A model generated the notes under the pieces. The model did no database searches. It saw nothing but the letters and a program-made list of their open reading frames with translations, and was not told where the DNA came from. Of a DNA stretch of 64,000 nucleotides, positions 1-64,000 are shown piece after piece. How positions within the stretch are numbered: the first letter of the stretch is position 1; every line of letters begins with the position of its first letter. Both the position numbers and the translations under genes were made by a program. Origin of the DNA: an uncultured Anaerolineales bacterium (GTDB lineage Bacteria; Chloroflexota; Anaerolineae; Anaerolineales; UBA6663); NCBI GenBank assembly GCA_964480865.1, contig CAYZRP010000024.1, forward strand, positions 698 to 64,697. The letters run 5' to 3'.

Positions 1-2130
1 ATCGTTATCTGGATGTTGGTAGGGGCGGTGATTGCCTGGGCGATCGAATGGTTCTTCTGGGATCGTCCCACCCGGGCTGCCATGACTCGCCAGTTTGAAC
101 AGGACCTCACGGCTTCGCGAAACGAAACCGAAAAACTGCGCGTGGATCTGCGTGACTCGCGTGATCGTTCGGCTCAACTCGAGCGCGAGGTCGGCGACGT
201 GCGGGCCGTCCTCAAAGCCGAAGCCGACGTCCGCGCGACGGCGGAAGCCAAGCTGCTCGCCAGCGACAAGAAATCCGTCGACCTGACAGCCGAGCTTGCG
301 CGCACCCGCTCCGAACTACAAACCGCGACGACGCGGGCGGCCATCATCCCCACGATCGAGCAATCGATGAGCGAGTGGGAGCAGAAGCATCGCGGCGAGG
401 CTGAGGCGCGCGCCGCGGCCGACGAGAAAAGCCTTGCCCTTTCGGCTGAGCTGGAGGCTTTGCGCGCCGAGCTCGCGCAGGCCACGCAGCAGGCGGCCCT
501 TGTGCCGAACCTGCAGGCGAGCGCGCTCGATTGGGAGGCCCGTTACCGCCAGGAACTGTCGAGCCGCGAGCAGGCCGAGGCCAAGACCGGCGAGGTTCAT
601 CTGCTGCTCGATCGATCTCGCGCCCAGATCGGCGATTGGGAAGCCCGCTTCAAGGCCGAGGCCAACGCCCGCGCGGCCGCCGAGGCTCGCGCCGGAAGCC
701 TGAGCCTCGAACTCGATCAACTGCGCAGCCAGACCGACGCGCTGCTCAAACAGCAGCAAGACGCCTTCTCCGCCGCCGATCAACAGGCCGGTGGGTTGAG
801 CACCGAGATCGACAAGCTGCGCGCGCAACTCGAGGCGCAGCTTCTGCAGTTCGAGGAGGAAACCGCGGCGCGACGTCAGGCCGAGGCCGAACTCGAGACG
901 ACCCGTGGCGAGCTGACGACCGTGCACGAGCGCGTCGCCGTGATCCCGACGCTGCAGGCCAGTGCCACCGACTGGGAGTCGAAGTACACGGCCGAAATCG
1001 CGAACCGCACGCGCTACCAGCAGGAGATCCAGTACTACGAGACGGAGCTGGCTCAACGCGGTGATCGCCTGAACGCCCTCGACGCCCAACACCGCCAGGC
1101 GCTCAGCGCCCAGGCCGCCGCCGAACAGCGGGCGGCCGAGTTGTCGACACAGGTGGAAGGCCTGCAGATTCAACTCAGCGAAGGCCAGGCCGGCGCCGAA
1201 ACGAGCCAGAAGGTTCGCGCAGAACTTGAACAGGAACGTGAGGCTTTGCGCGTGCAGGTCGGGTCATTGGAAGAGAAGGTATCGAGCGAGGCTACGTCTC
1301 GCGCATCCCTCGAGCAGCGCCTGCTTGCGCTCGAGCACGAGCGTGATGAGTTGCGCGCCCTGATCGAGGCTTCGAAGAGCCAGTTGGCGAGCGAGGCGAC
1401 GGCCCGCACCGCGGCCGATCAGCAGGCGGATAGTCTGCGCTCGGAGCTCGACAGGCTGCGGCTCGAGGTCGGCGGTCTTCACAACCGCGTCACCATGATC
1501 CCCACCCTCGAGAGCAATGTCTCTTCGTGGGAGCAGCGCTACCAGACCGAAGCTCAGCTGCGCACCCAACTCGACGGCACCGTGCGTGAGCGTGATACCG
1601 AGATCTCGACGCTGCGCGAGAGGATCGCGACGCTCGAGGCCGAGCACTCGACCCGCACCGCGGCGTTGCAGAGCCAACTCGAGTTGTTTGGCACACAGAC
1701 GAGAGCCGACAATCTTGAAGTCATCAATGGCATCGGCAAGGTCTTCGCACGCAAGCTCAACGACGCCGGCGTGATGACGTTCGACGATCTCGCGCGGATG
1801 CCCATCGAGCGGATCCGCGAGATCATCCAGCCGAAGGCGTGGCAGAAGATCGAGCCCGAGGCATGGGTCGCTGAAGCGGCGACACGGGCTGGCGGCAACC
1901 TGCGGGCTCCGGTGGCGGCGCCCATGCGGGTCGACAACCTGGAAGACATCAACGGCATCGGCGTGGTCTTCGCCGCCAGGCTCAACGCGGCCGGCATTGT
2001 GAACTTCGAGCAACTGGCCGCCCTGTCGCCGGAGCGCATCCGCGACATCCTCAATCCCGAAGAGTGGCAGAAGATCGAGCCTGAAGCCTGGGTCTCCGAA
2101 GCCGCCGAGTTCGCCCGTCGTGGGCAGTAA
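1..2130 (+). CDS. Membrane-anchored coiled-coil protein with two C-terminal helix-hairpin-helix modules (5' end probably outside window)
   Basis: ORF 13..2130, and the frame stays open back to nt 1. Hydrophobic N-terminus (LVGAVIAWAIEWFFW). Long Ala/Glu/Arg/Gln-rich region with about 5 copies of an (I/V)P(T/N)(I/L)..S...WE.(K/R)(H/Y/F) module. Duplicated C-terminal unit DNLE.INGIG.VFA..LN.AG..(T/N)F..LA...ERIR.I..P..WQKIEPEAWV.EAA (HhH-like). Confidence 0.75.
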   Translation: MVIWMLVGAVIAWAIEWFFWDRPTRAAMTRQFEQDLTASRNETEKLRVDLRDSRDRSAQLEREVGDVRAVLKAEADVRATAEAKLLASDKKSVDLTAELARTRSELQTATTRAAIIPTIEQSMSEWEQKHRGEAEARAAADEKSLALSAELEALRAELAQATQQAALVPNLQASALDWEARYRQELSSREQAEAKTGEVHLLLDRSRAQIGDWEARFKAEANARAAAEARAGSLSLELDQLRSQTDALLKQQQDAFSAADQQAGGLSTEIDKLRAQLEAQLLQFEEETAARRQAEAELETTRGELTTVHERVAVIPTLQASATDWESKYTAEIANRTRYQQEIQYYETELAQRGDRLNALDAQHRQALSAQAAAEQRAAELSTQVEGLQIQLSEGQAGAETSQKVRAELEQEREALRVQVGSLEEKVSSEATSRASLEQRLLALEHERDELRALIEASKSQLASEATARTAADQQADSLRSELDRLRLEVGGLHNRVTMIPTLESNVSSWEQRYQTEAQLRTQLDGTVRERDTEISTLRERIATLEAEHSTRTAALQSQLELFGTQTRADNLEVINGIGKVFARKLNDAGVMTFDDLARMPIERIREIIQPKAWQKIEPEAWVAEAATRAGGNLRAPVAAPMRVDNLEDINGIGVVFAARLNAAGIVNFEQLAALSPERIRDILNPEEWQKIEPEAWVSEAAEFARRGQ

Positions 2131-2141
2131 GGCGGTTCGAT

Positions 2142-3734
2142 ATGGCCGACCAACGTCGCACGAAGCGAACCACCCCCTTGAGTGGCGGTGGACGTCTCAC
2201 CAGGGAAGAGTGGCGCCGGTTCGACATCAGCAAGGCCTGGGTCTGGATCGGCCTGATCGTCCTGGCCATCATCCTGTTGCTCCTGCGCGGCTGCAACCCC
2301 CAGGTCGCCGGCACCGTTTCGACTCCGACAGCCGCGGCTGTGGCCACCGAGATCAAGCCGACTGACGTCGCGCCTACCGCGGTCGCGCCGACTGACGTCG
2401 CGCCGACTGATGTCGCTGCCCTCACGGCAACGACTGCGGCGCCCACGAACACGCCTGTGCCGGACGAGCCGCCGTCGGTCGATCCGCAGGATGGCGTGAT
2501 CCCGGGCGGGACCGTCGCGTTCGGTGGGACGGCCGCGCCAGGCGCCGAGGTCGACGTGCAGGTCGACGGCGTCTCGGTCGGCAAGGCGAAAGCCGACGCT
2601 CAGGGCCGTTGGACGCTGGACGTCGAACTCAAGGCTGGCGACCATGAGGTCGTGGTGGTCGGGCCGGATGGCTCCGCGAGCAAGCCCGAAAACTTCCAGA
2701 TTGGTTCGGGGGCTGTGCCGGATCCGGTCACGGTCAGCGAGCCCGCCGCGGGCGCTTCCGTTGCGCCTGGGCCGTTGACTTTGTCGGGCACCGCTGGCCC
2801 CGCAGCGGATCTCGTCGTGCTGGTGGATGGCAAAGAAGTCGGGCGCATTCAGGCGGACGCGCAAGGCGCATGGACGACTGACATCGATCTGCCTGAAGGC
2901 GCTCACAGCATTGTGGTCGCGCCGGCGTCGATGGACGGCACCGTGTTCAATGAAGCGGCCAGCGCCCCGCTTGATGTGACAGCTGAAGCACAGGGCGTCG
3001 CGCCGACGTTCACCGAACCCGAATCTCCCAACGGACTCGCGGTTGGTCCCGTGATCTTCCGCGGGACGGCCGCCCCCGGCTCGACAATCACGTTGAGCAT
3101 CGATGGCAAGGACGTGCGCACCGTCACGGCTGAAGACGATGGCTCCTGGTCGGCCCAGATCGATGTGCCGTCTGGAGACCATGACGTAGTGGCCACATCG
3201 GTTCAGCCCGACGGGCTCGAGGCCACGTCTGAGGCTTACGCGATCTCGGCGACGGCTGTCAAACCGACGATCACGTCGCCGATTGCGGGCAATGTCACGT
3301 CCGGCAACGTCGTGTTGCGTGGCACGGCTTCGCCGGGGCAGGATGTCGAGATCGTGGTTGATGGCACTGTCGTCGGCACGACGACGGCTGACGCGCGCGG
3401 CAACTGGTTCCTGTCGACGCCGCTGACGGCCGGGGCGCGCAGCGTGGTCGCGCGTTACGCAGGCTCGACGGCCGCCGGTGACTCGTCAGACGCTGTCGCA
3501 TACACCGTGCAGCAGCGCCGCGCTGGCGGGCAGTGCCGCAATACCACGCCGATCCCGGCCGAGGTCTCACGCTACACGGTCGAGGTCAACGACACCCTGT
3601 ACTGCATCTCGCAGCGCTCGGGCCTGTCGATCGCGGCGATCAAGCGCGACAACCCGTTCATCACCGACGAGAACCTGATCCTGCCGGGGCAGATCCTGAC
3701 GCTTCGCGAACATACGCCGCCGGCGGCGAAATAA
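2142..3734 (+). CDS. Membrane-anchored protein with about 5 bacterial Ig-like repeats and a C-terminal LysM domain
   Basis: N-terminal TM helix (WVWIGLIVLAIILLLL) and a PTDVA-type linker. Repeats of the form GTAAPG..V.V.VDG..VG...AD..G.W. C-terminal YTVEVNDTLYCISQRSGLSIAAIKRDNPFITDENLILPGQILTL matches the LysM consensus. Confidence 0.8.
   Translation: MADQRRTKRTTPLSGGGRLTREEWRRFDISKAWVWIGLIVLAIILLLLRGCNPQVAGTVSTPTAAAVATEIKPTDVAPTAVAPTDVAPTDVAALTATTAAPTNTPVPDEPPSVDPQDGVIPGGTVAFGGTAAPGAEVDVQVDGVSVGKAKADAQGRWTLDVELKAGDHEVVVVGPDGSASKPENFQIGSGAVPDPVTVSEPAAGASVAPGPLTLSGTAGPAADLVVLVDGKEVGRIQADAQGAWTTDIDLPEGAHSIVVAPASMDGTVFNEAASAPLDVTAEAQGVAPTFTEPESPNGLAVGPVIFRGTAAPGSTITLSIDGKDVRTVTAEDDGSWSAQIDVPSGDHDVVATSVQPDGLEATSEAYAISATAVKPTITSPIAGNVTSGNVVLRGTASPGQDVEIVVDGTVVGTTTADARGNWFLSTPLTAGARSVVARYAGSTAAGDSSDAVAYTVQQRRAGGQCRNTTPIPAEVSRYTVEVNDTLYCISQRSGLSIAAIKRDNPFITDENLILPGQILTLREHTPPAAK
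2358..2417 (+). repeat. 15-nt in-frame tandem repeat x4 (ccgactgacgtcgcg-like) encoding PTDVA/PTAVA linker
   Basis: Read directly: ccgactgacgtcgcg / cctaccgcggtcgcg / ccgactgacgtcgcg / ccgactgatgtcgct. Confidence 0.9.
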
Positions 3735-3789
3735 CAAGAGATCGGGGCACTCCCGACTTCTTTCCTCTGATCTCCTGTAGAATCCCGGC

Positions 3790-4476
3790 ATGTCCACCCC
3801 CTCCGATCAAGTCCAGGACGTTCTGCGAGACGCGTTGGCGCTCATCTCCCTCGGCAAGAAGATCGAGGCCGTCAAACTGCTGCAAAAGCGTTTCGGTCTC
3901 GGCCTCAAAGAGGCCAAGGAGATGGCCGACGGGCTCGAGCGTGGCAAGTCGACCGAATTCCAGGTCACTTTCCAGCCCACGATCGCGCTCACGAACGACC
4001 GTGAATCTGACGTGCGTCGACTTTTGACCGAAGGCAAAAAAATCGAAGCCATCAAGCTCATTCGCGAGATGACAGGCCTTGGCTTGAAGGAGGCCAAGGA
4101 CGCTGCCGAAGCCATGGAGGCCGGCCAGCCGTTCACGTTGCCCCAACGTCCTTCCCCTGCGTCGTCAGCCGAGCCGCTGGCCGAGACGGATTCCTGGATC
4201 GAGATCGATCGGTTGATGCGGTCGGGCAACAAGATCGGGGCCATCAAGCGCCACCGCGAGGCGTTCGGCACCGGCCTGGCCGAGGCCAAACAGGCCGTCG
4301 AAGTGCGCGCGGCGGGTCAGGCCATTCCACAGGCTCCGCGCCCGCCCCAAACTGAGGAGCCGCAGACCCTGGCGCAGCGATTGGGTATCCCCGGCGTCGT
4401 TGTAGGATTGGTCGGCGTGCTGATTGTCGTGACGATGTGCGCGCTGCTGTCGTATGCAGTCTGGAACGCCCTGTAG
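3790..4476 (+). CDS. Protein with three ribosomal L7/L12 C-terminal-domain-like modules and a C-terminal TM anchor
   Basis: Three repeats: [87 protein letters not shown]. They resemble the E. coli RplL segment [25 protein letters not shown]. C-terminal hydrophobic helix [27 protein letters not shown]. Confidence 0.7.
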   Translation: [228 protein letters not shown]

Positions 4477-4607
4477 GCGTCATTGGCTCAGGGGCGAGGA
4501 TAGCGCACACCAACGAGATATCGCGCCCTCTGCGCCTGGCTTTGACGCAGAAGTCTGTCGTAGACTCAGGTGATCGGTTCCCCGGGCGCGAGGTGCGTCG
4601 AGGAGGG

Positions 4608-5888
4608 ATGATGTCGCGGTCCCGCTGGTTCGGCCTGGCGAGCCTAACGATCTCGCTCGTTGTCTTTGCGCTCTGGCTTCAACCGATCGCCTCCGCCGAT
4701 GTCACCCGATCTGTCAAAAGACCCCAACCAGAGAGTGCAGCGGATGCCACGACGGCGCGCCGGGTGGCCTATGCGGATCTCGATTACCTTGGCGCCTTTC
4801 GGGCGCCCGAGGGTGACAATGTCGGCTGTAACTACGGCAACGGCGAGCACTGCTTTACTTACGGCGGACTCTTCGGCATCGGCCGGACGGGCGCCAGCCT
4901 GTACCTGCGCGGCCATGCCTGGGCCGGCGGCGTCGGCGAGGTCAGCGTCCCGGCGTCGCTGACCTTGAGTTCCACGGCCACCGTCCTGCAGGATATCCAC
5001 GACGTGGCCGACGGCGCCGAGGTCGACCCCGGCGAGGTCAACGGCCAGGGCCCGTTCGCGGGCCTTGTTTATGGTGGGCGTCTGATCGTCTCCGGCTCGA
5101 CCTACTACGATGCCGACGGCACGCAGGCCCTCACCCACGGCGTCTCGGGCCTCGATCTCTCGCTCCCCAACGACTTCGACGGCTGGTATCGCTTCAGCCC
5201 CGCGCTGGCCGCCAACCCGCGTTCGATCGGCGGCTACATGACGCCCATTCCGCTCGAGTGGCAGGCCCTGCTCGGCGGCACGGCCCTCACGGGCAACTGC
5301 TGCCTGTCGATCATCAGCAACAGCTCGGCCGGGCCGTCAGCCACGGTGTTCGATCCGGCGTCAGTCGGCGTGACGGATCCGCTCACCGGCACCACGGTGT
5401 TGCATTACCCGCTGGCCCATCCGCTCGAGCCCGAGACCACACAGAACGAGTACTTCAACCTGGCGACCCAGATCGAAGGCGTCGCGTTCCCGCCGGGCAC
5501 GCGCAGCGTCCTGTTCGTCGGCCGGCAGGGCACCGGCCCTTACTGCTACGGCGACGGCGCACCCTGCGGCGATGTCTGCGACGGATCGAAGGGCACGCAT
5601 GCCTATCCGTACCGCCACCAGATCTGGGCCTACGACGCGAATGATCTGCTGGCTGCCCGCTCTGGCGCGACCGCGGTATGGGCGATCCGGCCGTACGCGA
5701 TCTGGACCCTGACGGAGATGGATTCGGCGGGCTGCGCAGACATCTCAGGCGCGGCCTATGACCCGACCTCGGGCCGGCTGTACATCGCGGCCGGCTATGG
5801 CGATGAGCCGATCATCCACGTCTACGCGATCGCGGGCACTGCGACGCCGCTGGATCATCGTCTGACATTGCCGTCGCTGGCGCGCTGA
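4608..5888 (+). CDS. Secreted hypothetical protein (signal peptide)
   Basis: Start moved to the ATG at 4608, preceded by aggaggg. N-terminus MMSRSRWFGLASLTISLVVFALWLQPIASA looks like a signal peptide. No family recognised. Confidence 0.6.
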   Translation: MMSRSRWFGLASLTISLVVFALWLQPIASADVTRSVKRPQPESAADATTARRVAYADLDYLGAFRAPEGDNVGCNYGNGEHCFTYGGLFGIGRTGASLYLRGHAWAGGVGEVSVPASLTLSSTATVLQDIHDVADGAEVDPGEVNGQGPFAGLVYGGRLIVSGSTYYDADGTQALTHGVSGLDLSLPNDFDGWYRFSPALAANPRSIGGYMTPIPLEWQALLGGTALTGNCCLSIISNSSAGPSATVFDPASVGVTDPLTGTTVLHYPLAHPLEPETTQNEYFNLATQIEGVAFPPGTRSVLFVGRQGTGPYCYGDGAPCGDVCDGSKGTHAYPYRHQIWAYDANDLLAARSGATAVWAIRPYAIWTLTEMDSAGCADISGAAYDPTSGRLYIAAGYGDEPIIHVYAIAGTATPLDHRLTLPSLAR

Positions 5889-5951
5889 TCGGCATCAACG
5901 CGTCAGGGCCGCGCGTTGGCGGCCCTGACGAGGTTCGTGCAGAGCGAGGGC

Positions 5952-6962
5952 TCAGTTTGTAGACGTGACCGACAGATAGACCATCGTCTGATTCAGCAGC
6001 TGGTAAGCCACCTCGCCGAACGTGATCGGCCCTGTGAAGTGGCCGGTTTGCTTGCCCTCGAGCTTGGAGAACAAATAGTTGAGGATGCAGTTGCACGAGA
6101 ACGCGACAACGCCGTGGTCGGCTGTGGCGAGCGCTTCATTGAACTCGGCGACGTAATCGCTGACGGGTCGCGCCTGTCGGTACGACACACCCGAAAACAC
6201 GGGAGCGTAGAAGTTGACCCGACCGGTAGCTTCATCGACGCCCTGGAAGCTGATGTTGATCATCGCGCCCGCGTAGTCGGCCACCAACGGCAGTTGCAGG
6301 TTCAGGTCGCGCTCCTTGATGTAAGCGGCGAAGTTGCGACGCTCGCCGTTGACGAACACATCCCCGGCACTGAAGCCCGTCTCCGGAAATTCGAGGACGT
6401 CGCCCGGGCCCTGGCCGAACAGGTTGATGATGCCGATCTCGGCCACCTGATGATCGCGCAGTTGGACGTGCATCACGACCGCCGCGTTTTCCAGACACGC
6501 GCCGTTTCGTCCGTCGAACACCTTCGGCGTGACCTTCCCGAGATCTGCCAGATCGACACCCGAGATCCAGCCGATCAGCGGCCGCATGGCGAAGCCGTCG
6601 TATTCGGGCGCATGGACCGCGAACTCAAGATGCGCTGGGCTTGATGCCGGCAGGATCACGACTCCAAAGCCGTTCTCCGGGATGTCTGTGTAGAGGTTCG
6701 CGAGGTTGGCGGGGGCGTAGGTCTGGATCTCGACGCCGGCGATATCGGCGGGCAGTTCGGTCACGAACACGCCGTCATGCGAGAAGGTGCCGCCGCTGGC
6801 GGCCATGAAGTACGGGATCGTTCCACCGATCCATTGGCCCGTCGGCAGTTGAGACAGCAGGCGTTCGTCACCGGCCACCAGGAGCCGCCGGCCGTTGGCG
6901 ATCAGGTCCCTGGCTTCCTCAAGTGAAAGCAATGCCTGGGTGGAGAGGGTGGCGTCGGTCAT
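5952..6962 (-). CDS. FIST/NosP-like sensory-domain protein (stand-alone)
   Basis: Internal start MTDATL at 6962 (ATGA overlap with the upstream small ORF). C-terminal AFSCNCILNYL...GPITFGEVAYQLLNQTMVYLSV resembles the FIST_C end motif (C..R..., GEI, HNQT). Assigned from memory only. Confidence 0.5.
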   Translation of the reverse strand: MTDATLSTQALLSLEEARDLIANGRRLLVAGDERLLSQLPTGQWIGGTIPYFMAASGGTFSHDGVFVTELPADIAGVEIQTYAPANLANLYTDIPENGFGVVILPASSPAHLEFAVHAPEYDGFAMRPLIGWISGVDLADLGKVTPKVFDGRNGACLENAAVVMHVQLRDHQVAEIGIINLFGQGPGDVLEFPETGFSAGDVFVNGERRNFAAYIKERDLNLQLPLVADYAGAMINISFQGVDEATGRVNFYAPVFSGVSYRQARPVSDYVAEFNEALATADHGVVAFSCNCILNYLFSKLEGKQTGHFTGPITFGEVAYQLLNQTMVYLSVTSTN

Positions 6963-7204
6963 GATCGGCTCCCGAAGAGCGCCGCAACGTCTTTTTGGAC
7001 GGACGGCAGAGTCTGATTCTTTTCGAGTAGTTCGCGAAACTGCTGAACAGCCTGGAGCATGGATGCTTCCGTATTGGCGGCCTTGAGGTTGACCTCGGTG
7101 CGGCCCAGGAAGATCTTCAGTGCCAGGAAGTTGAGGGCGGGTCGTGACGTGCCGTCGAGCAGGTACGATCGCCAACGCGGATCGGAGGAAGCGGGTAAAG
7201 TCAT
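6959..7204 (-). CDS. Small hypothetical protein (81 aa), translationally coupled to the FIST-like gene
   Basis: Start MTLPASSDPRW at 7204, preceded by ggagg. Its stop overlaps the downstream ATG (ATGA). No family recognised. Confidence 0.45.
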   Translation of the reverse strand: MTLPASSDPRWRSYLLDGTSRPALNFLALKIFLGRTEVNLKAANTEASMLQAVQQFRELLEKNQTLPSVQKDVAALFGSRS

Positions 7205-7582
7205 GGTTGACCTCCAGTTCGGCGAAAAGGCAATTGCGCTCAGTATGGACAAATCGAACCGGATTCCCATAAGTTCGCAGTGAATCCTCTTCGGTAATCT
7301 GTAGATTCATGCAGTTTTGGGTGGCGCTGCACCTCTGGCGCAACAGGTGGGACTGTCCAGGGATTAACGGCCGAAAAAATGCCACAACATCACGAAAGGT
7401 ATAAGCGCCTGCTGCCAGCGGCTCGCTCAAGCCGGCCCATGACTCGAGCCTTTGGAGGATTCTGAAAATCCGAACACTCGCTTCGCGCTTTCGGGATTGT
7501 TGATGGCAATCCCGGTCGTTATAATCCCGATCACGATATCAAGCTGAAACGGCCTGTTCGTTTCGCCTGTCAAGGAGTTCGC

Positions 7583-10336
<2,754 letters not shown>

Positions 10337-10357
10337 GGCGTCGGGCGTCGGGCGTCA
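10337..10357. repeat. Heptamer tandem GGCGTCG x3 immediately after the acnA stop
   Basis: ggcgtcg ggcgtcg ggcgtca, read directly. Confidence 0.85.
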
Positions 10358-10371
10358 GATGAGTCAGCGCA

Positions 10372-10410
10372 CAAGGGTCTTCCAACTCGGAAGGCCCTTG
10401 TTGTCGTTTT
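10372..10410 (+). terminator. Rho-independent terminator of acnA
   Basis: caagggtcttcc-aactc-ggaaggcccttg (one mismatch) followed by ttgtcgtttt. Confidence 0.7.
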
Positions 10411-10494
10411 GCGCAAGCGCCATCCTCGTGATTGATCGAGCCCCTTGACAGGGACGCCATACAAATCGACACTCATCGCCTGACGCCTTCCACC

Positions 10495-11076
10495 ATGCCG
10501 AACCCACTCAACGTCGTCCTCCTTGGCGCGCCATCGACCGGCAAGACCACGCTCGCCGAGCGCCTCGCAGCCGAGCACAATACCCTGTGGATGCCCGAAT
10601 ACGGTCGCGAGTATTGGGACATCCATCAGGTCGATCGACGCCTGACGCTCGAGCAGTTGGTCGAGATCGCTGAAGGTCATCTCGAACGCGAAGTCCAATT
10701 GCTCCAGCGCGTCTCGTGCTTTCTCTTCACCGACACCAACGCCCTGACGACCCGGCTCTTCTCCCTCTACTACCACAGCGCGGTTCATCCGCGCCTCGAG
10801 GAACTCGCCCGGCTCGCCGAACGCCGCTACGACGTCGTCCTGGTCTGCGACGCCGATATCCCCTACGACGACACCTGGGACCGCTCGGGCGACGTCCAAC
10901 GCCACGACTTTCAGGGCTGGGTCCTTGCCGATCTCGATGCGCGGCACATCTCGTATCACCTGCTTCGTGGCGATGTCGAGACACGCGTGCGGCAGGCCAA
11001 CCAGATACTTGTGAGCGGTCAGCTGTCAGCAATCAGCCCACGCTGCCGCGCAGAGAGCCAAAAAGCTGATCGCTGA
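10495..11076 (+). CDS. NadR-type AAA kinase (nicotinamide riboside kinase-like), single domain
   Basis: P-loop VVLLGAPSTGKTTLAERLA, then WMPEYGREYW and FTDTNALTT. Sits directly upstream of pnuC. Start moved to the ATG at 10495. Confidence 0.75.
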   Translation: MPNPLNVVLLGAPSTGKTTLAERLAAEHNTLWMPEYGREYWDIHQVDRRLTLEQLVEIAEGHLEREVQLLQRVSCFLFTDTNALTTRLFSLYYHSAVHPRLEELARLAERRYDVVLVCDADIPYDDTWDRSGDVQRHDFQGWVLADLDARHISYHLLRGDVETRVRQANQILVSGQLSAISPRCRAESQKADR

Positions 11077-11107
11077 CAACTGATCGCTGACCGCTAACCG
11101 CTTTCCC

Positions 11108-11761
11108 ATGCCCGACCTCTTCAGCATCAACACCACCGCGTTCGTGATCCTCGGCTATCCGCTCAGCTATCTCGAGTTGGTCGGGACGGTGTTCAATGTG
11201 TGGTCGGTCTGGCTGGTGACCCGTCGCCGCATCGAGACGTGGCCGGTGGGCATCGTCGGCATCGTGCTCTTCCTGCTGCTCTTCTATCAGATCCGACTGT
11301 ACGCCGACGTGTTCGAGCAGATGTACTTCCTGGCCGCGAGCGCCGTCGGTTGGTGGCGATGGCGGCGCGAGCCGCCTGAGACGGAGACCCAGACGGGCGC
11401 TGCGTACAGCAGACGACGCACCCTGATCGCGTGGATTGTGGTGACGGCCGTCGGAGGTTTGCTGCTTGGCGCCTTCACGTCGCGCGCGCATCTGCTGCTC
11501 CCCGACGTCTTCCAGGCGCCCGCGGCTTACCCGTATCTCGACGCAATCACAACGGCGATGAGCTTCACCGCCACGTGGCTGATGGCCCAGAAGCGCATCG
11601 AGCACTGGATTTACTGGATCGTTGTCGACGTGATCGGCATCGGCCTGTACTTCGTTCAGGGCGTCGTCTTCGTGGCCGGGCTGTACGTGATCTTCCTGAT
11701 CCTGGCGATTCGTGGCTGGCTGGAGTGGCGGGCTCTCCAGCCGCAGGCCGTGGGGGCCTGA
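11108..11761 (+). CDS. pnuC: Nicotinamide riboside transporter PnuC
   Basis: Seven-TM protein with PnuC-type motifs (LELVGTVFNVWSVWLVTRRRIETWPVGIVG, WWRW, QKRIEHWIYWIVVDVIGI). Confidence 0.88.
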   Translation: MPDLFSINTTAFVILGYPLSYLELVGTVFNVWSVWLVTRRRIETWPVGIVGIVLFLLLFYQIRLYADVFEQMYFLAASAVGWWRWRREPPETETQTGAAYSRRRTLIAWIVVTAVGGLLLGAFTSRAHLLLPDVFQAPAAYPYLDAITTAMSFTATWLMAQKRIEHWIYWIVVDVIGIGLYFVQGVVFVAGLYVIFLILAIRGWLEWRALQPQAVGA

Positions 11762-11770
11762 GCCTGGTAC

Positions 11771-12502
11771 TTAACGGGCTGCCTGCGCCGCGATCAACAG
11801 GAACGGCGGCCGATGGATCTCGACGGCCCACTCGGGGTTGTCGGCGATCTGCTCGGGCGTCGGCCCCCATTCAACTAGGCGCGCCAAGCGAAAGCCATGA
11901 TCGATCAACCCTTCGATGTATGTCCCGACGGTGCGATGGTACTTCTCGACCCCCTCGACCAGCCAGTCCGTCTTGCGCAGACCTTCGTTGAGATACTCGT
12001 TCAACGCCCACGTGGTCGCGCCGCCCGGCAACGTGTGCCAGCCAGGTTGGCTCGGCGCCGTGTAAATCGGGTGTTCCACCGAGAAGATGAACCAACCGCC
12101 TGAGATCGACACGCGTCGCACCGAACGACAGACGGCCGCGAAATCGGGCAGGTAATGCAAGGCCAGCGAACTGAAGACCACATCGAAGGCCTTGTCACGA
12201 TAGGGCGGCGCGTCGATGCTGGCTTTGAGGTAGGTGACAGCCTGCCATGACGTGCGGGCTCGAGCTTCTGCCAGCATCAGGACAGAGAGATCCAGACCAT
12301 ACACCGTGGCGCCCTCTCCAGCCGCCCAGCGCGTGAAGGCTCCAAAACCACAGCCCAGATCCAGGACGCGTTTTCCACGAAGGGCGGGCAGCATGCCGCG
12401 CAGGGTGGGCCATTCCGGCGCGCCCTCCAGACCTTCTCGCGAGCGTCGGAACCCGCTATAGGCCTTAAAGAACGTTGGGTCGTCGTAGATGTTTTGTGGC
12501 AT
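11771..12502 (-). CDS. Class I SAM-dependent methyltransferase
   Basis: Start at MPQNIYDD (12502). Motif I VLDLGCGFGAFTRW. Confidence 0.8.
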   Translation of the reverse strand: MPQNIYDDPTFFKAYSGFRRSREGLEGAPEWPTLRGMLPALRGKRVLDLGCGFGAFTRWAAGEGATVYGLDLSVLMLAEARARTSWQAVTYLKASIDAPPYRDKAFDVVFSSLALHYLPDFAAVCRSVRRVSISGGWFIFSVEHPIYTAPSQPGWHTLPGGATTWALNEYLNEGLRKTDWLVEGVEKYHRTVGTYIEGLIDHGFRLARLVEWGPTPEQIADNPEWAVEIHRPPFLLIAAQAAR

Positions 12503-12557
12503 GAGCGAGACGTTTGGCCATAGGCACAGCCGAGGAGCCGGGTCCATCGCCCGTGTC

Positions 12558-13013
12558 CTAGATCCCCATATGTGTTTTTCGGTACGCGGAAAAAGTGCCG
12601 TTCTGAACGGCGCGCGTGATCTCACGCGCCACGGCGCGTCGGTCCGTTTTGAGGCGCTCGATAAAGGCTTTACTGGCGAGCGTCTGCCTGTCGTATTCGG
12701 TTCCCCACAACGTCATCTCCACAAGCGTCGGGAGCAGAGCGCGCCCCTTGTCGGTGACGGAGTAGATGAACTGGTTGCGCAGTTCTTCGTCGCGCTGCTT
12801 GTCGATCAGGCCCTCGGCCTCGAGCCGGCTCAATCGGTCGGCCAGGATGTTCGTCGCAATGTGCTCCTGCGGGGCGAAGTCGCTGAACCGTCTGCGCTGA
12901 TAGAACATGATGTCGCGCAGGATCAGGAGTGTCCATTTGTCGCCGAAGAGATCGAGCCCGAAGCTGATCGGGCAATCTGAACGACGCGCTTTGCCGCTGT
13001 TTTGTCTTGTCAT
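12558..13013 (-). CDS. HxlR-family transcriptional regulator
   Basis: CPISFGLDLFGDKWTLLILRDIMF is the typical HxlR winged-helix start. Confidence 0.85.
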   Translation of the reverse strand: MTRQNSGKARRSDCPISFGLDLFGDKWTLLILRDIMFYQRRRFSDFAPQEHIATNILADRLSRLEAEGLIDKQRDEELRNQFIYSVTDKGRALLPTLVEMTLWGTEYDRQTLASKAFIERLKTDRRAVAREITRAVQNGTFSAYRKTHMGI

Positions 13014-13042
13014 GTGGACCTGCCTGGCCGCAGGATATCACA

Positions 13043-13057
13043 CTTGCAATTTGCAAG
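13043..13057. promoter_or_regulatory. Perfect palindrome CTTGCAA-T-TTGCAAG in the HxlR/SnoaL divergent intergenic (candidate operator)
   Basis: Read directly. Located between the divergent genes 12558..13013(-) and 13106..13468(+). Confidence 0.4.
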
Positions 13058-13105
13058 CAACATGTGCTATGCTCGCTCCATACCCTTGATCACCTGGAGG
13101 CTGAT

Positions 13106-13468
13106 GTGTCGACCAAAGAATTCCTGCTCACATATTTCGAAGCCATCCACAAAGGCGGATGGGAAGACCTGGTGGCTGAGGATTTCGTGTTTGTGAACTC
13201 GAACCTCGATCGCATCGGTCATGGCAAAGCCGCGTACATTGATGGAGCCGGCCGTTTTTTCAGAAACACCACTGCGGTCGAAGTCCGCAGCCTGCTCATT
13301 GAGGGCGATCGCGCTGCCGTCCTGGCGCGCTACGTCACCCGTTCACCGCGGGGGCATGTCGGCGTGTGCGACGTGGCCGAGTTCCTTGCGACCGACGGCC
13401 ACAAGCTGACATCTTCAGCGATCTTCTTCGATACCAAAGCCCTGGCCGACTTCATGGCCCAGCCCTGA
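13106..13468 (+). CDS. SnoaL/NTF2-like domain protein
   Basis: GTG start at 13106, 5 nt after ggagg. FLLTYFEAIHKGGWEDLVAEDFVF... has an NTF2-like pattern. Confidence 0.6.
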   Translation: MSTKEFLLTYFEAIHKGGWEDLVAEDFVFVNSNLDRIGHGKAAYIDGAGRFFRNTTAVEVRSLLIEGDRAAVLARYVTRSPRGHVGVCDVAEFLATDGHKLTSSAIFFDTKALADFMAQP

Positions 13469-13469
13469 G

Positions 13470-13850
13470 ATGACCGAGATCCAAAACCTGACCGACCGCG
13501 TGCGGCGCGCGCTGGCGCACCACCCGAACGTGACAGAGAAGCGCATGTTCGGCGGCATTGCCTTCATGGTGAACGGCAAAATGTGCGTGACCGTCGGCGA
13601 CCATGTCGATCATCAGATGATGGTGCGGATCGACCCGACCATGATGCAGCGCGCGTTGGCGAAGAAGGGCGCGAGCCCGGCGAGGATGCGCGGTAGGGCG
13701 ATCAAGGGCTACGTCTTCCTCTTGGAGGAGGCTGTCGCCACCAAGCGCGATCTTGACGGTTGGGTCCGCCTCGCCCTCGATTTCAACGCGACGCTCACCA
13801 CTCGAGATCGGGCCACTCGTTCGACACCGCGGCGCGATCTGCGTCAGTGA
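13470..13850 (+). CDS. TfoX/Sxy N-terminal domain family protein
   Basis: EKRMFGGIAFMVNGKMCV...KGYVFL motif. Confidence 0.72.
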   Translation: MTEIQNLTDRVRRALAHHPNVTEKRMFGGIAFMVNGKMCVTVGDHVDHQMMVRIDPTMMQRALAKKGASPARMRGRAIKGYVFLLEEAVATKRDLDGWVRLALDFNATLTTRDRATRSTPRRDLRQ

Positions 13851-14490
13851 GGTTGAGCGCGGCGAGGCTGCGGCGCAACTCGTCGGCGCGCTCGACTTCC
13901 TGGTGAGCGATCGCCAGGTCGAGCCGGGCAACGAGCGCCTGTGCAAGATCACTCGCCGATGCGCTGCCCGCCCGAGCCAGGGCCTGATCCAATGTGCGCG
14001 CGGCCAGGGCGTCGTCGTTCTTATAATCGCGCAGCCGGGCCGCCAACGCCACGGCCCTTTGAATGGGTGTCAGTTCGCGCTGCTTGTACGCCTGAGCCGT
14101 TGTCTCATCGTCTCCGCCGCGCCTGATGAAGATGATCGAGTTGCCCGAGACGTCGGTCAGCGTGAAGCGCGTCTGCCCGGGTCTCATCCTGGTGATCCTC
14201 GGAAATCCTTTGATCGGCACTCGCCCGAGCACAGAGCGTAGCCGGGCGGCGAATTCGGCGTGCAAGAGTTCGATCTCATCGCGGACCACAAGACAGGTGC
14301 TGAAGTTGGCGGCCGGCTTGAGCCCTTTCAGCCCGAAGATGTGCAAATCGAAATCGTCGTAGCGAATCACGGCGTATTCGTTGGGAGCCCGCTGGGTGTA
14401 CGTGATCTCGAAATCGAGGTCGCGCCAGAACGACAGGGCTTCGTCGAGCGAAACGCACGGCAGTGCCGGAATGGTGGTGGTTGGGCTCAT
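13795..14490 (-). CDS. VOC (glyoxalase/bleomycin-resistance) family protein with C-terminal helical extension
   Basis: PCVSLDEALSFWRDLDFEITY...DFDLHIFG...FTLTDVSGNSIIF pattern. Its 3' end overlaps the convergent TfoX gene by 56 nt. Confidence 0.7.
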   Translation of the reverse strand: MSPTTTIPALPCVSLDEALSFWRDLDFEITYTQRAPNEYAVIRYDDFDLHIFGLKGLKPAANFSTCLVVRDEIELLHAEFAARLRSVLGRVPIKGFPRITRMRPGQTRFTLTDVSGNSIIFIRRGGDDETTAQAYKQRELTPIQRAVALAARLRDYKNDDALAARTLDQALARAGSASASDLAQALVARLDLAIAHQEVERADELRRSLAALNLTDADRAAVSNEWPDLEW

Positions 14491-14523
14491 GGCGGATTGA
14501 GCACTGCGGCCCGCACCGGCCGC

Positions 14524-14823
14524 TCAGGTGTGCAGTTCGAAGTGCTGCACGGTGGGCTCGAATTCGAGCAGGAAAGCCTCGTCCTCGGGATAGTAGCGGG
14601 CCACTTCGATGTCAGCGCCTGCGAAGGCCGCTATCGCGTCGCGCGAGTCCCAGTACGTCAACGTGTAGAAGTGGCAGACGTCGCCTTCCATGCGTTGCAG
14701 CACCCAGGCGCCCTGGTTGCCGGGCGTGGCCCTGTAATCGGGAAGGCCCGTGCGCCGCAAATAGGCCAGATAGGCAACAGCGTCTTCGCGGCGAGTGCGG
14801 CCATGCCAGAGTCTGGCGATCAC
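14524..14823 (-). CDS. Antibiotic-biosynthesis-monooxygenase (ABM)-like small protein
   Basis: 99 aa, MIARLWHGRT...YTLTYWDSRDAIAAFAG ferredoxin-like ABM pattern. Confidence 0.6.
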   Translation of the reverse strand: MIARLWHGRTRREDAVAYLAYLRRTGLPDYRATPGNQGAWVLQRMEGDVCHFYTLTYWDSRDAIAAFAGADIEVARYYPEDEAFLLEFEPTVQHFELHT

Positions 14824-14860
14824 GTTGCCTCCCGGACCGGTTGCGGCCGGCCCCGTAACT

Positions 14861-15391
14861 TTATCGCTTCGCGGCCAGGCGTACGAAGGTGTTGATGTTG
14901 CGCGCCGTGCCTGGCGCCTTGATCAACCGCTCGAACTGGGCGCCGGAAAACTTCGTCGAGTCGTGGCCGCCGCGGCGATGCCAGTAGAACTCGCGCCCAT
15001 GGAAGTGGAAGGCGTCCACGGCGCTCTGCAGCGCCAGGACTCGCTTCTGGGCTTCAGCGTCGGGCTCGGCCTTGAGCAGAGTCGCGTACAACGAGTGTCC
15101 CTTGGCGACGGGTTCGCCGCCGAAGGGTTGATAGGCCGCGATCGCCGCGACCTGGGCCGGCGTGCGGACGAATGTGGCGACCTCGTAGCCCAGCGCCTTT
15201 GCCAGGCCCGCTTCGATCTCTCGCTCCAGAACCGCCGGTTTTTTCGGTGAGTCGAACAGCACGTTGCCGCTGGCGATAAAGGTCTCGACGTTGGCGTAGC
15301 CCAGAGCCTCAAAGTGGCGGCGCAGATCGGCCATCGTCACCGTATGGCCGCCGACGTTGATGGCGCGCAGGAAAGCGATTTGGCGTGGCAT
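14861..15391 (-). CDS. DUF1697 family protein
   Basis: MPRQIAFLRAINVGGHTVTMADLR...FIASGNVLF is the hallmark DUF1697 N-terminus. Confidence 0.8.
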   Translation of the reverse strand: MPRQIAFLRAINVGGHTVTMADLRRHFEALGYANVETFIASGNVLFDSPKKPAVLEREIEAGLAKALGYEVATFVRTPAQVAAIAAYQPFGGEPVAKGHSLYATLLKAEPDAEAQKRVLALQSAVDAFHFHGREFYWHRRGGHDSTKFSGAQFERLIKAPGTARNINTFVRLAAKR

Positions 15392-15504
15392 TAGTTGATT
15401 GTAGTCGTAGCGGCAGGACACCGTTCGCACTCCCGGTGTCTTGTTTATTCAACCCAACCTGATGCACCTCTCCACCCTCCCGCCAAACACGGTATCTTCC
15501 AGGC

Positions 15505-16974
15505 ATGAACTCTCGCTATGACACCATCGTGATCGGAGCCGGCATCGGCGGGCTGAGCGCCGCGATCCGGCTGGCGCGGGCCGGCCAGCAGGTGCGGGTG
15601 CTCGAGCAGAACCCGGCCGTCGGTGGCAAGATGAGCGAACTGCATGACGCCGGCTACCGCTGGGACCTCGGCCCCTCGGTGATCACGATGCGACCCGTCT
15701 TCGAGGACCTGTTTGCCGCCGCCGGCCGTCGCCTCGAAGATGAACTCGATCTGGTGCCTGTCGAGCCACTCACGCGCTACGTCTGGCCCGACGGGACGAC
15801 CCTGGATGCCACTCGTGACCTCAGCCGCATGACTGCCCAGATCGAGCGCTTCGACCCTCGCGACGTCGAAGGCTACCTGGCATTCCTGGCGTATGCCGCG
15901 CGGTTGCATCGCGTCACAGGGCCGGCCTTCATCTATGGCGATCCGGTCTCGCCGGCCACGCTGCTGGGCGTGCCTCCGCGCGAATGGCTGGCCGTCGATG
16001 GCTGGCGTACGATGGATCAGGCCATTCGCGGGTTCGTGAGATCCCCGAAGCTGCGCCAGCTGCTCGGCCGCTTCGCTACTTACGTCGGCGCCAGTCCCTA
16101 TCTGGCACCGGCGACGCTCAACGTGATCGCTCACGTCGAGATGACCGGCGGCGTCTGGTATCCGCGCGGCGGCATCTACGCGATCGCCCGGGCGCTCGAA
16201 CGCCTGGCGCGCGAGTCTGGCGTCGAGATCTGCACGGACACGGCGGTCGACGGCATCGAAGTCACAAACGGCCGCGCCGTCGGCGTTCGTGCCGCCGGCG
16301 CCACTCACCCGGCGCGGGTCGTGCTGGCCAACGTCGATGTCGCCACCGTCTATGAACGTCTGCTGCCCGCGGCGCAGCGGCGCTCGGCCAGTTTCGAGCC
16401 ATCGGTCTCGGGTTTCGTGATGCTCCTGGGCCTGCGCGGGCGCACGCCGGGCCTTGTGCATCACAACCTCTTCTTTAACGAGGATTACAAGGCGGAGTTC
16501 GACGATCTGTTCAGGCGCGGCCGGCCGCCGCAAGATCCCACGATCTACGCGACGATCACCAGCCGAACCGATCCCGCTGATGCGCCGCCGGACGGCGAAA
16601 ACTGGTTCGTGCTGGTCAACGCGCCGCCGCTCGGCCCGGCCTGGAACTGGGAAGAGCAGGCTCGGCCCTATCGTGATCACATCCTCGCTACACTGGCCAC
16701 TCGCGGCGTTGACGTGCGGGAACGGATCGAGGTCGAGCATTGCCTGACGCCCGTCGATCTCGAACGCCGAACCGGCGCGCGGCGCGGCGCCCTCTACGGC
16801 ATGTCGTCGAACAGCATGTGGTCGGCGTTTCGACGCCCGGCGAATAGGGCGCGCGATATCAAGGGGCTTTATTTCGCGGGCGGCACCGCGCACCCCGGCG
16901 GCGGCGTGCCGATGGTCATGCTCAGCGGGGCAGCAGCCGCTCGCTCTATTCTGCGCGACCTCAGCTCGGGCTAG
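15505..16974 (+). CDS. Phytoene desaturase (CrtI) family FAD-dependent oxidoreductase
   Basis: YDTIVIGAGIGGLSAAIRLARAGQQVRVLEQNPAVGGK dinucleotide fold and C-terminal LYFAGGTAHPGGGVPMV. Confidence 0.85.
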   Translation: MNSRYDTIVIGAGIGGLSAAIRLARAGQQVRVLEQNPAVGGKMSELHDAGYRWDLGPSVITMRPVFEDLFAAAGRRLEDELDLVPVEPLTRYVWPDGTTLDATRDLSRMTAQIERFDPRDVEGYLAFLAYAARLHRVTGPAFIYGDPVSPATLLGVPPREWLAVDGWRTMDQAIRGFVRSPKLRQLLGRFATYVGASPYLAPATLNVIAHVEMTGGVWYPRGGIYAIARALERLARESGVEICTDTAVDGIEVTNGRAVGVRAAGATHPARVVLANVDVATVYERLLPAAQRRSASFEPSVSGFVMLLGLRGRTPGLVHHNLFFNEDYKAEFDDLFRRGRPPQDPTIYATITSRTDPADAPPDGENWFVLVNAPPLGPAWNWEEQARPYRDHILATLATRGVDVRERIEVEHCLTPVDLERRTGARRGALYGMSSNSMWSAFRRPANRARDIKGLYFAGGTAHPGGGVPMVMLSGAAAARSILRDLSSG

Positions 16975-17426
16975 AAGGCCGAGAGCATCTGCCTGATCTC
17001 GCCCAGGTGATAGGCGAGATGTGTGATCATCACCAGGCTGCCGGCGACATCGTCATCGCTCAACGTCTCGCGCGATTCAAGACGCTGCACGAGCGTGTGA
17101 TAGTTCGAGCGCAGTCGTTCGCGCAGTGTCGTCCAGGCAGCTTCGTCGACCTGGTCGATGACCCAACTCTCGGACCAGTTCGGTTGATCACGCTCGCCAT
17201 CGATTATGCGGATGACGCTCTCGAGGAACCAGGCCATGTGTCCACAATGCGCGGCAAGGGTTGCGTTGCCGGGCTTGGGCGCGCGCGAGGCTGTTTGAGC
17301 GTCGATGTCGGCGAGGATGGCCAGATAGCCTGACGATCCGTTATCCAGGATCATGCCGTGGTCATGCGGCGAAACGCCGAAGATCTCGGCAAGCAACATC
17401 AGGAGCGTGCGGCGATAGGTATCCAT
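16971..17426 (-). CDS. DinB-like (four-helix bundle) family protein
   Basis: HCGHMAWFLE...HLAYHLGEIRQM resembles the DinB_2 histidine pattern. Confidence 0.55.
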   Translation of the reverse strand: MDTYRRTLLMLLAEIFGVSPHDHGMILDNGSSGYLAILADIDAQTASRAPKPGNATLAAHCGHMAWFLESVIRIIDGERDQPNWSESWVIDQVDEAAWTTLRERLRSNYHTLVQRLESRETLSDDDVAGSLVMITHLAYHLGEIRQMLSAF

Positions 17427-17509
17427 CGGTTTTGGGCTCCTGGTTGTAGTTGACGGCGTTCGCGCCGCGAAACGCGAATGCGGCGGATTTTAAACGATCG
17501 AGTGCGAAG

Positions 17510-18148
17510 TCAGGCCGCCGGCTTGAGTCGCGCCTGGATGATATCGCCGACAACTTTCAGGCCGATGTCGCTGGCGGGGTCAGCCCAGTTCAGTTCGTTG
17601 GCGCCGACGACGACCAGCGGGGCGAGCGAGAAGCGCGCCGCCCAATCATCGTAGAGACGATTGAGTTGCTCGAGATAGCGAACGGAAATATCGCGCTCGT
17701 AGTCGCGCCCACGACGAACGACGCGGCTGAGCAGGGTCTCCACCGAAGCGCGCAGATAGACCACAAGATCCGGTGGCCGGATGATCTCGGACATGGTGCG
17801 ATAGAGGCTGTAGTAGGTGTCCCAATCGCGGCCGGTCAACTGGCCACGCTCGTGCAGGTTGCGCGCGAAGATCTCGGCGTCCTCGTACACGCTGCGATCC
17901 TGCATGGTTGGATGACCTGTGGCGCAGATCCGGTTGTGTTGCTCGAGGCGTTTGCTCAGGAAGAACACCTGCGAATTGAACGCCCAGCGCGGCATGTCGC
18001 TGTAGAAGTCGGCCAGGTAGGGGTTGGCGTCGTTGGGCTCGAACGCCGCCTGCCAATCCCAGAGTTGAGTGAGGCGGACGACCAGCGTCGACTTGCCCAC
18101 GCCGATGTTGCCGGCGACGACCACGAAGGGGGAGTTGGGAAGCGTCAT
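17510..18148 (-). CDS. Deoxynucleoside kinase
   Basis: VVVAGNIGVGKSTL, FEPNDANPYLADFY, WAFNSQVFFLSKR, DRS.YED motifs. Confidence 0.9.
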   Translation of the reverse strand: MTLPNSPFVVVAGNIGVGKSTLVVRLTQLWDWQAAFEPNDANPYLADFYSDMPRWAFNSQVFFLSKRLEQHNRICATGHPTMQDRSVYEDAEIFARNLHERGQLTGRDWDTYYSLYRTMSEIIRPPDLVVYLRASVETLLSRVVRRGRDYERDISVRYLEQLNRLYDDWAARFSLAPLVVVGANELNWADPASDIGLKVVGDIIQARLKPAA

Positions 18149-18309
18149 GGCGGTTATCAGTGGCTACGGGGTGCTCACGAACGATAGCATAGATTGGCGG
18201 CCAACTCCGATCCCGGTCACAGCCGCAACCCCCCGGAGATGCTTCCGGGAGTGCATTTGCCCGACGTGGCGCGGAGATTGATTTTACATAAATATTCATC
18301 AAACCAACC

Positions 18310-18324
18310 TTTGATAAAATCAAA
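18310..18324. promoter_or_regulatory. Palindrome TTTGAT-AAA-ATCAAA upstream of the DUF2089 operon (candidate operator)
   Basis: Read directly inside an AT-rich island. Lies 9 nt upstream of a TTGACA hexamer. Confidence 0.35.
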
Positions 18325-18332
18325 ATTGGATA

Positions 18333-18360
18333 TTGACATTTTTGAAGTGAGTCGTAGTAT
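18333..18360 (+). promoter_or_regulatory. Sigma-70-like promoter (TTGACA, 16 nt, TAGTAT) for the 18410..24072 operon
   Basis: ttgaca tttttgaagtgagtcg tagtat, about 50 nt upstream of the 18410 ATG. Confidence 0.5.
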
Positions 18361-18409
18361 AACGAAGCAAGTAGTAAGGTGATCTAAGTTCTCAGGCGGA
18401 GGTGCCCCT

Positions 18410-18814
18410 ATGCATCCAGTTCCAAGTCGGTGTCCAGTCTGTCAGGAAGCCATGACCGTGACCCGCCTGCATTGCCCGAACTGCGGAACCGGCGTCGATG
18501 GCCGCTTCTCGCTCGGTGCTTTCGACCGGCTGACGCCTGAGCAACTGGCGTTTGCCGCGGCCTTCATCAAGAACGAGGGCAAACTCAACCGGCTGGAGCG
18601 TGAACTTGATCTGTCGTACCCGACGCTGCGCTCGCGGCTGACGGAGTTGATCGAGGCGATGGGGTACGAGGTCGGGCAGGAAGAGCCTGCGGCGCCTACG
18701 CCCGCGCCGCCACCTGAGGACGATCGACGCCGGATCCTGGGCGAGTTGGCCGCCGGGCGGCTGACCGCCGACGATGCTATCAAGGCGCTGCGTGGCGGCG
18801 CTCCCAACAGTTGA
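18410..18814 (+). CDS. DUF2089-type protein (Zn-ribbon plus HTH, putative regulator)
   Basis: CPVCQEAMTVTRLHCPNCGTGVDGRF, then FIKNEGKLNRLERELDLSYPTLRSRL. Confidence 0.75.
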   Translation: MHPVPSRCPVCQEAMTVTRLHCPNCGTGVDGRFSLGAFDRLTPEQLAFAAAFIKNEGKLNRLERELDLSYPTLRSRLTELIEAMGYEVGQEEPAAPTPAPPPEDDRRRILGELAAGRLTADDAIKALRGGAPNS

Positions 18815-18838
18815 CGTTTACCAGGTAGGAGGTTCATC

Positions 18839-19861
18839 ATGAGAGATCAGCAGTCCGTTCCGGTCGGGGCCAATGCCCTGGTTCACATCAAGGTGCAGGG
18901 CGACCTGCGCCTGCAGAGCCACGAGGCGGCCGAGGTCGTCGGGTTCAGTGACGAAATCTTCACGGTCGTGCCCGAGGGCGATCATGATGTGCAGGTGGAG
19001 GCGGAAGGCGACCTTCAGTTGTTCGTTCCGGCGGATGCCCAGGTCGTTGTGGACACGGTTGGCGGTGACGCGCGCGTGCGCGACCTCAACACGGCCGTGC
19101 AGGTGGGCAACGTCGGCGGCGACCTCTCGGTCAAGCACTTGAGTTCGATCAAGGTCGGGAACGTCGGCGGCGACGTGCATGCCAAGGTGATCGCCGGCAC
19201 CTGCCTGATCGGCAACGCCGGCGGCGATATCGTCTTGAGCCTGACCTTCCAGCCCGGCAATGAGTATGCTTACCACGCCGGGGGCGACATCGTCTGCAAT
19301 GTGGCTGAAGGCTCGTCGGCGACCGTGGCCGCTGTGTGCGGTGGTGATCTGACCGCTCGGGCCCGTGGCGCCAAAGTTACCTATCAGGCCAATCGGTCGG
19401 TGGCGAACGTGACTCTTGGCGGCGGTGAGGCGGCGGTGCGCATGCAATGCGGCGGCGACATCGTCCTGCGTGACTTCGATGACGTCGGCCCGGATATCGA
19501 GTCGCTGGGCAGTTCGATCGAAGCCATCGTCGCCCGGCAGCTGAGCGGCAGCGCCGAGCAGATCACGGCCGCGCTCGAGCGCAGCGGCATCCATATCCAG
19601 CGCGCCATGGAGCAGGCCCAGCGCAAGGTCGAAGAAGCTGAGCGCAAAATGGACTCGGCCGGACGGCGCTCACGTCGCTGGGGGGTGGTTGTGCCGCCTC
19701 AGCCGGGCCGGACCCCCGAGCCACCGACTCCACCGACGCCACCCGTGGCCCATGAGCCCGTCAGCAACGACGAGCGGATGGCGATCCTGAGGCTTGTCGA
19801 GAGCGGCAAGATCTCGGCCGCCGAGGCGGCCCAGCTGCTGTCCGCCCTCGAAGGGAAGTGA
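18839..19861 (+). CDS. DUF4097/LiaX-YvlB-like beta-helical repeat protein with C-terminal SHOCT-like helix
   Basis: aggagg RBS. At least 8 GGD(I/L/V/A) repeat turns (VGGDARV, VGGDLSV, VGGDVHA, AGGDIVL, AGGDIVC, CGGDLTA, CGGDIVL). Pro-rich linker, then ERMAILRLVESGKISAAEAAQLLSALEGK. Confidence 0.65.
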   Translation: MRDQQSVPVGANALVHIKVQGDLRLQSHEAAEVVGFSDEIFTVVPEGDHDVQVEAEGDLQLFVPADAQVVVDTVGGDARVRDLNTAVQVGNVGGDLSVKHLSSIKVGNVGGDVHAKVIAGTCLIGNAGGDIVLSLTFQPGNEYAYHAGGDIVCNVAEGSSATVAAVCGGDLTARARGAKVTYQANRSVANVTLGGGEAAVRMQCGGDIVLRDFDDVGPDIESLGSSIEAIVARQLSGSAEQITAALERSGIHIQRAMEQAQRKVEEAERKMDSAGRRSRRWGVVVPPQPGRTPEPPTPPTPPVAHEPVSNDERMAILRLVESGKISAAEAAQLLSALEGK

Positions 19862-19867
19862 GCGAAC

Positions 19868-20071
19868 ATGATGCGCGGCTTTTCCATCTTTCTGGATGAC
19901 ACGGCACCGGCTGAGGCGTCGGCTCGCGGGGTCAAACCGAAGCAGGAGAAGGCGTCCACGCCGCGCGAACGAGAGCGGCTCGCCATCCTGCGCAGATTGC
20001 AGGCCGGATCGATCGATGCCAACACCGCAGCCGATCTGCTCGATCAGGTCGAAAGGACTTACGCGGCATGA
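19868..20071 (+). CDS. Small SHOCT-like helix protein (67 aa)
   Basis: ERERLAILRRLQAGSIDANTAADLLDQVE motif. Its stop overlaps the ATG of the ABC ATPase (ATGA). Confidence 0.5.
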   Translation: MMRGFSIFLDDTAPAEASARGVKPKQEKASTPRERERLAILRRLQAGSIDANTAADLLDQVERTYAA

Positions 20072-21081
20072 GGGGGAACGTCCTCGTTGAGGAATTGACT
20101 AAGACCTACATCACGCGCCAGCGCCGGGGCCTCTTCAAGTCCGAAACGAAAGAGGTCCCGGCGCTGAAAGGCGTCTCGCTCGAGATCAAGCCCGGCGAAC
20201 TGTTTGGCCTGCTCGGCCCGAACGGCGCCGGAAAGACGACGCTGATCAAATGTCTGACGACTCTGCTGTTGCCGACGACCGGCCGGGCCCTTGTCAACGG
20301 CTACGAGTTGACCAAAGAAGATAACGCGATCCGCGCTACCACCGGCTGCATGTTGATGGGCGAGCGCGGTCTGTATTGGAAGCTCACCGCGCGCGAGAAC
20401 CTCGTCTTCTTCGGCGCGCTCTATCACCTCAGCCAGGCCGATCGCCGCAAACGCGCTGACGATCTGATCGAGCAACTCGATCTGGGCGAGATCGCCGATC
20501 GCGCGCTCGAAAGCTACTCGTCAGGCCAGCGCATGAAGGTGGCCTTCGCCAAGGCGCTGATCAATGACGCGCCGCTGCTGATCCTCGACGAACCCACCAA
20601 CACGCTCGACGTGCCCTCGGCCCGCGAGTTGCGCGCCGTCGTGCGCCAGCTCAACGACCAGGGCAAGACCGTGATCTACACCACGCACATCATGTCTGAG
20701 GCTGAGACGCTCTGCGACAGGGTCGCGATCGTGGACCACGGACAGGTGCTGGCGATGGGCACGGTGCCTGAGCTCAAGGCCTCGCTCGAACGCGAGGCCG
20801 TGTTGCGCATCGAGGGCGTGATCTCGTCGCGCGCCAGCCAGGCGGTGGCCGCGCTTGGCGGCGTCACGCGCACGGCCGTGCAGGCCGTCAACGGCCATAC
20901 CGAACTGACGGTGATGTCGGCCAACGCCACGTCGCTACTGCCGCGCCTGATCGAGACGCTGACCGAGCATCGGGCCGTGATCCAGAAGATCGCGCCTGAA
21001 GAGATCACGCTCGAAGACGTGTTCATCGCGCGCACAGGCCGCACGCTGGCCGAAGACACACGCGCAGTTCGAAAAGACTGA
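20068..21081 (+). CDS. ABC transporter ATP-binding protein (ABC-2/DrrA type)
   Basis: Walker A GLLGPNGAGKTT, signature YSSGQRMKV, Walker B LLILDEPT. Confidence 0.93.
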   Translation: MRGNVLVEELTKTYITRQRRGLFKSETKEVPALKGVSLEIKPGELFGLLGPNGAGKTTLIKCLTTLLLPTTGRALVNGYELTKEDNAIRATTGCMLMGERGLYWKLTARENLVFFGALYHLSQADRRKRADDLIEQLDLGEIADRALESYSSGQRMKVAFAKALINDAPLLILDEPTNTLDVPSARELRAVVRQLNDQGKTVIYTTHIMSEAETLCDRVAIVDHGQVLAMGTVPELKASLEREAVLRIEGVISSRASQAVAALGGVTRTAVQAVNGHTELTVMSANATSLLPRLIETLTEHRAVIQKIAPEEITLEDVFIARTGRTLAEDTRAVRKD

Positions 21082-21092
21082 ACGGGAAACCC

Positions 21093-21896
21093 ATGAGTTA
21101 TCCATCCTGGCTTGAGGCCCTCCTGCGGTGTCCGCAGACCTTGGAACCGCTGACGCGCTCGGACGACGGCTATCGACGCCCAGACGGCAAGACCTACCGC
21201 GTGATCGACGGGATCCTGTCCATCGTGCACCCGGCCGAGCTCTCCGGCCAGGACGCGGAGTTCAACCAGTTCTACGATCGCCTGGCACCGCTCTACGACC
21301 TCAACGAGCGCGTGTTCGGTCGGTTGATCGCCGGCATTGACATGGCGACCGGCCGGCGCGAGATCGTGTCCCGCCTGCCCCTACAGCGCGGTTGTCGGTT
21401 GCTCGAAGTGTCGCCGGGCCCCGGGGTCTTCCAGCCGCATCTCCGAGACGCGATCGGACCAGAAGGGGAATTCGTCTCGCTGGACCTGTCACTCGGGATG
21501 TTGCGCCAGTGCCAGCATCGCAATGACCGCCTCGACGTGCAGCTGATCCATGCCAATGGCCAGCACCTGCCCTTTGAGGATGCGAGTTTCGACGCCGTAT
21601 TCCACTTTGGCGGCGTAAATCTGTTCAACGATCCTGATCGAGCTCTGGCGGAGTTCGCGCGGGTCACGCGGCCGGGCGGGCTGGTCAGCTGGGGCGATGA
21701 GGGCTTCGCGCCGAGTTATCCGAATGGTCTTCGGAAAAAGATGATGAGCAGGATCAATCCCGGCTTCACCAAGCCTCGACCCGCGTTGCCGGCTGAAGTG
21801 GAGCAAGCCCAGGTGCACGAGGTCTACGGCGGCTTAGGCTATCTCGTCGTGGCCCAGCGGATTGTGGCCCATGAAACCGTGGAGGCCCTTCCATGA
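21093..21896 (+). CDS. Trm112-like zinc-ribbon fused to class I SAM methyltransferase
   Basis: N-terminus LLRCPQTLEPL...YRVIDGILSIV (Trm112-like). LLEVSPGPG motif I. Its stop overlaps the next ATG (ATGA at 21893). Confidence 0.78.
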   Translation: MSYPSWLEALLRCPQTLEPLTRSDDGYRRPDGKTYRVIDGILSIVHPAELSGQDAEFNQFYDRLAPLYDLNERVFGRLIAGIDMATGRREIVSRLPLQRGCRLLEVSPGPGVFQPHLRDAIGPEGEFVSLDLSLGMLRQCQHRNDRLDVQLIHANGQHLPFEDASFDAVFHFGGVNLFNDPDRALAEFARVTRPGGLVSWGDEGFAPSYPNGLRKKMMSRINPGFTKPRPALPAEVEQAQVHEVYGGLGYLVVAQRIVAHETVEALP

Positions 21897-22759
21897 CCGT
21901 GCAGGCTGTCGCGCGAGCCGGCCGACCGACGTTCCGGCAGACCCTGTCGGCGGCGCTGGCCGAAACTCAGCTGCGGTTGATCAACATCACGCGCTACCCG
22001 GGCCAGCTGGCGATGGAGGCCGTGATCCCGATCGTTTTCGCGGCCATGCCCATGTTTCTGGGGCGGGCCGCCGGCGGCGATCAGGCTGCCGCGAACTTCC
22101 AGGCCAACACCGGCACCTCGAACTACGTGGCCTACATGCTGATCGGCAGCGCGGTCTTCACGATTGTGTCGGGCGCGTTCTGGCATGTCGCCTACTGGAT
22201 CCGCTTCGAGCAGGAGACCGGGACGCTCGAGGCCGTGTATCTCACCCCGACGTCTACGATCACGTTAGTGAGCGGCGTGGCGCTCTATAGCCTGATCCGC
22301 GGGCTTGTGACGGCTTTGATCGCCTATGTGCTTGGCTGTCTCATCTTTCAGGTCAACCCGATCTCGGGCAACCTGGGGCTGGCTCTGCTCTTCGTCTTGT
22401 TTGGTTCTATTCCGCTCTATGGCATGTCCCTGGTCTTTGGGGCCGTCGTGCTCCGGGTGAAAGAGTCGAGCGCGATCGTGAACCTGATGCAGTGGGTGGT
22501 CAGTTTTCTGATGGGCATGTACTTCCCGGTGGCGACATTGCCGCCGCTGCTGCGCGCCGTCGCCTTGCTCTTCCCACCGACCTGGATGACCAACGGCGTC
22601 CGCTCGGCCCTGCTCGGCATGGGCTACTTCTTCGGCACCTGGTACTTCGACCTGGCCGTGTTGTGGGCCTTCATGCTCTTTGCACCACTCTTTGGCTTCT
22701 GGGTCTTCAATCGCACCGAGCGCAGCGTGCAGCGTAACGAGGGAGTGGGGCAGTTTTGA
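21893..22759 (+). CDS. ABC-2 type transporter permease
   Basis: Six predicted TM segments, ABC-2 topology, translationally coupled to the upstream gene. Confidence 0.8.
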   Translation: MTVQAVARAGRPTFRQTLSAALAETQLRLINITRYPGQLAMEAVIPIVFAAMPMFLGRAAGGDQAAANFQANTGTSNYVAYMLIGSAVFTIVSGAFWHVAYWIRFEQETGTLEAVYLTPTSTITLVSGVALYSLIRGLVTALIAYVLGCLIFQVNPISGNLGLALLFVLFGSIPLYGMSLVFGAVVLRVKESSAIVNLMQWVVSFLMGMYFPVATLPPLLRAVALLFPPTWMTNGVRSALLGMGYFFGTWYFDLAVLWAFMLFAPLFGFWVFNRTERSVQRNEGVGQF

Positions 22760-22763
22760 ATTC

Positions 22764-22841
22764 GTGGAGCGTAGAGCGAAGAGCGAGGAGCGAAAGGCGA
22801 GTGTCTATTCAACCTTCGTCATTCGTCCTTCGTCATTCGTC
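22764..22841. repeat. Composite heptamer-repeat element (GNNGAGC units, spacer, TTCGTCN units)
   Basis: gtggagc gtagagc gaagagc gaggagc gaaaggc gagtgtctattcaacc ttcgtca ttcgtcc ttcgtca ttcgtc. The two arms are not complementary to each other. Confidence 0.85.
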
Positions 22842-22853
22842 TGAAACAGAGTG

Positions 22854-23699
22854 ATGTCGATGCAAAACCGTCTCACGGGCCCATCGGCCTTCTTCAGCGT
22901 TTTGAGCGCGATGGCGTGGAAAGAACTGACCATCATGCTGAGGTACCCGGTCGAGTTTGCGGCCTCATTCGGTCAGGTGTTTCTGATCGTGGCGTCGGTC
23001 ACGCTGGCCGGCCTGATGTTCACGCCGCGCAACGGCACGAACAACGACTCGTCGACGGCAGGCGTGGTCGTCTACGGCTTCTTCATCTTCATGTTCCTGT
23101 CGGATACGCTCTGGACCATCGGCTACAATGTGCGCCGCGACCAGAAGCAGGGCACGCTCGAACAGCTGTATCTGAGCCCCGCCTCGAAGTTCGCCAATCT
23201 GCTCTCACGCATCGCCGTCTCGCTGGTGTGGACCGGGTTGTTGTGCATCATGTCGGCCGGGTTGATGAGACTGTTGATCGGGGAGTTGCCGGTCTATAAC
23301 GTGCCGCTCGGGTTGCTGGTGCTGGTGTTGACGCTCTCGGGGACGTTTGGCTTTGGTTTTGCGTTCGCGGCGTTGACGCTGCGGATCAAAGAGTCGGCCC
23401 AGACGCTGATCAATGTGATCCAGTTCACGTTCATGGTGGTCTGCGCGCCGTTCTTCACGTTCAAGGTGCTGCCCGATTGGCTCGTCGCGATCACGCGCTT
23501 CATCCCGCTGTCACACGGCGTCGATGCGTTTCGCTCGTTGATGATGGGCCTGCCGCCGGGTTATCCCGAACTGGCGCCCATCGAAGTCGAGATCGCTGTC
23601 GTGGCGGTGTTCGGCCTGCTGATGCCGGCGATCGGGTACTGGTTGTATCGTCGCGAAGAGAATATCGCCCGGCGCGCCGGGTCGCTATCGGAGTATTGA
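22854..23699 (+). CDS. ABC-2 type transporter permease (second subunit)
   Basis: Paralogous topology to 21893..22759. The ATG at 22854 (GTG at 22851 is also possible). Confidence 0.75.
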   Translation: MSMQNRLTGPSAFFSVLSAMAWKELTIMLRYPVEFAASFGQVFLIVASVTLAGLMFTPRNGTNNDSSTAGVVVYGFFIFMFLSDTLWTIGYNVRRDQKQGTLEQLYLSPASKFANLLSRIAVSLVWTGLLCIMSAGLMRLLIGELPVYNVPLGLLVLVLTLSGTFGFGFAFAALTLRIKESAQTLINVIQFTFMVVCAPFFTFKVLPDWLVAITRFIPLSHGVDAFRSLMMGLPPGYPELAPIEVEIAVVAVFGLLMPAIGYWLYRREENIARRAGSLSEY

Positions 23700-23703
23700 G
23701 CCC

Positions 23704-24072
23704 ATGACGACTGCGGAGGAACGACTGACCGTCCTCAAGATGCTCGAGGCCGGGACGATCTCATCAGACGAGGCCCGGCAGTTGCTGGCCGCGCTCGCCG
23801 GCAACCGTGGCGCCCGAACAGCGTCCGACCGCGAGACACGCTCGTTGCGCGTGCGCTTCCGCGACGCCGCCACAGGCCGCGAGAAATACCTGGCGACAGT
23901 GCCGCTGCCGATTGTGGACACCGCGCTGCAATGGGGCGGCGGGATCGCGGCGCGGATCCCGAACGAGCAACTCCAGGGTGTCCTGGCCGCCGTGCGTGTG
24001 GGTCAGCCCAGCAAGATCGTCGATTTCTTCGATGCAGAGACGGGCGATCGCATCGAGATCTTCATCGAGTAG
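23704..24072 (+). CDS. SHOCT-like helix N-terminal domain protein (122 aa)
   Basis: TAEERLTVLKMLEAGTISSDEARQLLAALAG at the N-terminus. C-terminal domain of unknown family. Confidence 0.55.
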   Translation: MTTAEERLTVLKMLEAGTISSDEARQLLAALAGNRGARTASDRETRSLRVRFRDAATGREKYLATVPLPIVDTALQWGGGIAARIPNEQLQGVLAAVRVGQPSKIVDFFDAETGDRIEIFIE

Positions 24073-24097
24073 CTCGACTTAGAGTAGCTCGACTTAA
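24068..24097. repeat. Perfect 15-bp tandem duplication gagtagctcgactta x2, including the stop codon of 23704..24072
   Basis: Read directly. Confidence 0.9.
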
Positions 24098-24101
24098 ATG
24101 A

Positions 24102-24134
24102 AAGAGGCCGGCGAACACTCGCCGGCCTCTTTCG
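24102..24134. terminator. Bidirectional hairpin terminator between convergent genes
   Basis: aaagaggccggcg-aacact-cgccggcctcttt, with A/T runs on both sides. Confidence 0.75.
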
Positions 24135-24152
24135 TTTACCGAAGAGATACCG

Positions 24153-24869
24153 TTACTTGATCGTCACCGACAGGGTGAAGGTGGCTGTGTCCACGCCCGG
24201 GACCACGTTGATGATGTAGTCCTGATCGGCGGGCAATGTGCCTGACCAGCTGCTCACGCCCGCGCCGCCCGCGCGGACCAGCGGCTGGCCGTCGCTCAGG
24301 CCGTAGACCGTCAGGGCCATCGCGTCCTTCGACGTGATCGTCACCGACATGGTCTGGTTCTTGGCCGCGCGCAGGATGTACGTGTTCGTGCGCCGGGTCG
24401 CGATCGAGCCGTCGACGCTGCCGCTCGTGGCGCCGCGCGCGAACGAGATGCGCCGCGGGATGGTGACGTTCATCGAGAACGTCGCGGCGTTGTTGTTGGC
24501 CGATACCTTGATGACGTAGTCCTGATTGGCGGGCAGGGTGCCGATCCAATTTGCGCCGTCTGCGCTGCGCGAGAACACGACAGGCTCACCCTTGCCCGAG
24601 CCGACGACCTGCACGCCCACGCCGTTGGTCGACGACGAGACGTTGATCATCAGCGTCTGGCCCTTGAGCGCGCGGAGGACGTACTGCCTGGTCTCGTTCG
24701 CCGCGATCGTGCTCGAGACCACGGCGTTGGTGGCGCCCCGCGCGAACGAGATCCGGGTCGGCGTGGTATCGGCGGCCATGGCGGCCGGGGCGCCGTTGAA
24801 TGCGAGTGGAAGTGCAACGGCGGCGGCCAGCGCCCAATGTGCGGCGCGTGTCAGAAGTGTCCGAAACAT
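24153..24869 (-). CDS. Secreted protein with two tandem about 100-aa repeat domains
   Basis: Start MFRTLL at 24869 after aaaggag. Signal peptide ...APAAMA. Two copies of RISFARGAT..V.(G/S)(S/T)IA...T..Y(I/V)LRA.K.QT(M/L)...(I/V).S. Confidence 0.6.
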   Translation of the reverse strand: MFRTLLTRAAHWALAAAVALPLAFNGAPAAMAADTTPTRISFARGATNAVVSSTIAANETRQYVLRALKGQTLMINVSSSTNGVGVQVVGSGKGEPVVFSRSADGANWIGTLPANQDYVIKVSANNNAATFSMNVTIPRRISFARGATSGSVDGSIATRRTNTYILRAAKNQTMSVTITSKDAMALTVYGLSDGQPLVRAGGAGVSSWSGTLPADQDYIINVVPGVDTATFTLSVTIK

Positions 24870-25114
24870 ACTTTCTCCTTTTGACGGCTCTCTGAAGCCG
24901 TCTGTGTGTAACAACGCTCAGACGGCCCGACCACCGCGTAGGTTCCGTTGCTGAGGTATTTCGGTAGGGCCCGCTCCATAGCAGCCGATTCCTCTGACAG
25001 TGCAGAAGAGGGTGAGGCGTGAGATCGATCCGCGAAATAGGCGCAATCTGCGGCAAGATCACACTGTCTGCTCTCACCCTTCGTGGTATCCTCGCCTGAG
25101 CGTTGGTGCCTGGT

Positions 25115-25951
25115 ATGAAAAATCCACTCTCTCGCTATCTCAAAATCCACGTCGCGTTGCCGCAGCAGCATGGCGCCTGGGTGATGTGGGCTGGCCCGTT
25201 GGTGTTCGGCATCGCCGTGGCCAGGGCCTTCACACCCGCGCTGGCCTGGCTTGTGCTCGCGTCGCTCGGCGCCTTCCTGGCGCTGCAGCCCCTCACGATT
25301 CTGGTGAAGGTCTGGGCCGGTCGACGCCCACGCGAAGAAGGCGCCCCGGCCATGCTCTGGCTGAGCCTGTACGGCGCTCTCACGCTGGCGGGCGTGCTGG
25401 GATTGTTCCAGCAGGGCCATGTCTGGACGCTGGCGTTGGGCGTCCTGGCGGCGCCGGTTCTGGTCTGGCAGATGTGGCTCGTTCGCCGGCGTGAGGAGCG
25501 CGGCCAGATGGGTGTCGAACTGGTCGGCGCTGGCGTGCTGGCGCTGAATGCCCTGGCCGGCTATGGCGTGGCCTCAGGCATCGGGTTTGACCTGCGTGGG
25601 TTCGTGTTGTTCGCGTTGAGCTGGTTGCAATCAGCGACAGGGATCGTCTACATCTACCTGTGCCTCGAGTACCGGCGCATGAGGGCCGCGCCGCCGCGCG
25701 ACGAACGGATGCAACTGGCCGGGCGAGCGCTGCTCTACGCCGGAGCCGACGTCGTCATCGTGCTGCTCCTGGGTGCATTGGGCGTCGCGCCGCTCGGCGC
25801 CGTCATCGCCTATGTGTTCCTCGCCGGCGAAGTCGTCTACGGTGGCGTGTGGAAGCCGCCCGTCGGCGCGCGGCCGGCCGCCATCGGCATCCGCCAGACC
25901 GTCGTCACCGTGATCTTCTTTGTCCTGCTGCTGATCGCGTATCTGTTCTGA
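25115..25951 (+). CDS. YwiC-like membrane protein
   Basis: LPQQHGAWVMWAGPLVFGIAVA start and about 8 TM helices. Assigned from memory of the YwiC-like family. Confidence 0.55.
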   Translation: MKNPLSRYLKIHVALPQQHGAWVMWAGPLVFGIAVARAFTPALAWLVLASLGAFLALQPLTILVKVWAGRRPREEGAPAMLWLSLYGALTLAGVLGLFQQGHVWTLALGVLAAPVLVWQMWLVRRREERGQMGVELVGAGVLALNALAGYGVASGIGFDLRGFVLFALSWLQSATGIVYIYLCLEYRRMRAAPPRDERMQLAGRALLYAGADVVIVLLLGALGVAPLGAVIAYVFLAGEVVYGGVWKPPVGARPAAIGIRQTVVTVIFFVLLLIAYLF

Positions 25952-26058
25952 CTCTTCCATTCGCCTGACAACCTTCGGACAAACACAGACGTCTTGCCGC
26001 AAGGGCTTGCCATCCGCCAGACCCGGATCGAAGATGGATGTGCTTGCGGGGGAAGTCC

Positions 26059-28302
26059 ATGCTCATCAAGAACCTGTGGCGTCGACGGACACGGACCCTG
26101 TTGACCGCCCTGGGCGTCGCGATCGGCGTAGCTGCCATCGTGACGCTTTCGGCGTTCAGCCAGGGCCTGGCCGACGGTTTTCAGGGGGTGATGACCGTCA
26201 GCGAGGCCGACCTCACGGTCGGTCAGAAGGACGCGCTGATGCTGCTGTACAGCTCGGTCGATGCCGATATCGGCGCTGAGCTCGAGCAGATCCGCGGCGT
26301 GAAGGCCGTGGCCGGCACCGTCGTCGGCTTCGTGCAGATGACCGACTCGCCGTACTTCGTCTTGATGGGCGAGGATCCGCGCGGCTTCGGTATGACGCGC
26401 TATCGCCTCCTCGAGGGCGGGCCGATCGCGGGCCGCTATCAGATGTGGCTCGGCCACATCGCGGCGCGCAACTTCGGCAAAGCCGTCGGAGACACCTTCC
26501 ACCTGGCGGGCTCACGCTACAGGATCGTCGGCATCTATGAAACCGGCGTCAGCCTCGAGGACGGTGGCGGTGTGATCAGCCTGCGCGACGCACAGAGCGC
26601 ATTCGACAAGCGCGACAAGGTCACCTACTTCTCGCTCCAGGTCGACGACGTCGCCGACATCTCGGACGTGCGGGCCGCCATCGAGGAACGCTGGAGCGAC
26701 CTGGCCGTGGCTCGCTCCGGCGAGGCGACGCGCTCCGACGAGTTCCTCGACCTGTATCGCTCGATGGGCCTCTTCATCGGCCTGTTTACGGCCGTCGTCG
26801 GCGGGCTCGGGATGATGAACACCACCCTCATGAGCGTGCTCGAGCGGACGCGCGAGATCGGCGTATTGCGCGCGCTCGGTTGGAGTCGCTGGCGGGTCGT
26901 CCGCATGATCCTGGGCGAATCGATCCTGCTGGCCGGTCTGGGCGGCATTCTGGGTATCGGGCTCGGGCTTGGCCTGATGCGACTGCTGCAGGCAGTCCCG
27001 GCCGTCGAGCCAATGCTCGCCAGCCGGGCCACGCCCGAAATCCTGGGTCAGGCGTTCGTCCTGGCGTTGTTGTTGGGTATGATCGGCAGCCTGTATCCGG
27101 CCTGGCGCGCGGCCCAACTCACGCCCATCGAGGCGATGCGCTACGAGGGCGGTGTCGGGTCGACGATGAACCCATGGGCCAGTTGGTGGAGCCGGAGAGC
27201 CATAACGCGCGGCCCTTTGCGGGCCCTGCTGCGCCGGCCGGGGCGCACGGCCCTGACCGTGGCGGGCATCGGCCTGGGCGTGGGCTTCATCGTCTCGATG
27301 ATGAGCCTGGTCGACGGCATGCTGTCGAGCTTCGGCGCCCTCACGAGCGCCGGGCAGGCGGACCTGATCGCCGAGCAGGCCGGGGCGTCTGACCTCTCGC
27401 TCTCGGAAATCGACGAACGCGTCGCCGTGCGACTGCGGAGCCGACCCGAGGTCAAGAGCGTGTCGCGGGTCCTGCTGACCTTCCCGGCCGTCGGCGACAT
27501 GCCCTTCTTCTTCATCTTCGGCCTGGATCCGCAGGAGCCCTACGTGCAGCGTTTCCGCTTTCAGGAAGGTCGACGGCCGCTGCGCTCGGGCGAGATCGCG
27601 CTCGGCCGCTTCGGCGCCGAGAACCTCGAGAAGGGCCTGGGCGATACCCTGCGTCTGAGCGGCACAACGTACGCCATCGTCGGGATCTACGAGAACGGCT
27701 CGACCTTCGAAGACGCGGGCGGGCTGTTGCTGTTGAAGGATGCCCAACGCCTCGGCAACAAGCCGCGCAAGGTCACCCTGCTGGCGATCCAGCTGGAAGA
27801 CCCGGCGCACGGCGACGAGGTGGTCCCGGCGCTCAGGGCCACCTTCCCCGAGATCGCCATCGAACGAGCCGAAGGCTTCCTCGAGCGCACGCAAGACATC
27901 CAGACGACGCGTCTGGTCTTCAACACCATCATCGGCGTGACGATGCTGGTGGGCGGCGTGGTGATGATGAACGCGATGTTGATGAGTGTCTTTGAGCGCA
28001 CCCAGGAGATCGGCGTCCTGCGTGCGCTCGGCTGGCGTCGCCGCCGTGTGATCGGCATGGTGCTGGCCGAGTCGATCGCGCTGGCCGTGGTCAGCTCGGC
28101 GGCCGGGATCCTGATCGGCATCGGGCTCAACGGCACGATCGCGTTCTTCCCGGAGTACAGCCTATTGCTGAAGCCGTTGTACTCGTCGACGATGTTCGCG
28201 CAGGTGCTGGGGCTGGCGGTCGTGTTGGGGAGCGTCGGCGGGCTCTATCCGGCCTGGCGCGCCGCGGGCCTGCAACCGATCGAGGCCCTGCGCTATGAGT
28301 GA
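26059..28302 (+). CDS. Fused double FtsX/MacB-type ABC permease
   Basis: Two halves, each starting LWRRRTRTLLTALGVAIGVAAIV / LLRRPGRTALTVAGIGLGVGFIV. Each has an extracytoplasmic domain followed by an FtsX 3-TM block (ERT.EIGVLRALGW.R). Confidence 0.85.
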   Translation: MLIKNLWRRRTRTLLTALGVAIGVAAIVTLSAFSQGLADGFQGVMTVSEADLTVGQKDALMLLYSSVDADIGAELEQIRGVKAVAGTVVGFVQMTDSPYFVLMGEDPRGFGMTRYRLLEGGPIAGRYQMWLGHIAARNFGKAVGDTFHLAGSRYRIVGIYETGVSLEDGGGVISLRDAQSAFDKRDKVTYFSLQVDDVADISDVRAAIEERWSDLAVARSGEATRSDEFLDLYRSMGLFIGLFTAVVGGLGMMNTTLMSVLERTREIGVLRALGWSRWRVVRMILGESILLAGLGGILGIGLGLGLMRLLQAVPAVEPMLASRATPEILGQAFVLALLLGMIGSLYPAWRAAQLTPIEAMRYEGGVGSTMNPWASWWSRRAITRGPLRALLRRPGRTALTVAGIGLGVGFIVSMMSLVDGMLSSFGALTSAGQADLIAEQAGASDLSLSEIDERVAVRLRSRPEVKSVSRVLLTFPAVGDMPFFFIFGLDPQEPYVQRFRFQEGRRPLRSGEIALGRFGAENLEKGLGDTLRLSGTTYAIVGIYENGSTFEDAGGLLLLKDAQRLGNKPRKVTLLAIQLEDPAHGDEVVPALRATFPEIAIERAEGFLERTQDIQTTRLVFNTIIGVTMLVGGVVMMNAMLMSVFERTQEIGVLRALGWRRRRVIGMVLAESIALAVVSSAAGILIGIGLNGTIAFFPEYSLLLKPLYSSTMFAQVLGLAVVLGSVGGLYPAWRAAGLQPIEALRYE

Positions 28303-28311
28303 GGTGAGGCG

Positions 28312-29136
28312 ATGACGACTCAACCTGTGGTCGAGACCCGTGACCTGATCAAGTGCTATGGTGACCCGAATGCCCAGGGCATTCGCGCGCTCGACGGCGT
28401 CACCCTGGGCATCCCACGCGGCCAGTTCGTGGCCCTGATCGGGCCGAGTGGCGCCGGGAAGAGCACGTTGCTGCACATGCTCGGCGCGTTGGATCGGCCC
28501 ACCCGTGGCGAGGTGATCATCGATGGGCAGTTGCTCAGTCGGGTGCGTGACCTTGACAGGTTCCGCAGCCGCACGATCGGCTTCGTGTTCCAGATGCATA
28601 ACCTCATCCCGACGCTGACCGCGCTCGAGAACGTCGAGGTGCCGATGGCCGAGACGGGGGTGTCGGGCCGGCGCAAGCGCGAGCGCGCCCGCGATCTGCT
28701 CAAGATGGTCGGCCTCGAGGCGCGCGGCAACCACCTGCCGAACATGATGTCGGGCGGCGAGCGTCAGCGTGTGGCGATCGCGCGCTCGCTCGCCAACCAG
28801 CCGGCTATCCTGCTGGCCGACGAGCCGACCGGAAACCTCGACACCCGGACGACCGACGAGATCATGGATCTACTCGCCATGCTCAACCGCGAGCAGGGCA
28901 TGACCCTGATCCTTGTCACGCACAACCCGCAGGTGGCTGGCGTCGCCGAGCGCGTGCTGACGATTCGTGACGGCAAGATCGACAGTGACATCACCTTCAG
29001 CAGCCCGTACGAGAAGGACCTGATCGACCTCAAGCACTCCCAGCTGGGACGGGCCATCATCGAGGGGCGCGACGACCTGCCGCCTGAGCTTGGCGCGTCG
29101 ACCGGGGCTTTGCGGGCCCTGCTTCAGCAGGTGTGA
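28312..29136 (+). CDS. ABC transporter ATP-binding protein (MacB/LolD type) with about 50-aa C-terminal extension
   Basis: GPSGAGKSTLL, MSGGERQRVAIAR, LLADEPTGNLD. Confidence 0.93.
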   Translation: MTTQPVVETRDLIKCYGDPNAQGIRALDGVTLGIPRGQFVALIGPSGAGKSTLLHMLGALDRPTRGEVIIDGQLLSRVRDLDRFRSRTIGFVFQMHNLIPTLTALENVEVPMAETGVSGRRKRERARDLLKMVGLEARGNHLPNMMSGGERQRVAIARSLANQPAILLADEPTGNLDTRTTDEIMDLLAMLNREQGMTLILVTHNPQVAGVAERVLTIRDGKIDSDITFSSPYEKDLIDLKHSQLGRAIIEGRDDLPPELGASTGALRALLQQV

Positions 29137-29254
29137 GGGGCGCAACGCCGTCCGGCCCTCCACCTGTGACGACGACCAAATACGTAGGCGCCGTCGACTG
29201 AATGGCGGAGCGCAGGGGCTTGTCAGCCGCGCGAGCGCCCCCGATACTGGGCCC

Positions 29255-30835
29255 ATGATCCGACGAACCTGGCTGAATGTGTGGCGTCTGACGGCGGCCC
29301 TGTGTCTTTCTGCGTTGGGGCCGGGCGTTGCGGCGCCGGCCAGGGCAGCTGCGGTCTGCGCGGCACTGCCGACACGCGCGGGCACCGTCGTCAACGTCTC
29401 GACCACGACCCAACTGCAGAACGCCGTGGCGAATGTGACGTCGGACACCACCATCCTGATCGCTGATGGCATCTACGACCTGACCAACACTCTGAACATC
29501 CGCGGCGCCGATCGTGTGACGCTGCGCGGCGCCAGCGGGAATCGTGACGCCGTCGTCCTGCGCGGGCGCGGGATGAGCAACACCGGCTATGCAAATGTCC
29601 CGCACGTGATCGCGATCTACGACGCCGACGACGTGGCCATCGCCGACCTGACGTTGCGCGACGCCTACTACCACCTGGTGCAGGTGCATGGCGAAGAAGG
29701 GCCGCAGCGGCCGGTCTTCCACAACCTGCACCTGATCGACGCAGGCGAGCAATTCCTCAAGGGCTCGACCGGCGGTGCGCCCGGCCCGTACAGCGACGGT
29801 GGCGTTGTCGAGTGCTCGACCTTCGAATACACGAACCGCGCGCGCAGTGATTACACAAACGGGGTCGACGTGCTTGCGGGCGACGGTTGGATCATCCGCG
29901 ACAACGTCTTCAAGAACATCCGCGCGCCGCAGGGGCAATTGGCCGGGCCGGCGGTGTTGATGTGGCGCAACTCGCGCAACACGATCGTCGAGCGCAACCT
30001 GTTCATTGAATGCGACCGTGCGATTGCGTTGGGGCTGAGCGTGCCCAACGCCAACGCCCGCGACGGCGAGACGACCTACGACCATCAGGGCGGCATCATC
30101 CGCAACAACATCATCTACCGCGCGGGCGATGGCGACGTCGGCATCACCGTCAATTACGCCGCGAATTACAGGATCGTTCACAACACTATCGTGCTCAATG
30201 GCACGTTCCCGTGGACGATCGAGTACCGCTTCTCGGTCTCGAGCGGCTCCGTCAGTTACAACCTGACCGATGGCCCGATCGTGGGCCGCGACGGCGCGAC
30301 GGGCACGCTGTTGGGGAACCTCACCGGGGCGCAGACCTCATGGTTCGTCGACAAGACCCACGGCGACCTGCACCTGGCGGCGAACGCGCCCGCCATTGGC
30401 CAGGCGGCGACGTTGGCCGACGTGACGAACGATTTCGACGGCGAGGCGCGGCCAATCGGTGCGGCCCCCGACGTGGGCGCCGACGAGTACGGCGTGCCTG
30501 CTCCTGCGGCCGTGACCAACCTGCGCGTGACGACAGCGACAGCGTCGGGCGGGACGTTGACGGCCACGCTGACCTGGACTCCACCGGCCGGCGCGACAGC
30601 GATCCTGATCAAGAGTGCGAGCGCGCCGCTGACTGAGGCCAATTGGGAATCGGGAAGCCTGCCGTACGTCGAGGCATCTGGAGGGACGACGAGCCTCACA
30701 CTGAACGTGCCGTACAGCGGCGGCACGGCCTTCTTCGCGCTCAAGGCCCGCAATGCCGACGGCCTGTGGTCGGCGCTGTCGAACAATGCCGTCTGGCCGC
30801 GGTTGGATCTGTTCTTGCCTGCGATTCGGCGCTGA
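29255..30835 (+). CDS. Secreted right-handed beta-helix protein with C-terminal Fn3-like domain
   Basis: Start at 29255 with signal peptide (MIRRTWLNVWRLTAALCLSALGPGVAAPARAAA). Repetitive N/D/G-rich beta-helix-like turns. C-terminal VTNLRVTTA...LTWTPPAGATAILIK looks Fn3-like. Confidence 0.65.
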   Translation: MIRRTWLNVWRLTAALCLSALGPGVAAPARAAAVCAALPTRAGTVVNVSTTTQLQNAVANVTSDTTILIADGIYDLTNTLNIRGADRVTLRGASGNRDAVVLRGRGMSNTGYANVPHVIAIYDADDVAIADLTLRDAYYHLVQVHGEEGPQRPVFHNLHLIDAGEQFLKGSTGGAPGPYSDGGVVECSTFEYTNRARSDYTNGVDVLAGDGWIIRDNVFKNIRAPQGQLAGPAVLMWRNSRNTIVERNLFIECDRAIALGLSVPNANARDGETTYDHQGGIIRNNIIYRAGDGDVGITVNYAANYRIVHNTIVLNGTFPWTIEYRFSVSSGSVSYNLTDGPIVGRDGATGTLLGNLTGAQTSWFVDKTHGDLHLAANAPAIGQAATLADVTNDFDGEARPIGAAPDVGADEYGVPAPAAVTNLRVTTATASGGTLTATLTWTPPAGATAILIKSASAPLTEANWESGSLPYVEASGGTTSLTLNVPYSGGTAFFALKARNADGLWSALSNNAVWPRLDLFLPAIRR

Positions 30836-30859
30836 AGACCCGTGCGGTCTCTCCTTATC

Positions 30860-32017
30860 TCAACGCTCGAGACACGCGTAGACGGCCTTGCATAGATCCA
30901 TGGCGCGTTGATCCGGCCCGACGACCATGCGGTTCATGACGTAGCCGAACGCCAGCCGATGCGCCGGGTCGGCGAACCCCAACGACCCGCCCATGCCCGC
31001 ATGCCCAAATGCGGTCGGCGGTCGCGGATCACCCAACTCGGGCTCGGGGAGCATGAACCCCAGTGTGCGCCGCATCAGGGTGGATGTGACCACGTCTTTC
31101 ATTCGGATTTGCTCGCGGCCGGCGAGCCTGGCCGCGGTTTCGGAGAGCACGCGGGCGCCGTGGAACGAGCCGTCGAGGGCGAGCGGTGCGTAGAGCCGCG
31201 CGAGACCCCTGGCGCTGGCGTGCCCGTTCGACGACGGGATCTCGGCTTCGCGCCAGCGCTTCGTGTTGACGGCGGTGAAAGGGCGCGGTGGGTTCGTGAA
31301 CGCGGCGCGTCGTGGCCCGCCACCTGTCGTGAACATCACGTTGAACAGCAAGCGGCCAAGCCGCGAGGGCTGCAGAGCCTCGGCGACGCGCTCTTGTTGC
31401 GAGGTGTCGATCCCGATCGCGACGTCGGCCCCAAGCGGGCACGCGATCTCGTCGCGCAAATACTGGCCGATCGACAGGCCGCTGACGCGTCGCACGACCT
31501 CGCCGTTGAGCCAGCCAAACGTCGCGGCGTGGTAGCCGCACTGCGTGCCGGGCTCCCACCACAGGCGCGAACGCTCAAGCGCTGCCGTCATCGCTCCCCA
31601 ATCGTAGAGGGCGTCGTCGGGCACCCTATCCGTTGGCGCGGGCAGGCCGGCCGTGTGAGTCAGCACGTGCCTGACGAGCACCGCCTCCTTGCCTTGCTGC
31701 GCGAACTCCGGCCAGTAGCGCGCCACTGGCGCGTCGAAATCGATCAAACCCTGATCGGCCAGCCTGTGCATGGCCAGCGCCAACCAGCCCTTCGTGGTCG
31801 ACCAGACGTTGACCAGGCTGTCGCCGACCCAGGCGCGAGTCTGAGCCTGGTCGGCGCTGCCGCCCCACAGGTCGACAACGGGTGCGCCGTCGACGAGGAC
31901 GTGAAGGGCCGCGCCGCACTCGTTGTGTCGGCGAAAGTTGGCTTCGAAGGCCGCGCGCACCGGCTCGAAGCCGGGCGCAACGTGGCCCTGGATGGGAAAT
32001 TGTTCGATTGAGGTCAT
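30860..32017 (-). CDS. Serine hydrolase, beta-lactamase (class C/esterase) family
   Basis: S-x-x-K motif in VWSTTKGWLALAMHRL and typical LTHTAGL. Confidence 0.85.
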   Translation of the reverse strand: MTSIEQFPIQGHVAPGFEPVRAAFEANFRRHNECGAALHVLVDGAPVVDLWGGSADQAQTRAWVGDSLVNVWSTTKGWLALAMHRLADQGLIDFDAPVARYWPEFAQQGKEAVLVRHVLTHTAGLPAPTDRVPDDALYDWGAMTAALERSRLWWEPGTQCGYHAATFGWLNGEVVRRVSGLSIGQYLRDEIACPLGADVAIGIDTSQQERVAEALQPSRLGRLLFNVMFTTGGGPRRAAFTNPPRPFTAVNTKRWREAEIPSSNGHASARGLARLYAPLALDGSFHGARVLSETAARLAGREQIRMKDVVTSTLMRRTLGFMLPEPELGDPRPPTAFGHAGMGGSLGFADPAHRLAFGYVMNRMVVGPDQRAMDLCKAVYACLER

Positions 32018-32026
32018 GATGAATCG

Positions 32027-33220
32027 CTAAAGCGGGAGCGCAAAAGTAAACGTCGTGCCGGAGCCCGGCGTGCTGACTGCGTGTATCGTACCACCGTGCG
32101 ACTCGACAAGGCTCTTCACGATGGCGAGGCCCAGGCCGCTGCCGCGGGATTCATCAGACTTGTAGAAGCGATCGAAGATGTGGGCCAGTCGATCGGGCGC
32201 GATGCCTTCGCCGGTGTCGCGCACGACAACAGTCACTTGTTCGGGCGAGGTCGCCTCGATGACCACCGTGATCTGGCCGCCCGCCGGTGTGTAACGCAGC
32301 GCGTTGGCGATGAGGTTGGTCAGCACTTCACGGATGCGCAGCGGATCGAGATCGGCAAGAGGTAGATCCGCCGGAGCCTCAACGACGAGGGCGACGCCCG
32401 CCGCATTCGCGCGCGTCTGAAACGTCGCGACCGCTTCGCCGGTCAGCACGCCCAGGTCGACGGGCTCGCGCATGAGACGTAGCGCCCCGGCTTCGGCCAG
32501 GGCCAGCGTGCGCAGATCGTCGATCAGACGACCCATCACATGGGTCTCCTCCAGGATCGCGCTCAGGTGGGCGGGGTCAGCCGGATGCACGCCATCCAGA
32601 ACAGCCTCGAGCTCGCCCTGAATGACCGTCAGCGGCGTGCGAAGCTCGTGCGTGACGTCGGCCAGCAGGCGGCGCCGTTGCTGATCGTTGCTCTCCAACT
32701 GCGTGGTCATGACGTTGAACGTATGAGCAAGCGCCCGCGTATCGCGCGCACCCGCCTCGCGCACCCGCACCGAGTAATCGCCTTGAGCAACGCGTTGTGC
32801 GGCCCGCATGACCTCATCGACCGGACGCGCGGTCCGCACCAGATGGCGCACGACCGTCACGAATCCGACAACGAACACCGAGAGGATCGAGACGCCAACC
32901 AGCAGACGTGGCACGATCCAGCTGGCGGGCATGGTCCGCCACATCATCCACGGCGGATCCATCGAAGGCATGTTGCCGCTGTTCATCCACGACTGCCCGA
33001 TCCAGGCCACGAGCGCGCCGAGCGCGAAGACAAGGGCGAACAGGATCAGAAAAAGCGTGGCAACTCGCCACATCCAGCGACGCGGGTTGAAGTGCGCGGG
33101 CGGCCAGGGCTCGTTGGCCGGCCACCATGGCGGGCGCACGCGCGGCCCGGGCCGCCAGCGTTCCGGGTTGGGCGTGCCGGGCGGCGCCGGGTTGAGTGGA
33201 TCGGACGAGGAGAATGGCAT
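32027..33220 (-). CDS. Sensor histidine kinase (HAMP-HisKA-HATPase)
   Basis: H-box DVTHELRTPLT. N/G boxes LTNLIANALRYT, DTGEGI, GSGLGLAIV. Confidence 0.9.
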   Translation of the reverse strand: MPFSSSDPLNPAPPGTPNPERWRPGPRVRPPWWPANEPWPPAHFNPRRWMWRVATLFLILFALVFALGALVAWIGQSWMNSGNMPSMDPPWMMWRTMPASWIVPRLLVGVSILSVFVVGFVTVVRHLVRTARPVDEVMRAAQRVAQGDYSVRVREAGARDTRALAHTFNVMTTQLESNDQQRRRLLADVTHELRTPLTVIQGELEAVLDGVHPADPAHLSAILEETHVMGRLIDDLRTLALAEAGALRLMREPVDLGVLTGEAVATFQTRANAAGVALVVEAPADLPLADLDPLRIREVLTNLIANALRYTPAGGQITVVIEATSPEQVTVVVRDTGEGIAPDRLAHIFDRFYKSDESRGSGLGLAIVKSLVESHGGTIHAVSTPGSGTTFTFALPL

Positions 33221-33225
33221 GGCGC

Positions 33226-33906
33226 TCAGGCCTCGTCCGCCAGTTTGTAGCCGACGCCGTAGACCGTCTGGATGTAACGCGGGCGGCGCGCATCCGGCTC
33301 GAGCTTGCGGCGGATGTTCTTGATGTGGCTATCGATGGCGCGCTCGTACGACTCGAAGGCGACGCCCTGTACGGCGTCGAGCAGTTGCGCGCGTGTGAAC
33401 ACGCGCCCCGGTTGAGCGGCCAGAGCCGCCAGCAGTTGAAACTCGGTCGCCGTCAGTTCGACGAGTTCGCCGCCGCGGGTCACGCGCAATCGATCGGGGT
33501 CGAGCTCGACATCGCCAACGCGGATGAGGCCTTTGGCAGTTGGCTGTTCGACGCGGCGCAGCACCGCGCGCACACGTGCGACGAGTTCCTTGGGGCTGAA
33601 AGGCTTGACGATGTAGTCGTCGGCGCCGATCTCGAGACCGACAAGCTTGTCGCTCTCGTCGCCTCGAGCCGTCAGCATGATGATCGGCGTGTCGGCGGCG
33701 CGACGCACCTCGCGCGCCACGTCGAGGCCGTCGAGGCCGGGCAGCCCGAGATCGAGCACGACGAGGTCGGGCCTGTCGATTTGCCAGGCCGCCAGCGCCG
33801 ATGGGCCATCGCCGGCCAGACGCACGGAGAACCCGGCGTGCTCCAGGTAGTCGCGCGCGATCTGCGCGATCTTCAGTTCGTCATCGACGACCAGGATGCG
33901 TTTCAT
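33226..33906 (-). CDS. OmpR-family response regulator
   Basis: Start MKRILVVDDE at 33906. Receiver Asp in LVVLDLGLPGLDG. Winged-helix C-terminus (YIQTVYGVGYKL). Confidence 0.93.
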   Translation of the reverse strand: MKRILVVDDELKIAQIARDYLEHAGFSVRLAGDGPSALAAWQIDRPDLVVLDLGLPGLDGLDVAREVRRAADTPIIMLTARGDESDKLVGLEIGADDYIVKPFSPKELVARVRAVLRRVEQPTAKGLIRVGDVELDPDRLRVTRGGELVELTATEFQLLAALAAQPGRVFTRAQLLDAVQGVAFESYERAIDSHIKNIRRKLEPDARRPRYIQTVYGVGYKLADEA

Positions 33907-33943
33907 GGAAGGATCATACACCGTGGAGTCGTAGGGGCAGGTT

Positions 33944-34010
33944 GACGAACGACGAAGGACGAATGACGAAGGTTGAACGGCCATTCAAGCTTCGTCATTC
34001 GTCCTTCGTC
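33944..34010. repeat. GACGAAN-heptamer hairpin element
   Basis: gacgaac gacgaag gacgaat gacgaag gttgaacggccattcaagc ttcgtca ttcgtcc ttcgtc. Lies between co-directional genes. Confidence 0.9.
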
Positions 34011-34014
34011 GGGC

Positions 34015-34449
34015 TTACGGCGTCGGCGGTGCCGGCGGAGGCGTCTGCTCGCCGTGCGCCTCGCGGTGCCAGGCCTCGAAGCGCTCGCGGGCGCGACCTT
34101 CGAAAGCCGCCGGGCCGTGGCCGCCCCAGGAGCGCGGACCCCAGCCGAAGAACAGCCGGCGGAAGAGGCCAATGACCAGGAAGATCGCGCCGATGAAGAA
34201 TGCGAAGCGCAAGACCCCGAAGATCAGGCTGAACGGCCCGAAGCCCCAGCCGCTCATCATCATGGGGCCGCCGCGCATCCACGTGCCAGGCATGCCCTGC
34301 ACACCGGGATTCATCATCTGCGGCATGTTACCGGCGACCCAGCCGCCGCTGTAGTGGGCGCCTGCCCAGAACGCGCCGGCGCCGACGAGACCGACGATGA
34401 TCAGGATCCCGACCACCATCCCAATTCTTGCCCATACCGTTCGACTCAT
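34015..34449 (-). CDS. Small Gly/Met-rich membrane protein, first gene of the OmpR-type TCS operon
   Basis: gggaga RBS, two TM helices, a MPQMMNPGVQGMPGTWMRGGPMMMSGWG segment, and a basic/His C-terminal tail. Confidence 0.55.
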   Translation of the reverse strand: MSRTVWARIGMVVGILIIVGLVGAGAFWAGAHYSGGWVAGNMPQMMNPGVQGMPGTWMRGGPMMMSGWGFGPFSLIFGVLRFAFFIGAIFLVIGLFRRLFFGWGPRSWGGHGPAAFEGRARERFEAWHREAHGEQTPPPAPPTP

Positions 34450-34597
34450 GGTTTCTCCCGGTCCGTCAGGGAAAGACCTGAAGGACGCTGTGTCTGAGGC
34501 TGAGTGTGCACCGCAATTGTGTGCGAACTTTGTATACTGTTGTGAGGTCTGATGTAGAACAACATCATATTGTTCCGTACAGGAGAGCCGTCGAACG

Positions 34598-36163
34598 ATG
34601 TCTACTCAAAACCGCTCCACTCCTGCGAGCCGCATCGGTTTGGGCCTGATCCTGTTGTTCCCGGCTGCGCTCATGTGCGCGCTCACGCAGCTCTGGCCGA
34701 CCCTCGGGACGATCAGCATGAGCTTCCAGAAAGTCGATCTGCTTCGTGCGGATCGATCGACCTGGGTCGGCGGCGACAACTATGGAGTGTTGTTCGAGCA
34801 AGGCCGCGTGGCTCAAGCACTGGGTTTCGCGCTGCTTCTGGCGGTGGCCCGTGTGATCGCCGTGGCTGTGGTGCCACCCGCGCTCGGCTGGGCGATGTCG
34901 CGATTTCGGGGCGGCCTCGGCGCGGTGTTGCGCGGGCTTGGGGCGCTGCCGGCTCTGTTTTATCTGCCCGGCGCGTTCGGCCTTGCCTGGCTCGCTGCTC
35001 TGCAGGGCCTGCGGATGTCTGGAGCGGCGTGGACGTCCTGGCTGGTGGATCCAACCAGCGCGCCTCTGTTCCTGGCCGCCATCGATGCCTTCGCAGCGTT
35101 GGCTTTCGGCACCAGCTTCTGCGTCGTCGTATTTGGCGCAGCAGCGCGCAGCGACAGGCCGCGAAAGTGGATGCTGATCGCCTGGTTGGCTACGGTCGTG
35201 ACGGCTGTCGCCCTCGCCCTGCAGGTGATGGATCTGCCGTTGACGCTCACCAACGGTGGACCGGCGGGTGCCACGACCACGCCATTGGTGCTGGCCTATC
35301 GGTACTTTGCCCAGTTCTTCGAGATCGGCCCGGCCGCCGCCGCCGCCACGCTCGTGCTCCTGCCCGTGCTTGGGCTGGGCCTGATCGCGGGCGTCGGGCT
35401 TGCGCTGACCCGGCCGCGGATCGAATCGGTTGAGGACTCGGCGGGAGCGGCTTCTCCTTCGGGGTTGGCCGTGATCGCGTTGATCCTGGGCGGCCTGATC
35501 CTGCTCGTCAGCGTCGCGACGCTGGCCTGGATCTATCTGGGGCCGCTGCTCGGTGCCTCAGAATCCAGTTCTGGCGAGCCGCGCACGTTGGCCGTCTGGT
35601 CCGACTCGTTGCTTTCGCCGTTCGCGGGCGTGGCGATCAATCTGGTGCTGGCGTTGCTCGGCGGGTATGCGATCGGCGGGGTGCGGCCGTTTGGCCGGCA
35701 GAGTCTGTGGCTGCTTGCGCCCTTCGCGCCATGGTTGTTCGTCGCTCCGTCGTTGCAGGTCCTCGATTGGTTTCCGAAGTATCAGGCGATAGGTTTGCTC
35801 GGCACCTGGGTGGCGATGATCCCGCCCGGATTAAGCGTGCCGGCATTGGTGATGGTGGCCCTGGCGTTCTTCGGTGTGTCTGAGCGTGCGAGCGCGCGAG
35901 CGCGTGCGTTGCCGTTCATGCTCGCGCTGGCGATTGGGGCGCTGGCGTGGCAATCCGCGATCTACGATTACGTCTGGCAGACGTTTCTGGGTGGCCCGCG
36001 GGCGTCGACCTGGCTGATCCTGGCAACTCAATCGCTGCAAAGCCGGGCAGGCATAGGCTCGGATGTCTGGGGGCCGCTGTTGGCGCCGGCCATTCTGATC
36101 GGTCTCTTCCTGATCACCTGGGTTGCCGCGTTTGGCCATCGGCTGCGGATCAACGAGGCGTGA
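34598..36163 (+). CDS. Polytopic membrane protein, ABC-permease-like (possibly fused), orphan
   Basis: aggaga RBS and at least 12 hydrophobic segments. The N-terminus resembles sugar-type ABC permease starts (LILLFPAALM...TISMSFQK). No ATPase or binding protein is adjacent. Confidence 0.4.
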   Translation: MSTQNRSTPASRIGLGLILLFPAALMCALTQLWPTLGTISMSFQKVDLLRADRSTWVGGDNYGVLFEQGRVAQALGFALLLAVARVIAVAVVPPALGWAMSRFRGGLGAVLRGLGALPALFYLPGAFGLAWLAALQGLRMSGAAWTSWLVDPTSAPLFLAAIDAFAALAFGTSFCVVVFGAAARSDRPRKWMLIAWLATVVTAVALALQVMDLPLTLTNGGPAGATTTPLVLAYRYFAQFFEIGPAAAAATLVLLPVLGLGLIAGVGLALTRPRIESVEDSAGAASPSGLAVIALILGGLILLVSVATLAWIYLGPLLGASESSSGEPRTLAVWSDSLLSPFAGVAINLVLALLGGYAIGGVRPFGRQSLWLLAPFAPWLFVAPSLQVLDWFPKYQAIGLLGTWVAMIPPGLSVPALVMVALAFFGVSERASARARALPFMLALAIGALAWQSAIYDYVWQTFLGGPRASTWLILATQSLQSRAGIGSDVWGPLLAPAILIGLFLITWVAAFGHRLRINEA

Positions 36164-36319
36164 TCGATTCAAACCGTCGACCTGTCAGGTCCATCAGAGA
36201 TCCTCGAGAATCGCAGCTGTTCCAACAGCTGTGTTCCAGGAATGTGGGCGGTCTTCTAACCTGGCGCTGGCGGGCCCGGTACAATCAGGGTGCAACCCAC
36301 GAACCTTAGCGGAGCATCT

Positions 36320-37507
36320 ATGACCCATCCACGTCTTGCTGAAGCACAAGCGATCCGTCCCTTCATCGTCGACCTGCGCCGTCGCATCCACCGCCAGCCC
36401 GAGCTGGGCTTCGACGTGCACAAGACGGCCGCGTTGGTGGCCAGCACGCTGAGGGATCTGGGCGTCGAGGCTCAGACCGGCGTCGGCAAGACGGGCGTCG
36501 TCGGCTACATCGGCGATGGCGACGGCCCCGTCGTCGGCATCCGCGCCGACATGGACGCGTTGCCGATCCTCGAAGACACCGGCCTCGACTTCTCGTCCGA
36601 GGTGCCCGGCAAGATGCACGCCTGCGGTCATGACGCGCACACCGCCATGCTGCTCGGCGCCGCCAGGCTTCTCTCGGCCCAACCGATCCGTGGCCAGATC
36701 CGGCTGTTCTTCCAGCCCTCAGAGGAGATCGCTGACGCTGAAGGCATCAGCGGCGCGCCGCGCATGATCGAGGACGGCGCGCTCAAGGGCGTCGATCGCG
36801 TGATCGCCCTGCACGTCGACGGCGAGAACTACGTCGGCACGATCGAGGTCGGCGCGGGCAAAGTCTCGGCGGCCGTCGACACGTTCTACGGCACCGTGAT
36901 CGGCACCGGCGGTCATGGCGCCCGGCCGCAGGTCGCGATCGACCCGATCTGGTTGTCGACGCAGGTGCTCAGCGCATTGTTTGCTGTGCCGTCGCGGCGC
37001 ATTGATCCGTTCGAGCCCAACGTGCTCTCGATCGGGGTCGTGCGCGGTGGCGAAGCCTCCAACGTCATCCCGCGTTCGGTCTACATCGAAGGCACGCTGC
37101 GCAGCATGGACCCCGTTGTGCGCGAGCAGTTGCTGACCGAGGTCGAGCGCTGCTTCAGCCTGGCGAAGGCCCTGGGCGGCGACTACACGCTCAAGATCGA
37201 GCGCGGCTACCCGTCCATGCACAACAACGGCGACGTCGCCTCCCTGATCCAGCAGACCAGCCGCGACCTGCTCGGCGAGGAAAGCCTTGTCACGTCGACG
37301 CCGACGATGGGCGCCGAGGACTTCAGCTACATGACCGAACTGGCCCCGGGCGCGATGTTCATGCTCGGCATCCGCAAACCCGGCAGCGACGCCAAGCGCG
37401 TCCACACGCCCGATTTCGTGATTGACGAAGACGCTCTCCCGATCGGCTCGGCGATGCTGGCCGAGACGGCGCTGCGTCTGTTGGAAGAAGCCCGCGCGGG
37501 ACGGTGA
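36320..37507 (+). CDS. M20D-family amidohydrolase (N-acyl-amino acid amidohydrolase type)
   Basis: IHRQPELGF, MHACGHDAHTAMLLGAA, GAEDFSY. ggag RBS before the ATG at 36320. Confidence 0.9.
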   Translation: MTHPRLAEAQAIRPFIVDLRRRIHRQPELGFDVHKTAALVASTLRDLGVEAQTGVGKTGVVGYIGDGDGPVVGIRADMDALPILEDTGLDFSSEVPGKMHACGHDAHTAMLLGAARLLSAQPIRGQIRLFFQPSEEIADAEGISGAPRMIEDGALKGVDRVIALHVDGENYVGTIEVGAGKVSAAVDTFYGTVIGTGGHGARPQVAIDPIWLSTQVLSALFAVPSRRIDPFEPNVLSIGVVRGGEASNVIPRSVYIEGTLRSMDPVVREQLLTEVERCFSLAKALGGDYTLKIERGYPSMHNNGDVASLIQQTSRDLLGEESLVTSTPTMGAEDFSYMTELAPGAMFMLGIRKPGSDAKRVHTPDFVIDEDALPIGSAMLAETALRLLEEARAGR

Positions 37508-37522
37508 CGCGCCTGCGGCGCT

Positions 37523-37580
37523 GACGAACGACGAAGGACGAAGGTTGTCTCGCACAACCTTCGTCCTTCGTCGTTCGTCA
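37523..37580. repeat. GACGAAN-heptamer hairpin element (loop GGTTGT-CTCGC-ACAACC)
   Basis: gacgaac gacgaag gacgaag gttgtctcgcacaacc ttcgtcc ttcgtcg ttcgtc. The 43-nt core is identical to 61446..61488. Confidence 0.95.
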
Positions 37581-37581
37581 C

Positions 37582-38133
37582 TCAGATACCGCGGTCGTTT
37601 CGGTAGTGGTCGACGGAAAACGCGTAGAGCACTTTCGTCAGGAACAGCACGGCGATGATCAGGAAGGGCGGCGGAAATCCGCCGAAACCGATCACGAGCG
37701 CGAGGCCGAGCACCCAGAGAACCGCGGCAACGAACACCTGCTGCGAGTGACCGTGCAGCCAGTTGACGATCGCGGCGCCCATGATGGTGTAGGCCCAGGC
37801 CGCAATGGCCGGCCACAGATACACAGATAGCAGCCACGCCAGGGCCGGCAGGTGGACGTGGATGGCGATAAAGATCCACCGATGGCGGGGACGTTGGGCG
37901 TAGTAGTCGCTCGTTCCGCGCGTGAAGTTGGCGACGCTTCCCGCTGCCACATCGAAGCACAGCAGAAACGCCAGGAGGCTCCGCCACCACGGCAGCTCCA
38001 TGGTCCATGTCGGAAAGACGAGGAAGAGCGCACAGGCCACCGCCAGCCCCACACCGAGCACAGCGGCGATCTCGCCCCCAGATTGGCGCTCACCGAAGAC
38101 ATCATGCAGGATCGCCGGGACGCGAATGGTCAT
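37582..38133 (-). CDS. Hypothetical membrane protein (about 6 TM)
   Basis: Start MTIRVP at 38133. The upstream part of the listed ORF runs through a hairpin repeat. Confidence 0.5.
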   Translation of the reverse strand: MTIRVPAILHDVFGERQSGGEIAAVLGVGLAVACALFLVFPTWTMELPWWRSLLAFLLCFDVAAGSVANFTRGTSDYYAQRPRHRWIFIAIHVHLPALAWLLSVYLWPAIAAWAYTIMGAAIVNWLHGHSQQVFVAAVLWVLGLALVIGFGGFPPPFLIIAVLFLTKVLYAFSVDHYRNDRGI

Positions 38134-38168
38134 GGTTGAGACCTGCTTGCAATCGAGCACGAAGCACT

Positions 38169-38226
38169 GACGAAAGACGAAGGTTGTGCTGACGACAACC
38201 TTCGTCTTCATCCTTCGTCATTCGTC
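38169..38226. repeat. GACGAAN-heptamer hairpin element
   Basis: gacgaaa gacgaag gttgtgctgacgacaacc ttcgtct tcatcc ttcgtca ttcgtc. Confidence 0.9.
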
Positions 38227-38232
38227 TGATGA

Positions 38233-39507
38233 TCAGGCTTCCGCGGTCCGCGGTCTTCCGTCCACAGTCGCCGTGGCTTCACCGCGCCGCACACCCAGCA
38301 TCAACACCAGCGCGATGGCCATGAAGACGGGCGCCACGACCATGATCAGGCTGTAGTTGTTGCCCGACAGCTGGATGATCCAGCCGTTGACGTTCGGCCC
38401 GGCGATGTTCGAAAGGGTCGAGAAGAGGTAGTACAGGCCCGTGAAAGTGCCGATGCGGGCCGGCACCGTCAGATCCACAACCATCGGCAGTGAATTGATG
38501 TTGATCAGGGCCCACGCTGCACCGCCGAACATCAACATCAGGCCAACCACCGGCACCGCGCCAAGGACCGGGATCGAGAACAGGACGGTGGTGAGGGTCG
38601 CCACGGGCAGGAAGAACGTGCCCAGCATCACCGCGCTCATCAACACGATGCCGATGACGATGGTCACACGACGACCCAGTGTCGCGCCGATGTACCCGGC
38701 GGGCAGGGCGAACAGCACGAAGATCAAGGATTGCTGCCCGGCCAGACGCACGCCATCGGCCGGCGCCAGGCCCAGGTGGTTGACCGCGTAGAGCGTGAAG
38801 AACGCCTCGATCGCCGAGTAGCCCAGGAACCAGAAGAAGATCGCCAGCAACAGGCGCATCCCGCTGTGATCCGGATCGGCGGCCACTTCCCGCAGGCTGG
38901 CCAGCAGGCCGGGGCCGCGCTCAGTCGCCGCGATCTCCTTGGGCTCGCGGATGAACGCGAAGACCAGGAGCGACGCAATGATCACGAGCACCGAGCCGAG
39001 CCAGAATGGGTAGGCCGGGTTGATGCGATACAGCTGCGAGCCGCCGAGCGTGGCCACGATCGCGCCGAGGCCACCCATCAGGTTGATGATGCCGTTGGCC
39101 TGCGAGCGCAGCGGCGAGGGTGTGATGTCGGGCATCAGCGCCACCACCGGCGTGCGCCAGAAGGCCATGCTGAGCAACAGCGTCGACGTGCAGGCGACGA
39201 AGAGCGGCAGCGCTGACGCCAGCGGGATCAGGCCGAAGGCCAGGGCGCCGACCGGCGCGCCGATGAGGATGAAGGGCATGCGTCGCCCGATGGGTGTGCG
39301 CAGCCTATCCGACCAGGCGCCGACGGGCGGCTGGATAAAGAGCGCCGCCAGGTTGTCGAGTGTCATGAAGAAGCCGATGATGCCCGGCTCGAGGCCGAAC
39401 TTGTCGGCCAGGAAGAGCGGCACGAACGCGTTGTAGACCGCCCAGATGACGCTGACGCCGAAGAAGCCGAAACCCAGAAGGAACGTCTTGCCGTAGTTCA
39501 GCCGCAT
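38233..39507 (-). CDS. MFS transporter (SLC45/glycoside-type)
   Basis: 12 TM. Motif PPVGAWSDRLRTPIGRRMPFILIG is typical of the D-R-x-G-R-R MFS loop. Confidence 0.85.
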   Translation of the reverse strand: MRLNYGKTFLLGFGFFGVSVIWAVYNAFVPLFLADKFGLEPGIIGFFMTLDNLAALFIQPPVGAWSDRLRTPIGRRMPFILIGAPVGALAFGLIPLASALPLFVACTSTLLLSMAFWRTPVVALMPDITPSPLRSQANGIINLMGGLGAIVATLGGSQLYRINPAYPFWLGSVLVIIASLLVFAFIREPKEIAATERGPGLLASLREVAADPDHSGMRLLLAIFFWFLGYSAIEAFFTLYAVNHLGLAPADGVRLAGQQSLIFVLFALPAGYIGATLGRRVTIVIGIVLMSAVMLGTFFLPVATLTTVLFSIPVLGAVPVVGLMLMFGGAAWALININSLPMVVDLTVPARIGTFTGLYYLFSTLSNIAGPNVNGWIIQLSGNNYSLIMVVAPVFMAIALVLMLGVRRGEATATVDGRPRTAEA

Positions 39508-39631
39508 GATTGCCCCCGTCGATGATGTAGAGGCAAGTATACGTCGTCGACGTTAACCCTCACCGCTGAGTCAACGGGCCGCCCGCCCGACGAGCCCTGC
39601 GCCGGCCAAACCTCATTCGCCGTCGGTCACC

Positions 39632-40882
39632 TCACGCCATTGCCTTCGGGAACCGCCACACCGCCAGCCCGAAGAACACCACGGCATACGCCATCAGCAC
39701 GCTGATCGGCAACCAGACCGACTCGAGCCCCTGGCCACGGATCACGATATTCTGCAGCCCGATCATGGCCCAGGTCGCTGGCAGCAACCTGCCGATGGTG
39801 GCGAAGGCCTGGCCCGCAAACTCGAGCGGGAACCAGGTGCCGCCCATCGCCGAGAAGATGAACATGGCCATCATCGAAAACAGCACGACCTGATCGTCGC
39901 TACGCGCCAGAACACCGATGAACAGGCCCATGCATGCGACCCACAGACCGAGCGCCATTGCGATCAGCAACGTCGCGCCGGCCTCGCGCAGGTAGTCGAC
40001 GCCCAGCAGCCCCTGGCCGAGCGCCACAAGCAACAACGTCTGCGCCAGAGTGATGACGAACATCGCGAGCATATGCCCGGCCACGACCTCCCACGCCGGC
40101 ATCGACGTGGTCAACAGACGCTGCAGCGTGCGTGTCTTGCGTTCCTGCACGAGGATCTGGGCTGACGCCACAAGCCCCATGATCGCGAACTGCACCAGGA
40201 TGCCCGGTGAGGCCTGGTTGTAGGGATTGCCACCGAAGGCAGCCTCAGGCTCAGGCGCCGTTGCGCGCTCGACGACGACGCGTTGCATACCCGACTGCCT
40301 GCCCCAGGCCGACCAGGCCGTCTCGAAGGCCGCTTCGGCGTTCGACTCAGGCATCAGGGCGACGCTCAACCGCGCAATCTCGCGAGCGCTGAGCAACTCG
40401 GTCAGCGTGATCTGCACGCCCCGATATAACGCCTGTGTGGATGCCGAAGCCGGGTCTGCCACCAGGGTCAGCGGCGCGGCAACGTCCCCGGTTCCGCTTT
40501 CGGTGGCAGCACCGAAGGTGGCAGCACCGAAGGTGGCACCACCGAAGGTGGCACCACCGAAGGTGGCAGGTACCGTCAATACCCCCAACACCTCCTTGGA
40601 CTCCAGTGCACGCCGCGCTTCGTCCGACTCCATACGCACCGCGTTGATCGTGCCCGACTCGCTCAATCTTTCGAAGAGCAGCCCGGCCATGGTCGACTCA
40701 GGCATCTCGGCCACCCAGGCCACCTTGAGTCGTGGATCCGTTTCAGCGCTGGGCTCGCCCCCGCGATAGGCAAGGCCCATGAACAGCGTGAACACGATCG
40801 GCATCGCCACAAGAAACAGCAAAGACTTCCGATCGCGCACGATCTGGTCGAGGTCCTTGAGCGCAAGAGTGAAGAGACGCAT
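39632..40882 (-). CDS. ABC-2 type permease with large extracytoplasmic loop
   Basis: N-terminal TM, an approximately 200-aa loop, then 5 TM. ALKDLDQIVRDRKSL start. Confidence 0.78.
   Translation of the reverse strand: MRLFTLALKDLDQIVRDRKSLLFLVAMPIVFTLFMGLAYRGGEPSAETDPRLKVAWVAEMPESTMAGLLFERLSESGTINAVRMESDEARRALESKEVLGVLTVPATFGGATFGGATFGAATFGAATESGTGDVAAPLTLVADPASASTQALYRGVQITLTELLSAREIARLSVALMPESNAEAAFETAWSAWGRQSGMQRVVVERATAPEPEAAFGGNPYNQASPGILVQFAIMGLVASAQILVQERKTRTLQRLLTTSMPAWEVVAGHMLAMFVITLAQTLLLVALGQGLLGVDYLREAGATLLIAMALGLWVACMGLFIGVLARSDDQVVLFSMMAMFIFSAMGGTWFPLEFAGQAFATIGRLLPATWAMIGLQNIVIRGQGLESVWLPISVLMAYAVVFFGLAVWRFPKAMA
40502..40570 (-). repeat. 15-nt in-frame tandem repeat x4.6 encoding ATFGG/ATFGA in the permease loop
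   Basis: ggtggcagcaccgaa x2, ggtggcaccaccgaa x2, ggtggcagg. The protein reads ATFGGATFGGATFGAATFGAAT. Confidence 0.95.
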
Positions 40883-40901
40883 GGTTGAACTCCATCACAA
40901 T

Positions 40902-40972
40902 GGTTATTGGTCATTGGCTATTTGCTATTGAGTTCCAATAACCAATAACCCATGAACAATGCCCCATAACCC
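40902..40972. repeat. Heptamer hairpin element, GTTATTG/CCAATAA family
   Basis: ggttatt ggtcatt ggctatt tgctatt gagtt ccaataa ccaataa cccatga acaatgc cccataa cc. Lies between two co-directional permease genes. Confidence 0.85.
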
Positions 40973-40984
40973 TGACAGACGCCT

Positions 40985-42253
40985 TTACGCAAAACGCCGT
41001 TGGATCCGCCAGGCTCCGATGATGAAGCAGGCGGCGCCGATGAGAAGCAGCACAAGGGTCGGCGTGACGAGCTCGGCCGGCCCCTGGCCCGCCAGGGTGA
41101 GCTTCCAGGCTTTGATCACCCAGCCCTGCGGCGTGAAGTCGGCCAGCCGCGTGAAGATCTCGGGCAGCGTGCCGGTGCCGGTGAACAGCCCGCCGAGCAT
41201 GCCCATCGCGGTCAGGCCGCCGCCGATCACGGGCCCGGCCTGTTTGGCAGTCTTGACGAACGCGATCAGCAGCACGCCCAGGCCCGTCGCGCCGGCCACC
41301 TGTCCGACAAGCGCCAGTACCACACTCACGGGGTCGCCCCACTCGACGCCGAAGGCATAGCGCGTGGCGATCAGGAGCACAAGGCCCTGCACGATCACGG
41401 AGACGAACACGGCCACGAACTTGCCGGCCAGGATCGTGGTCCTGTGGGTCGGCGACGAGAACAGGCGGGGCAACGTGCCCTCCTCGTCTTCGCGCAGCAG
41501 GGAGATCATCGAAAACGCTCCGGTGAAGAAGGCGAAGAACACCATTTGTCCGGCGGCGATCTGCGACATGATCACCTGCAACGTGTCCTGGTTGGATCCC
41601 GTCGTCGCGGGCGCCATCTGCACCAACGCTGCCTCGCTGGTCTGATGCAGCATGGCCCGCTGCGTCGTGGCGTACCACGCCGAGTATTGGGTCAGCAACG
41701 CCGATGCATCCAGCCCGCTGGGATCACGCCCTTCGGCGGCCCATTGCTCGTTCACGGTTTCGAGTGCGATCCGCCCGCCCTCGACGCCCTGGAGGAGCGC
41801 GTTCACCATGGCCTCGGCGATCTGCGGCCCGACGGTCAGGGTTGGATCACTGACGACGGTGACAGCTGCCTCACGGCCGGCGAGCACGTCGACTGTGAAG
41901 CCAGCCGGCACGATCACGGCGACGCCAAGCGCCTGGCCGTTCACGGCCGCGCGCGCCGACTCCTCATCCGCAAAGTCGCTGGCCTCCAGCCACCCCGTCA
42001 CACTCGGGTCGGTGAACAGCGCTCGAAGGGTTTCGCCAAGCGACTCTTCGAGTGCAGCATCTTCAGGCAACGTATCGAGGTTGACGACGCCAACCCGAAT
42101 CGCCTGCGGGGCTGGCTCACCGCCGGTCAACCCGCCGAACGCGAAGTAGATCAGGAGGATCAGCAGCAGCGGCGCGCCCACCATCATGCCGATGGCGAAC
42201 CCGCTCCGCAGTGTCTGCTTCAGATCTTTCAGGGCAATGTCGATGACTCTCAT
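40985..42253 (-). CDS. ABC-2 type permease with large extracytoplasmic loop (paralog)
   Basis: Same architecture as 39632..40882. ALKDLKQTLRSG start. Confidence 0.78.
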   Translation of the reverse strand: MRVIDIALKDLKQTLRSGFAIGMMVGAPLLLILLIYFAFGGLTGGEPAPQAIRVGVVNLDTLPEDAALEESLGETLRALFTDPSVTGWLEASDFADEESARAAVNGQALGVAVIVPAGFTVDVLAGREAAVTVVSDPTLTVGPQIAEAMVNALLQGVEGGRIALETVNEQWAAEGRDPSGLDASALLTQYSAWYATTQRAMLHQTSEAALVQMAPATTGSNQDTLQVIMSQIAAGQMVFFAFFTGAFSMISLLREDEEGTLPRLFSSPTHRTTILAGKFVAVFVSVIVQGLVLLIATRYAFGVEWGDPVSVVLALVGQVAGATGLGVLLIAFVKTAKQAGPVIGGGLTAMGMLGGLFTGTGTLPEIFTRLADFTPQGWVIKAWKLTLAGQGPAELVTPTLVLLLIGAACFIIGAWRIQRRFA

Positions 42254-42272
42254 AGTGTCGAACTCTGAAAAC

Positions 42273-42344
42273 GACGAATGGCGAAAGACGAATGACGAAG
42301 GTTGACAACCTGCCAGGCGAACTGTCGCTCCGGGCGACGACAGG
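42273..42344. repeat. Half GACGAAN element (left arm plus apex) followed by an unrelated hairpin
   Basis: gacgaat ggcgaaa gacgaat gacgaag gttgacaacc, then gaactgtcgc-tccgg-gcgacgacag. Confidence 0.75.
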
Positions 42345-42352
42345 CATCGCCT

Positions 42353-43291
42353 CTACGCGTCTCGCAACGCCTTCCCGGTCAGTTTGAGAAACACGCTTTC
42401 GAGGTTAGGCTCGTTGATGTCGACCGATGTGATGCGCGCGCCGACCGGGGTGGCGGCTTCGAACAGACGTGGCAGAGCGACGTTCGAGTCGTCGACAAGG
42501 GCCGTGATCCGGCCGTTGGCCGAGTCGATGTGGGCGACGCCGTCGATGGCCCGCCAGGCTGGCAGCACACGTTCCGGCTCGATGTTCACGGTCAGGTCGA
42601 TGCGGGTCTGGCCGCCGACCTGGTTGATCAGTTCGTCGTGTGTGCCGCAGGCGATGATGCGCCCTTGATCCATGATCGCGATCCTGTGCGACAGCTCGGC
42701 GGCTTCTTCCATGTAGTGTGTGGTGTAAAGCACCGTCGTGCCCGCTGCGTTGAGGGCCTTGACGTGGTCGAGGATGTGCCGGCGCGACTGTGGGTCGATG
42801 CCCACCGTCGGCTCGTCCATGATCACGACCGAGGGGCCGTGTAACAGCGCGGCGCCGATGTTGACCCGGCGCTTCATGCCCCCCGAGAATGTGCTGACAC
42901 GGTCGCGTTGACGGCCGTTAAGCCCGATCGTCTCGAGCACGGCCTCGATCCTGCGGTTCAGCGCCGCTCCGCGCAGGCCGTACATCTTGCCCCAGAAGGC
43001 CAGGTTCTCGCGCGCTGTCAGGTCGGGATAGAGCGCGATCTCCTGCGGCACGACACCGAGCTGGGCCCTGGCCGCCTGCGAGTCCGTCTTGAGCGAATGG
43101 CCCATGATCGCGGCGTCGCCCGAGGTCGGCTCGATCAGGCCGGAAAGGATCGAGATGGTCGTGCTCTTGCCGGCCCCATTCGGGCCCAACAGGCTGAACA
43201 CCTCGCCCTCGCGTACAGCAAACGTGATCCCGGCGACCGCCTGAACGGAGCCGAACGCTTTGTGAAGATCCCGAACGTCGATGGCTGTCAC
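42353..43291 (-). CDS. ABC transporter ATP-binding protein
   Basis: GTG start at 43291, 8 nt after gggag. LLGPNGAGKSTT, FSGGMKRRV, VVIMDEPT. Confidence 0.9.
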   Translation of the reverse strand: MTAIDVRDLHKAFGSVQAVAGITFAVREGEVFSLLGPNGAGKSTTISILSGLIEPTSGDAAIMGHSLKTDSQAARAQLGVVPQEIALYPDLTARENLAFWGKMYGLRGAALNRRIEAVLETIGLNGRQRDRVSTFSGGMKRRVNIGAALLHGPSVVIMDEPTVGIDPQSRRHILDHVKALNAAGTTVLYTTHYMEEAAELSHRIAIMDQGRIIACGTHDELINQVGGQTRIDLTVNIEPERVLPAWRAIDGVAHIDSANGRITALVDDSNVALPRLFEAATPVGARITSVDINEPNLESVFLKLTGKALRDA

Positions 43292-43385
43292 AGTCAATTC
43301 TCCCGAAAACGCGCTTACATCGCGCGTCGTCTCAAACACGATACGGCCGGCGACGGTCGGTTCCCAGTGTGCCTTCGGGAAGATG

Positions 43386-43411
43386 GGACAATGTCCATTC
43401 GGACAGTGTCC
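43386..43411. promoter_or_regulatory. Two 11-bp near-palindromes GGACAATGTCC / GGACAGTGTCC, 15 bp centre-to-centre (candidate NarL-type RR operator)
   Basis: Read directly in the divergent intergenic between the ABC operon (-) and the HK/RR operon (+). Confidence 0.45.
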
Positions 43412-43455
43412 GTTTGCACACTGGCGCAGCCCGATGCTCCGCGCCACAATGAGCT

Positions 43456-44658
43456 ATGACTTCCTCGACGGCTTCCTCATCGTACAAGGCCCCAGGTGAA
43501 CGGGCATTCTTCCTGTTCCTGACGCTCGTCCTGGTGGGCGCCTACGCATTTTCGGTGGCCGTCACGCCGGTCCTGCGTGAACCACTTCGACTGGCGGCTC
43601 TCACCCTCGTGCTGCTCGTGCATCTCGGGCTGCATTGGGGCCTTTACCTCGGCAAGGTGCCGCTGCGCGGGTTATGGCCCTTTCTCCTTGTGCAAGGGGC
43701 ACTGGCCCTCGCGATCTCGTGGCTGTCGTTCAACATCGCTCTGCTCTTTGGCGCCTTCATGGCCCTGATCGGCGAGTCGGTCGGGATCTTCGGCGGCCGC
43801 TGGAAGCACACCGTCGCCGCAGTTCTGTATCTGGGCGCTCTGATGACTCTGGGGATCGCGCTGATATTCGGCGCGGATGGCTGGTTGGGTTGGGCGCTGT
43901 CGATGGGCCCGATCGCCCTGTTCGTCATCATCTATGTCGCGCTCTACAGCCGCCAGGCCGACGCCCGCGAGCAGGCTCAACAACTGGCGAGGGAGCTCGA
44001 AACGGCGAACCGCCAACTCAGCGAATACGCCGCCCGGGTCGAGGATCTGACCATCGTGGCCGAAAGACAACGGATCGCGCGTGAGCTGCACGATACCCTC
44101 TCACAAGGCCTCGCCGGTCTCATCCTGCAACTGGAAGCAGCCGACGCCCATCTCAGCAACGAGCGCGTCGAAAAAGCGCGCGTGATCGTGTCGGATGCCA
44201 TGGCTCAGGCCCGAGTGACTCTGGCCGATGCTCGCAACGCCATCGATGACCTGCGCCAGCCGGCGCCCGATGACCTCGAGAAAGCTCTATGTCGCGAGGC
44301 CACACGGTTCGAGCAGGCCACTGGCATCGCGACGAATTGCCAGGTGGAAGCCGGGCTCGATCTATCTGAGACGTCTACTGACGCTGCTCTGCGTATCGTG
44401 TCGGAATCGCTCGCCAATGTGGCCCGGCACGCTCAGGCTCATCGAGTGACGATCACGGCCTGCGCCGAGGGCGCGTGGCTGGCCCTTTCGATCGAAGATG
44501 ACGGCATCGGGTTCGACACAACCCTCGAGCAGACGGGTCACTATGGTCTGATCGGCATCCGCGAGCGCGCGCGCCTGGCCGGTGGTCGCTTCGACATACG
44601 TAGCCAACCGGGCGCCGGCACGACCGTGAGCGTTCGCCTGCCGCTGGAGAGCCACTGA
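43456..44658 (+). CDS. Sensor histidine kinase, NarL/LiaS class (HisKA_3)
   Basis: Five or six TM segments, then ERQRIARELHDTLSQGL (HisKA_3 H-box). HATPase motifs (ESLANVARHA, DDGIGF, GLIGIRERA). Confidence 0.88.
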   Translation: MTSSTASSSYKAPGERAFFLFLTLVLVGAYAFSVAVTPVLREPLRLAALTLVLLVHLGLHWGLYLGKVPLRGLWPFLLVQGALALAISWLSFNIALLFGAFMALIGESVGIFGGRWKHTVAAVLYLGALMTLGIALIFGADGWLGWALSMGPIALFVIIYVALYSRQADAREQAQQLARELETANRQLSEYAARVEDLTIVAERQRIARELHDTLSQGLAGLILQLEAADAHLSNERVEKARVIVSDAMAQARVTLADARNAIDDLRQPAPDDLEKALCREATRFEQATGIATNCQVEAGLDLSETSTDAALRIVSESLANVARHAQAHRVTITACAEGAWLALSIEDDGIGFDTTLEQTGHYGLIGIRERARLAGGRFDIRSQPGAGTTVSVRLPLESH

Positions 44659-44659
44659 G

Positions 44660-45334
44660 ATGCCTTCGATCCGCATCGTCATCGCTGACGATCACCTCAT
44701 CGTCCGTCAGGGCCTGCGTTTGATCCTCGAGACAGAGGCGGATCTGGTGCTGGTCGGCGAAGCCGCAAACGGCGAAGAAGCTCTCACGCTGTGCGCCGAG
44801 CTCAAGCCCAACGTCGTGCTGATGGATCTGCGGATGCCCGGTGTCGATGGGCTCACCGCCATCGAGCGCCTGAGCGTTCAGCAGCCCGAGATCGCCGTCG
44901 TGATCCTGACCACCTACAACGAAGACGCGCTCATGCTGCGTGGACTCCAGGCGGGCGCGCGCGGCTATCTGCTGAAAGATACCGGCCGCGCGGCGCTGTT
45001 CGATACGATCCGGGCTGCCGCGCGCGGCGAAACTCTGCTTGGCCCCGACGTCATGGCCCGCGTGCTGGCTCGCGCCGCGGCGCCCGCCCCAGCGAAGGCT
45101 TCGTCCAACGACGTGTCGTTGACCGATCGCGAAAGCGAAGTGCTTGCGGCTGTGGCGCGCGGTGAGCGCAGTAAAGAGATCGCCGCGCACCTGGGCATCA
45201 GTGAACGCACGGTCAAGGCGCACCTGGCCAGCATCTACGAAAAGTTGGGCGTTGACTCACGGGCCGGCGCCATCGCTGCCGCGGCCCAGCGCGGCCTGCT
45301 GCCACCCCCGGCATCCTCCGTAAAGCGCGACTGA
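44660..45334 (+). CDS. NarL/LuxR-family response regulator
   Basis: IRIVIADDHLIVRQGL, VVLMDLRMPGVDG, LTDRESEVLAAVARGERSKEIAAHLGISERTVKAH. Confidence 0.93.
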   Translation: MPSIRIVIADDHLIVRQGLRLILETEADLVLVGEAANGEEALTLCAELKPNVVLMDLRMPGVDGLTAIERLSVQQPEIAVVILTTYNEDALMLRGLQAGARGYLLKDTGRAALFDTIRAAARGETLLGPDVMARVLARAAAPAPAKASSNDVSLTDRESEVLAAVARGERSKEIAAHLGISERTVKAHLASIYEKLGVDSRAGAIAAAAQRGLLPPPASSVKRD

Positions 45335-45618
45335 GAAGGCACTTGAGCCAATGCGCCTTGTCGCGTTGCGCGGACGGGTGAAGCCGGCGTCTTCCTGTCT
45401 CTAGCCCCCTCCCGACAACACGACACGACTCCCATAACCCACCGGCAACCTGCATGAAGGGCAGGGTGGGCTCGCAAGCGCCACGCTGGTTGAGCCGCCT
45501 CCGCCCAAGGTCGGACCGCGCTTCCGCTCGCGGTCGGATGAAGCCACACCCCTGAATCGCTACGCTGACCTCGATCTGTTGCTCTGACATTCGGTTCCCC
45601 AACTCGAGGAGGTCGGCT

Positions 45619-46584
45619 GTGTTTCTCAATGCCCTCTACGCAGCGTTGTTGATGGCTGCCGCCGTGTTCTTCGCCTGGCTGACGACCCGCGCCTGGTTCG
45701 CGGGCCACGTTGTCGTGAAGTGGGCTGGCAGCTTCCTGAGCGGATTACTGTCGCTGGTTCTGGCCTTCGTCGGCGCCGTCGCAGTCGTCGGGCTATCCAG
45801 GGCCTACCTGCCACGCCACGTCGCGATGCAGGAGTTGACGGTCGCCGGCACGCCCGAGCAAGTCGCGCGCGGCGAGCACCTGGCCGGCGTGTTCTGCGCC
45901 AGCTGTCACTCGCTCACCAATGAGCTGCCGCTCACCGGCGGACTCGATATCGGCAAAGACATCCCGCTGCCGGTCGGTAGCTTCGTCACTGCCAACCTGA
46001 CGCCCGGCGGCCCGCTGAAGTCGTGGACGGATGCCCAGATCTTCAACGCCATTCGCAATGGCATCGACAACGAAGGCCGGCCACTCTTTGTCATGTCGAA
46101 CGCCCGTGGCCGCAACCTGAGCGACGCCGATATCCACGCCGTGATCGCCTTTCTGCGCAGCCAGCCCGCCGTCGATCATGACACCCAGCAGCCGCTCGAT
46201 CAGCCCTCGTTCCTGGGCATCCTGATGTTCGGCGCAGGTATGCTGCCGGCTGGCGATCCGCCGACGACGACCACAATCGTTGCGCCCGCCAAGGGCCCAA
46301 CGACCGAGTACGGCGCCTACATCCTCCGCTATCAGGACTGCATGCTCTGCCATGGCGAGGATCTGCGCGGCGGCGATCCGAACGGCCTCGGCCCCGTCGG
46401 GCCGAGCCTGGCGATGGTCAAGGATTGGACACTCGAGGAATTCTCCACAACGCTCCGAACCGGCGTTGATCCGAATGGCCACGAACTCGACAACGCCCGC
46501 ATGCCCTGGCGCAGCGTCGGCCGCATGGATAACGACGAGATCGCGGCGGTCTATTCCTACATCCTCGAGGTTCACAACCGATAG
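45619..46584 (+). CDS. Membrane-anchored di-heme cytochrome c
   Basis: GTG start after ggagg. Two N-terminal TM helices. Two CxxCH motifs (CASCH, CMLCH). Confidence 0.8.
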   Translation: MFLNALYAALLMAAAVFFAWLTTRAWFAGHVVVKWAGSFLSGLLSLVLAFVGAVAVVGLSRAYLPRHVAMQELTVAGTPEQVARGEHLAGVFCASCHSLTNELPLTGGLDIGKDIPLPVGSFVTANLTPGGPLKSWTDAQIFNAIRNGIDNEGRPLFVMSNARGRNLSDADIHAVIAFLRSQPAVDHDTQQPLDQPSFLGILMFGAGMLPAGDPPTTTTIVAPAKGPTTEYGAYILRYQDCMLCHGEDLRGGDPNGLGPVGPSLAMVKDWTLEEFSTTLRTGVDPNGHELDNARMPWRSVGRMDNDEIAAVYSYILEVHNR

Positions 46585-46597
46585 GTAGAGTCGAAAA

Positions 46598-46632
46598 CAG
46601 GGCCGGCTCGATGACAATCGAGCCGGCCCTGT
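46598..46632. terminator. GC-rich hairpin between convergent genes (terminator-like, no clear U-run)
   Basis: acagggccggctcga-tgaca-atcgagccggccctgt. Confidence 0.5.
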
Positions 46633-46674
46633 GTCACTGGCGCTGGTTTCGACGCTGCTGCGCGGTGTTGGGGT

Positions 46675-47433
46675 TCAGTCGGCTCGCAGGATCGTCAGCC
46701 CGAGTTCCACGTATGGATCGAGATCGCGTTGCGGCACCTTCGCCGATGTGAGGATCGCGCTGGCTTCCCGAATGTCGATGACCAGATACGGTGAGACCGC
46801 CCCGATTTTTTCGGGCGAGGCCAGCACATAAGTCTCGACGGCGCTCTGGCTGAGCGCGCGCTTGACGGCTGCTTCCTCGAAATCCCCCGTGGTCAGGCCC
46901 ATCTCGGCATGCACGCCCGTCACACCCATGAAATAGAGGTCTGCATGGATCTGACGGATCGTGTCATTCGCCTGTGTTCCGACGCTGACGATCGAATGCT
47001 TGAAAAGCCGTCCGCCGATGACGATCACGTCTACTTTCGGATGTGTGCTCAGTTCAACAGCGATGCTCGGGCTGTGGGTGACGACCGTGGCCGAGAGGTC
47101 GGCAGGAAGATGCCGGGCCAGTTGCACCGCCGTCGTTCCCCCGTCGACAAGCACGACCTGCCCGGGCTTGATCAGCGACGCGGCCAGCTTGCCGATCGCG
47201 ATCTTGTCGTCAGACGCGAGTGTCTGACGTTGTACGAAGTCGCCTTCTGCCGGCGCCACAGGAACGGCCCCGCCATGAACGCGGCGCAGCAGCCCCTGCG
47301 CGGCAAGTTCACGCAGGTCGCGTCGGATGGTGTCCTCCGACGTCCCCAACGCCTCGCTCAATTCACGTGCGATCACCTGTCGGTCGCGCTCGAGCCATTC
47401 CAGGATCCGCTGCTTTCGGCTTGAGGTGAGCAT
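46675..47433 (-). CDS. DeoR-family transcriptional regulator
   Basis: Start MLTSSRKQRILEWL at 47433. HTH ...ELSEALGTSEDTIRRDLRELA. C-terminal sugar-phosphate sensor domain. Confidence 0.9.
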   Translation of the reverse strand: MLTSSRKQRILEWLERDRQVIARELSEALGTSEDTIRRDLRELAAQGLLRRVHGGAVPVAPAEGDFVQRQTLASDDKIAIGKLAASLIKPGQVVLVDGGTTAVQLARHLPADLSATVVTHSPSIAVELSTHPKVDVIVIGGRLFKHSIVSVGTQANDTIRQIHADLYFMGVTGVHAEMGLTTGDFEEAAVKRALSQSAVETYVLASPEKIGAVSPYLVIDIREASAILTSAKVPQRDLDPYVELGLTILRAD

Positions 47434-47451
47434 GCCGACAGTGTACACGAA

Positions 47452-47482
47452 TCTGCACGAAATGTCTTGACTCTGCACGAAA
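47452..47482. promoter_or_regulatory. Direct repeats TCTGCACGAAA x2 spaced 20 bp, overlapping a TTGACT -35 (candidate DeoR operator/promoter)
   Basis: Read directly in the divergent intergenic. Copies at 47452..47462 and 47472..47482. Confidence 0.4.
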
Positions 47483-47514
47483 ATAGCGATAACGTATCTA
47501 AAACGAGGAATATC

Positions 47515-47901
47515 ATGCAAAATCGTGCAAAACCAAAGATGATCTTGATCGCCGGCCCGTATCGCTCGGGCACCGGAGATGATCCGGTCAGGATGGCAGC
47601 AAACCTGCGACGGCTCGAATCGGTTTCCTATGCGCTCTTTCAGGCCGGTTACGTGCCCATGATCGGCGAGTGGGTGGCGTTGCCCATCTGGCAGGCGGCC
47701 GGGGGCCAGGCCGTCGGGGATTCGTTGTACGACGAGATCCTGCACCCCACCGCCGAGCGACTGCTGCAGCATTGCGACGCCGTCTTGCGGCTGGAGGGAG
47801 CGTCAACGGGCGCCGACAACGACGTACGCGTCGCGCGCGAACGCGGCATCCCCGTGTACCACGCGCTCAAGGATGTGCCAGGCTGTTCGGCCGTAGACTG
47901 A
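47515..47901 (+). CDS. DUF4406 / nucleoside 2-deoxyribosyltransferase-like protein
   Basis: gagga RBS. KMILIAGPYRSG ... CDAVLRLEGASTGADNDVRVARERGIPVY matches the pattern of that fold family (from memory). Confidence 0.5.
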   Translation: MQNRAKPKMILIAGPYRSGTGDDPVRMAANLRRLESVSYALFQAGYVPMIGEWVALPIWQAAGGQAVGDSLYDEILHPTAERLLQHCDAVLRLEGASTGADNDVRVARERGIPVYHALKDVPGCSAVD

Positions 47902-47906
47902 GGTGC

Positions 47907-50900
47907 TCACTCAGTAGTCGGACCGTCGCTCCGCATGCCGCGCTGCGAGATGGGGATGACCTGGAAGAACAGATCGACGGCCTTCGGGTCGAAGTGGCTG
48001 CCGGCTTGTTCGCGGATGTGTGCACGGACCCGCTCCTCCGACCAGCTGTTTCGATAGGGTCGATCGGATCGCAGCGCGTCCCAGACATCCGCCACCATGA
48101 AGATGCGCGCCGCCAGTGGGATCTGTTCGCCCTTTAGTCCGCGCGGGTAGCCGGTGCCGTCCCACTTTTCGTGATGGCAGTACGGGATGTCGAGCGCCGG
48201 CCTCAGGTAATCGATCGACGAGAGCATGTCGTAAGCGTACTGCGGATGCATGCGCATCGTGGCCCATTCTTCGTCGGTCAGGGCGTCTGTCTTGAGCAGG
48301 ATCCGGTCCGGTACGCCCAGCTTGCCGATGTCGTGAAGCAACGCGCCGCGCCGCACATGGGCGATCTGGTCGCCGGTCATGCCCGCAGCCTGGGCGAGCG
48401 TCAGCGTCAACTCGGTGACGCGTTGGGTGTGGCCTTCGGTCTCTTTGTCGCGCAGGTCCATGGCGCGCGACCAGCCTTCGATCGTGGCATCGTACGCCAG
48501 TCGCAACTCGGTGTTCGAACGCTGCAGGTCGCTGAAGAGATGCGCGTCGTCGAGCGCGATGGCCGCCTGACCGGCGAGCGTTTCGAGGAAGTCGCGCCAT
48601 TCAACGTCGACGGCGAGTGGCGAGCGATGGAAAACCTCGAGGACTCCAACCAGGCGGCCCTTGGCAACCAGGGGCACGCCGGCATAAGCCATGAACGAGT
48701 CGGCGATCAGCAGGTTCGATCGCACGAATCCGGCGGCGCCGCTTTCGCGCAGGTTCGGCATCACCACAAGACGCCGCTCGAGCCCGGCCTGCCCGGCATA
48801 GCCCTGCCCGAGCCGCAGCCGACTCTGTTCGATTTCGTGGCTTCGGAAGCCGCGGCCCGCTGCATATTCCAACGTTTGCAGGCCCTCGTTGAAGAGCAGG
48901 ATCGCAGCGGCGTCGACGTTCAGTTGCGCAGTGACTTGATCCAACAACACGTCGAGTGTGAGGCGGATGTCGAGGTTCGACGTGATCATCACGTCGATGG
49001 TGCGCAGTGCCTTGAGCCGTTGCAGTTGAAGCTGAAGACGTTCCTGTGTGCGAACCCGCTCACTGATGTCGCGCACGCTCGCGAGCACACACGCCCGCCC
49101 CTGCAGCATGAAGGGGCGCAGGACGACCTCCTCCTGGATCTCGCTGCCGTCTTTTCGACGGCTCGTGCGCTCGGTGGGCAGCCGCGACATGAGCGCCTGC
49201 TCGAGTTCCTCGAGGGAGCGTTCCTCGAGCCCGGGCGGCGCAAAATCGCGAGCCGACATCTGCAGGAGTTCGCCTCGGCTGTAGCCGTAGCGCTCCACGG
49301 CACCGGAGTTGACGTCGATGATCCGACCGTCAGGGTCGGCGATGAAGATAGCATCCGGCGTGGCCTTGAAGACCGTCTGCAGCCGATCCTCGCTCTCGCG
49401 CAGGGCCTCCTCCGACCTTCGGCGTTCGCTTAGTTCACGCGTCACCTGAGTGAACAGACGCGCGTTGAGGATCGCCAGGGATGCCCGATCCGCCAGGTCC
49501 TCCAGCAGGCGCAAATCCTCGGTTTGGAACGACGCCTGCTCCTGACGGTAACGCGCCAGCACCAACACACCGATGCGTTTGTCTTGCGCGATCAAAGGCA
49601 CCGACAGCAGGCTGTGAACCGGAAAATGCGCAAGCGTTGGCTTGAGTTCGGGCACCACTTGTTGCGCCAGCGCTTCAGAGGTTGTCTTCGGCAGGAACAC
49701 CGATTGCCCGGCGCCAAAGACCTGCGCACCGATGACAGTGTCTCTGACGCGAGCCGGCGCGCTCCCGAGGAGCTTGATCGCGATCTGCCGCATCGACTCG
49801 TCGCGATCCTGCACAGCCGCCAATTCGAGCCATTCGCCGTCGTCGGTGATCAGACGGATGTGCGCGTGGCCATCCAGGGCTTCAGCGACGCGTTTGGCCA
49901 CCTGATCGAGCACAGCGTGGATGTCCGTCCCCGCATTGGCAAAGGCGCGCGAGGCTTCAGCCAGCACTTTGAGCCGCTCGGTTTGCTCGCGGATCCTGGC
50001 CTCGGCTTGCTTCTGTTTCGTGATGTCCTGGACGATCCCGGTCAGGCGCGTGATAGAACCGCGTTCGTCTTGAACCACCTCGCTGGGTTGGGCCCATACC
50101 GTGTGAACGCTCCCGTCAGGATGGAGCACGCGATACTCCATGGGGCCGGGCGCCTGTTCGGTCACTACCCGCTCATTGGCCTGGCGCACTACTTCGCGGT
50201 CGTCCGGGTGAATAGCCCGGGCGATGACGGCCTCGAGATCCAACACGTCGGATGGCTCGACACCGAAGATGCGGTGCATCTCGTCTGACCATGTCAGCCG
50301 GTTGGTGCGCGTGTCCCAGGTCCAGTGCCCGACGTGGGCAACCGCCTGCGAGTGCTTCAGCGCAGCCTCGCTCGCAGCAAGGGCGGCTGTCGTCTGCCGT
50401 CGGCGAGACTCTCGCTCGAGCATGTCGAGCGCATATGAAAGGTCGAGCCCCATCTCGGTCAGCAGCTTCAGTTCTTCAGGATAGACGAAGAAGCTGACGT
50501 CGGATGCGTACAACGCGAGCACACCAGTGACCCGCTGGCCCAGATGCAACGGCACGATCGCACACGCCCGGCAGTCAGCGCCTGCCCCCGTGGCCCCGAC
50601 GAGCGTCTCAAGCGCTGCGGCCCGGTCGCCATGCGTGATCTGGCCGGTGCGCACCGCAGCACCGATCAAACCGTCGCGGTGGGGCGCTGCGTGAACGTTG
50701 ATGGCGTCAGCCTCGAAAGGCTCGCTCGATGCGACAGGCCTGACCTCGCCGGAGGGTGCGTCATAGAGGCCGATCCACGCGAGTCGAAACTGGCCGAACT
50801 CGACAGACAGGCGGCAGGTCGACTCGAAGAGCTCGTGCTCGGATTCGACCCGCACGATCATCTGGTTGACCTGGCTTAGCGTGGCATACAGCCGCTGAAG

Positions 50901-51686
50901 TTGAGCGTTCAGGGTCTCGATCCGCTGTCGGTCGGTGATGTCGAGTTGTGTCGCTACCCGGTATGCAGGCAAACCGCGCTCGTCCCGCACCGTCACAAGA
51001 TCAATCTGCAGCGCGCGTAGTTCGCCATCGGGCCGGACGATGCGCGCCACGAACTGCGCGTGACCAGTTCGATCTGACTCGGCCATGCCCCGGATGGCGA
51101 GGTCGCGATCCTCGGCCAGATAGGTATCGAGGAGTGGCGTATGCAGCATCTCTTCGATGGTTCGACCGCGCGTCTCCGCCAGGGCCGCATTGCAGGCGTG
51201 CAGGCGGTCGACGCCCGGCACGCCGATGGCGATGCCGTGCGAACAGTGCTGGAAGGCATTGACCCACAGTTGCTGTTGGCGTTCGTCAACGTTGCCTGCG
51301 GTCACGTCGTCGATCAGCAGGATCGCGCCGCTCGGCGCCGCGTCGGGCACGGAATGGTGAGGGATCGCCGAGATCTTCAGCCAGCTCGGGCTGGCCGGGT
51401 CATCGCTGCGAACGGTCGCGATCCGGCCGGGTGCAGGTTCACCTGTGCGCAACACGACCTGGGCGGGAAGTTGATCGCGGGGAATGGCATCTCCGCGCTC
51501 ATCCGTCAGGCCCTCGAGGCGGCCCTGTACGTCACCGATCGGGCAATTGAGTTTCGCTAACGCAGCCGGATTGGCGGCGACCACCGTCCCGGTATGGTCC
51601 AGGACGACGACGCCTGTGGGGAGCGTGTCGAACAGGGTCCGAAAGAGACCAGGTACCAGCTGGGCATCCGGATCGCTTCCACTCAT
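47907..51686 (-). CDS. Multi-PAS/GAF signalling protein with C-terminal HD-GYP phosphodiesterase domain
   Basis: Start at 51686, 6 nt after ggaggtg. Several PAS-like and GAF-like blocks. C-terminal HTQRV...LLHDIGKLGVPDRILLK...HHEKWDGTGYPRGL (HD-GYP). Confidence 0.9.
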   Translation of the reverse strand: MSGSDPDAQLVPGLFRTLFDTLPTGVVVLDHTGTVVAANPAALAKLNCPIGDVQGRLEGLTDERGDAIPRDQLPAQVVLRTGEPAPGRIATVRSDDPASPSWLKISAIPHHSVPDAAPSGAILLIDDVTAGNVDERQQQLWVNAFQHCSHGIAIGVPGVDRLHACNAALAETRGRTIEEMLHTPLLDTYLAEDRDLAIRGMAESDRTGHAQFVARIVRPDGELRALQIDLVTVRDERGLPAYRVATQLDITDRQRIETLNAQLQRLYATLSQVNQMIVRVESEHELFESTCRLSVEFGQFRLAWIGLYDAPSGEVRPVASSEPFEADAINVHAAPHRDGLIGAAVRTGQITHGDRAAALETLVGATGAGADCRACAIVPLHLGQRVTGVLALYASDVSFFVYPEELKLLTEMGLDLSYALDMLERESRRRQTTAALAASEAALKHSQAVAHVGHWTWDTRTNRLTWSDEMHRIFGVEPSDVLDLEAVIARAIHPDDREVVRQANERVVTEQAPGPMEYRVLHPDGSVHTVWAQPSEVVQDERGSITRLTGIVQDITKQKQAEARIREQTERLKVLAEASRAFANAGTDIHAVLDQVAKRVAEALDGHAHIRLITDDGEWLELAAVQDRDESMRQIAIKLLGSAPARVRDTVIGAQVFGAGQSVFLPKTTSEALAQQVVPELKPTLAHFPVHSLLSVPLIAQDKRIGVLVLARYRQEQASFQTEDLRLLEDLADRASLAILNARLFTQVTRELSERRRSEEALRESEDRLQTVFKATPDAIFIADPDGRIIDVNSGAVERYGYSRGELLQMSARDFAPPGLEERSLEELEQALMSRLPTERTSRRKDGSEIQEEVVLRPFMLQGRACVLASVRDISERVRTQERLQLQLQRLKALRTIDVMITSNLDIRLTLDVLLDQVTAQLNVDAAAILLFNEGLQTLEYAAGRGFRSHEIEQSRLRLGQGYAGQAGLERRLVVMPNLRESGAAGFVRSNLLIADSFMAYAGVPLVAKGRLVGVLEVFHRSPLAVDVEWRDFLETLAGQAAIALDDAHLFSDLQRSNTELRLAYDATIEGWSRAMDLRDKETEGHTQRVTELTLTLAQAAGMTGDQIAHVRRGALLHDIGKLGVPDRILLKTDALTDEEWATMRMHPQYAYDMLSSIDYLRPALDIPYCHHEKWDGTGYPRGLKGEQIPLAARIFMVADVWDALRSDRPYRNSWSEERVRAHIREQAGSHFDPKAVDLFFQVIPISQRGMRSDGPTTE

Positions 51687-51859
51687 GCTCACCTCCGCCG
51701 CATAAAACCGAGACACGCGAGTGGCAGCTCGCGATCGGGGTCGACGGGTGAAGCGCGCTGTCGGGCAGCACGGCCTAACCGTTTTGAAATTATAGGGCGT
51801 CCTTGTGACAAAAACCCAGTTTCAATTGCCAGGTCTTAAGTCTGACGAACGATAGGCAA

Positions 51860-51891
51860 CAAAAAACGCCCTCCGGTTATGGAGGGCGTTT
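51860..51891 (-). terminator. Rho-independent terminator of the DUF35/thiolase/HMGCS gene string
   Basis: On the minus strand: aacgccctcc-ataacc-ggagggcgtt followed by ttttgtt. Confidence 0.8.
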
Positions 51892-51909
51892 GAAAGGGAT
51901 CGCTGGGTC

Positions 51910-52314
51910 TCAGGCCTGAGCCAGCGCCGGGCGGAACTTGTAGCCGTACACAAGCATGCCGCGCTCGTCGCCGTCTTCGCGCAGCTTGCGCGTGACCATC
52001 TCGACCCGCTGACCGATCGACACCTCAGCCAGCTCGACATCTGTCAACTGAGCCGTCAGGAGGGGACCTTCGTCAAGCTTGACCAGCGCCACGGCATAGG
52101 GCGCGTTCGCCTCGAAGCCCTCGGGCGGATCATGCACGACCGTGTACGAATACACCTCGCCTTTGCCCGCAAAGACATAAGGTGTCTTGGCTTCGCCAGC
52201 GCAGGAGGGGCACACATCCCGGGGCGGGAAGATCTTGGCATCACAATGCGGGCACACTTCTCCAACCAGACCGTACCGTTGTTGGCGCAACCGCCAGTGT
52301 CGAGAGATTTCCAT
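51910..52314 (-). CDS. DUF35 Zn-ribbon/OB-fold protein (thiolase-HMGCS scaffold type)
   Basis: CPHCDAKIFPPRDVCPSC rubredoxin-like ribbon followed by an OB-fold region. Confidence 0.85.
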   Translation of the reverse strand: MEISRHWRLRQQRYGLVGEVCPHCDAKIFPPRDVCPSCAGEAKTPYVFAGKGEVYSYTVVHDPPEGFEANAPYAVALVKLDEGPLLTAQLTDVELAEVSIGQRVEMVTRKLREDGDERGMLVYGYKFRPALAQA

Positions 52315-52555
52315 AAAGTTGATTGTCGCCTTTCAGTCCAACAATGCCAGGCTAAACTAGCACTGTAGACCTCTCACGAGCTATCAACGGCCCCTCAGAG
52401 CCTTGAGAGTTGGCTTGAATGGGTTCAATGGGCCACCGTCGGTTACCGAAAACAGGCGAGCGTGCCAGGCGAAGCCCTCGTTCGCTTCTGGTCGGGCCAA
52501 TCGATGTGCAACCGGGGGGCCTGCCCTTCGTGGCCTGTGTTATGTAACTGACTGA

Positions 52556-53704
52556 CTAGTCTGCAACGAGGATGTGCGAGACGGCATTGGCGGCGACGCC
52601 ACCCAGGCATTGCGCCATCCCGACTTTGGCGCCGGCCACCTGGTTGGCGCCGGCCTCACCGCGGAGCTGGAGGGCCACCTCGGCGATCTGATACACGCCG
52701 GTGGCTCCGATCGGGTTGCCGCGAGCTTTGAGGCCGCCGAAGGTCTGGATGGGGATACGCCGGTCGAGCCCGATCTGTTCGTCGACGGCCAGCTGCCAGC
52801 CCTTTCCGCGTTCGGCAAAGCCGGCGGCCTCCAGGCTGAGCGCCGCAAATACGCTATAGGCGTCAAAGAGCTCGAACACGTCGATATCGTTGGGGCCGAT
52901 GCCGGCCATCTTGTAGGCTCGACCCGAGGCGAGTTGGGCCGCGTCGAAGCCGAGCAGGTCAGGGCGGTCGTGCAGCGCCAGCGTGTCCGTCGCCTGCGCC
53001 GAAGCTGCCACCCGCACAGGAGTCGGCCGCGAGGTGAGCACAACAGCAGCGGCGCCATCGCACTCCGGCGAAACATCCAACATCGAAACGGGATCGGCCA
53101 CAGCGCCGGCGCGCACATAGGCATCGCGCGTCACGGCATTGCGGAACATGGCATTAGTGTTGGCGCGGGCGTTGGCATGCGCGTTGACAGCGAAGTTGGC
53201 GAAAACGTCATGCGCCACGCCGTACGTGTGCAGATAGCGCTGCATCAATAACCCTGCCAGTGCTGCCGGGGTCACGCCTTGCGCGCTCTCGAAGTCCGAG
53301 TCGCCGGCCGTCGCCGCCGCACCGTTGACGCGACTGCCGATCGTGTCCGTGATCTTCTCGACGCCGACCACCAGGGCTGTCTCGACCTGCCCCGATGCCA
53401 CGGCAATGTAAGCCTGTCGGAGGGCGGCGCCACCCGATGCGCCGGCGGCCTCAATTGTCGCCGCTTCGATCCCGCGCAGTCCCGCGAAGTCCGCGATCAA
53501 TACGGCAAGGTGCGCCTGCCCGCTCAACTGGCCGGCAAGGGCGTTGGCCGCGAACAGGGCTTCCGCCGGGGCGCGCCCGCCGAGCACGCGTTCGGTATCT
53601 TTGGCTGCCGCTTCCAGGGCGCCAAACGCCATCTCGCGCAGCGACTTGTCCCAATGCTCGCCCGCCGGCGTCATGCCGATCCCGGCTACGTAAACATTGC
53701 CCAT
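52556..53704 (-). CDS. Thiolase-domain protein (archaeal-type acetyl-CoA acetyltransferase)
   Basis: MGNVYVAGIGMTP...; C-terminal GLKARGNPIGATG and CLGGVAANA motifs. Confidence 0.9.
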   Translation of the reverse strand: MGNVYVAGIGMTPAGEHWDKSLREMAFGALEAAAKDTERVLGGRAPAEALFAANALAGQLSGQAHLAVLIADFAGLRGIEAATIEAAGASGGAALRQAYIAVASGQVETALVVGVEKITDTIGSRVNGAAATAGDSDFESAQGVTPAALAGLLMQRYLHTYGVAHDVFANFAVNAHANARANTNAMFRNAVTRDAYVRAGAVADPVSMLDVSPECDGAAAVVLTSRPTPVRVAASAQATDTLALHDRPDLLGFDAAQLASGRAYKMAGIGPNDIDVFELFDAYSVFAALSLEAAGFAERGKGWQLAVDEQIGLDRRIPIQTFGGLKARGNPIGATGVYQIAEVALQLRGEAGANQVAGAKVGMAQCLGGVAANAVSHILVAD

Positions 53705-53718
53705 GGTGTCCTCAATCA

Positions 53719-53791
53719 GACGACGAACGACGAATGACGAAAGCTGCGTGAGACAACCTTCGTGTTCGTCATTCGTCGTTCGTCATTCGTC
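53719..53791. repeat. GACGAAN-heptamer hairpin element (inverted-loop variant)
   Basis: cagac gacgaac gacgaat gacgaaa gctgcgtgagacaacc ttcgtgt tcgtca ttcgtcg ttcgtca ttcgtc. Lies 15 nt upstream of the thiolase start. Confidence 0.9.
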
Positions 53792-53820
53792 AATCCCATA
53801 TTGTCTCGGTCGTCGTCGGC

Positions 53821-55035
53821 CTACGGCGCTTTCGCCAGGTTCTCGGCGAGTCTCGTCGCCAATGCTTCGGCCAGCGCGTCGTTCGGGATGCTGAGATCGA
53901 TGGCGGCGTCGCGTGTGCCAACCGGGCGTGCGGTGACCTGGACGCTGGCTACGTAACGGCCGACACGGAAATTGATTTCGATGACCGACGATTGGCCGTC
54001 GGGGTTTTGGCCCGGATCCGTGATCCGCAGCCACTTGCGCGCCGTGTCGCCGATCGCCGGGCCGGGCTGGATCTCGTTTTCCGGCGAAAGCCCAACCATC
54101 GCTGCCAGACCCGTGGCCGCGCCCTCGGCATCTTTGTAGACCGAGACCTGTTGGAACAGCAGCACACCGATGGTGCGCGCTTCTTCATCACGCGTGACGC
54201 CCTTGACCCAATATGACTGATAGCCCAGGACACGACCGGCCTTGTCGAGCACCGCTCGCGCGGCCTCCGGAAAGTCGCTGTTGAGTGTGAACGAGGGCAG
54301 TTGGGCGGTATTGATCAGCCAGCGATCGCCGAGACGTGTATCGACTTCTGCGAGTTGCGCCGGTGTCAACAGATACGGTCGAGGATCAGGCGGCGCCGCG
54401 GCCAGAAATCCTGAGGTCTGCAGCGCGGCGGGGATGGCGCGAGTGTGCATGCGATCCGCCATGGTGGCCGAGTAGGCCAGGGCCTGGGTGGCGTCAGGTA
54501 CGCCTCTGGCTGTGCCGAGCATCGACACTGACCCGATGACGTTGAGCACGCGGAAGTCCACACGCACCACGCTCTGCGCGTACGTGGGATCCGGGTCGGT
54601 GTACTTCCAGACGCGGCTCTCTTCAGCGCCAGCGACAGTGCCTTCGATCAACGACCAGCCGTCGCCGAGGGTCTCGCCCTGGAGCGCGGCCGACGCGTTC
54701 GCGGCACTGTCGAAGAGCAGGACGCGCACGCCGAGGTCGTTGAGATCGGGGTTGTCGGCTCCGGCTACGTAGCTGCCTGTGTACAGGCTCTTCAGACCGG
54801 GAACATCTACGGTTGCCGTAGCAACTTCAGTGGATGTGAGTTGCGAGACGTCGAGGACCGTCTGCTCGCTGAGCGTCCAGTCGGCCCCGGCGTCTTCCGG
54901 CAGCAGTCGGTAATTCCACACATCGCCGATGATGAGATCGCGCGAAGGCTGGTTGGAGTTGGTCCAGGCGAGCGCACCGGCGATCAAAACGCCGAGCGCG
55001 ACGAGGGCAATGACGATTGTGCGAGAGCGAGTCAT
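53821..55035 (-). CDS. Membrane-anchored extracytoplasmic hypothetical protein
   Basis: N-terminal anchor TIVIALVALGVLIAGALAW. No recognisable family. Sits between HMGCS and thiolase. Confidence 0.55.
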   Translation of the reverse strand: MTRSRTIVIALVALGVLIAGALAWTNSNQPSRDLIIGDVWNYRLLPEDAGADWTLSEQTVLDVSQLTSTEVATATVDVPGLKSLYTGSYVAGADNPDLNDLGVRVLLFDSAANASAALQGETLGDGWSLIEGTVAGAEESRVWKYTDPDPTYAQSVVRVDFRVLNVIGSVSMLGTARGVPDATQALAYSATMADRMHTRAIPAALQTSGFLAAAPPDPRPYLLTPAQLAEVDTRLGDRWLINTAQLPSFTLNSDFPEAARAVLDKAGRVLGYQSYWVKGVTRDEEARTIGVLLFQQVSVYKDAEGAATGLAAMVGLSPENEIQPGPAIGDTARKWLRITDPGQNPDGQSSVIEINFRVGRYVASVQVTARPVGTRDAAIDLSIPNDALAEALATRLAENLAKAP

Positions 55036-55105
55036 GGTTCCAGGTCATCCGGCCCGGCGACCCGGGTCAAGATCAACAACGGCACCGCAGCCGTCAAAGG
55101 ATCGG

Positions 55106-56152
55106 TTACTTCAGCACCAGTTTGTCGCGCAAACGCGCGTACATGGCGTAGTCGATCGGCGTGCGTCGGGCGATGTAGTCGCGCGTCTTCGGCGCCTTCG
55201 ACTGGCGATCGCGTACGTTGTCGGTGATCGTCAGGCCGAAGGCATCCGAGCCGGCGCCCGAGCCGAACGACACAAGCAGCACCCGCTGGCCGGGCTCCGC
55301 GATGTCGAGCACGGCGCTCAGCCCGATCATGGCGCAGCCGGCATAGGTGTTGCCGATCTCGCCGACGAGCAGGCCCGTCTTAATCTGCGCATCCGTGAAG
55401 CCGCACATCTTGGCCGCACGCTGCGGAAACTTGAGGTTGGGTTGATGCAGCACCACGAAGTCGTAGTCCTTGGGCGATGCACCGGCCAACTCCATGTATG
55501 TCTCAGCGGCGCCGGTGACGTGCTTGAAGTACGCAGGCTCGCCGGTGAAGCGCTGACCGTGCTCCGGGTACTTGGCGTGCTGCCGACGCCAGAAGTCCGG
55601 CGTGTCGGTGACGAACGAGTACGAGCCCTCGATCAGCGCCAGCGATTCTTCGGCCGGGCCGAGCAGATAGGCGGCGCCGCCGGCGCCGGCCGTGTACTCG
55701 AGCGCATCGCCGGGCCGGCCCTGGGCCGTGTCCATGCCGATGGCAAGCGCGTAGTCGGCCATGCCCGAGCCGACGAAGCCGATCGCGGCCTGCATGGCCT
55801 CGGTGCCGGCTTTGCACGCGAACTGCCAGTCGGCGGCCAGCGTGTGCGGCACGATGCCGAGCGCTTCCGCCACGAGCGTCGAGGTCGGTTTGACGGCGTA
55901 GGGGTGGCTTTCGCTGCCGACCCACACCGCGCGGATCCGTGTCGGGTCGATCTCGGCGCGGTTCAGGGCGTTGCGCGAGGCCTCGATCGACATCGTCGCG
56001 ACGTCTTCATCGACGCCGGGCACGGCCTTCTCTTTGATTGGCAACGCACCGTCGCCGCCCGTCCACACCCGCGCGACTTCGCTGGCCGGTAGACGGTAAC
56101 GCGGCACATAGGCCCCGTAGCCGACGATGCCCACCGGGCGGTTGGGTTTCAT
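55106..56152 (-). CDS. Hydroxymethylglutaryl-CoA synthase (archaeal type)
   Basis: Start [21 protein letters not shown] at 56152. Catalytic-Cys region ([10 protein letters not shown]) and HQPN motif. Confidence 0.88.
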
Positions 56153-56220
56153 CAGTTGTCGCGAGGTTTCTTCTGGCATAGGCTTTACGTCAAGCACTTC
56201 TGGCGCCTCGAGCGCCACTC

Positions 56221-56250
56221 AAAAAGAAGACGGCGGTGTTGCCGCCGTCT
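56221..56250 (-). terminator. Rho-independent terminator downstream of the DUF4190 pair
   Basis: Minus strand: agacggcggc-aaca-ccgccgtct followed by tctttttg. Confidence 0.65.
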
Positions 56251-56292
56251 CCACCGAAAGCGAAGCGGATTCTACCACCCGCCGGCCATCAG

Positions 56293-56388
56293 AAGCTGTC
56301 AGATAGCGTTCAGCGATAAGCTGTTAGCCCTCAGCGCCTGCCGAATGAGCCACCAGCTGAAGGCTAAACGCTGATTGCTGACCGCCAG
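56293..56388. repeat. Degenerate heptamer inverted repeat, AGCNNTN family
   Basis: agcgttc agcgata agctgtt agccctc agcgcct ... and the inverted gaaggct aaacgct gattgct. Imperfect pairing. Abuts the stop codon at 56389. Confidence 0.6.
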
Positions 56389-56808
56389 CTACGGTACCGC
56401 CGTCTCGGTCAGCAGGCGCTGGATCTCGGTCCAGTCGGTCGACGAGAAGATCGCGGCGCCGAAGATCAGGAAGAGCAGGAGCGCGCCGCAGAGGATCAAG
56501 ACGAGCAGGACCAGGGATATGTAGTTCAGCGCCAGGCCGGTCACGGCCATCCAGCGCGAGCCAGATTCCGGGCTGCCTGGGCCGGTCTGGCCAAGGCCCA
56601 TGTGCCCGGTGACGATGCCGACGATGGTCGCGATGAAGCCGATGAGGCCCGTGCACAGGCTGCTGCCGGGCAGGATGAATCCGATCGCACAGCCGCCGAG
56701 CCAGCCAACGAACCACGTCACACCGCCGGCAATCAGACTGACAAGTGCCATGGTGTTGGTGCCTCCGCCGCTCGAGTAACCGGGCGCGGGGCTTGACGGG
56801 ATATTCAT
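56389..56808 (-). CDS. DUF4190-like small membrane protein
   Basis: aggagg RBS, start MNIPSS at 56808. Four TM segments. About 50-60% identical by eye to the upstream paralog. Confidence 0.62.
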   Translation of the reverse strand: MNIPSSPAPGYSSGGGTNTMALVSLIAGGVTWFVGWLGGCAIGFILPGSSLCTGLIGFIATIVGIVTGHMGLGQTGPGSPESGSRWMAVTGLALNYISLVLLVLILCGALLLFLIFGAAIFSSTDWTEIQRLLTETAVP

Positions 56809-56878
56809 GAGGCCTCCTGAGCAGGAAAGATGAAAGAACTCGAAAGCAACATCGCCCTCGAGGGACGACCCCGGTCGT

Positions 56879-57298
56879 TTATGGCCCGGGTGTCGATGAC
56901 AACAGGCTCGGCAGCTGCGACCAATCTGCGGATGTGAAGATTGTCGCGCCAAAGATCAGGAACACACCGATGAGCAGGCAGGTCGCCGCCGCGAGCAGGG
57001 CCAATGATGCGTAACTCAGGCCAAGGCCGATCACGGCCATCCAGCGCGAACTCGCCTCGAGGCTGCCGGGCGCTGTCTGTGCCAGGCCGCGATGACCGGC
57101 GATCACGCCGACGATAGCGGCGATGAAACCGATAAAGCCCGCGCAAAGGTTGAGCCCCGGCAGAAAGAGGCCGAGGACCCAGCCTCCCGCCCACCCGACG
57201 AGCCAGGTGGTTGCGCCCGCGAGCAGGCTGGCCAGGGCCATGTCATTCGTTCTGCCGCTCGTTAGATCCGCGGGCGGCATGCCGGTCGGCATCTGCAT
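56879..57298 (-). CDS. DUF4190-like small membrane protein (paralog)
   Basis: aaggaggtg RBS. MALASLLAGATTWLVGWAGG... parallels MALVSLIAGGVTWFVGWLGG... in the neighbour. Confidence 0.62.
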   Translation of the reverse strand: MQMPTGMPPADLTSGRTNDMALASLLAGATTWLVGWAGGWVLGLFLPGLNLCAGFIGFIAAIVGVIAGHRGLAQTAPGSLEASSRWMAVIGLGLSYASLALLAAATCLLIGVFLIFGATIFTSADWSQLPSLLSSTPGP

Positions 57299-57310
57299 CG
57301 TGGCACCTCC

Positions 57311-58450
57311 TTAGAAGGGCACCTTCTCCTGGACGGCTTCGACGAGTTTGTTGTGGCCCCAAAGCGGCAAAGGACGATACATCGGCATGCGGTCGCTCGA
57401 CCAGGGCGCCGGCGGTGGCATGGTCAACGCGCACAATGCCAATAACGTTCGATCGTAGTTGACGCGCCAGCCCGCGAAGTCAATCCAGGATTGTTCTCGG
57501 TTCGGCTTGAGCGGCAGCCCGGCCGCCTCGAGCCGCGCACAGGCGTCGTCAAACTCAGCCCGCGTGATGCTGATCGGGTCCTTTGGGAAGTGCGGATCCG
57601 TCGGGTACGGGATCCGAAACAGGTCGCAGATGTGCCGCAGCGTGATGTAGCCGGCCCTGATGCAGAGCGCGGCGTTGGCGGTGCGCGGATAGTCGAGCGT
57701 CGACAGATACAACGCCGCAGCGTCGAGGATTGCGCCGGCGGCTGTCAGCCAGTGATGATGCGGTTGCGACGATCTGAAGAACGACAGCATCGCCAACGAC
57801 GTGTGGGTCTCGTCGGTCTGCGCGAACCAGGTCTCCCAGTCGGCAAACAACTCTTGCAGGTGATCCATGCGCCCGAGCGGGAAGGCCAGTTCGTAAAGAT
57901 AGACGGCCGAAGGCGGCGTGCCGGCTCGTGTCTCGAGCAGGCGCACCAGGGTCTCGCGCTGCGAAAAGGCGCTGTAGATCGTGGGTAGATACGAGATCAG
58001 CAGCGCGATGATGACGAGGCCGGAGCCGGCCTCGAGATACGTCAGCGCAAATGTGAGCGGCGTCGAGGGAGCTTTGAGGCCCAATGTGAAGAGCGACGAG
58101 CCACTCAAGATGAAGGCGTCGTACAGAGTGCCAACGCCCGCCGCCCAGAACATCAGGGTGAAGCCCGCGTCCACGATGCCCACCAGGACGGGCACATAGG
58201 CGAGCAGCGAGAGCGGGCCGTACGCGGCCATCACCTGGTCCTTCTCTTCGTACGTTGACAGGCGCGACACGATGAGGTCGAACCAGCGACGCGTCAGTCG
58301 AAAGGTGAAGGCGGCCAGCGGATCGAGTAGTCCGCGCGGGATGACGAAGACGCGCACCGCCGACCGGAACACGAGCACGACGCAAAAGGCGCCGAGGAGG
58401 AAGATGAGGATCCGCAAACCCAGGTCGGCAGGCGATGACACGTCTCGCAT
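57311..58450 (-). CDS. Hypothetical membrane protein, possibly degenerate ion-channel-like
   Basis: Start MRDVSS at 58450. About 4 TM segments, with SSLFTLGLKAP between two helices (pore-loop-like). Soluble C-terminal half. Confidence 0.45.
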   Translation of the reverse strand: MRDVSSPADLGLRILIFLLGAFCVVLVFRSAVRVFVIPRGLLDPLAAFTFRLTRRWFDLIVSRLSTYEEKDQVMAAYGPLSLLAYVPVLVGIVDAGFTLMFWAAGVGTLYDAFILSGSSLFTLGLKAPSTPLTFALTYLEAGSGLVIIALLISYLPTIYSAFSQRETLVRLLETRAGTPPSAVYLYELAFPLGRMDHLQELFADWETWFAQTDETHTSLAMLSFFRSSQPHHHWLTAAGAILDAAALYLSTLDYPRTANAALCIRAGYITLRHICDLFRIPYPTDPHFPKDPISITRAEFDDACARLEAAGLPLKPNREQSWIDFAGWRVNYDRTLLALCALTMPPPAPWSSDRMPMYRPLPLWGHNKLVEAVQEKVPF

Positions 58451-58866
58451 TCTAGCGGAATTGCCCGGACGCCAACAATGAGGTTGGGCCACGTGTGTAA
58501 GCACAAGTTGTCAGGCGCTTGCAGATCGGCGCCGGATCCTGTAAACGGATCACATGGATCGGCACGGATGACGCGGGGCGATTCTCGATAGATTCCGCGT
58601 GATCTGTTCCGATCCGCGCCATCCGCGTACAAGGCTTACTAGCCTGAAACGGTCGACTACTCGCCCGTGCACACTTGGGCCACGCCAGGACAAGCGTCTC
58701 TCATCCGTTCCAGGTCTGTGATGAGCCGCAGATATCGCGGATTTTTCGCTGATGCAGCAGGACGGAGTCGATCCCTTGTTCGCCGGTGACGAGACCGATC
58801 TTCCACGCAATCCGCGGCTGCATTATTCCAGGGCGATGGCTTTTTGTTTTCGAAGATCCTGTTTTG

Positions 58867-58929
58867 GCCACGAATATCATGAATGGGCACGAGTGAGAAA
58901 CGTTCGTGCCCATTCATGATATTCGTGGC
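58867..58929. repeat. Long near-perfect hairpin (26 perfect bp plus 3, 5-nt loop), AT-richer than its surroundings
   Basis: gccacgaatatcatgaatgggcacga gtg-agaaa-cgt tcgtgcccattcatgatattcgtggc. Not of the heptamer type. No U-run on either strand. Confidence 0.9.
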
Positions 58930-58994
58930 AAGTTCTCTCACTGAGACGGTTGCGATGCGATTGCCCGTAGATCCTTTCGAGGAGGCCAGACGGT

Positions 58995-60278
58995 TCACCG
59001 TGCCGTGGTAAGGTCGCGGTGGATGCCGCGCCACACGGCGCCGACGAAGTCGCGCAAACGTGGGCGAGCTTCATCGGCGGGCAGGTCGCGCACGATCATG
59101 CGGCCGTTCGCGCGACGCAGTTCGGGGTCTGTCAGGATCCAGCGCACGAGCGAACGCAACGACCACTCCGGGATAGGGCCGCCGTAGATCATCTGCCGAA
59201 CCGAGTTCAGCGTTTGAAAGTACATGGGCATCGTCTCAGTCAGGACGGTGCGATCGTAGCGGCGCAGCGCCTCATCCCACGTTGGGAGTTCGCCACGTTT
59301 CCAGGCCAGTACCTCAGTCGCCAGGACGCGGGCCGTGAAGACGGCGTCGTAGATGCCTTGTCCGTCGAGCGGGTCTTTCTGATGGAGCGCGTCGCCGGCC
59401 AGCGCCCAGCCCGGGCCGCCAGCCGTTCGATACAGATTGGCGACGCGTTTCATGCCGCGCACCGGCGTGGCCATACGAGCCTGCTCGAGGCGTCGCCAGA
59501 TCGCGGGGATGTGGCGCAGTCGACGGAGGTAGAAGGCCTCGGCGCTCTCGCCTGAAGCCGGCTCCATGCGGTCGCTGCGCCCTTCGATGACGACACCGAG
59601 CGATCCGTCGGCGCTGTCCATCAGAAGAAATCCGGCCCCTGGCTCACGGCCCACGACGGTGTGGATGACGGGGCCTTCGGCATCGAAGAACTCGGTGCCC
59701 TGCCAGTAAGCGTATAGCAGCGACGTTGGATGCTCGTTGCGTTTCAGCCGTTCGGCGGCACCGGCGCGACGCGCGACAAGGCTGAAGCGACCATCGGCGC
59801 CGACCACGAGAGCGCCGCGCAGTTCGCGAGCCGCGCCATCGGGGCCACGGCCGCGCACTCCGACGACGCGTTCGCCGTCGCGGAGCAGGTCGCTCACGGC
59901 GAAGCCGGGCAGGGTCGTGACCCCGGGTGACGCGGCGGCCACCTCCCACAGATGCGCGTCGAAGCGCTCGCGATCGATGGCGTAACCGTAGTCGCGCCCA
60001 AAGGCAGCCGGGATCGGCGTGCGGTTGATGAAGGCGCCGGGCGCTTCGATGACCCAGGCTCTAATCCTCGGCGTGCCGGCTGCGTAACGCGCTTCATCGG
60101 CGCCGATCTCGTCGAGCATGGCCATCGTGCCGGCATAGATGGCGGGCGAAGAAGCAGGATGAGGAGACGGAAAGGAGTCGCGCTCGAGCAAGGCCACACG
60201 TAAGCCACCCTGGCCGAGCCGGGCAGCGAGGGTCGACCCGGCAGGACGTCCCCCCACGACGATCACATCAAAATCCAT
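58995..60278 (-). CDS. FAD-dependent oxidoreductase (geranylgeranyl reductase/halogenase-like)
   Basis: MDFDVIVVGGRPAGSTLAARLGQGGLRVALLER dinucleotide fold. GDALHQKDPLDGQG motif. Confidence 0.8.
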   Translation of the reverse strand: MDFDVIVVGGRPAGSTLAARLGQGGLRVALLERDSFPSPHPASSPAIYAGTMAMLDEIGADEARYAAGTPRIRAWVIEAPGAFINRTPIPAAFGRDYGYAIDRERFDAHLWEVAAASPGVTTLPGFAVSDLLRDGERVVGVRGRGPDGAARELRGALVVGADGRFSLVARRAGAAERLKRNEHPTSLLYAYWQGTEFFDAEGPVIHTVVGREPGAGFLLMDSADGSLGVVIEGRSDRMEPASGESAEAFYLRRLRHIPAIWRRLEQARMATPVRGMKRVANLYRTAGGPGWALAGDALHQKDPLDGQGIYDAVFTARVLATEVLAWKRGELPTWDEALRRYDRTVLTETMPMYFQTLNSVRQMIYGGPIPEWSLRSLVRWILTDPELRRANGRMIVRDLPADEARPRLRDFVGAVWRGIHRDLTTAR

Positions 60279-60426
60279 GGTTGTCTTCCTGAAATGATCA
60301 CGCGACGACAGGTATCGCGCCCGATTGTGAAAAGTATCACCGCTCGACGCTGTCGACCATCGTTGTAGATGAAGACTCTCGAACGATTCATCAACCGGAC
60401 GAATACCCTAAATCTCGCCGATTTAA

Positions 60427-60454
60427 TTGACTTTTGGGGCGTCCCCGGTATAAT
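60427..60454 (+). promoter_or_regulatory. Near-consensus sigma-70 promoter (TTGACT, 16 nt, TATAAT) about 170 nt upstream of infA
   Basis: ttgact tttggggcgtccccgg tataat, read directly. Confidence 0.6.
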
Positions 60455-60625
60455 TTAAGGTAATTGATTGTTCGCATTTGGCGGGTAAGGAGTGTCGACC
60501 GGTTTTTCGGACTGGCCAACTTTTTCCCGAGTGGAAGATTACCCTCGGCGCTGCCAAACGCGATGGCCAGCGCCGATTTTCGTGTCGGCCAGAAGGTTTG
60601 CCCGTAGGCGGGCAAGGAGAAGTGT

Positions 60626-60877
60626 ATGCCCAAGAACGACGATAAGATCACCGTGGAGGGCCTCGTCGTTGAGGCCATGCCCAGCACGACGTTCCGTGTG
60701 CAGCTCGACAACGGACACGTCGTGCTTGCCTATCTCTCCGGTCGATTGCGCAAGAATTACATCCGCATTCTGCTTGGGGACCGTGTCAAGATCGAGCTGT
60801 CGCCCTACGACCTGACCCGCGGGCGCATTACGTATCGCTACACGGCGTCGCATTCACAGCAGCCGAACCCGGCTTAA
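60626..60877 (+). CDS. infA: Translation initiation factor IF-1 with 11-aa C-terminal extension
   Basis: [66 protein letters not shown] is canonical IF-1. aaggag RBS. Confidence 0.97.
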
Positions 60878-60896
60878 TTGAAGCGCCTATGGCGCT

Positions 60897-60945
60897 GACC
60901 GAAGGACGAAGGTTGTGCGAGACAACCTTCGTCCTTTTCGTTTCG
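60897..60945. repeat. GACGAAN-heptamer hairpin element, loop in the opposite orientation (GGTTGT-GCGAG-ACAACC)
   Basis: gaccgaag gacgaag gttgtgcgagacaacc ttcgtcc ttttcg tttcg. The apex is the reverse complement of the apex at 37537..37552 and 61460..61475. Confidence 0.9.
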
Positions 60946-61445
60946 CGACGAACGACACTCGTGCGCAAGGGCCACGACGAGCCTTGGCCGTGCCATTTCG
61001 CCATTGTCTATGTGGTCCAGAGCGACCGTCTCGCTCGTTACGCCTCCATCCAGGCGTGAACGGCTCCATGCGCCTGTCATCCAGAGCGTCTGGTCACGTT
61101 CGTCCGTAACCAACTGTCATGAGCGCGAGGGATGACACGCAATGCGCGGGTACACGGCGCTATTGAGAAGCGGAATGTGCCTGGTCGTCGATGGACGCGT
61201 GGGGTGGGGTCTCTGTACAGCAAACGCGCGACATGACGGACAGGGCGGCCCTCGTGGCCGCCCCTACGGTTGTGCAATTGATCGCCGCGCCTTTGGATGA
61301 ACCCGTCGGGCGGGCTATCGGGTTTCTCGCTGGCCGTTTGGGCTCCGCCCATCCTCTCTCTGGATGACACGCAACACCCGTGGGGGACGGCTCGACGCAG
61401 CACACGGTGGCTGCTTCCCTGTCCATGCGACTCTCCCGCCAGATA

Positions 61446-61507
61446 GACGAAGGACGAAGGTTGTCTCGCACAACCTTCGTCCTTCGTCTTTCGTCCTTCG
61501 TCGTTTT
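61446..61507. repeat. GACGAAN-heptamer hairpin element followed by TTTTT
   Basis: gacgaag gacgaag gttgtctcgcacaacc ttcgtcc ttcgtct ttcgtcc ttcgtcg ttttt. Abuts the prmA stop. Confidence 0.95.
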
Positions 61508-62422
61508 TCAGTCTACCGGCTTGCGGGCGATGATGGCCACCCAGTCGTCGATGTGCTCCTGGGCCGCAAACTCGAGACCGGCCGTCTTCAGCGCGGCGAT
61601 GACCTGATAGGCCTGCGTGTCGAGCACGCCCGAGAGCACGATCAGGCCGCCGGGTGCGACGAGCCGCGCCAGCCCCTTCTCGAACAAGTCCACAAGGATG
61701 TGCGCCAGGATGTTGGCCAGCACGAGCGGCGCCTGCGCCCCGGCTTCAACGAGCTCGGCCAGCGAGCCGCGCGCGATGCTGAGGTTGCCGGCCACCTGGT
61801 TGACCTCGGCGTTCTCGATGGCGGCGCGGACCGATTCGTCGTCGATGTCGTAGGCCCAGACGTGTTTGGCGCCGAGCTTGGCGGCCGCGATGGCCAGGAT
61901 GCCAGAGCCAGTGCCCAGGTCGATGACCTCTTGAGTCGACTTCAAATGCCGTTCGATCGCCATCAGGCACAGCTGCGTCGTCGGGTGGGTGCCGGTTCCG
62001 AAGGCCATGCCCGGGTCGAGCTTCACGACGACGTCGCCGGGCTGCGCTTCCTGCTCGAGCCAGGCTGGCACCACGAGCAGGCGCTTGCCGATGCGGATCG
62101 GCTTGTAGTTGGCCTTCCAGGATTCGCCCCAATTGGTCTCCGAGATCTCGCGCCAGGCCGGTTCCGGCAGCGTGCCGTCGAGGATCATGTTGAGGTGCGA
62201 GAGACCATCCTCGATGCTGCGGCGATTGGCGTTGGCCTGATCGTCCAGGGGCACATAGGCGCGCACGATCACGGGCCCGACGGGCACGCCGTGATCGGTC
62301 GGCGTCGCCTCGAACTTCAAGGCCTCGACGACCACGCCGCCTTCGGCGTAGCGCGCGAGCACTTCGGAAACGGATTCAGCGGCTTCGGGTGAAACGGTGA
62401 GGGAGATTTCGAGAAGGGTCAT
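61508..62422 (-). CDS. prmA: Ribosomal protein L11 methyltransferase
   Basis: Start MTLLEISLTV at 62422. VIDLGTGSGILAIAAAKLGA motif I. Typical PrmA N-terminal domain. Confidence 0.9.
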   Translation of the reverse strand: MTLLEISLTVSPEAAESVSEVLARYAEGGVVVEALKFEATPTDHGVPVGPVIVRAYVPLDDQANANRRSIEDGLSHLNMILDGTLPEPAWREISETNWGESWKANYKPIRIGKRLLVVPAWLEQEAQPGDVVVKLDPGMAFGTGTHPTTQLCLMAIERHLKSTQEVIDLGTGSGILAIAAAKLGAKHVWAYDIDDESVRAAIENAEVNQVAGNLSIARGSLAELVEAGAQAPLVLANILAHILVDLFEKGLARLVAPGGLIVLSGVLDTQAYQVIAALKTAGLEFAAQEHIDDWVAIIARKPVD

Positions 62423-62425
62423 GTC

Positions 62426-62506
62426 GTGGAGCGTGGAGCGTGGGGCGTAGAGCGAACGACCTTGCGCGGCAGCGGTCGCTTCACGCTCCACGCCCTACGC
62501 TCTACG
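62426..62506. repeat. GTGGAGC-heptamer hairpin element filling the dnaJ-prmA intergenic
   Basis: gtggagc gtggagc gtggggc gtagagc gaacgaccttgcgcggcagcggtcgc ttcac gctccac gccctac gctctac g. Includes the dnaJ stop and ends 3 nt from the prmA start. Confidence 0.92.
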
Positions 62507-63629
62507 ATTCGAGAATATCCTGCAGCCGCTCCAACAGCCCGTGCTCCAGCGGTTGGGCCTCGAGCGGGCTGGATTTGCGGAGCTCTTCGTAGAGCTTCTT
62601 CTGCTCTTTGGTGAGATCGGCCGGCGTGGCGACGTTGACGATGACGAACAGATCGCCCTTGCCGGAGCGTTGCGGCCGCGGCGCGCCCTTGCCGCGCAGT
62701 TGGAAGACGGTGCCCGACTGCGTGCCCGCGGGCACCTTCAACTTCTCGGGGCCGTAGGGCGTGGGCACGAGCACCTCAGCGCCCAGTGTTGCCTGGGCGA
62801 CGTTGATGCTCACCTCCACAAAGACCTGGTCCTCGCGGCGGCGGAAGTACTTGTGCGGGCTGACCGAGATGACGACGTACAGGTTGCCGATCGGGCCGCC
62901 GTTCGCGCCGGGCTCGCCTTCGCCCGACACGCGGATCTGCGTGCCGGTGTTGACGCCCGGCGGGATCGGGATGACGCGCTTGACGCTGCGGCGCAGCTGG
63001 CCTTTGCCACGGCAGGCGCGGCAGGGGCTCTGGATCACTTCGCCAGAACCGCCGCAGGTCGGGCACGACGAGACGTTGACCATCGAGCCCAGGAAGGTCT
63101 GGCGCACCTGACGCACCTCGCCGCTGCCCTTGCAGGTGTCGCAGCGCCTGGGCTGCGTGCCGGGTTCCGCGCCGCTGCCCTGACAGGTGTCGCAGGTCTC
63201 ATTGCGCGCGAACTCGATCTCCTGATCGACGCCGTGGATGGCCTGATCGAACGAGAGGGTCATGTCGTAGCGCAGGTCGGCGCCGCGCCGGGGCGCGCGT
63301 CGAGAGGAAGCGCCGCGGCCGCCACCGAACCCGCCGCCGAAGAACGTTTCGAAGATGTCTTCGACGCCGAAGCCGCCCGAGAAGTCAGAGGCGCCCATGC
63401 CGCCGCCGTTGACGCCGGCGTGTCCGAAGCGATCGTAGGCCGCGCGCTTCTGCTCGTCAGAGAGCACGGCGTAGGCCTCATTGATCTCCTTGAAGCGTTC
63501 GTCGGCCCCGGCCTCTTTATTGACGTCGGGATGATATTGCTTGGCGAGCTTGCGGAACGCCGACTTCAACTCGTCGCCGTTCGCGCTCTTGCCGACCCCG
63601 AGGGTCTCGTAGTAGTCGCGCTTTGACAT
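62502..63629 (-). CDS. dnaJ: Molecular chaperone DnaJ
   Basis: J-domain KRDYYETLGV...HPD. G/F region. Four CxxCxGxG zinc motifs. Confidence 0.97.
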   Translation of the reverse strand: MSKRDYYETLGVGKSANGDELKSAFRKLAKQYHPDVNKEAGADERFKEINEAYAVLSDEQKRAAYDRFGHAGVNGGGMGASDFSGGFGVEDIFETFFGGGFGGGRGASSRRAPRRGADLRYDMTLSFDQAIHGVDQEIEFARNETCDTCQGSGAEPGTQPRRCDTCKGSGEVRQVRQTFLGSMVNVSSCPTCGGSGEVIQSPCRACRGKGQLRRSVKRVIPIPPGVNTGTQIRVSGEGEPGANGGPIGNLYVVISVSPHKYFRRREDQVFVEVSINVAQATLGAEVLVPTPYGPEKLKVPAGTQSGTVFQLRGKGAPRPQRSGKGDLFVIVNVATPADLTKEQKKLYEELRKSSPLEAQPLEHGLLERLQDILES

Positions 63630-63639
63630 TGATCTGGTC

Positions 63640-63737
63640 GTGGACCGTGAAGCGTGGAGCGGAGAGCGATCACGCTACCGCGTCATGCCGCGATAGCGTG
63701 ATCGCTCCACGCTCTCCGCTCTACGCTTCACGCTTCC
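63640..63737. repeat. GTGGAGC-heptamer hairpin element filling the dnaK-dnaJ intergenic
   Basis: gtggacc gtgaagc gtggagc ggagagc gatcacgcta...tagcgtgatc gctccac gctctcc gctctac gcttcac gcttcc. Contains the dnaK stop (TGA). Confidence 0.92.
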
Positions 63738-64000
63738 TTGAACTGCCCGTCCACGACGTCGTCGCCGGAGGCACCGCCCGCGGGGCCTGAGCCGCCCGGA
63801 TCGCCAGCGCCGGCCTCGCCGCCTGGAGCACCGCCTTCAGGGCCGGACTGATACATGGCCGACCCGATCTTCTGGATCGACTGGTACAGGTCGTTGGTCG
63901 CACTCTGGATCGTGTCGACGTTGCCGCCCTCGAGCGCGCTGCGGACCGACGCGATCTTGCCCTCGACCTCGCTCTTGACGTCGGCCGGCACCTTGTCGCC
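63728..64000 (-). CDS. dnaK: Molecular chaperone DnaK, C-terminal end only (5' part outside window)
   Basis: Typical DnaK lid/tail: KSEVEGKIASVRSALEGGNVDTIQSATNDLYQSIQKIGSAMYQ, a Gly/Ala/Pro tail, then DDVVDGQFKEA. Immediately upstream of dnaJ. Confidence 0.88.
   Translation of the reverse strand, partial: GDKVPADVKSEVEGKIASVRSALEGGNVDTIQSATNDLYQSIQKIGSAMYQSGPEGGAPGGEAGAGDPGGSGPAGGASGDDVVDGQFKEA

Follow-up and report, generated by a model that had tools for sequence, protein, structure and literature searches.

Introduction

Bacterial ribosomes and translational GTPases universally make their first contact through the helix 4-helix 5 hairpin of the stalk protein bL12 (L7/L12). An EF-Tu-binding alpha-hairpin was reportedly recognized in both the N-terminal domain of EF-Ts and L7/12 by Wieden et al. 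in 2001. To our knowledge, the bL12 hairpin has hitherto been described in two protein contexts only, namely, bL12 and EF-Ts.

The contacts made by this region of bL12 have been mapped. In NMR titrations, translational GTPases perturbed bL12 residues 66-70 and 80-85 with Kd values of 0.1-0.4 mM, and contact with L11 required the helix 4/helix 6 cleft, K95, and L106 (PMC3505967). Mutational work cited in PMC5770553 places helix D of EF-Tu in contact with helices 4-5 of L7/12. Alva, Söding, and Lupas (2015, PMC4739770) listed the hairpin as fragment 24, the EF-Tu-binding fragment common to EF-Ts and L7/12, and counted it among the ancient fragments that recur in different folds.

The present study concerns one gene in a 64,000-nucleotide stretch of DNA (hereafter, the window) from an uncultured Anaerolineales bacterium. 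A preliminary description of this gene proposed a membrane-anchored protein composed of three modules similar to the C-terminal domain of L7/L12. Based on sequence comparisons and predicted structures, we consider the known EF-Tu-binding hairpin to be present here in a third scaffold, which appears to be minimal, membrane-tethered, and tandem, and in which the contact residues are kept.

Results

The gene, P0001, is located at 3790-4476 on the forward strand, as are all of the features described below. It is an ATG-initiated open reading frame of 228 codons and encodes 228 amino acids. Since full-length orthologues (50-82% identity) were present in all five genomes of the genus and dN/dS was 0.17 and 0.29 for two relatives, 3790-4476 (+) is a real gene under purifying selection.

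The product contains three repeats of approximately 45 residues each with the core K-I-x-A-[IV]-K...G-x-G-L-x-E-A-K, and these are separated by poorly conserved linkers rich in P, A, S, and Q. The motif that the preliminary description had assigned to all three repeats was exact in modules 2 and 3; in module 1, R-E is replaced by Q-K. AF2 modelled the full-length product as a membrane helix and three discrete three-helix bundles (mean pLDDT 77.8, pTM 0.30), with no strands, with disordered linkers, and with no contacts between the modules, which resemble beads on a string. Module 1 (aa 4-50, 3799-3939) has predicted helices at aa 4-20, 24-35, and 39-50 with a pLDDT of approximately 90, and its helices 2-3 form a hairpin similar to alpha4-alpha5 of L12 (aa 24-50, 3859-3939; positions 11-37 of the Pfam profile PF00542). 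The predicted helices of module 2 (aa 67-110, 3988-4119) are aa 67-80, 84-95, and 99-110, and its hairpin (aa 84-110, 4039-4119) matched PF00542 positions 9-37 with 35.3 bits. Those of module 3 (aa 132-174, 4183-4311) are aa 132-144, 148-159, and 163-174, with the hairpin at aa 148-174 (4231-4311; PF00542 positions 10-36). Module 2 is the copy closest to L12, with 67% identity to the bL12 of the same genome in a 27-column alignment, and module 3 (G-T-G-L-A-E-A-K) is the copy with the most divergence.

The low-complexity linkers and terminal transmembrane helix of the preliminary description were both borne out. Linker 1 (aa 51-66, 3940-3987) is predicted to be disordered, with a pLDDT of 50-58 that falls below 50 at aa 62-67, and the corresponding columns of alignment A1 are variable. 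Linker 2 (aa 111-131, 4120-4182), which is Pro/Ser/Ala-rich and also disordered (pLDDT <50 at aa 120-129), differs in length and sequence between orthologues. The Pro/Gln-rich linker 3 (aa 175-199, 4312-4386; pLDDT <50 at aa 179-193) tethers the modules to the membrane helix, and its final 10-residue stretch before this helix is kept in orthologues. The C-terminal transmembrane helix, a tail anchor, spans aa 200-227 (4387-4470) in the AF2 model. Its core is marked by a Kyte-Doolittle window above 1.7 at aa 202-220, in agreement with the membrane anchoring proposed earlier, and only approximately six residues follow this core.

The likeness to L7/L12 was real and covered exactly the helices that contact translational GTPases. 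PF00542 (Ribosomal_L12) matched the protein with an E-value of 1.2e-20, above the gathering threshold, in three separate stretches, which a whole-genome profile scan placed at 3856-3936, 4030-4116, and 4225-4305 of the window. The further claim that the modules are C-terminal domains of L12 did not hold: each repeat covers only approximately positions 9-37 of the 67 positions of PF00542, and the predicted fold is an all-helical bundle that lacks strands 1-3 and helix 6. The preliminary description had also considered that the similarity may be confined to the G-L-G-L-K-E-A-K stretch. It extends over the whole helix pair (approximately 27 residues), although the fold differs from that of the L12 domain, which in part counts against the preliminary description.

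Profile comparisons placed the same limits on the homologous region. A profile of alignment A2, which comprises 120 diverse modules with no more than approximately 62% identity to one another, could be aligned with the bL12 encoded by this genome in just 27 columns (67% identity; hhalign E 2.8e-10). Against the PDB, this profile matched only bL12 below an E-value of 1e-5, always through module positions 18-46, and the next matches were two designed TPR proteins at approximately 5e-5. Among 150 Chloroflexota genomes, true rplL products matched module positions 18-44 only, whereas the modules of the family matched positions 3-49, which is a clean diagnostic between the two. No Pfam match to the N-terminal domain of L12 was obtained at E<=1, and TIGR00855 matched through positions 60-94 of 125 only, with 62.8 bits against a cut-off of 84.4; the absence of the N-terminal domain noted in the preliminary description was thus confirmed. 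The genome's own rplL is located on another contig (C100) and is normal, with a complete C-terminal domain (PF00542 positions 1-66).

When module 2 was predicted alone with the 120-row alignment, AF2 returned helices at positions 3-17, 21-32, and 36-48 with a pLDDT of 90.6 and a pTM of 0.73. The hairpin of the module superposed on the 25-residue bL12 fragment of 8rdw chain D, as modelled in the 70S-Balon-EF-Tu(GDP) structure, over 24 residues with an rmsd of 0.3 Å. In contrast, the fit of the module to the complete bL12 C-terminal domain (1ctf) was poor, with an rmsd of 6.2 Å over 44 columns. For a single module, Foldseek returned no match at E<=0.001. The Z-scores of the leading structural matches to the whole module were 7.2-7.4, a range expected for small helical bundles; from the chain labels, we take these matches to be C-terminal helices of eukaryotic eL36. 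bL12 was absent from the top whole-module matches. A fold search with the whole model yielded helical-repeat matches only, which are meaningless because the three domains are mutually unplaced in the model. Since the match is restricted to the hairpin and the predicted fold is all-helical, we conclude from sequence and model that a module represents the helix 4-5 hairpin of L12 with a family-specific supporting first helix, rather than an L12 C-terminal domain.

The G-h-G turn of the hairpin also led us to consider helix-hairpin-helix DNA binding, which was ruled out because no HhH family matched at E<=1.

Conserved positions were compared between the modules and bL12. Twelve residues were at least 90% conserved in the 120 modules: G19, K21, I22, A24, I25, K26, R29, G33, G35, L36, E38, and K40. 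In our mapping, G19 lies before the corresponding stretch of bL12, and the remaining positions correspond to bL12 K65, V66, V68, I69, K70, R73, G77, G79, L80, E82, and K84. The true-bL12 consensus used in this comparison was built from loci matched by alignment A1 patterns, of which there were 80, most of them ordinary rplL. The two consensus sequences agree across the K-I-x-[AV]... stretch and are unrelated beyond it. The modules keep the GTPase-contact set of bL12 but not the L11-contact set. Modules 1 and 3 deviate from the consensus at contact positions, with Q-K for R-E and T-G-L-A for L-G-L-K, respectively. Similarity to the hairpin of EF-Ts, as examined in the genome's own EF-Ts, was weak (hhalign probability 37%, 22 columns).

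The complex of one module (with A2) and the G domain of EF-Tu (aa 1-210) was also predicted, and scored 0.24 against a mark of 0.32 in a run without controls, a score that speaks neither for nor against binding. The EF-Tu sequence was taken from a genome of the same genus (G003) because the window's assembly has no assembled tuf. In this assembly (G000), which has 97% completeness, no EF-Tu gene was found, and the best match to TIGR00485 reached 97 bits, the cut-off being 522. Of the four other genomes of the genus included in this search, three carry an EF-Tu gene; the absence from G000 is probably an assembly gap.

The family is large. An exhaustive search, counted in clusters at 50% identity, returned 4,041 clusters at E<=1e-3, the weaker tail of which contains true bL12, and 1,288 clusters at E<=1e-10. 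Named members belong to Chloroflexota, Anaerolineales, Myxococcaceae, Archangium, and Pirellulales, and the Atlas clusters add Pseudomonadota and Bacteroidota; the source names of homologues are in keeping with an Anaerolineales origin of the window. Within the taxonomic family, 15 of 22 genomes carried the gene; across the phylum, approximately 21 of 150 sampled genomes contained a module match in addition to rplL. This patchy distribution is that of an accessory function. No clear member was found in 14 control genomes, four of which contained matches to DUF6793 or PRK06771, always below the cut-offs, and a tblastn search of phage records gave no match.

Adjacent pairs of module matches were observed in three genomes of one Chloroflexota genus (G129:C1:472299-472619, G085:C14:111239-111559, and G171:C21:70667-70978), with a single in-frame TAA between or within the paired matches. 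These pairs could be two short adjacent genes or a two-module gene with a conserved stop inside it.

The statement in the preliminary description that no characterized example was known agrees with our literature searches, and the family is filed under uninformative or wrong database names. Many relatives carry the source label "ribosomal protein L7/L12", and the cluster is named "ribosomal protein L7/L12 [Chloroflexota bacterium]"; this label is a mis-annotation. DUF6793 (PF20593) matched the query with 32.5 bits (cut-off 27) through positions 73-101 of 107 only, and a whole-genome scan with DUF6793 yielded nothing at E<=0.01. PRK06771 (NF005269) scored 78.1 bits against a cut-off of 90, with each module matching positions 53-95 of 97. 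The same hairpin is, therefore, already contained in these catalogued families, which have no assigned function. A literature search for "DUF6793" retrieved no paper. Searches for L12-like, Ribosomal_L12, and PF00542 retrieved incidental mentions only, none of which concerned the family; one was of a cyanobacterial orthocaspase with a Ribosomal_L12 accessory domain.

Members of the family are mostly single-pass membrane proteins. Among 291 relatives, 110 have an N-terminal anchor followed by modules, 129 have modules followed by a C-terminal anchor, as in the query, and 52 have no anchor; in homologues from Myxococcota, the anchor is N-terminal. The commonest number of modules is three (165 of 255 relatives). 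Of the 129 proteins anchored at the C terminus, 80 start with a CxxC...CxxC zinc ribbon, which is absent from all 110 that have the anchor at the N terminus. This ribbon is of the type F-x-C-P-x-C-G-A...C-x-[FY]-C-x-[ST]-x-V-x-V-P-x-E-L-R, as at the N termini of P0257, P0262, P0150, and P0015, and gave one weak match to DUF7560. Long relatives consist of the zinc ribbon, two to four modules, one membrane helix, and an outer domain. The domains that follow the membrane helix are NHL/SBBP/PQQ propellers, SBP_bac_3, Coa1, an esterase, and a 3-keto-disaccharide hydrolase, all of which we take to be extracytoplasmic from general knowledge of these families. In these long forms, the module array resembles the output end of a single-pass receptor on its cytoplasmic side. 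The query is a minimal form with neither the zinc ribbon nor an outer domain.

No signal peptide was detected in the query, the N terminus of which is hydrophilic. In the 12-residue flanks of the membrane helix of 204 single-pass relatives, the module side had 417 K/R residues and the opposite side had 75. Among the forms with an anchor after the modules, the module side was richer in K/R in 69, poorer in 3, and tied in 24. Based on the lack of a signal peptide, the C-terminal anchor, this charge bias in the family, and the fusions in the long forms, the modules face the cytoplasm. For the query itself, the flanks of which hold only one versus zero K/R residues, this orientation is probable. 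The query is a tail-anchored inner-membrane protein, with a single helix at the extreme C terminus and its bulk (aa 1-199) probably in the cytoplasm.

Two proteins from the representative search, P0217 (953 aa) and P0247 (593 aa), contain six to seven tandem complete L12 C-terminal domains (PF00542 positions 1-66), and one of them carries fused LRV/HEAT repeats. They represent a different non-ribosomal re-use of L12 from the hairpin-only modules.

The gene lies outside the rplJL operon and is the last of three head-to-tail genes spaced 11 and 55 bases apart, and each of the three encodes a product with a predicted membrane segment. The first gene (13-2130) runs off the window start; its product, a coiled-coil/HhH protein, has an N-terminal membrane segment and is at least 705 aa long. 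This product contains a long coiled coil, in which the motif I-P-T-[LI]-x-x-S-x-x-x-W-E-x-[KR]-Y recurs, and its C-terminal part has two helix-hairpin-helix motifs (HHH_5, E 2.2e-11). The position of its gene, two genes upstream of the L12-hairpin gene, is kept in relatives down to 54% identity. The second gene (2142-3734) encodes a membrane-anchored Ig-like/LysM protein of 530 aa with four Big_3_5 repeats and a C-terminal LysM. Immediately upstream of the L12-hairpin gene and separated from it by 55 bases, this second gene shows synteny with it in close relatives only. Downstream, an open reading frame for a secreted protein with no Pfam family extends over approximately 4608-5888. It is listed from a GTG at 4437, which overlaps the end of the L12-hairpin gene; the 425-aa length of the product in relatives points to a true start close to the signal-like M-M-S-R-S-R-W-F. 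This downstream gene is present in relatives L005-L007 and absent in L008. In the neighborhoods of four distant members of the family, we found no translation or GTPase genes and no consistent shared partner.

Discussion

We tentatively favor the reading that the protein is a cytoplasm-facing, multivalent, and weak tether for translational GTPases at the membrane. The main argument is that charged residues of an exposed type are retained in a different scaffold, which suggests that the partner surface is the same as that of bL12. From the anatomy and homology described above, we infer GTPase binding and its consequence as follows. In the model, the soluble part (aa 1-199) comprises three independent mini-domains on flexible linkers. 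Each hairpin may bind the G domain of a translational GTPase (EF-Tu, EF-G, IF2, EF4/LepA, or RF3) weakly, similar to free bL12 C-terminal domains, and, with three flexibly tethered copies, the membrane may gain a surface for multivalent capture. The protein would, therefore, serve to enrich translation factors beside the membrane or to sequester them there. It would be unable to act as a ribosomal stalk, contact L11, or activate GTP hydrolysis. We count several findings against the tether: the neighborhoods of distant members lack translation and GTPase genes, the distribution is patchy, the likeness to the EF-Ts hairpin is weak, and modules 1 and 3 are off consensus at contact positions. The conserved charged residues could instead stabilize a very small helical domain.

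Three other explanations were weighed against this tether. Re-use may have turned the hairpin into a general adaptor or output module in the cytoplasm, with a partner other than a translational GTPase, in a manner similar to an anti-sigma factor or a single-pass receptor, with the short form of the query as a receptor-less version or a scaffold. This is possible, albeit doubtful in our view. It accounts for the receptor-like architecture of the long relatives, the lack of neighborhood links to translation genes, and an overall fold that is a generic three-helix bundle, the best whole-module matches of which (Z ~7) are unrelated proteins. However, a new partner is expected to reshape the contact surface, and the factor residues of the bL12 surface type have kept at least 90% conservation through long divergence in a new scaffold, with a consensus that is almost that of bL12; this argues against the adaptor. 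A ligand-free array of self-associating modules or spacers that organizes a membrane complex with the coiled-coil/HhH and Ig-like/LysM proteins appears very unlikely. The close spacing of the three genes, their order, which is kept to 54% identity, and the predicted membrane segments of all three products are in keeping with such a complex; however, the synteny is confined to close relatives and gone in distant members, the AF2 model contains no inter-module contacts at its pTM of 0.30, and the near-invariant charged residues are left unexplained.

We give hardly any credence to the remaining explanation, an alternative ribosomal stalk protein, i.e., a true bL12 paralogue that joins the ribosome. 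The name "ribosomal protein L7/L12" of many relatives and the PF00542 score above the gathering threshold would fit it. However, its anatomy contradicts this assignment: there is no L10-binding N-terminal domain, TIGR00855 remains below its cut-off (62.8 versus 84.4 bits), the C-terminal domain is incomplete and all-helical, a membrane anchor is present, and a normal rplL is encoded elsewhere in the genome (contig C100).

A more specific form of the tether is also conceivable, although we consider it unlikely. The protein may be a membrane-bound pseudo-stalk that concentrates EF-Tu ternary complexes or other translational GTPases, such as EF4/LepA, at the membrane's inner face, with capture in the long forms possibly controlled by the extracytoplasmic sensor. 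If so, the long forms would link an outside signal directly, across the membrane, to the availability of translation factors or the local synthesis of membrane proteins. We know of no such link in bacteria.

The proposed third scaffold for the hairpin is spread over several phyla and more than 1,000 sequence clusters. If the modules bind translation factors, bacteria could position or withhold these factors at the membrane, and in receptor-like relatives this could depend on signals from outside. If no such binding occurs, an ancient peptide fragment has been re-used with its surface intact, and a widespread annotation error under the name "ribosomal protein L7/L12" is also flagged.

Several known systems resemble the family in part. 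Single-pass regulators with a cytoplasmic partner-binding domain include zinc-binding anti-sigma factors and ToxR-type proteins. The long members of the family are similar in layout, with a cytoplasmic zinc element and modules, a membrane helix, and an extracytoplasmic sensor-like domain. However, they have no sequence relation to these regulators and involve no sigma factor or DNA-binding domain, and the query lacks both the zinc ribbon and the extracytoplasmic domain. The profiles of DUF6793 and PRK06771 both match each module through their C-terminal parts; however, these models have 97-107 positions, whereas the query combines three copies with an anchor at its C terminus.

The alpha-hairpin with which EF-Ts and L7/12 bind EF-Tu is the same short helix pair with a T-G-x-G turn. 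It is known in two unrelated folds and contacts EF-Tu, and the modules match it in sequence and predicted geometry. They would constitute a third scaffold, with an extra helix before the hairpin; in EF-Ts, the extra helix lies after it. The likeness of the modules to the EF-Ts hairpin is weak, whereas that to the bL12 hairpin is strong.

bL12 (PF00542; 1ctf, 1dd3, and 8rdw chain D) is the remaining comparison. In contrast to bL12, the modules have no N-terminal dimerisation/L10-binding domain, no strands 1-3, and no helix 6, and consequently no L11-contact cleft; a family-specific helix before the hairpin is predicted to complete a three-helix bundle instead. Furthermore, the copies in the query are tandem in one chain, membrane-anchored, and encoded outside the rplJL operon. 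On the other hand, the helix-turn-helix of approximately 27 residues is homologous to that of bL12 (57-67% identity) and has the same near-invariant residues at the GTPase-contact positions 66-70 and 80-85, and, as in the bL12 stalk, several copies are held on flexible tethers.

Follow-up and report, generated by a model that had tools for sequence, protein, structure and literature searches.

Operon layout

Within the window (the whole stretch of DNA analysed, 64,000 nucleotides long, from an Anaerolineales bacterium of the Chloroflexota), eight plus-strand open reading frames between 18410 and 24072 follow one another with minimal gaps, as an earlier note on this DNA had described. The genes and associated elements are:

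18278–18324, plus strand: A/T-rich control region and candidate g1 operator, with conserved blocks and enriched 6-mers
18333–18370, plus strand: sigma-70-like promoter, TTGACA (18333–18338), 16-nt spacer, TAGTAT (18355–18360), then conserved ATAACGAAGCAA
18410–18814, plus strand: g1, 134 aa, predicted transcription factor
18839–19861, plus strand: g2, 340 aa, Toastrack-type protein with SHOCT-like end
19868–20071, plus strand: g3, 67 aa, small soluble protein
20068–21081, plus strand: g4, 337 aa, ABC ATPase
21093–21896, plus strand: g5, 267 aa, class I SAM methyltransferase
21893–22759, plus strand: g6, 288 aa, ABC-2 permease
22760–22850, no strand assigned: dispersed REP-like hairpin element with GACGAAN / NTTCGTC heptamers, between g6 and g7
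22851–23699, plus strand: g7, 282 aa, second ABC-2 permease
23704–24072, plus strand: g8, 122 aa, SHOCT-like hairpin and X domain
24095–24138, no strand assigned: two-way hairpin terminator, common to the operon and the convergent gene 24153–24914 (minus strand)

The intergenic distances from g1 to g8 are 24, 6, −4, 11, −4, 91 and 4 nt, the negative values being ATGA overlaps between the g3 stop and g4 start and between the g5 stop and g6 start. A GGAGG ribosome-binding site precedes g1 (18398–18402), and the start of g7 is ambiguous between GTG 22851, ATG 22854 and ATG 22860. The strong hairpin said to close the string was recovered, with 20-nt arms that are 95% complementary and a folding energy of −40.6 kcal/mol (z = −7.9 versus shuffles). 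The eight-gene order is identical in the sister genome L087. The neighbouring genes, none of them biosynthetic or bacteriocin genes, encode a deoxynucleoside kinase, a DinB-family protein, a secreted protein, a YwiC-like protein and a MacB-type transporter.

The 91-nt gap between g6 and g7 is indeed filled by a repeat element, a hairpin copy of a dispersed heptamer repeat that matches the window 15 times, spread over 7 places (0.01 expected). Its stability (−31.5 kcal/mol, z = −1.45) is ordinary for its composition, and it lacks a T-run. The element is absent from L087, where g6 and g7 abut. Metagenome contigs of the same species end inside it.

A candidate operator upstream of g1

The proposed TTGACA/TAGTAT promoter and its preceding palindrome, TTTGATAAAATCAAA (18310–18324, one copy in the window), are both present. 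The promoter matches the sigma-70-like consensus at 10 of 12 positions, but scanning the region for such sites yields little more than chance does: two of this quality were returned against 1.3 expected. The control region also contains TTGAT (18278–18282), the conserved block TACATAAA (18285–18292) and two ATCAAA boxes (18298–18303 and 18319–18324) lying 21 bp apart. Footprinting showed that the control-region blocks are kept in six genomes of the clade, as are TATTGAC and GTAnTATAACGAAGCAAC. Conservation of the TTTGAT arm of the palindrome was not found among these six genomes; this and the near-chance promoter scan weigh against the explanation favoured below.

In the 38 loci where an AT-rich island precedes g1, no 6-mer is more enriched at this position than TATTGA/TCAATA (50 observed versus 8.5 expected, z = 12); ATCAAT and TATCAA show enrichment too. 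The motif occurs 12.8 times per kb in front of g1 but only 4.0 times per kb in the 155 AT-rich islands that served as controls (p = 4.5e-7), pointing to a cis-element that is specific to g1 upstream regions and enriched there. We infer that the ATCAA-type boxes just upstream of the −35 element are a candidate operator to which g1 would bind.

Regulator, Toastrack protein and a shared SHOCT-like motif

The identification of g1 as a zinc-ribbon/helix-turn-helix (HTH) protein of the DUF2089 type is borne out by profile search (PF09862, DUF2089 HTH, 69.9 bits; PF22747, zinc ribbon, 50.5 bits). The zinc ribbon cysteines C8, C11, C22 and C25 are followed by the HTH and by a SHOCT-like C-terminal tail, which scores 15.4 bits against the SHOCT-like model PF22746, under the cut-off. 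Both the cysteines and the tail motif are retained in the family alignment.

The g2 protein comprises a Toastrack-type beta-helix (residues 1–212), a long helix (220–274), a disordered proline-rich linker and a SHOCT-like two-helix hairpin (310–339). Its AlphaFold2 model (mean pLDDT 86.8) has 4QRK (E = 1.4e-7), 4OPW, 3LYC and 3PET as best fold matches in the PDB, the first two of which are Toastrack exemplars; by predicted fold g2 is a Toastrack beta-helix protein, and it is soluble. The earlier description of g2 as DUF4097-like holds for its family and predicted fold but not for a direct match: the DUF4097 model PF13349 is matched by 13 of 33 family members and PF22746 by all 33, while in g2 of the window PF22746 is the sole Pfam match (39.4 bits, over the cut-off) and PF13349 gave none at E <= 0.1. 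By hydropathy, no transmembrane segment or signal peptide was found in any non-permease protein of the operon.

In the small protein g3 the N-terminus, MMRGxSIxLDD, is invariant and the C-terminus is SHOCT-like (PF22746, 21.7 bits, E = 1.5e-4, under the cut-off). The protein is kept in six clade genomes (58–100% identity), was absent from the more distant loci compared and is confined to the window clade. The last protein, g8, had been taken for a helix protein. It is actually a SHOCT-like hairpin (residues 4–32; PF22746, 32.3 bits, over the Pfam cut-off) followed by a beta-beta-alpha-alpha-alpha-beta-beta ‘X’ domain (47–121) without known fold, its structural model (mean pLDDT 80) yielding no fold match in the PDB (best E = 0.19). 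The g8 family has at least 5911 members. An hhalign comparison relates g8 to the membrane SHOCT-2TM-X family (probability 99.65%, E = 4e-25), and g8 is the soluble paralogue of SHOCT-2TM-X, the membrane protein of most related loci. The SHOCT-like domain passes the Pfam threshold in g2 and g8 and falls under it in g1 and g3; one and the same two-helix motif is present in all four proteins.

An ABC-2 transporter with an embedded methyltransferase

Profile searches agree with the proposed ABC ATPase and two ABC-2 permeases. The ATPase g4 (ABC_tran, 110.9 bits) carries a C-terminal regulatory domain (DrrA1-3_C, 26.7 bits), and its nearest solved relatives are the nucleotide-binding domains of ABCA4, ABCA3, ABCA7 and ABCA1, together with 4YER. 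Its best NCBIfam model is TIGR01188 drrA (265 bits, cut-off 312); the lantibiotic-protection ABC model scores 142 against a cut-off of 310. We place g4 in the DrrA/ABCA-like group of ABC ATPases. The permeases g6 (PF01061, 46.2 bits; PF12698, 50.5 bits) and g7 (PF12698, 63.7 bits; PF01061, 44.8 bits) each have about six transmembrane segments by hydropathy, and g4, g6 and g7 together form a type V (ABC-2) transporter.

Of the label ‘Trm112-like SAM methyltransferase’ for g5, the methyltransferase part was confirmed (Methyltransf_11, Pfam 70.9 bits), whereas its N-terminal extension of about 60 aa, without assigned type, had no Trm112 match even at E = 10. NCBIfam holds no equivalog for g5, and its relatives in the PDB, 3BUS and 8YS9 among them, methylate small molecules or lipids. 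Among all loci examined, the window species (L001–L004) and L087 are the only ones with g5 inside the ABC trio, where it separates the ATPase gene from those of the permeases; this embedding is restricted to the window genus.

A conserved core with variable cargo

We compared 160 related loci. In the set anchored on g2 (80 genome loci), 70 contain g1, g2 and g8 in that order, and the conserved unit across Anaerolineae is g1, g2, a variable cargo and g8. The eight genes are not a fixed system: cargo is swapped, the embedding of g5 is limited to the genus and g3 to the clade. The cargo between g2 and g8 in the 70 core loci includes SHOCT-2TM-X (in 55), an MFS transporter (15), a double GNAT (14) and an ABC-2 trio (7). 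A same-strand transporter lies within the core or at most 400 nt away in 31 of the 70, and about 30 of the 70 have no adjacent transporter, which argues that the exporter is not intrinsic to core function and counts against the explanation favoured below.

Seen from the permeases, the ABC trio stands beside the core in about 70% of loci with sufficient flank. Among metagenome loci anchored on g7, g8 is present in 24 of 36 with sufficient downstream sequence and g2 in 13 of 18 with sufficient upstream sequence; two further loci have the core directly upstream. Identity to the window declines jointly across loci, from 84 to 26% for g2, 97 to 45% for g1, 98 to 64% for g4 and 96 to 57% for g7. Because ABC and core genes diverge in step, the link is old; the pattern indicates vertical co-inheritance of transporter and core, and the proposed association of regulator, Toastrack protein and ABC-2 exporter holds over long evolutionary distances.

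This joint divergence bears on whether regulatory core, transporter and methyltransferase are functionally unconnected units that share a transcription unit by chance. The highly variable slot cargo, the genus-specific methyltransferase and clade-specific g3, and the mobile repeat element inserted inside the operon would suit such an arrangement. We nevertheless consider it very improbable: trio and core remain adjacent while g2 identity falls from 84% to 26%, stop and start codons overlap or lie very close, and many lineages have reused the g2–g8 slot for membrane-transport genes.

The ABC proteins are much more conserved than the core proteins across loci, which would fit housekeeping export no worse than it fits an inducible stress effector. 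The trio might accordingly export or flip a conserved endogenous envelope lipid or glycolipid, with g2, g3 and g8 as non-signalling cytoplasmic structural or assembly partners and g1 as a mere autoregulator. The position of the trio between g2 and g8 in most trio-bearing loci, the overlap of g3 with g4, the ABCA lipid transporters among the ATPase relatives and the weak similarity of g5 to the phospholipid N-methyltransferase 8YS9 are in line with this alternative. We judge it unlikely: the trio is missing between g2 and g8 in 63 of the 70 core loci and a g4-like ATPase is missing on the same strand within 3.5 kb in 53, where other cargo or none is found; ABC trios of the same orthologous group occur without a nearby core (e.g. 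L126, L161 and L165); and Toastrack and DUF2089 contexts elsewhere are regulatory.

Relation to known systems

Bce-type sensing in Firmicutes is transporter-coupled, with BceRS as regulator and an FtsX-type BceB. Our proposal shares with it a transporter that would be both output and partner of a stress circuit, with a co-encoded accessory sensor; here the regulator is a DUF2089 protein, there is no histidine kinase and the transporter is an ABC-2 type V system with two permease genes. Like DrrAB and LanFEG exporters, g4, g6 and g7 combine one ATPase bearing a DrrA-type C-terminal domain with ABC-2 permeases of about six transmembrane segments, and LanFEG also has two distinct permease genes. 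The transporter here differs in scoring under the curated subfamily cut-offs, in lacking an antibiotic biosynthesis cluster nearby and in being strongly conserved inside a regulatory cassette.

An alternative is an antibiotic or bacteriocin resistance cassette, in which a DrrAB/LanFEG-like efflux pump and an enzyme that modifies the drug (here the methyltransferase, and in relatives a GNAT acetyltransferase) would be induced through DUF2089 on sensing an envelope-active compound. It could account for the NCBIfam matches of g4, for the one-ATPase, two-permease layout and for GNAT, methyltransferase and MFS cargo sharing one slot, all typical resistance functions; DUF2089 proteins also occur with ABC transporters in leaderless-bacteriocin loci (PMC7332713). 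The g4 scores fall far short of the curated thresholds, however, the genes around the operon are neither biosynthetic nor bacteriocin genes, and accessory resistance pumps are not usually both vertically inherited and strongly conserved, so that we regard this account as doubtful.

The combination had been thought undescribed, but much of it appears in a computational study that links DUF2089, Toastrack and SHOCT-like proteins (Ravi et al. 2024, mSystems, PMC11237479). That study describes DUF2089 proteins as zinc ribbon, HTH and SHOCT-like domains with Toastrack (DUF4097) as operonic partner, a pair of DUF2089 and ‘SHOCT-like+X’ genes (Bacillus megaterium ADE70705.1), Toastrack–SHOCT-like fusions and Toastrack in transport operons. 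Regulator architecture, Toastrack partner and SHOCT-like+X pair are the same here. The operon is a variant of this theme, with an ABC-2 exporter inserted in the cassette and, in the window genus only, a methyltransferase. The main four-gene context of Ravi et al. combines membrane-anchored Toastrack proteins with a sigma factor and a zf-HC2 anti-sigma receptor. None of these were found here or in the flanking families sampled at related loci; g2 is a soluble Toastrack protein that ends in a SHOCT-like domain, and an ABC-2 trio, MFS transporter or GNAT lies between the Toastrack and SHOCT-X proteins. Toastrack operons with a GntR-HTH, an ABC ATPase and a permease (Ravi et al. 2024) likewise encode regulator, Toastrack and ABC transporter together, whereas the regulator here is DUF2089 and several SHOCT-like proteins are present.

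LiaX of Enterococcus and YvlB and LiaG of Bacillus subtilis share with g2 the Toastrack beta-helix, helical or SHOCT-like modules and a proposed membrane-stress role. Orthology of g2 with LiaX or YvlB was rejected: the domain order is reversed (SHOCT-like domains are N-terminal in YvlB, whereas in g2 Toastrack comes first and the SHOCT-like domain last), and the surroundings of the core showed no LiaFSR, PspA, PspC or LiaI genes. In contrast to DUF4097 proteins of the Lia/Psp systems, g2 falls short of the PF13349 model, and the Lia regulator is a two-component system whereas g1 is a one-component zinc-ribbon HTH protein.

Proposed function

With a probability of roughly 0.5, we read the operon as a Chloroflexota Toastrack/DUF2089 membrane-proximal signalling cassette in which the type V (ABC-2) exporter is co-expressed cargo. 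Most likely it works as a membrane-proximal stress module that regulates itself and is expressed together with an exporter. The analogy to envelope stress drawn in the earlier note has also been made by Ravi et al., who proposed DUF2089–Toastrack contexts as lia-operon-like and predicted Toastrack to be an intracellular scaffold and SHOCT-like domains to be inner-leaflet tethers (PMC11237479). In two-hybrid assays, YvlB interacts with PspA and LiaH (PMC9239133). Further points weigh against the signalling cassette: the membrane-anchored SHOCT-2TM-X is missing from the window clade, which leaves the soluble proteins without an evident route to the membrane, and the one test published for a SHOCT domain lent no support to self-association (PMC3581485).

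In the signalling cassette, g1 would bind the ATCAA boxes and control its own operon. Its activity would be set by retention of g1 and its partners g2, g3 and g8 at the inner membrane face or at the transporter, plausibly through the SHOCT-like modules that they have in common and through both broad faces of the Toastrack helix. A perturbed membrane, or the state in which the transporter is working, would shift this association and alter expression of the exporter, which may remove or flip a membrane-embedded compound. The methyltransferase would be a recent genus-specific addition that acts on a lipid or on the compound that the exporter handles; the earlier suggestion that a methylated product is exported has gene adjacency as its only basis. 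In locus L065, a g5 relative (35% identical) lies 12 nt downstream of g8.

Operon architecture and conservation

Eight plus-strand open reading frames (ORFs) span 18410-24072 and encode a DUF2089 regulator (g1), a predicted Toastrack protein (g2), a 67-aa protein (g3), an ABC ATPase (g4), a methyltransferase (g5), two ABC-2 permeases (g6 and g7) and a SHOCT-X protein (g8). We propose that they form a self-regulated, membrane-proximal stress-signalling cassette with an embedded exporter among its outputs, a reading to which we assign a probability of roughly one half. The gaps from g1 to g8 are 24, 6, -4, 11, -4, 91 and 4 nt, which bears out the earlier note's description of eight tightly packed same-strand genes with ATGA overlaps at 20068 and 21893. 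The strong closing hairpin terminator that it reported is also present (24095-24138, 20-nt arms, free energy -40.6 kcal/mol, z = -7.9); this hairpin also faces the convergent gene 24153-24914 (-). Scanning 17000-26000 against Rfam (E ≤ 1) returned no riboswitch or leader RNA; its matches were limited to two sub-threshold sRNA matches, both on the terminator hairpin. PADLOC found no anti-phage defence system, similarity being limited to generic ATPase and methyltransferase domains.

The earlier note had proposed looking for the same gene order in related genomes. All eight genes occur in that order in the sister genome GCA_044226485.1 (L087), together with the same flanking genes, and metagenome contigs carrying exact g2 copies show the gene order of the window. 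We then queried 80 g2-anchored genome loci, found with a 15-sequence alignment, with the eight window proteins; all loci are from Chloroflexota, mostly Anaerolineales metagenome-assembled genomes. The unit g1 → g2 → variable insert → g8 is complete in 70 of the 80 (window counted), and we consider it very improbable that these genes are co-transcribed by chance.

Inserts between g2 and g8 in the 70 loci with a complete core
~200-aa SHOCT-like + 2 TM + X protein: 55/70
MFS transporter: 15/70 (23/70 when same-strand genes ≤ 400 nt from the core are counted)
Double GNAT: 14/70
ABC-2 trio (g4, g6 and g7): 7/70
Methyltransferase: window only

The double-GNAT acetyltransferase (~340 aa) lies directly 3' of the Toastrack gene in its 14 loci (for example L009:3944-4972 and L012:11136-12203). 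In metagenome loci with the ABC trio it mostly stands before the ATPase gene, near the position of the methyltransferase in the window.

For the converse comparison, metagenome loci were anchored on g7. The g8 gene is present in 24 of the 36 loci having at least 1.5 kb downstream, g2 stands just before the ATPase in 13 of the 18 having at least 2.6 kb upstream, and the core lies immediately upstream in another two loci. The usual order is g1-(small SHOCT-like protein)-g2-GNAT-g4-g6-g7-(SHOCT-2TM-X)-g8, where SHOCT-2TM-X is a membrane paralogue of g8.

Identity of related proteins to those of the window (highest, lowest)
g1: 97%, 45%
g2: 84%, 26%
g4: 98%, 64%
g7: 96%, 57%

These identities drop together across loci, which indicates that the transporter and the core are inherited together, with the transporter under much stronger constraint. 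Within the same loci, the ABC proteins are far better conserved than the core proteins (83% for g4 versus 33% for g2 in L009).

Strong conservation of the ABC proteins could reflect an essential endogenous substrate. If the operon were a housekeeping exporter of lipids or glycolipids with accessory subunits, the extreme conservation of its ABC genes would be explained, but many core loci have no ABC trio, and we regard this explanation as unlikely. The conserved flanking families sampled (LexA, CorA, a ribosomal protein/NusG cluster, a TetR-HlyD-ABC set in one clade, LysM-M23 and an HtrA-like protease) are housekeeping or unrelated. Neither they nor the window flanks include sigma or anti-sigma factors.

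In that clade (L028, L032, L042, L061, L075, L078, L081 and L083), g1 is directly preceded on its own strand by a different efflux set, which comprises a TetR regulator, an HlyD-type adaptor, a permease and two ABC ATPases.

The regulator g1 and its candidate operator

The assignment of g1 as a zinc-ribbon/HTH DUF2089 protein, made in the earlier note, holds: the DUF2089 HTH (PF09862) scores 69.9 bits (Pfam gathering cut-off 33.4) and the zinc ribbon PF22747 scores 50.5 bits (cut-off 27.6). The family alignment retains the zinc-ribbon cysteines C8, C11, C22 and C25. This four-cysteine ribbon presupposes a start at ATG 18410; automatic gene calls (window 18410-18452, L001-L006) begin g1 at Met15, giving 120 or 118 aa and losing the first CxxC, which ATG 18410 restores. 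The C-terminal tail stays under the cut-off of SHOCT-like PF22746 (15.4 bits versus 27), but 14 homologues preserve its motif R..IL..L..G.I...EA...L. A PDB sequence search with the g1 profile gave no significant match.

Directly upstream of g1, GC content falls to 0.49-0.54, compared with ~0.60-0.70 (mostly 0.62-0.67) inside genes. The control region contains the following features.

18310-18324: palindrome TTTGATAAAATCAAA, within the GC dip and unique in the window
18333-18360: promoter-like site TTGACA-16-TAGTAT, from the consensus scan
18353-18370: GTAnTATAACGAAGCAAC, covering the -10 element and the probable transcription start
18398-18402: GGAGG ribosome-binding site, 7 nt upstream of g1 ATG 18410

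The TTGACA/TAGTAT site of the earlier note is present in the GC dip, but the scan of the region returned two promoter-like sites against 1.3 expected, and a promoter consensus scan is on its own weak evidence. The second match, at 18811-18840 (9/12 positions), is within chance expectation. The palindrome TTTGATAAAATCAAA, also pointed out in the earlier note, is present, but its TTTGAT arm is not conserved, and a comparison of perfect palindromes upstream of g1 across all loci found no single conserved one.

Enrichment of k-mers and footprint comparison outperformed the perfect-palindrome search. In the 38 loci with an AT-rich island upstream of g1, the top enriched 6-mer was TATTGA/TCAATA (50 observed versus 8.5 expected), and ATCAAT and TATCAA were likewise enriched. 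Compared with 155 other AT-rich islands from these loci, the islands upstream of g1 hold these motifs at 3.2 times the density (p = 4.5e-7). In the window clade, TACATAAA, TATTGAC and GTAnTATAACGAAGCAAC are conserved in six genomes, as is a pair of AATCAA boxes spaced 21 bp apart. Because the ATCAA boxes are conserved, unlike the TTTGAT arm, they are the best candidate operator for g1.

The element GTAnTATAACGAAGCAAC is nearly invariant in five genomes (window, L087, L007, L008 and L089), in which g2 is only ~47-84% identical. Such near-invariance suggests a constrained start region or leader.

A predicted soluble Toastrack protein and the other SHOCT-like proteins

In Pfam, g2 matches SHOCT-like PF22746 only (residues 311-340, 39.4 bits, cut-off 27); it has no match to the DUF4097/Toastrack model PF13349 at E ≤ 0.1 or to Toastrack_N (PF17115) in the Pfam scan, and a PDB sequence search with the g2 profile gave nothing significant. 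The g2 homologues make up a single family, in which an N-terminal GGD-repeat array is followed by a charged helix and a proline-rich linker that leads to a SHOCT-like end. Among 33 aligned members, 13 match PF13349 ('Toastrack DUF4097'; best E = 3.6e-13), in agreement with precomputed annotations. In the AlphaFold2 model of g2 (mean pLDDT 86.8; >92 over residues 1-212), a β-helix (1-212) is followed by a helix (220-274), then by a disordered segment and finally by a two-helix hairpin (310-339). Its top Foldseek matches in the PDB are 4QRK (E = 1.4e-7, probability 1.0) and 4OPW, the exemplar structures that define Toastrack (PMC11237479). Although TM-scores reach only 0.2-0.45, because the rung numbers differ, the modelled β-helix corresponds to the Toastrack fold. 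The DUF4097-like label of the earlier note therefore stands through family members and model fold, not through a direct PF13349 match.

The same note's likening of g2 to LiaX and YvlB does not hold. Proteins of that type have N-terminal helical/SHOCT-like segments followed by Toastrack, and a PspC partner or LiaFSR control; g2 has the reverse domain order, and no Lia or Psp genes were found among the conserved neighbour families sampled.

The product of the last gene, g8, scores 32.3 bits against PF22746 (cut-off 27), with a two-helix hairpin modelled at residues 4-32. The earlier note had called it a helix protein, which is accurate for the hairpin, but the model adds a β-β-α-α-α-β-β domain; a fold search of the model found no match for this domain in the PDB. 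A profile built from locus-derived homologues collected at least 5911 g8 family members (cluster representatives), mostly from Anaerolineales, whereas a single-sequence search gave six close relatives only.

The paralogue SHOCT-2TM-X (hhalign probability 99.65%) is a ~200-aa protein in which two transmembrane helices lie between an N-terminal SHOCT-like hairpin and a C-terminal X domain with the ending ...GERVQVYIG (for example L047:11068-11670 and L011:11107-11751, plus 53 other loci). Transmembrane segments are absent from g1-g5 and g8. The g3 protein (67 aa), conserved in six genomes with an invariant N-terminus, reaches 21.7 bits against PF22746, under the cut-off of 27. It is confined to the window clade, which has g3 instead of the SHOCT-2TM-X carried by 55 of the 70 core loci. 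Of the SHOCT-like segments in the operon, those of g2 and g8 are above the PF22746 cut-off and those of g3 and g1 below it.

One group of loci (L009, L010, L012, L013, L035, L039, L040, L049, L055, L058, L085, L086, L091, L093 and L094) has an extra 116-146-aa ORF between g1 and g2, absent from the window. It shows weak g8 similarity (19-53 bits), and the single member checked had no Pfam match.

The exporter and the methyltransferase

The ATPase g4 matches ABC_tran at 110.9 bits in Pfam, and g6 and g7 match PF01061 at 46.2 and 44.8 bits (cut-off 26.9), each with ~6 transmembrane segments by hydropathy. By domain content and hydropathy, g4, g6 and g7 are predicted to form an ABC-2 (type V) exporter. 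A PDB sequence search with g7 gave no significant match. The ATPase is DrrA/ABCA-like but falls below the drrA (TIGR01188) cut-off (265 bits versus 312), and its DrrA1-3_C match is at 26.7 bits versus 27.4. A LanFEG-type lantibiotic immunity transporter was rejected (TIGR03740, 141.9 bits versus 309.75; biosynthetic genes not found in the flanks).

These scores bear on whether the operon confers antibiotic resistance. Its DrrA/LanFEG-like layout and the occurrence of GNAT, methyltransferase and MFS genes as cargo would fit. Against it, the family scores lie below threshold, a biosynthetic cluster is absent and inheritance is vertical, which leaves a resistance cassette doubtful.

The g5 protein is a class I SAM methyltransferase (Methyltransf_11, 70.9 bits, cut-off 21.2) that reached no NCBIfam equivalog. 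The earlier note's Trm112-like assignment failed, as g5 did not match PF03966 and only a loose motif resemblance remains; for residues 1-62, sequence searches of Pfam and the PDB drew a blank up to E = 10. A representative-library search found 27 representatives at E ≤ 1e-30, and a 35%-identical methyltransferase lies 12 nt past g8 in locus L065. Most likely, g5 is a recent add-on to the cassette.

A model for regulation at the membrane

In the proposed stress-signalling cassette, g1 would bind the ATCAA boxes of its own operon, and its availability would be set by how it associates, at the membrane or the transporter, with g2, g3 and g8. This association might occur via SHOCT-like modules and Toastrack faces. 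SHOCT-like hairpins are common to four operon proteins and number up to six in relatives. It is conceivable, if speculative, that they are a common docking module tethering the regulator and Toastrack at the inner membrane or the ABC-2 exporter, for a kinase-free transcriptional readout of exporter activity or membrane state. If true, SHOCT-like docking would be a new type of transporter-coupled sensing, widespread in Anaerolineae. The observation made in the earlier note is confirmed, and its interpretation, a self-contained sense-and-export module, is supported only in part.

Anaerolineae are abundant in wastewater and sediments and have a didermic or atypical envelope; the locus points to a strongly conserved ABC-2 exporter in this class. 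Toastrack, DUF2089 and SHOCT-like proteins abound, and experiments have established a function for almost none of them. The locus and its relatives offer a clean conserved anatomy: a regulator and its candidate operator, a Toastrack scaffold that is soluble, a SHOCT-X paralogue pair, and a cargo slot that accepts transporters and group-transfer enzymes. This anatomy makes the proposal of a sub-membrane signalling complex for these modules directly testable.

That proposal has a precedent. Ravi et al. 2024 (mSystems; PMC11237479) introduced the definition of Toastrack and resolved DUF2089 into a zinc ribbon, an HTH and a SHOCT-like part. They described operonic linkage of DUF2089 to Toastrack proteins and its pairing with a SHOCT-like+X gene (DUF2089 → SHOCT-like+X), as well as fusions of Toastrack to SHOCT-like domains and the presence of Toastrack within transport operons. 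They proposed lia-like signalling in which Toastrack is an intracellular scaffold and SHOCT-like modules are inner-leaflet tethers (PMC11237479). In two-hybrid assays, YvlB binds PspA and LiaH (PMC9239133); self-association was unsupported by the test in the original SHOCT paper (PMC3581485).

The building blocks are shared with the contexts of Ravi et al., but the four genes of their context encode a sigma factor, a zf-HC2 anti-sigma, a membrane Toastrack and DUF2089, and a sigma/anti-sigma pair is absent here from the window flanks and the neighbour families sampled. The Toastrack protein here is soluble with its SHOCT-like end at the C-terminus, the SHOCT-X paralogues are paired, one soluble and one membrane-bound, and a cargo slot holds a strongly conserved ABC-2 exporter in one old lineage. 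The earlier note did not recognize the combination as a described system. Our literature search, whose coverage was incomplete so that absence is unproven, found no paper describing the arrangement, but its kind has been described computationally (PMC11237479). The cargo slot, paralogue pair, candidate operator and co-inherited exporter add some new comparative detail to the described theme.

A repeat insertion and neighbouring genes

The 91-nt gap between g6 and g7 is filled by a repeat element, as the earlier note stated. The repeat belongs to a dispersed REP-like family of hairpins in which (GACGAAN)n heptamers, a loop and (NTTCGTC)n heptamers follow one another, with 15 matches at seven places in the window versus 0.01 expected.

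Copies of the heptamer element in the window
22760-22850 (g6/g7 gap)
33944-34010
37523-37579
38207-38226
42273-42299
53722-53791
61476-61502

Because same-species metagenome short-read contigs break off within the g6/g7 copy, and g6 and g7 abut in L087, where the copy is absent, this element is a recent insertion, outside the system. A role of the gap as terminator or attenuator was rejected: the fold is no better than shuffles (z = -1.45), a T-run is absent and the repeat is dispersed.

Downstream of the operon lie four further genes.

24153-24914 (-): convergent secreted protein with two similar halves, sharing the operon's terminator
25103-25951 (+): YwiC-like membrane protein
26038-28302 (+): MacB/FtsX-type ABC permease
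28312-29136 (+): ATPase of that permease

The sister genome L087 has an identical set of downstream neighbours.

Follow-up and report, generated by a model that had tools for sequence, protein, structure and literature searches.

REP elements have been known since the 1980s and intergenic heptanucleotide repeats since 1990, and the elements described here resemble both. The REP/BIME/REPIN sequences of Proteobacteria carry either a GTAG or a CGTC tag (Di Nocera et al., 2013, PMC3733652). By the definition given there, a REP measures 20–40 bp overall, has a stem of 5–13 bp and bears an unpaired terminal GTAG (or GT[AG]G); some REPs sit within longer palindromes. CGTC-REPs have an unpaired terminal CGTC, a stem of 8–9 bp that begins with A-T pairs, a loop of 4–5 nt and a CCA tail at the opposite end (PMC3733652).

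Like these sequences, the elements built from GACGAAN units in the window (the whole 64-kb stretch of DNA analysed here) are short, high-copy intergenic palindromes lying downstream of coding regions, between co-directional or convergent genes, with several families in one genome and a presumed role as mRNA stem-loops. The original prediction had called them REP-like or BIME-like, which holds as far as dispersal, intergenic position and hairpin formation are concerned, but not for the tag or the dimensions. No GTAG was found at either end of any copy, the terminal GACG and CGTC pair with each other, and the stems are 20–29 bp long and made of tandem 7-nt units, unlike the shorter, non-periodic stems of REPs. 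In addition, arm length changes by whole units and the host belongs to the Chloroflexota. Compared by described features rather than by consensus, the elements also differ from CGTC-REPs in that CGTC is paired and the CCA tail is missing.

The second related class consists of head-to-tail heptanucleotide repeats, such as GGGAATC of Xanthomonas and GGGGAYT of Nostoc (PMC4692102), the STRR of Calothrix and Nostoc (Mazel, 1990, as cited in PMC4692102) and the TAACTGA repeats of Beggiatoaceae, Cyanobacteria and Bacteroidetes (PMC4679880); they form an intergenic class according to Mrazek (2007), as cited in PMC4692102 and PMC4679880. The elements share with them tandem 7-nt units with conserved and free positions, occurrence above expectation, a mainly intergenic location, often within operons and close to a start codon, set numbers of roughly a hundred or more in each genome, and a unit number that varies between relatives. 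Those repeats are overwhelmingly direct: a few inverted pairs were reported in Xanthomonas and Nostoc (PMC4692102), and 'Maribeggiatoa' has one indirect set against 169 direct sets (PMC4679880). In contrast, inverted pairs forming hairpins around a conserved apex are typical here, and the unit sequences are different.

Intrinsic (Rho-independent) terminators are likewise stable stem-loops directly 3' of stop codons, and the copy beside infA has a U-rich tail as they do; however, most copies lack a U-tract and many lie within operons. The SDR of Nostoc punctiforme, which Elhai and co-workers reportedly described in 2008 as conserved inserts of 21–27 nt set among hairpins or heptamer repeats, would be a counterpart to the conserved apex within heptamer arms, in another phylum and with other sequences, and serve us as a lead only; we know of no enzyme that mobilises them. 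Rfam gave no match at the gathering level and, at E ≤ 1, only chance matches to miRNA and sRNA models, the sole low-score one on a heptamer hairpin being to a miRNA model at 62432–62506. The searchable literature held no description of GACGAAN elements, nor of heptamer repeats or REPs in Anaerolineae. The architecture, which the original prediction did not recognise, is thus absent from both sources, but intergenic heptanucleotide repeats as such are an established class. In tag, stem and ends, the GACGAAN elements do not match the REP/RAYT, CGTC-REP or MITE families.

Architecture of the elements

We searched the window for GACGAANGACGAA, a tandem GACGAAN pair, allowing at most one mismatch, and obtained 27 matches against 0.50 expected from shuffles (largest shuffle, 3). 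The matches span 22815–22841, 33944–34010, 37523–37579, 38169–38226, 42273–42299, 53722–53791 and 61446–61502, exactly where dispersed elements had been predicted; the arms of 60897–60945 are degenerate, so this element was located through its apex instead. The tandem pairs group into eight elements, five of which are full hairpins (Table 1).

Each arm consists of 2–5 tandem heptanucleotides with a fixed core, GACGAA, and one free base (N); six positions of the unit are 96–99% conserved, a figure partly biased by the detection rule, and the seventh is free. The elements measure 38–75 nt, and a short conserved palindrome, either GGTTGAAYGGCCRTTCAACC or GGTTGTCTCRCACAACC, forms their middle. The apex GGTTGT-N5-ACAACC had been predicted to be common to the family. 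It is indeed enriched (three occurrences, at 37543, 60911 and 61459, against 0.1 expected), but it is confined to these three elements of the window: a second apex class (class A), GGTTGAAYGGCCRTTCAACC, is found at 33944 and 22801, the short GGTTGACAACC at 42273, and variant apexes at 38169 and 53719. The 43-nt core at 37530–37572 is identical letter for letter to that at 61446–61488, as had been noted, and the loop at 60911 is reverse-complemented, GCGAG instead of CTCGC.

Arrays with one arm only were also seen, 37 with the left and 35 with the right arm against 35 full hairpins, so that the numbers are roughly equal; many of the one-arm GACGAAN arrays are decayed hairpins. The array at 42273 lacks a right arm, as predicted. 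The locus 22801–22841, in contrast, had been described as a right arm only, and we found that five GAGCGNN heptamers of a second family (22767–22801) precede it, giving a poorly pairing hybrid. The suspected remnant at 25955–25985 shares a single motif with the family and is doubtful.

Table 1. Heptamer-array features of the window, with predicted folding energies and z-scores.
Feature	Position	Composition	Context	Predicted fold
Direct-only array	10337..10356	GGCGTCG x2.9	+; co-directional spacer	
Direct-only array	11065–11102	GCTGACC x5.4		
Hybrid element	22767..22841	(GAGCGNN)x5, half apex class A, (TTCGTCN)x4	Takes up the gap separating two ABC-2 permease genes	−28.8 kcal/mol, z −1.5, not significant
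Possible remnant (weak, doubtful)	25955..25985	Shares only ACAACCTTCG with family		
GACGAAN element	33944..34010	(GACGAAN)x4, apex class A (GGTTGAACGGCCATTCAAGC), (TTCGTCN)x3	Between 144-aa gene and response-regulator gene, both − strand	−46.2 kcal/mol, z −8.9
Accessory small hairpin	37509..37521	GCGCC-TGC-GGCGC	Abuts focal element; twin at 60883–60895	
Focal GACGAAN element	37523..37580	(GACGAAN)x3, GGTTGT-CTCGC-ACAACC, (NTTCGTC)x3; perfect 27-bp stem	Occupies 74-nt gap between convergent M20 peptidase gene and gene of unknown function	−58.9 kcal/mol, z −11.3 (+ strand); −60.4 kcal/mol, z −11.8 (− strand)
GACGAAN element	38158..38226	Degenerate CACGAAG, (GACGAAN)x2, GGTTGTGCTGACGACAACC, right arm of about four units	Between MFS gene and gene of unknown function	−30.3 kcal/mol, z −4.4
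TGGTYAT / AATAACC hairpin	40901..40950		Between two ABC-2 permease genes	−33.6 kcal/mol, z −3.2
Left-arm-only array	42273..42310	GACGAAT GGCGAAA GACGAAT GACGAAG, then GGTTGACAACC	Ends 19 nt upstream (mRNA sense) of ABC-2 permease start codon	No significant fold, z −0.6
GACGAAN element	53719..53791	(GACGAAN)x3, variant apex (AGCTGCGTGAGACAACC), (TTCGTCN)x4–5	Between 404-aa gene and thiolase gene, just upstream of thiolase Shine-Dalgarno sequence	−46.4 kcal/mol, z −3.9
Degenerate (NNNTCAG)n hairpin	56302..56388		3' of DUF4190 gene; orthologous to GCGTCAG hairpin in L155	
GACGAAN element	60897..60945	Loop inverted (GCGAG), degenerate U-rich right tail	3' of infA; preceded by small hairpin 60883–60895	−40.5 kcal/mol, z −5.7
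GACGAAN element	61446..61507	(GACGAAG)x2, apex B, (NTTCGTC)x4, TTTTT	Begins directly 3' of prmA stop codon	−40.6 kcal/mol, z −7.6
GAGCGTN-family hairpin	62423..62508		From dnaJ stop codon to prmA start codon	−52.6 kcal/mol, z −6.0
GAGCGNN-family hairpin	63644..63737		dnaK/dnaJ spacer	−82.8 kcal/mol, z −9.6

Period 7 dominates the tandem repeats of the window, arrays of this period making up 22 of the 70 TRF rows. Hairpins from other heptamers, for example GAGCGNN, GCGTCAG, AGGGARG and TGGTYAT, were found in the window and in relatives, and further contigs, including those of a JGI metagenome, contain inverted arrays of yet other units; when DnaJ relatives were sought in the JGI contigs, the best match was only 60% identical. 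As many different heptamers build hairpins in the lineage, GACGAAN is one family among several, and it is the commonest family of a class found across this lineage of Anaerolineales, for which we use the term heptamer-array palindromes. Four hairpins of other heptamers, at 62423–62508, 63644–63737, 40901–50 and 56302–56388, had been missed before.

A smaller motif was also considered. GCGCC-N3-GGCGC is not enriched in the window (29 matches against 23.8 expected) and was rejected as a window-wide family; it is notable only in the two copies that abut elements.

Predicted folds, arm covariation and gene context

The predicted folds of the full GACGAAN elements range from −40 to −60 kcal/mol, with z-scores of −5.7 to −11.8 (−3.9 at 53719). 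Of 72 pairs of N bases compared between the arms, 48 are complementary, whereas 32% would be expected (p = 1e-9). In alignment A1, 27 cells were altered on both sides compared with 9.7 in shuffles, a value reached by none of 500 shuffles, and these changes concentrate in the N columns. Such covariation is compatible with selection on RNA structure and with correction of a palindrome at the DNA level, and it cannot separate the two. The hairpin between dnaJ and prmA, inspected by eye in the mRNA sense, contains four A-C and two G-U pairs, too few to tell RNA-level from DNA-level maintenance.

All GACGAAN elements of the window lie between called genes, co-directional or convergent, in agreement with the strictly intergenic position claimed for them. 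When heptamer arrays of any kind were counted, they occurred in 10 of 38 co-directional, 2 of 9 convergent and 0 of 8 divergent spacers, and a single array lay within a gene. As every element lies downstream of a gene, in a spacer whose flanking genes are co-directional or convergent, the elements should be transcribed.

The terminator scan reported none of the elements in the interval 33–43 kb. T-rich tails are present only at 60897 and 61446, on one strand, and most elements have no U-tract; one heptamer hairpin is followed, at a distance of 50 nt, by a canonical U-tract terminator. The elements are therefore not just terminators, and the plain terminator reading was rejected.

Spread across genomes and turnover at orthologous sites

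The same arms with both apex types were found in at least nine Chloroflexota MAGs, one of which gave at least 41 exact pattern matches. Copies thus occur far beyond the window, and the prospect, raised in the original prediction, that a wider search might find none did not materialise. Five pattern matches were in viral contigs, none of them a hairpin, and carriage by phages was rejected on this ground. The fetched pieces of MAG JBGAGY01 contained no orthologues from which its divergence from the window organism could be estimated. A Burkholderia-type origin of the window, suggested at first by its GC content, was rejected: a megablast of 20 kb against plasmids yielded nothing but trivial matches, and the neighbours of its proteins are in Anaerolineales MAGs.

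We compared orthologous spacers in relatives whose flanking proteins were 92–98% identical. At a given spacer the relatives had either an element of the same family, differing in N bases, number of units or orientation of the loop, or else a hairpin of another heptamer, the remains of a collapsed element, an ordinary terminator hairpin or nothing at all. The focal element and its orthologue in L161 differ in all three of the former respects (3+3 units in the window, 4+3 in L161), and the accessory hairpin beside it is absent from the L161 site. The 38169 element has collapsed in L161 to CACGAAGC|CTTCGTCCTTTGCC, a remnant consistent with deletion of the palindrome centre. The 42273 array is kept in L161 apart from two changes within a single unit; in L162 this site has CCCTCRC heptamers instead. 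The site of the 40901 hairpin is occupied in L161 by an unrelated small hairpin. The 53719 site is an empty 35-nt spacer in L157 and carries a diverged hairpin in L155; the element is identical in three Logan contigs and is therefore stable at 99.5–99.8% identity.

In the convergent prmA–infA spacer, L157 and L158 have one ordinary bidirectional terminator (72-nt spacer), whereas the window and L155 have GACGAAN hairpins. The dnaJ/prmA spacer holds a heptamer hairpin in all five genomes, built from three different units: GCGTCAG in L155, L157 and L160, AGGGARG in L158, and the unit given in Table 1 in the window. In the dnaK/dnaJ spacer we found GRGCGAA units in L155, AGAGGGA units in L158 and a plain GC-rich hairpin in L157. 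Arrays also differ between L155 and L156. When the window is aligned with L155, spacers free of hairpins show an identity of about 90%, compared with 53% overall for the DUF4190 hairpin spacer, in which the mismatches fall mostly in the hairpin half and the downstream half is identical.

A 94-nt palindrome was found inverted as a whole between two strains that are 99.1% identical. The reversed loop at 60911 had been taken to mean that elements occur in both orientations. The inverted loop itself stands, but the comparison of orthologues shows that orientation variants are better explained if either the loop alone or the entire palindrome flips in place between the inverted arms.

Possible role and mode of change

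The reading that we favour, with modest confidence, is that the elements are REP-like mRNA stem-loops made from heptanucleotide repeats, which change by slippage, arm-to-arm correction or recombination and deletion of the centre, and which would also spread. From their position and predicted fold, and from their presence where relatives have ordinary hairpins or terminators, we infer that on mRNA they would form very stable stem-loops working as REP elements do. They may be barriers to 3' exonucleases, attenuators or terminators, or insulators between cistrons. On DNA they would behave as simple-sequence repeats combined with palindromes: slippage would be the simplest source of changes in unit number, intrastrand template switching or recombination could keep the arms complementary and also flip the loop or the whole element, and the centre could be lost through deletion during hairpin bypass. 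Colonisation of new spacers and replacement of old hairpins would proceed via a putative copying route.

Slippage alone should homogenise all seven positions, so a fixed core with a free base is not explained without selection or a trans-acting factor, and the same is true of an apex conserved across genomes despite fast local change. It is conceivable, though we rate it as rather unlikely, that heptamer-array palindromes are a distinct, self-renewing class of repeats served by dedicated machinery that reads the apex hairpin, the 7-nt register or both. Candidates may be a hairpin-specific nuclease or transposase unrelated to RAYT, or a protein binding to single strands 7 nt at a time. If true, this would explain the fixed core and free positions in every family, the covariation of the arms, and an apex that lasts across genera while copies turn over within 2–3% protein divergence. 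The TCAG/GTCA-core heptamers of Chloroflexota, Cyanobacteria (STRR) and Beggiatoaceae (TAACTGA) might then belong to a shared, horizontally spread system.

An unlikely alternative is that these are true REP/REPIN-type mobile elements, copied via the apex by a transposase acting on single-strand hairpins (RAYT or IS200/IS605-like), with the heptamer arms secondary. Dispersed, multi-copy, intergenic palindromes would be expected, and so would an apex kept in so many MAGs despite fast local evolution and spacers that are empty or terminator-bearing in L157 and L158 yet filled in the window and L155. The core GACG-AAGGTTGT-CTCGC-ACAACCTT-CGTC, with its 8-bp stem opening with A-T pairs, 5-nt loop and terminal CGTC, also recalls the CGTC-REPs (PMC3733652). 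Besides the pairing of this CGTC and the length of the stems, what speaks against it is that perfect copies differ in N pattern and unit number, which copying of a master would not give. A tblastn search with E. coli RayT found nothing better than E = 2 in 1.47 Mb (the window and the loci, covering part of any genome), and the precomputed Pfam matches of the fetched contigs include no Y1 transposase family.

We consider it quite improbable that the arrays are neutral by-products of replicase slippage in 7-nt steps and template switching, persisting wherever they are harmless, with neither function nor mobility. In many bacteria no long repeat unit is as over-represented as the heptamer, a bias for which slippage is a proposed cause (Mrazek, 2007, as cited in PMC4679880 and PMC4692102). 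The many unrelated units in the lineage and the extreme turnover, collapse and inversion included, would fit, and absence from divergent (promoter) spacers and near absence from genes would follow from simple tolerance. However, copies of the same 17–20-nt apex and of the same unit are found at dozens of unlinked sites and in different MAGs, and these cannot have arisen independently. The contrast between six conserved unit positions and a free seventh also argues against neutrality, even if partly biased by the detection rule, and none of the relatives lacks a hairpin of some kind in the dnaK/dnaJ and dnaJ/prmA spacers, a sign that a role has been retained.

Another possibility, which we regard as very unlikely, is that the arrays are platforms to which a protein reading single-stranded nucleic acid 7 nt at a time, such as one with a cold-shock domain, would bind, and that the hairpin acts as a switch which this protein melts or stabilises. 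A fixed core with a free base is what a repeated recognition site might look like. CspB binds one heptanucleotide per protein, with a preference for 5'-GTCTTTG/T-3' (PMC1904285), which the pyrimidine arm in the register GTC-N-TTC matches at five of seven positions. A similar proposal was made for the TAACTGA repeats (PMC4679880), and some one-arm arrays lie 10–20 nt upstream of start codons, as at 42273. Against this, GAGCGNN, GCGTCAG and TGGTYAT are unrelated in sequence and occur in the same genome, so no single binding specificity fits, and the arms of full elements would be locked in their predicted stems. Finally, MITEs, deletion derivatives of insertion sequences moved in trans via terminal inverted repeats, would share the short, palindromic, dispersed and intergenic character and the variable presence between relatives, but are highly improbable, as no copy has a visible target-site duplication, the ends have no fixed position, the arms differing in length by whole units, no parent element with such ends was seen in the 1.47 Mb, and orthologous copies change in place with no clean insertion or excision.

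The lineage joins REP elements and heptanucleotide repeats, as its palindromes, which belong to many families, can be seen to consist of heptamer repeats, and it offers an orthologous series of states: plain terminator, heptamer hairpin, flipped hairpin, collapsed remnant and empty site. It thereby provides a natural system for studying the birth of palindromic repeats, the upkeep of their symmetry and their loss, and for testing whether such repeats serve as interchangeable mRNA stem-loops. Anaerolineales are abundant in wastewater and bioreactor communities, and the elements also matter in practice: they break short-read assemblies of these bacteria, contigs ending within them, and give rise to spurious ORFs.

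Heptamer hairpins in the window

The focal element is built of three GACGAAN units on either side of an apex stem-loop (GACGAAC GACGAAG GACGAAG GTTGT CTCGC ACAAC CTTCGTC CTTCGTC GTTCGTC, 37523-37580). Paired GACGAAN units with at most one mismatch occurred 27 times in the window (G+C content 64.5%), compared with 0.5 in dinucleotide-preserving shuffles (maximum 3), and they coincided with the loci of the original prediction; the GGTTGT-N5-ACAACC apex was found three times (0.1 expected). The 43-nt core proposed to be shared is indeed identical at 37530-37572 and 61446-61488, and the apex loop is reverse-complemented in the copy at 60911. Gene calls made by frame-specific GC3 placed each element between genes, in agreement with the claim that the family is strictly intergenic. 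Full elements gave predicted folds of -40 to -60 kcal/mol with z-scores of -5.7 to -11.8, while no significant fold was predicted for the one-arm array at 42273 or the hybrid at 22767. Three details changed. The element at 22801-22841, described as a right arm only, has a left arm built of another heptamer, GAGCGNN; instead of a single apex type there are two main apex classes; and the element at 25955, put forward as a possible remnant, is doubtful.

A small hairpin, AGCGCC-TRY-GGCGCT, adjoins two GACGAAN elements (37508-37522 and 60882-60896), a comparable GGCCTACGGCGCT is found near 53813-53825, and GCGCCTACGGCGC-like motifs flank elements in JBGAGY01, an Anaerolineales MAG. In its loose form the small-hairpin pattern was not enriched over the window (29 matches, 23.8 expected).

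GACGAAN is one among several heptamer families of the window. Period 7 accounted for 22 of the 70 rows reported by Tandem Repeats Finder, and among the other periods not divisible by three, none came near this count. Heptamer arrays were present in 10 of 38 co-directional, 2 of 9 convergent and none of 8 divergent spacers, and the sole intragenic array (CAGCGGT, 4.1 copies, 8868-8896) lies inside a 917-aa ORF (7583-10336). A tandem repeat of another length, the 15-nt GGTGGCAGCACCGAA (4.5 copies, 96% matches, 40502-40569), is located within an ABC-2 permease gene and encodes an in-frame pentapeptide repeat.

Further heptamer arrays of the window, and the relatives' contigs syntenic with it
Feature	Contig	Position	Predicted fold	Identity
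Heptamer hairpin, unit GAGCGNN	window	62423-62508	-52.6 kcal/mol	
Heptamer hairpin, unit GAGCGNN	window	63644-63737	-82.8 kcal/mol	
Heptamer hairpin, unit TGGTYAT	window	40901-40950	-33.6 kcal/mol	
Heptamer hairpin, unit NNNTCAG	window	56302-56388		
Direct-only heptamer array	window	start 10337		
Direct-only heptamer array	window	start 11065		
Inverted dnaJ–prmA palindrome	L155	11124-11217		
Inverted dnaJ–prmA palindrome	L156	10244-10337		
Flanking DnaJ	L155			97% to window
Flanking DnaJ	L157			93%
Flanking DnaJ	L158			92%
Flanking DnaJ	L160			86%
Flanking M20	L161			98%
Flanking M20	L162, L163			84%

Positions 1-6 of the GACGAAN unit were 96-99% conserved, a figure partly set by the detection rule, and position 7 was G in 42%, T in 28%, C in 18% and A in 12%. 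When counted outward from the apex, the N bases of opposite arms were complementary in 48 of 72 pairs (32% expected, p ~1e-9). Fifteen class-A elements were aligned without gaps: 91.7% of cells paired, falling to 23-56% in slid registers; both sides had changed in 27 cells, compared with 9.7 in shuffles, none of 500 of which reached this number, and these double changes were concentrated in the N columns. Since the arms co-vary, it is clear that the palindromy of the elements is maintained, which is compatible with selection on RNA structure as well as with palindrome correction in DNA.

Spread among genomes and turnover at orthologous sites

A plasmid collection does not contain the window, and the closest named relatives of its DnaJ and M20 peptidase are annotated 'MAG: Anaerolineales bacterium'. 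When GTDB genomes were scanned with the pattern GACGAANGACGAAGGTTG, at least 68 stretches matched. JBGAGY01 (~66% GC) had at least 30 stretches with at least 41 pattern matches, and the pattern was also present in at least eight other MAGs of Anaerolineae or Chloroflexia, so the family predicted from the window does have copies beyond it. The architecture and both apex classes, GGTTGAAYGGCCRTTCAACC and GGTTGTCTCRCACAACC, recur in those MAGs. Elements of the window and of JBGAGY01 were 85-97% identical, and no close similarity was found between window coding DNA and the JBGAGY01 pieces. Among the matches listed, those in other phyla were isolated and none was a hairpin; nor was any of five matches in viral contigs. 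The matches listed together with the window comprised 35 full hairpins, 37 left-only and 35 right-only arrays, and many one-arm arrays are visibly decayed hairpins.

Inverted heptamer arrays, often adjoining dnaJ, were seen again in metagenome contigs of relatives with 50-60% identical DnaJ; their units include GTGTCAR, TGTCAGA, AGTAACG, TTTCAGT/AACTGAA and TATTGCG. TCAG or GTCA cores are common to many relatives' units (GCGTCAG, GTGTCAG, TGTCAGA, TTTCAGT; L132 1400-1515, L081 2765-2855, L115 1505-1600, L155 17409-17531, and window 40901-40930). AACTGAA is one base off TAACTGA, a repeat known from Beggiatoaceae and Cyanobacteria. The cyanobacterial STRR2 is TTGGTCA, which the TGGTCAT unit of the window resembles. 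A cause common to several phyla may lie behind such core likenesses.

Homologues of DnaJ and M20 led to contigs that are syntenic with the window. A heptamer hairpin extends from stop codon to start codon between dnaJ and prmA in all five genomes, with the unit GAGCGTN in the window, GCGTCAG in L155, L157 and L160, and AGGGARG in L158. Between dnaK and dnaJ the units are GAGCGNN (window), GRGCGAA (L155) and AGAGGGA (L158), and L157 has a plain GC-rich hairpin. In the convergent prmA–infA spacer, L157 and L158 have 72 nt with a single ordinary bidirectional terminator; in the window and L155 one GACGAAN hairpin stands behind each gene, with different apexes, and 500-1100 nt of another repeat lie between the two. 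This repeat, YGCGTGTCATCCWG(AGCGCC), is dispersed in both orientations (window 60946-61445), strongly expanded in L155 (12369-13170 and 552-949) and absent from L157 and L158. The spacer between the 404-aa and thiolase genes carries a GACGAAN hairpin in the window and a diverged hairpin in L155, and in L157 it is empty and 35 nt long; the Shine-Dalgarno sequence has been retained.

At the focal site L161 has the same family with 4+3 units (window, 3+3), N bases G,G,T,G versus C,G,G with matching changes in the opposite arm, and the loop GTGAG versus CTCGC; the small flanking hairpin is absent there. At its orthologue of the 38169 element CACGAAGC followed by CTTCGTCCTTTGCC alone remains, as would be expected from deletion of a palindrome centre. 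The one-arm array at 42273 is kept in L161 with two changes within one unit, and L162 has CCCTCRC heptamers instead. Overall identity between L155 and L156 is 99.1% and their DnaJ proteins are the same, yet the two carry the whole 94-nt dnaJ–prmA palindrome in opposite orientations (97.9% identity when reversed). One element had not changed among three strains at 99.5-99.8% identity.

For spacers without hairpins, identity of the window to L155 was ~90%, compared with 53% overall for the hairpin-bearing DUF4190 spacer, where mismatches lay mostly in the half with the hairpin and the segment downstream of it was identical (window 56218-56300, minus strand; L155 about 17535-17620). This segment has a canonical U-tract terminator (GGAGACGGCGGCAACACCGCCGTCTTCTTTTT) at its end, so the organism also uses ordinary terminators.

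Behind the FAD-oxidoreductase gene the spacer measures 490 nt (58505-58994), compared with 63 nt in L155. A perfect palindrome of 57 nt, ACGAATATCATGAATGGGCACGA...TCGTGCCCATTCATGATATTCGT, lies inside it at 58867-58931, with a weak, chance-level Rfam miRNA match; this region has the look of an inserted element of a different kind. Short-read contigs end in or beside elements: the Logan contigs L004-L006 start at window 53764, L161 ends inside the 33991 element and L156 just beyond the dnaJ–prmA palindrome. The repeats thus fragment assemblies of the lineage.

Known repeat families and possible role

The elements behave like REPs and REPINs; however, the unpaired GTAG or CGTC tag of REPs is absent from them, and their stems are 20-29 bp long, compared with 5-13 bp in REPs (PMC3733652). 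No homologue of RAYT, the REP-associated transposase, was found in 1.47 Mb of the window and further loci, which covers only part of any one genome. The inner core (GACG-AAGGTTGT-CTCGC-ACAACCTT-CGTC) resembles CGTC-tagged REPs in the length of its stem, which starts with A-T pairs, in its loop of 5 nt and in a terminal CGTC, although here the tag is paired and the CCA tail absent; we regard this likeness as a lead and not as membership. The tandem-unit features are those of heptanucleotide repeats, a known class (Mrazek 2007; STRR, as cited in PMC4692102) that includes TAACTGA (PMC4679880). Described arrays are, however, direct (1 indirect versus 169 direct sets in 'Maribeggiatoa'; PMC4679880) and without a conserved apex, whereas ours are typically inverted around one. 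The Anaerolineae literature that we searched held no description of these elements, and a 2025 REP survey gives palindrome counts alone for Anaerolinea thermolimosa.

The elements always lie downstream of a gene and often fill precisely the space between stop codon and start codon. Both the function and the copying route proposed here are what we infer: the elements would be REP-type mRNA stem-loops, as suggested by their positions, their very stable folds and their exchange with ordinary hairpins or terminators at orthologous sites. They could shield 3' ends, insulate cistrons, or act on transcription by attenuating or ending it. A Csp-type protein reading the arrays in 7-nt steps, as proposed for TAACTGA (PMC4679880), seems unlikely: GTC-N-TTC resembles the preferred CspB site GTCTTTG/T (PMC1904285), but other heptamer families of the same genome do not fit. 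Plain intrinsic terminators were rejected, as most elements have no U-tract and one is followed by a canonical terminator, and so were MITEs, as there are no target duplications and the ends are not fixed.

Changes in unit number, compensated N changes, inversion of loops and of a whole element, and collapse of centres were seen directly in the DNA. The simplest mechanisms that could account for them are established ones: replication slippage on tandem repeats could shift unit number, template switching or recombination between inverted arms could act as quasipalindrome correction, and centres could be lost by hairpin-bypass deletion. That a single apex and a single unit persist across MAGs in spite of fast local change would require either re-seeding, by mobility or gene conversion, or a sequence-reading factor.

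The heptamer hairpins are a genuine class of repeats, abundant and spread widely among taxa. In behaviour they are like REPs and in construction like heptanucleotide simple-sequence repeats, and formally they belong to neither family. Their graded natural states open to study the birth, symmetry upkeep and loss of palindromic repeats, and they sharpen the old question of the bacterial preference for 7-nt repeats.
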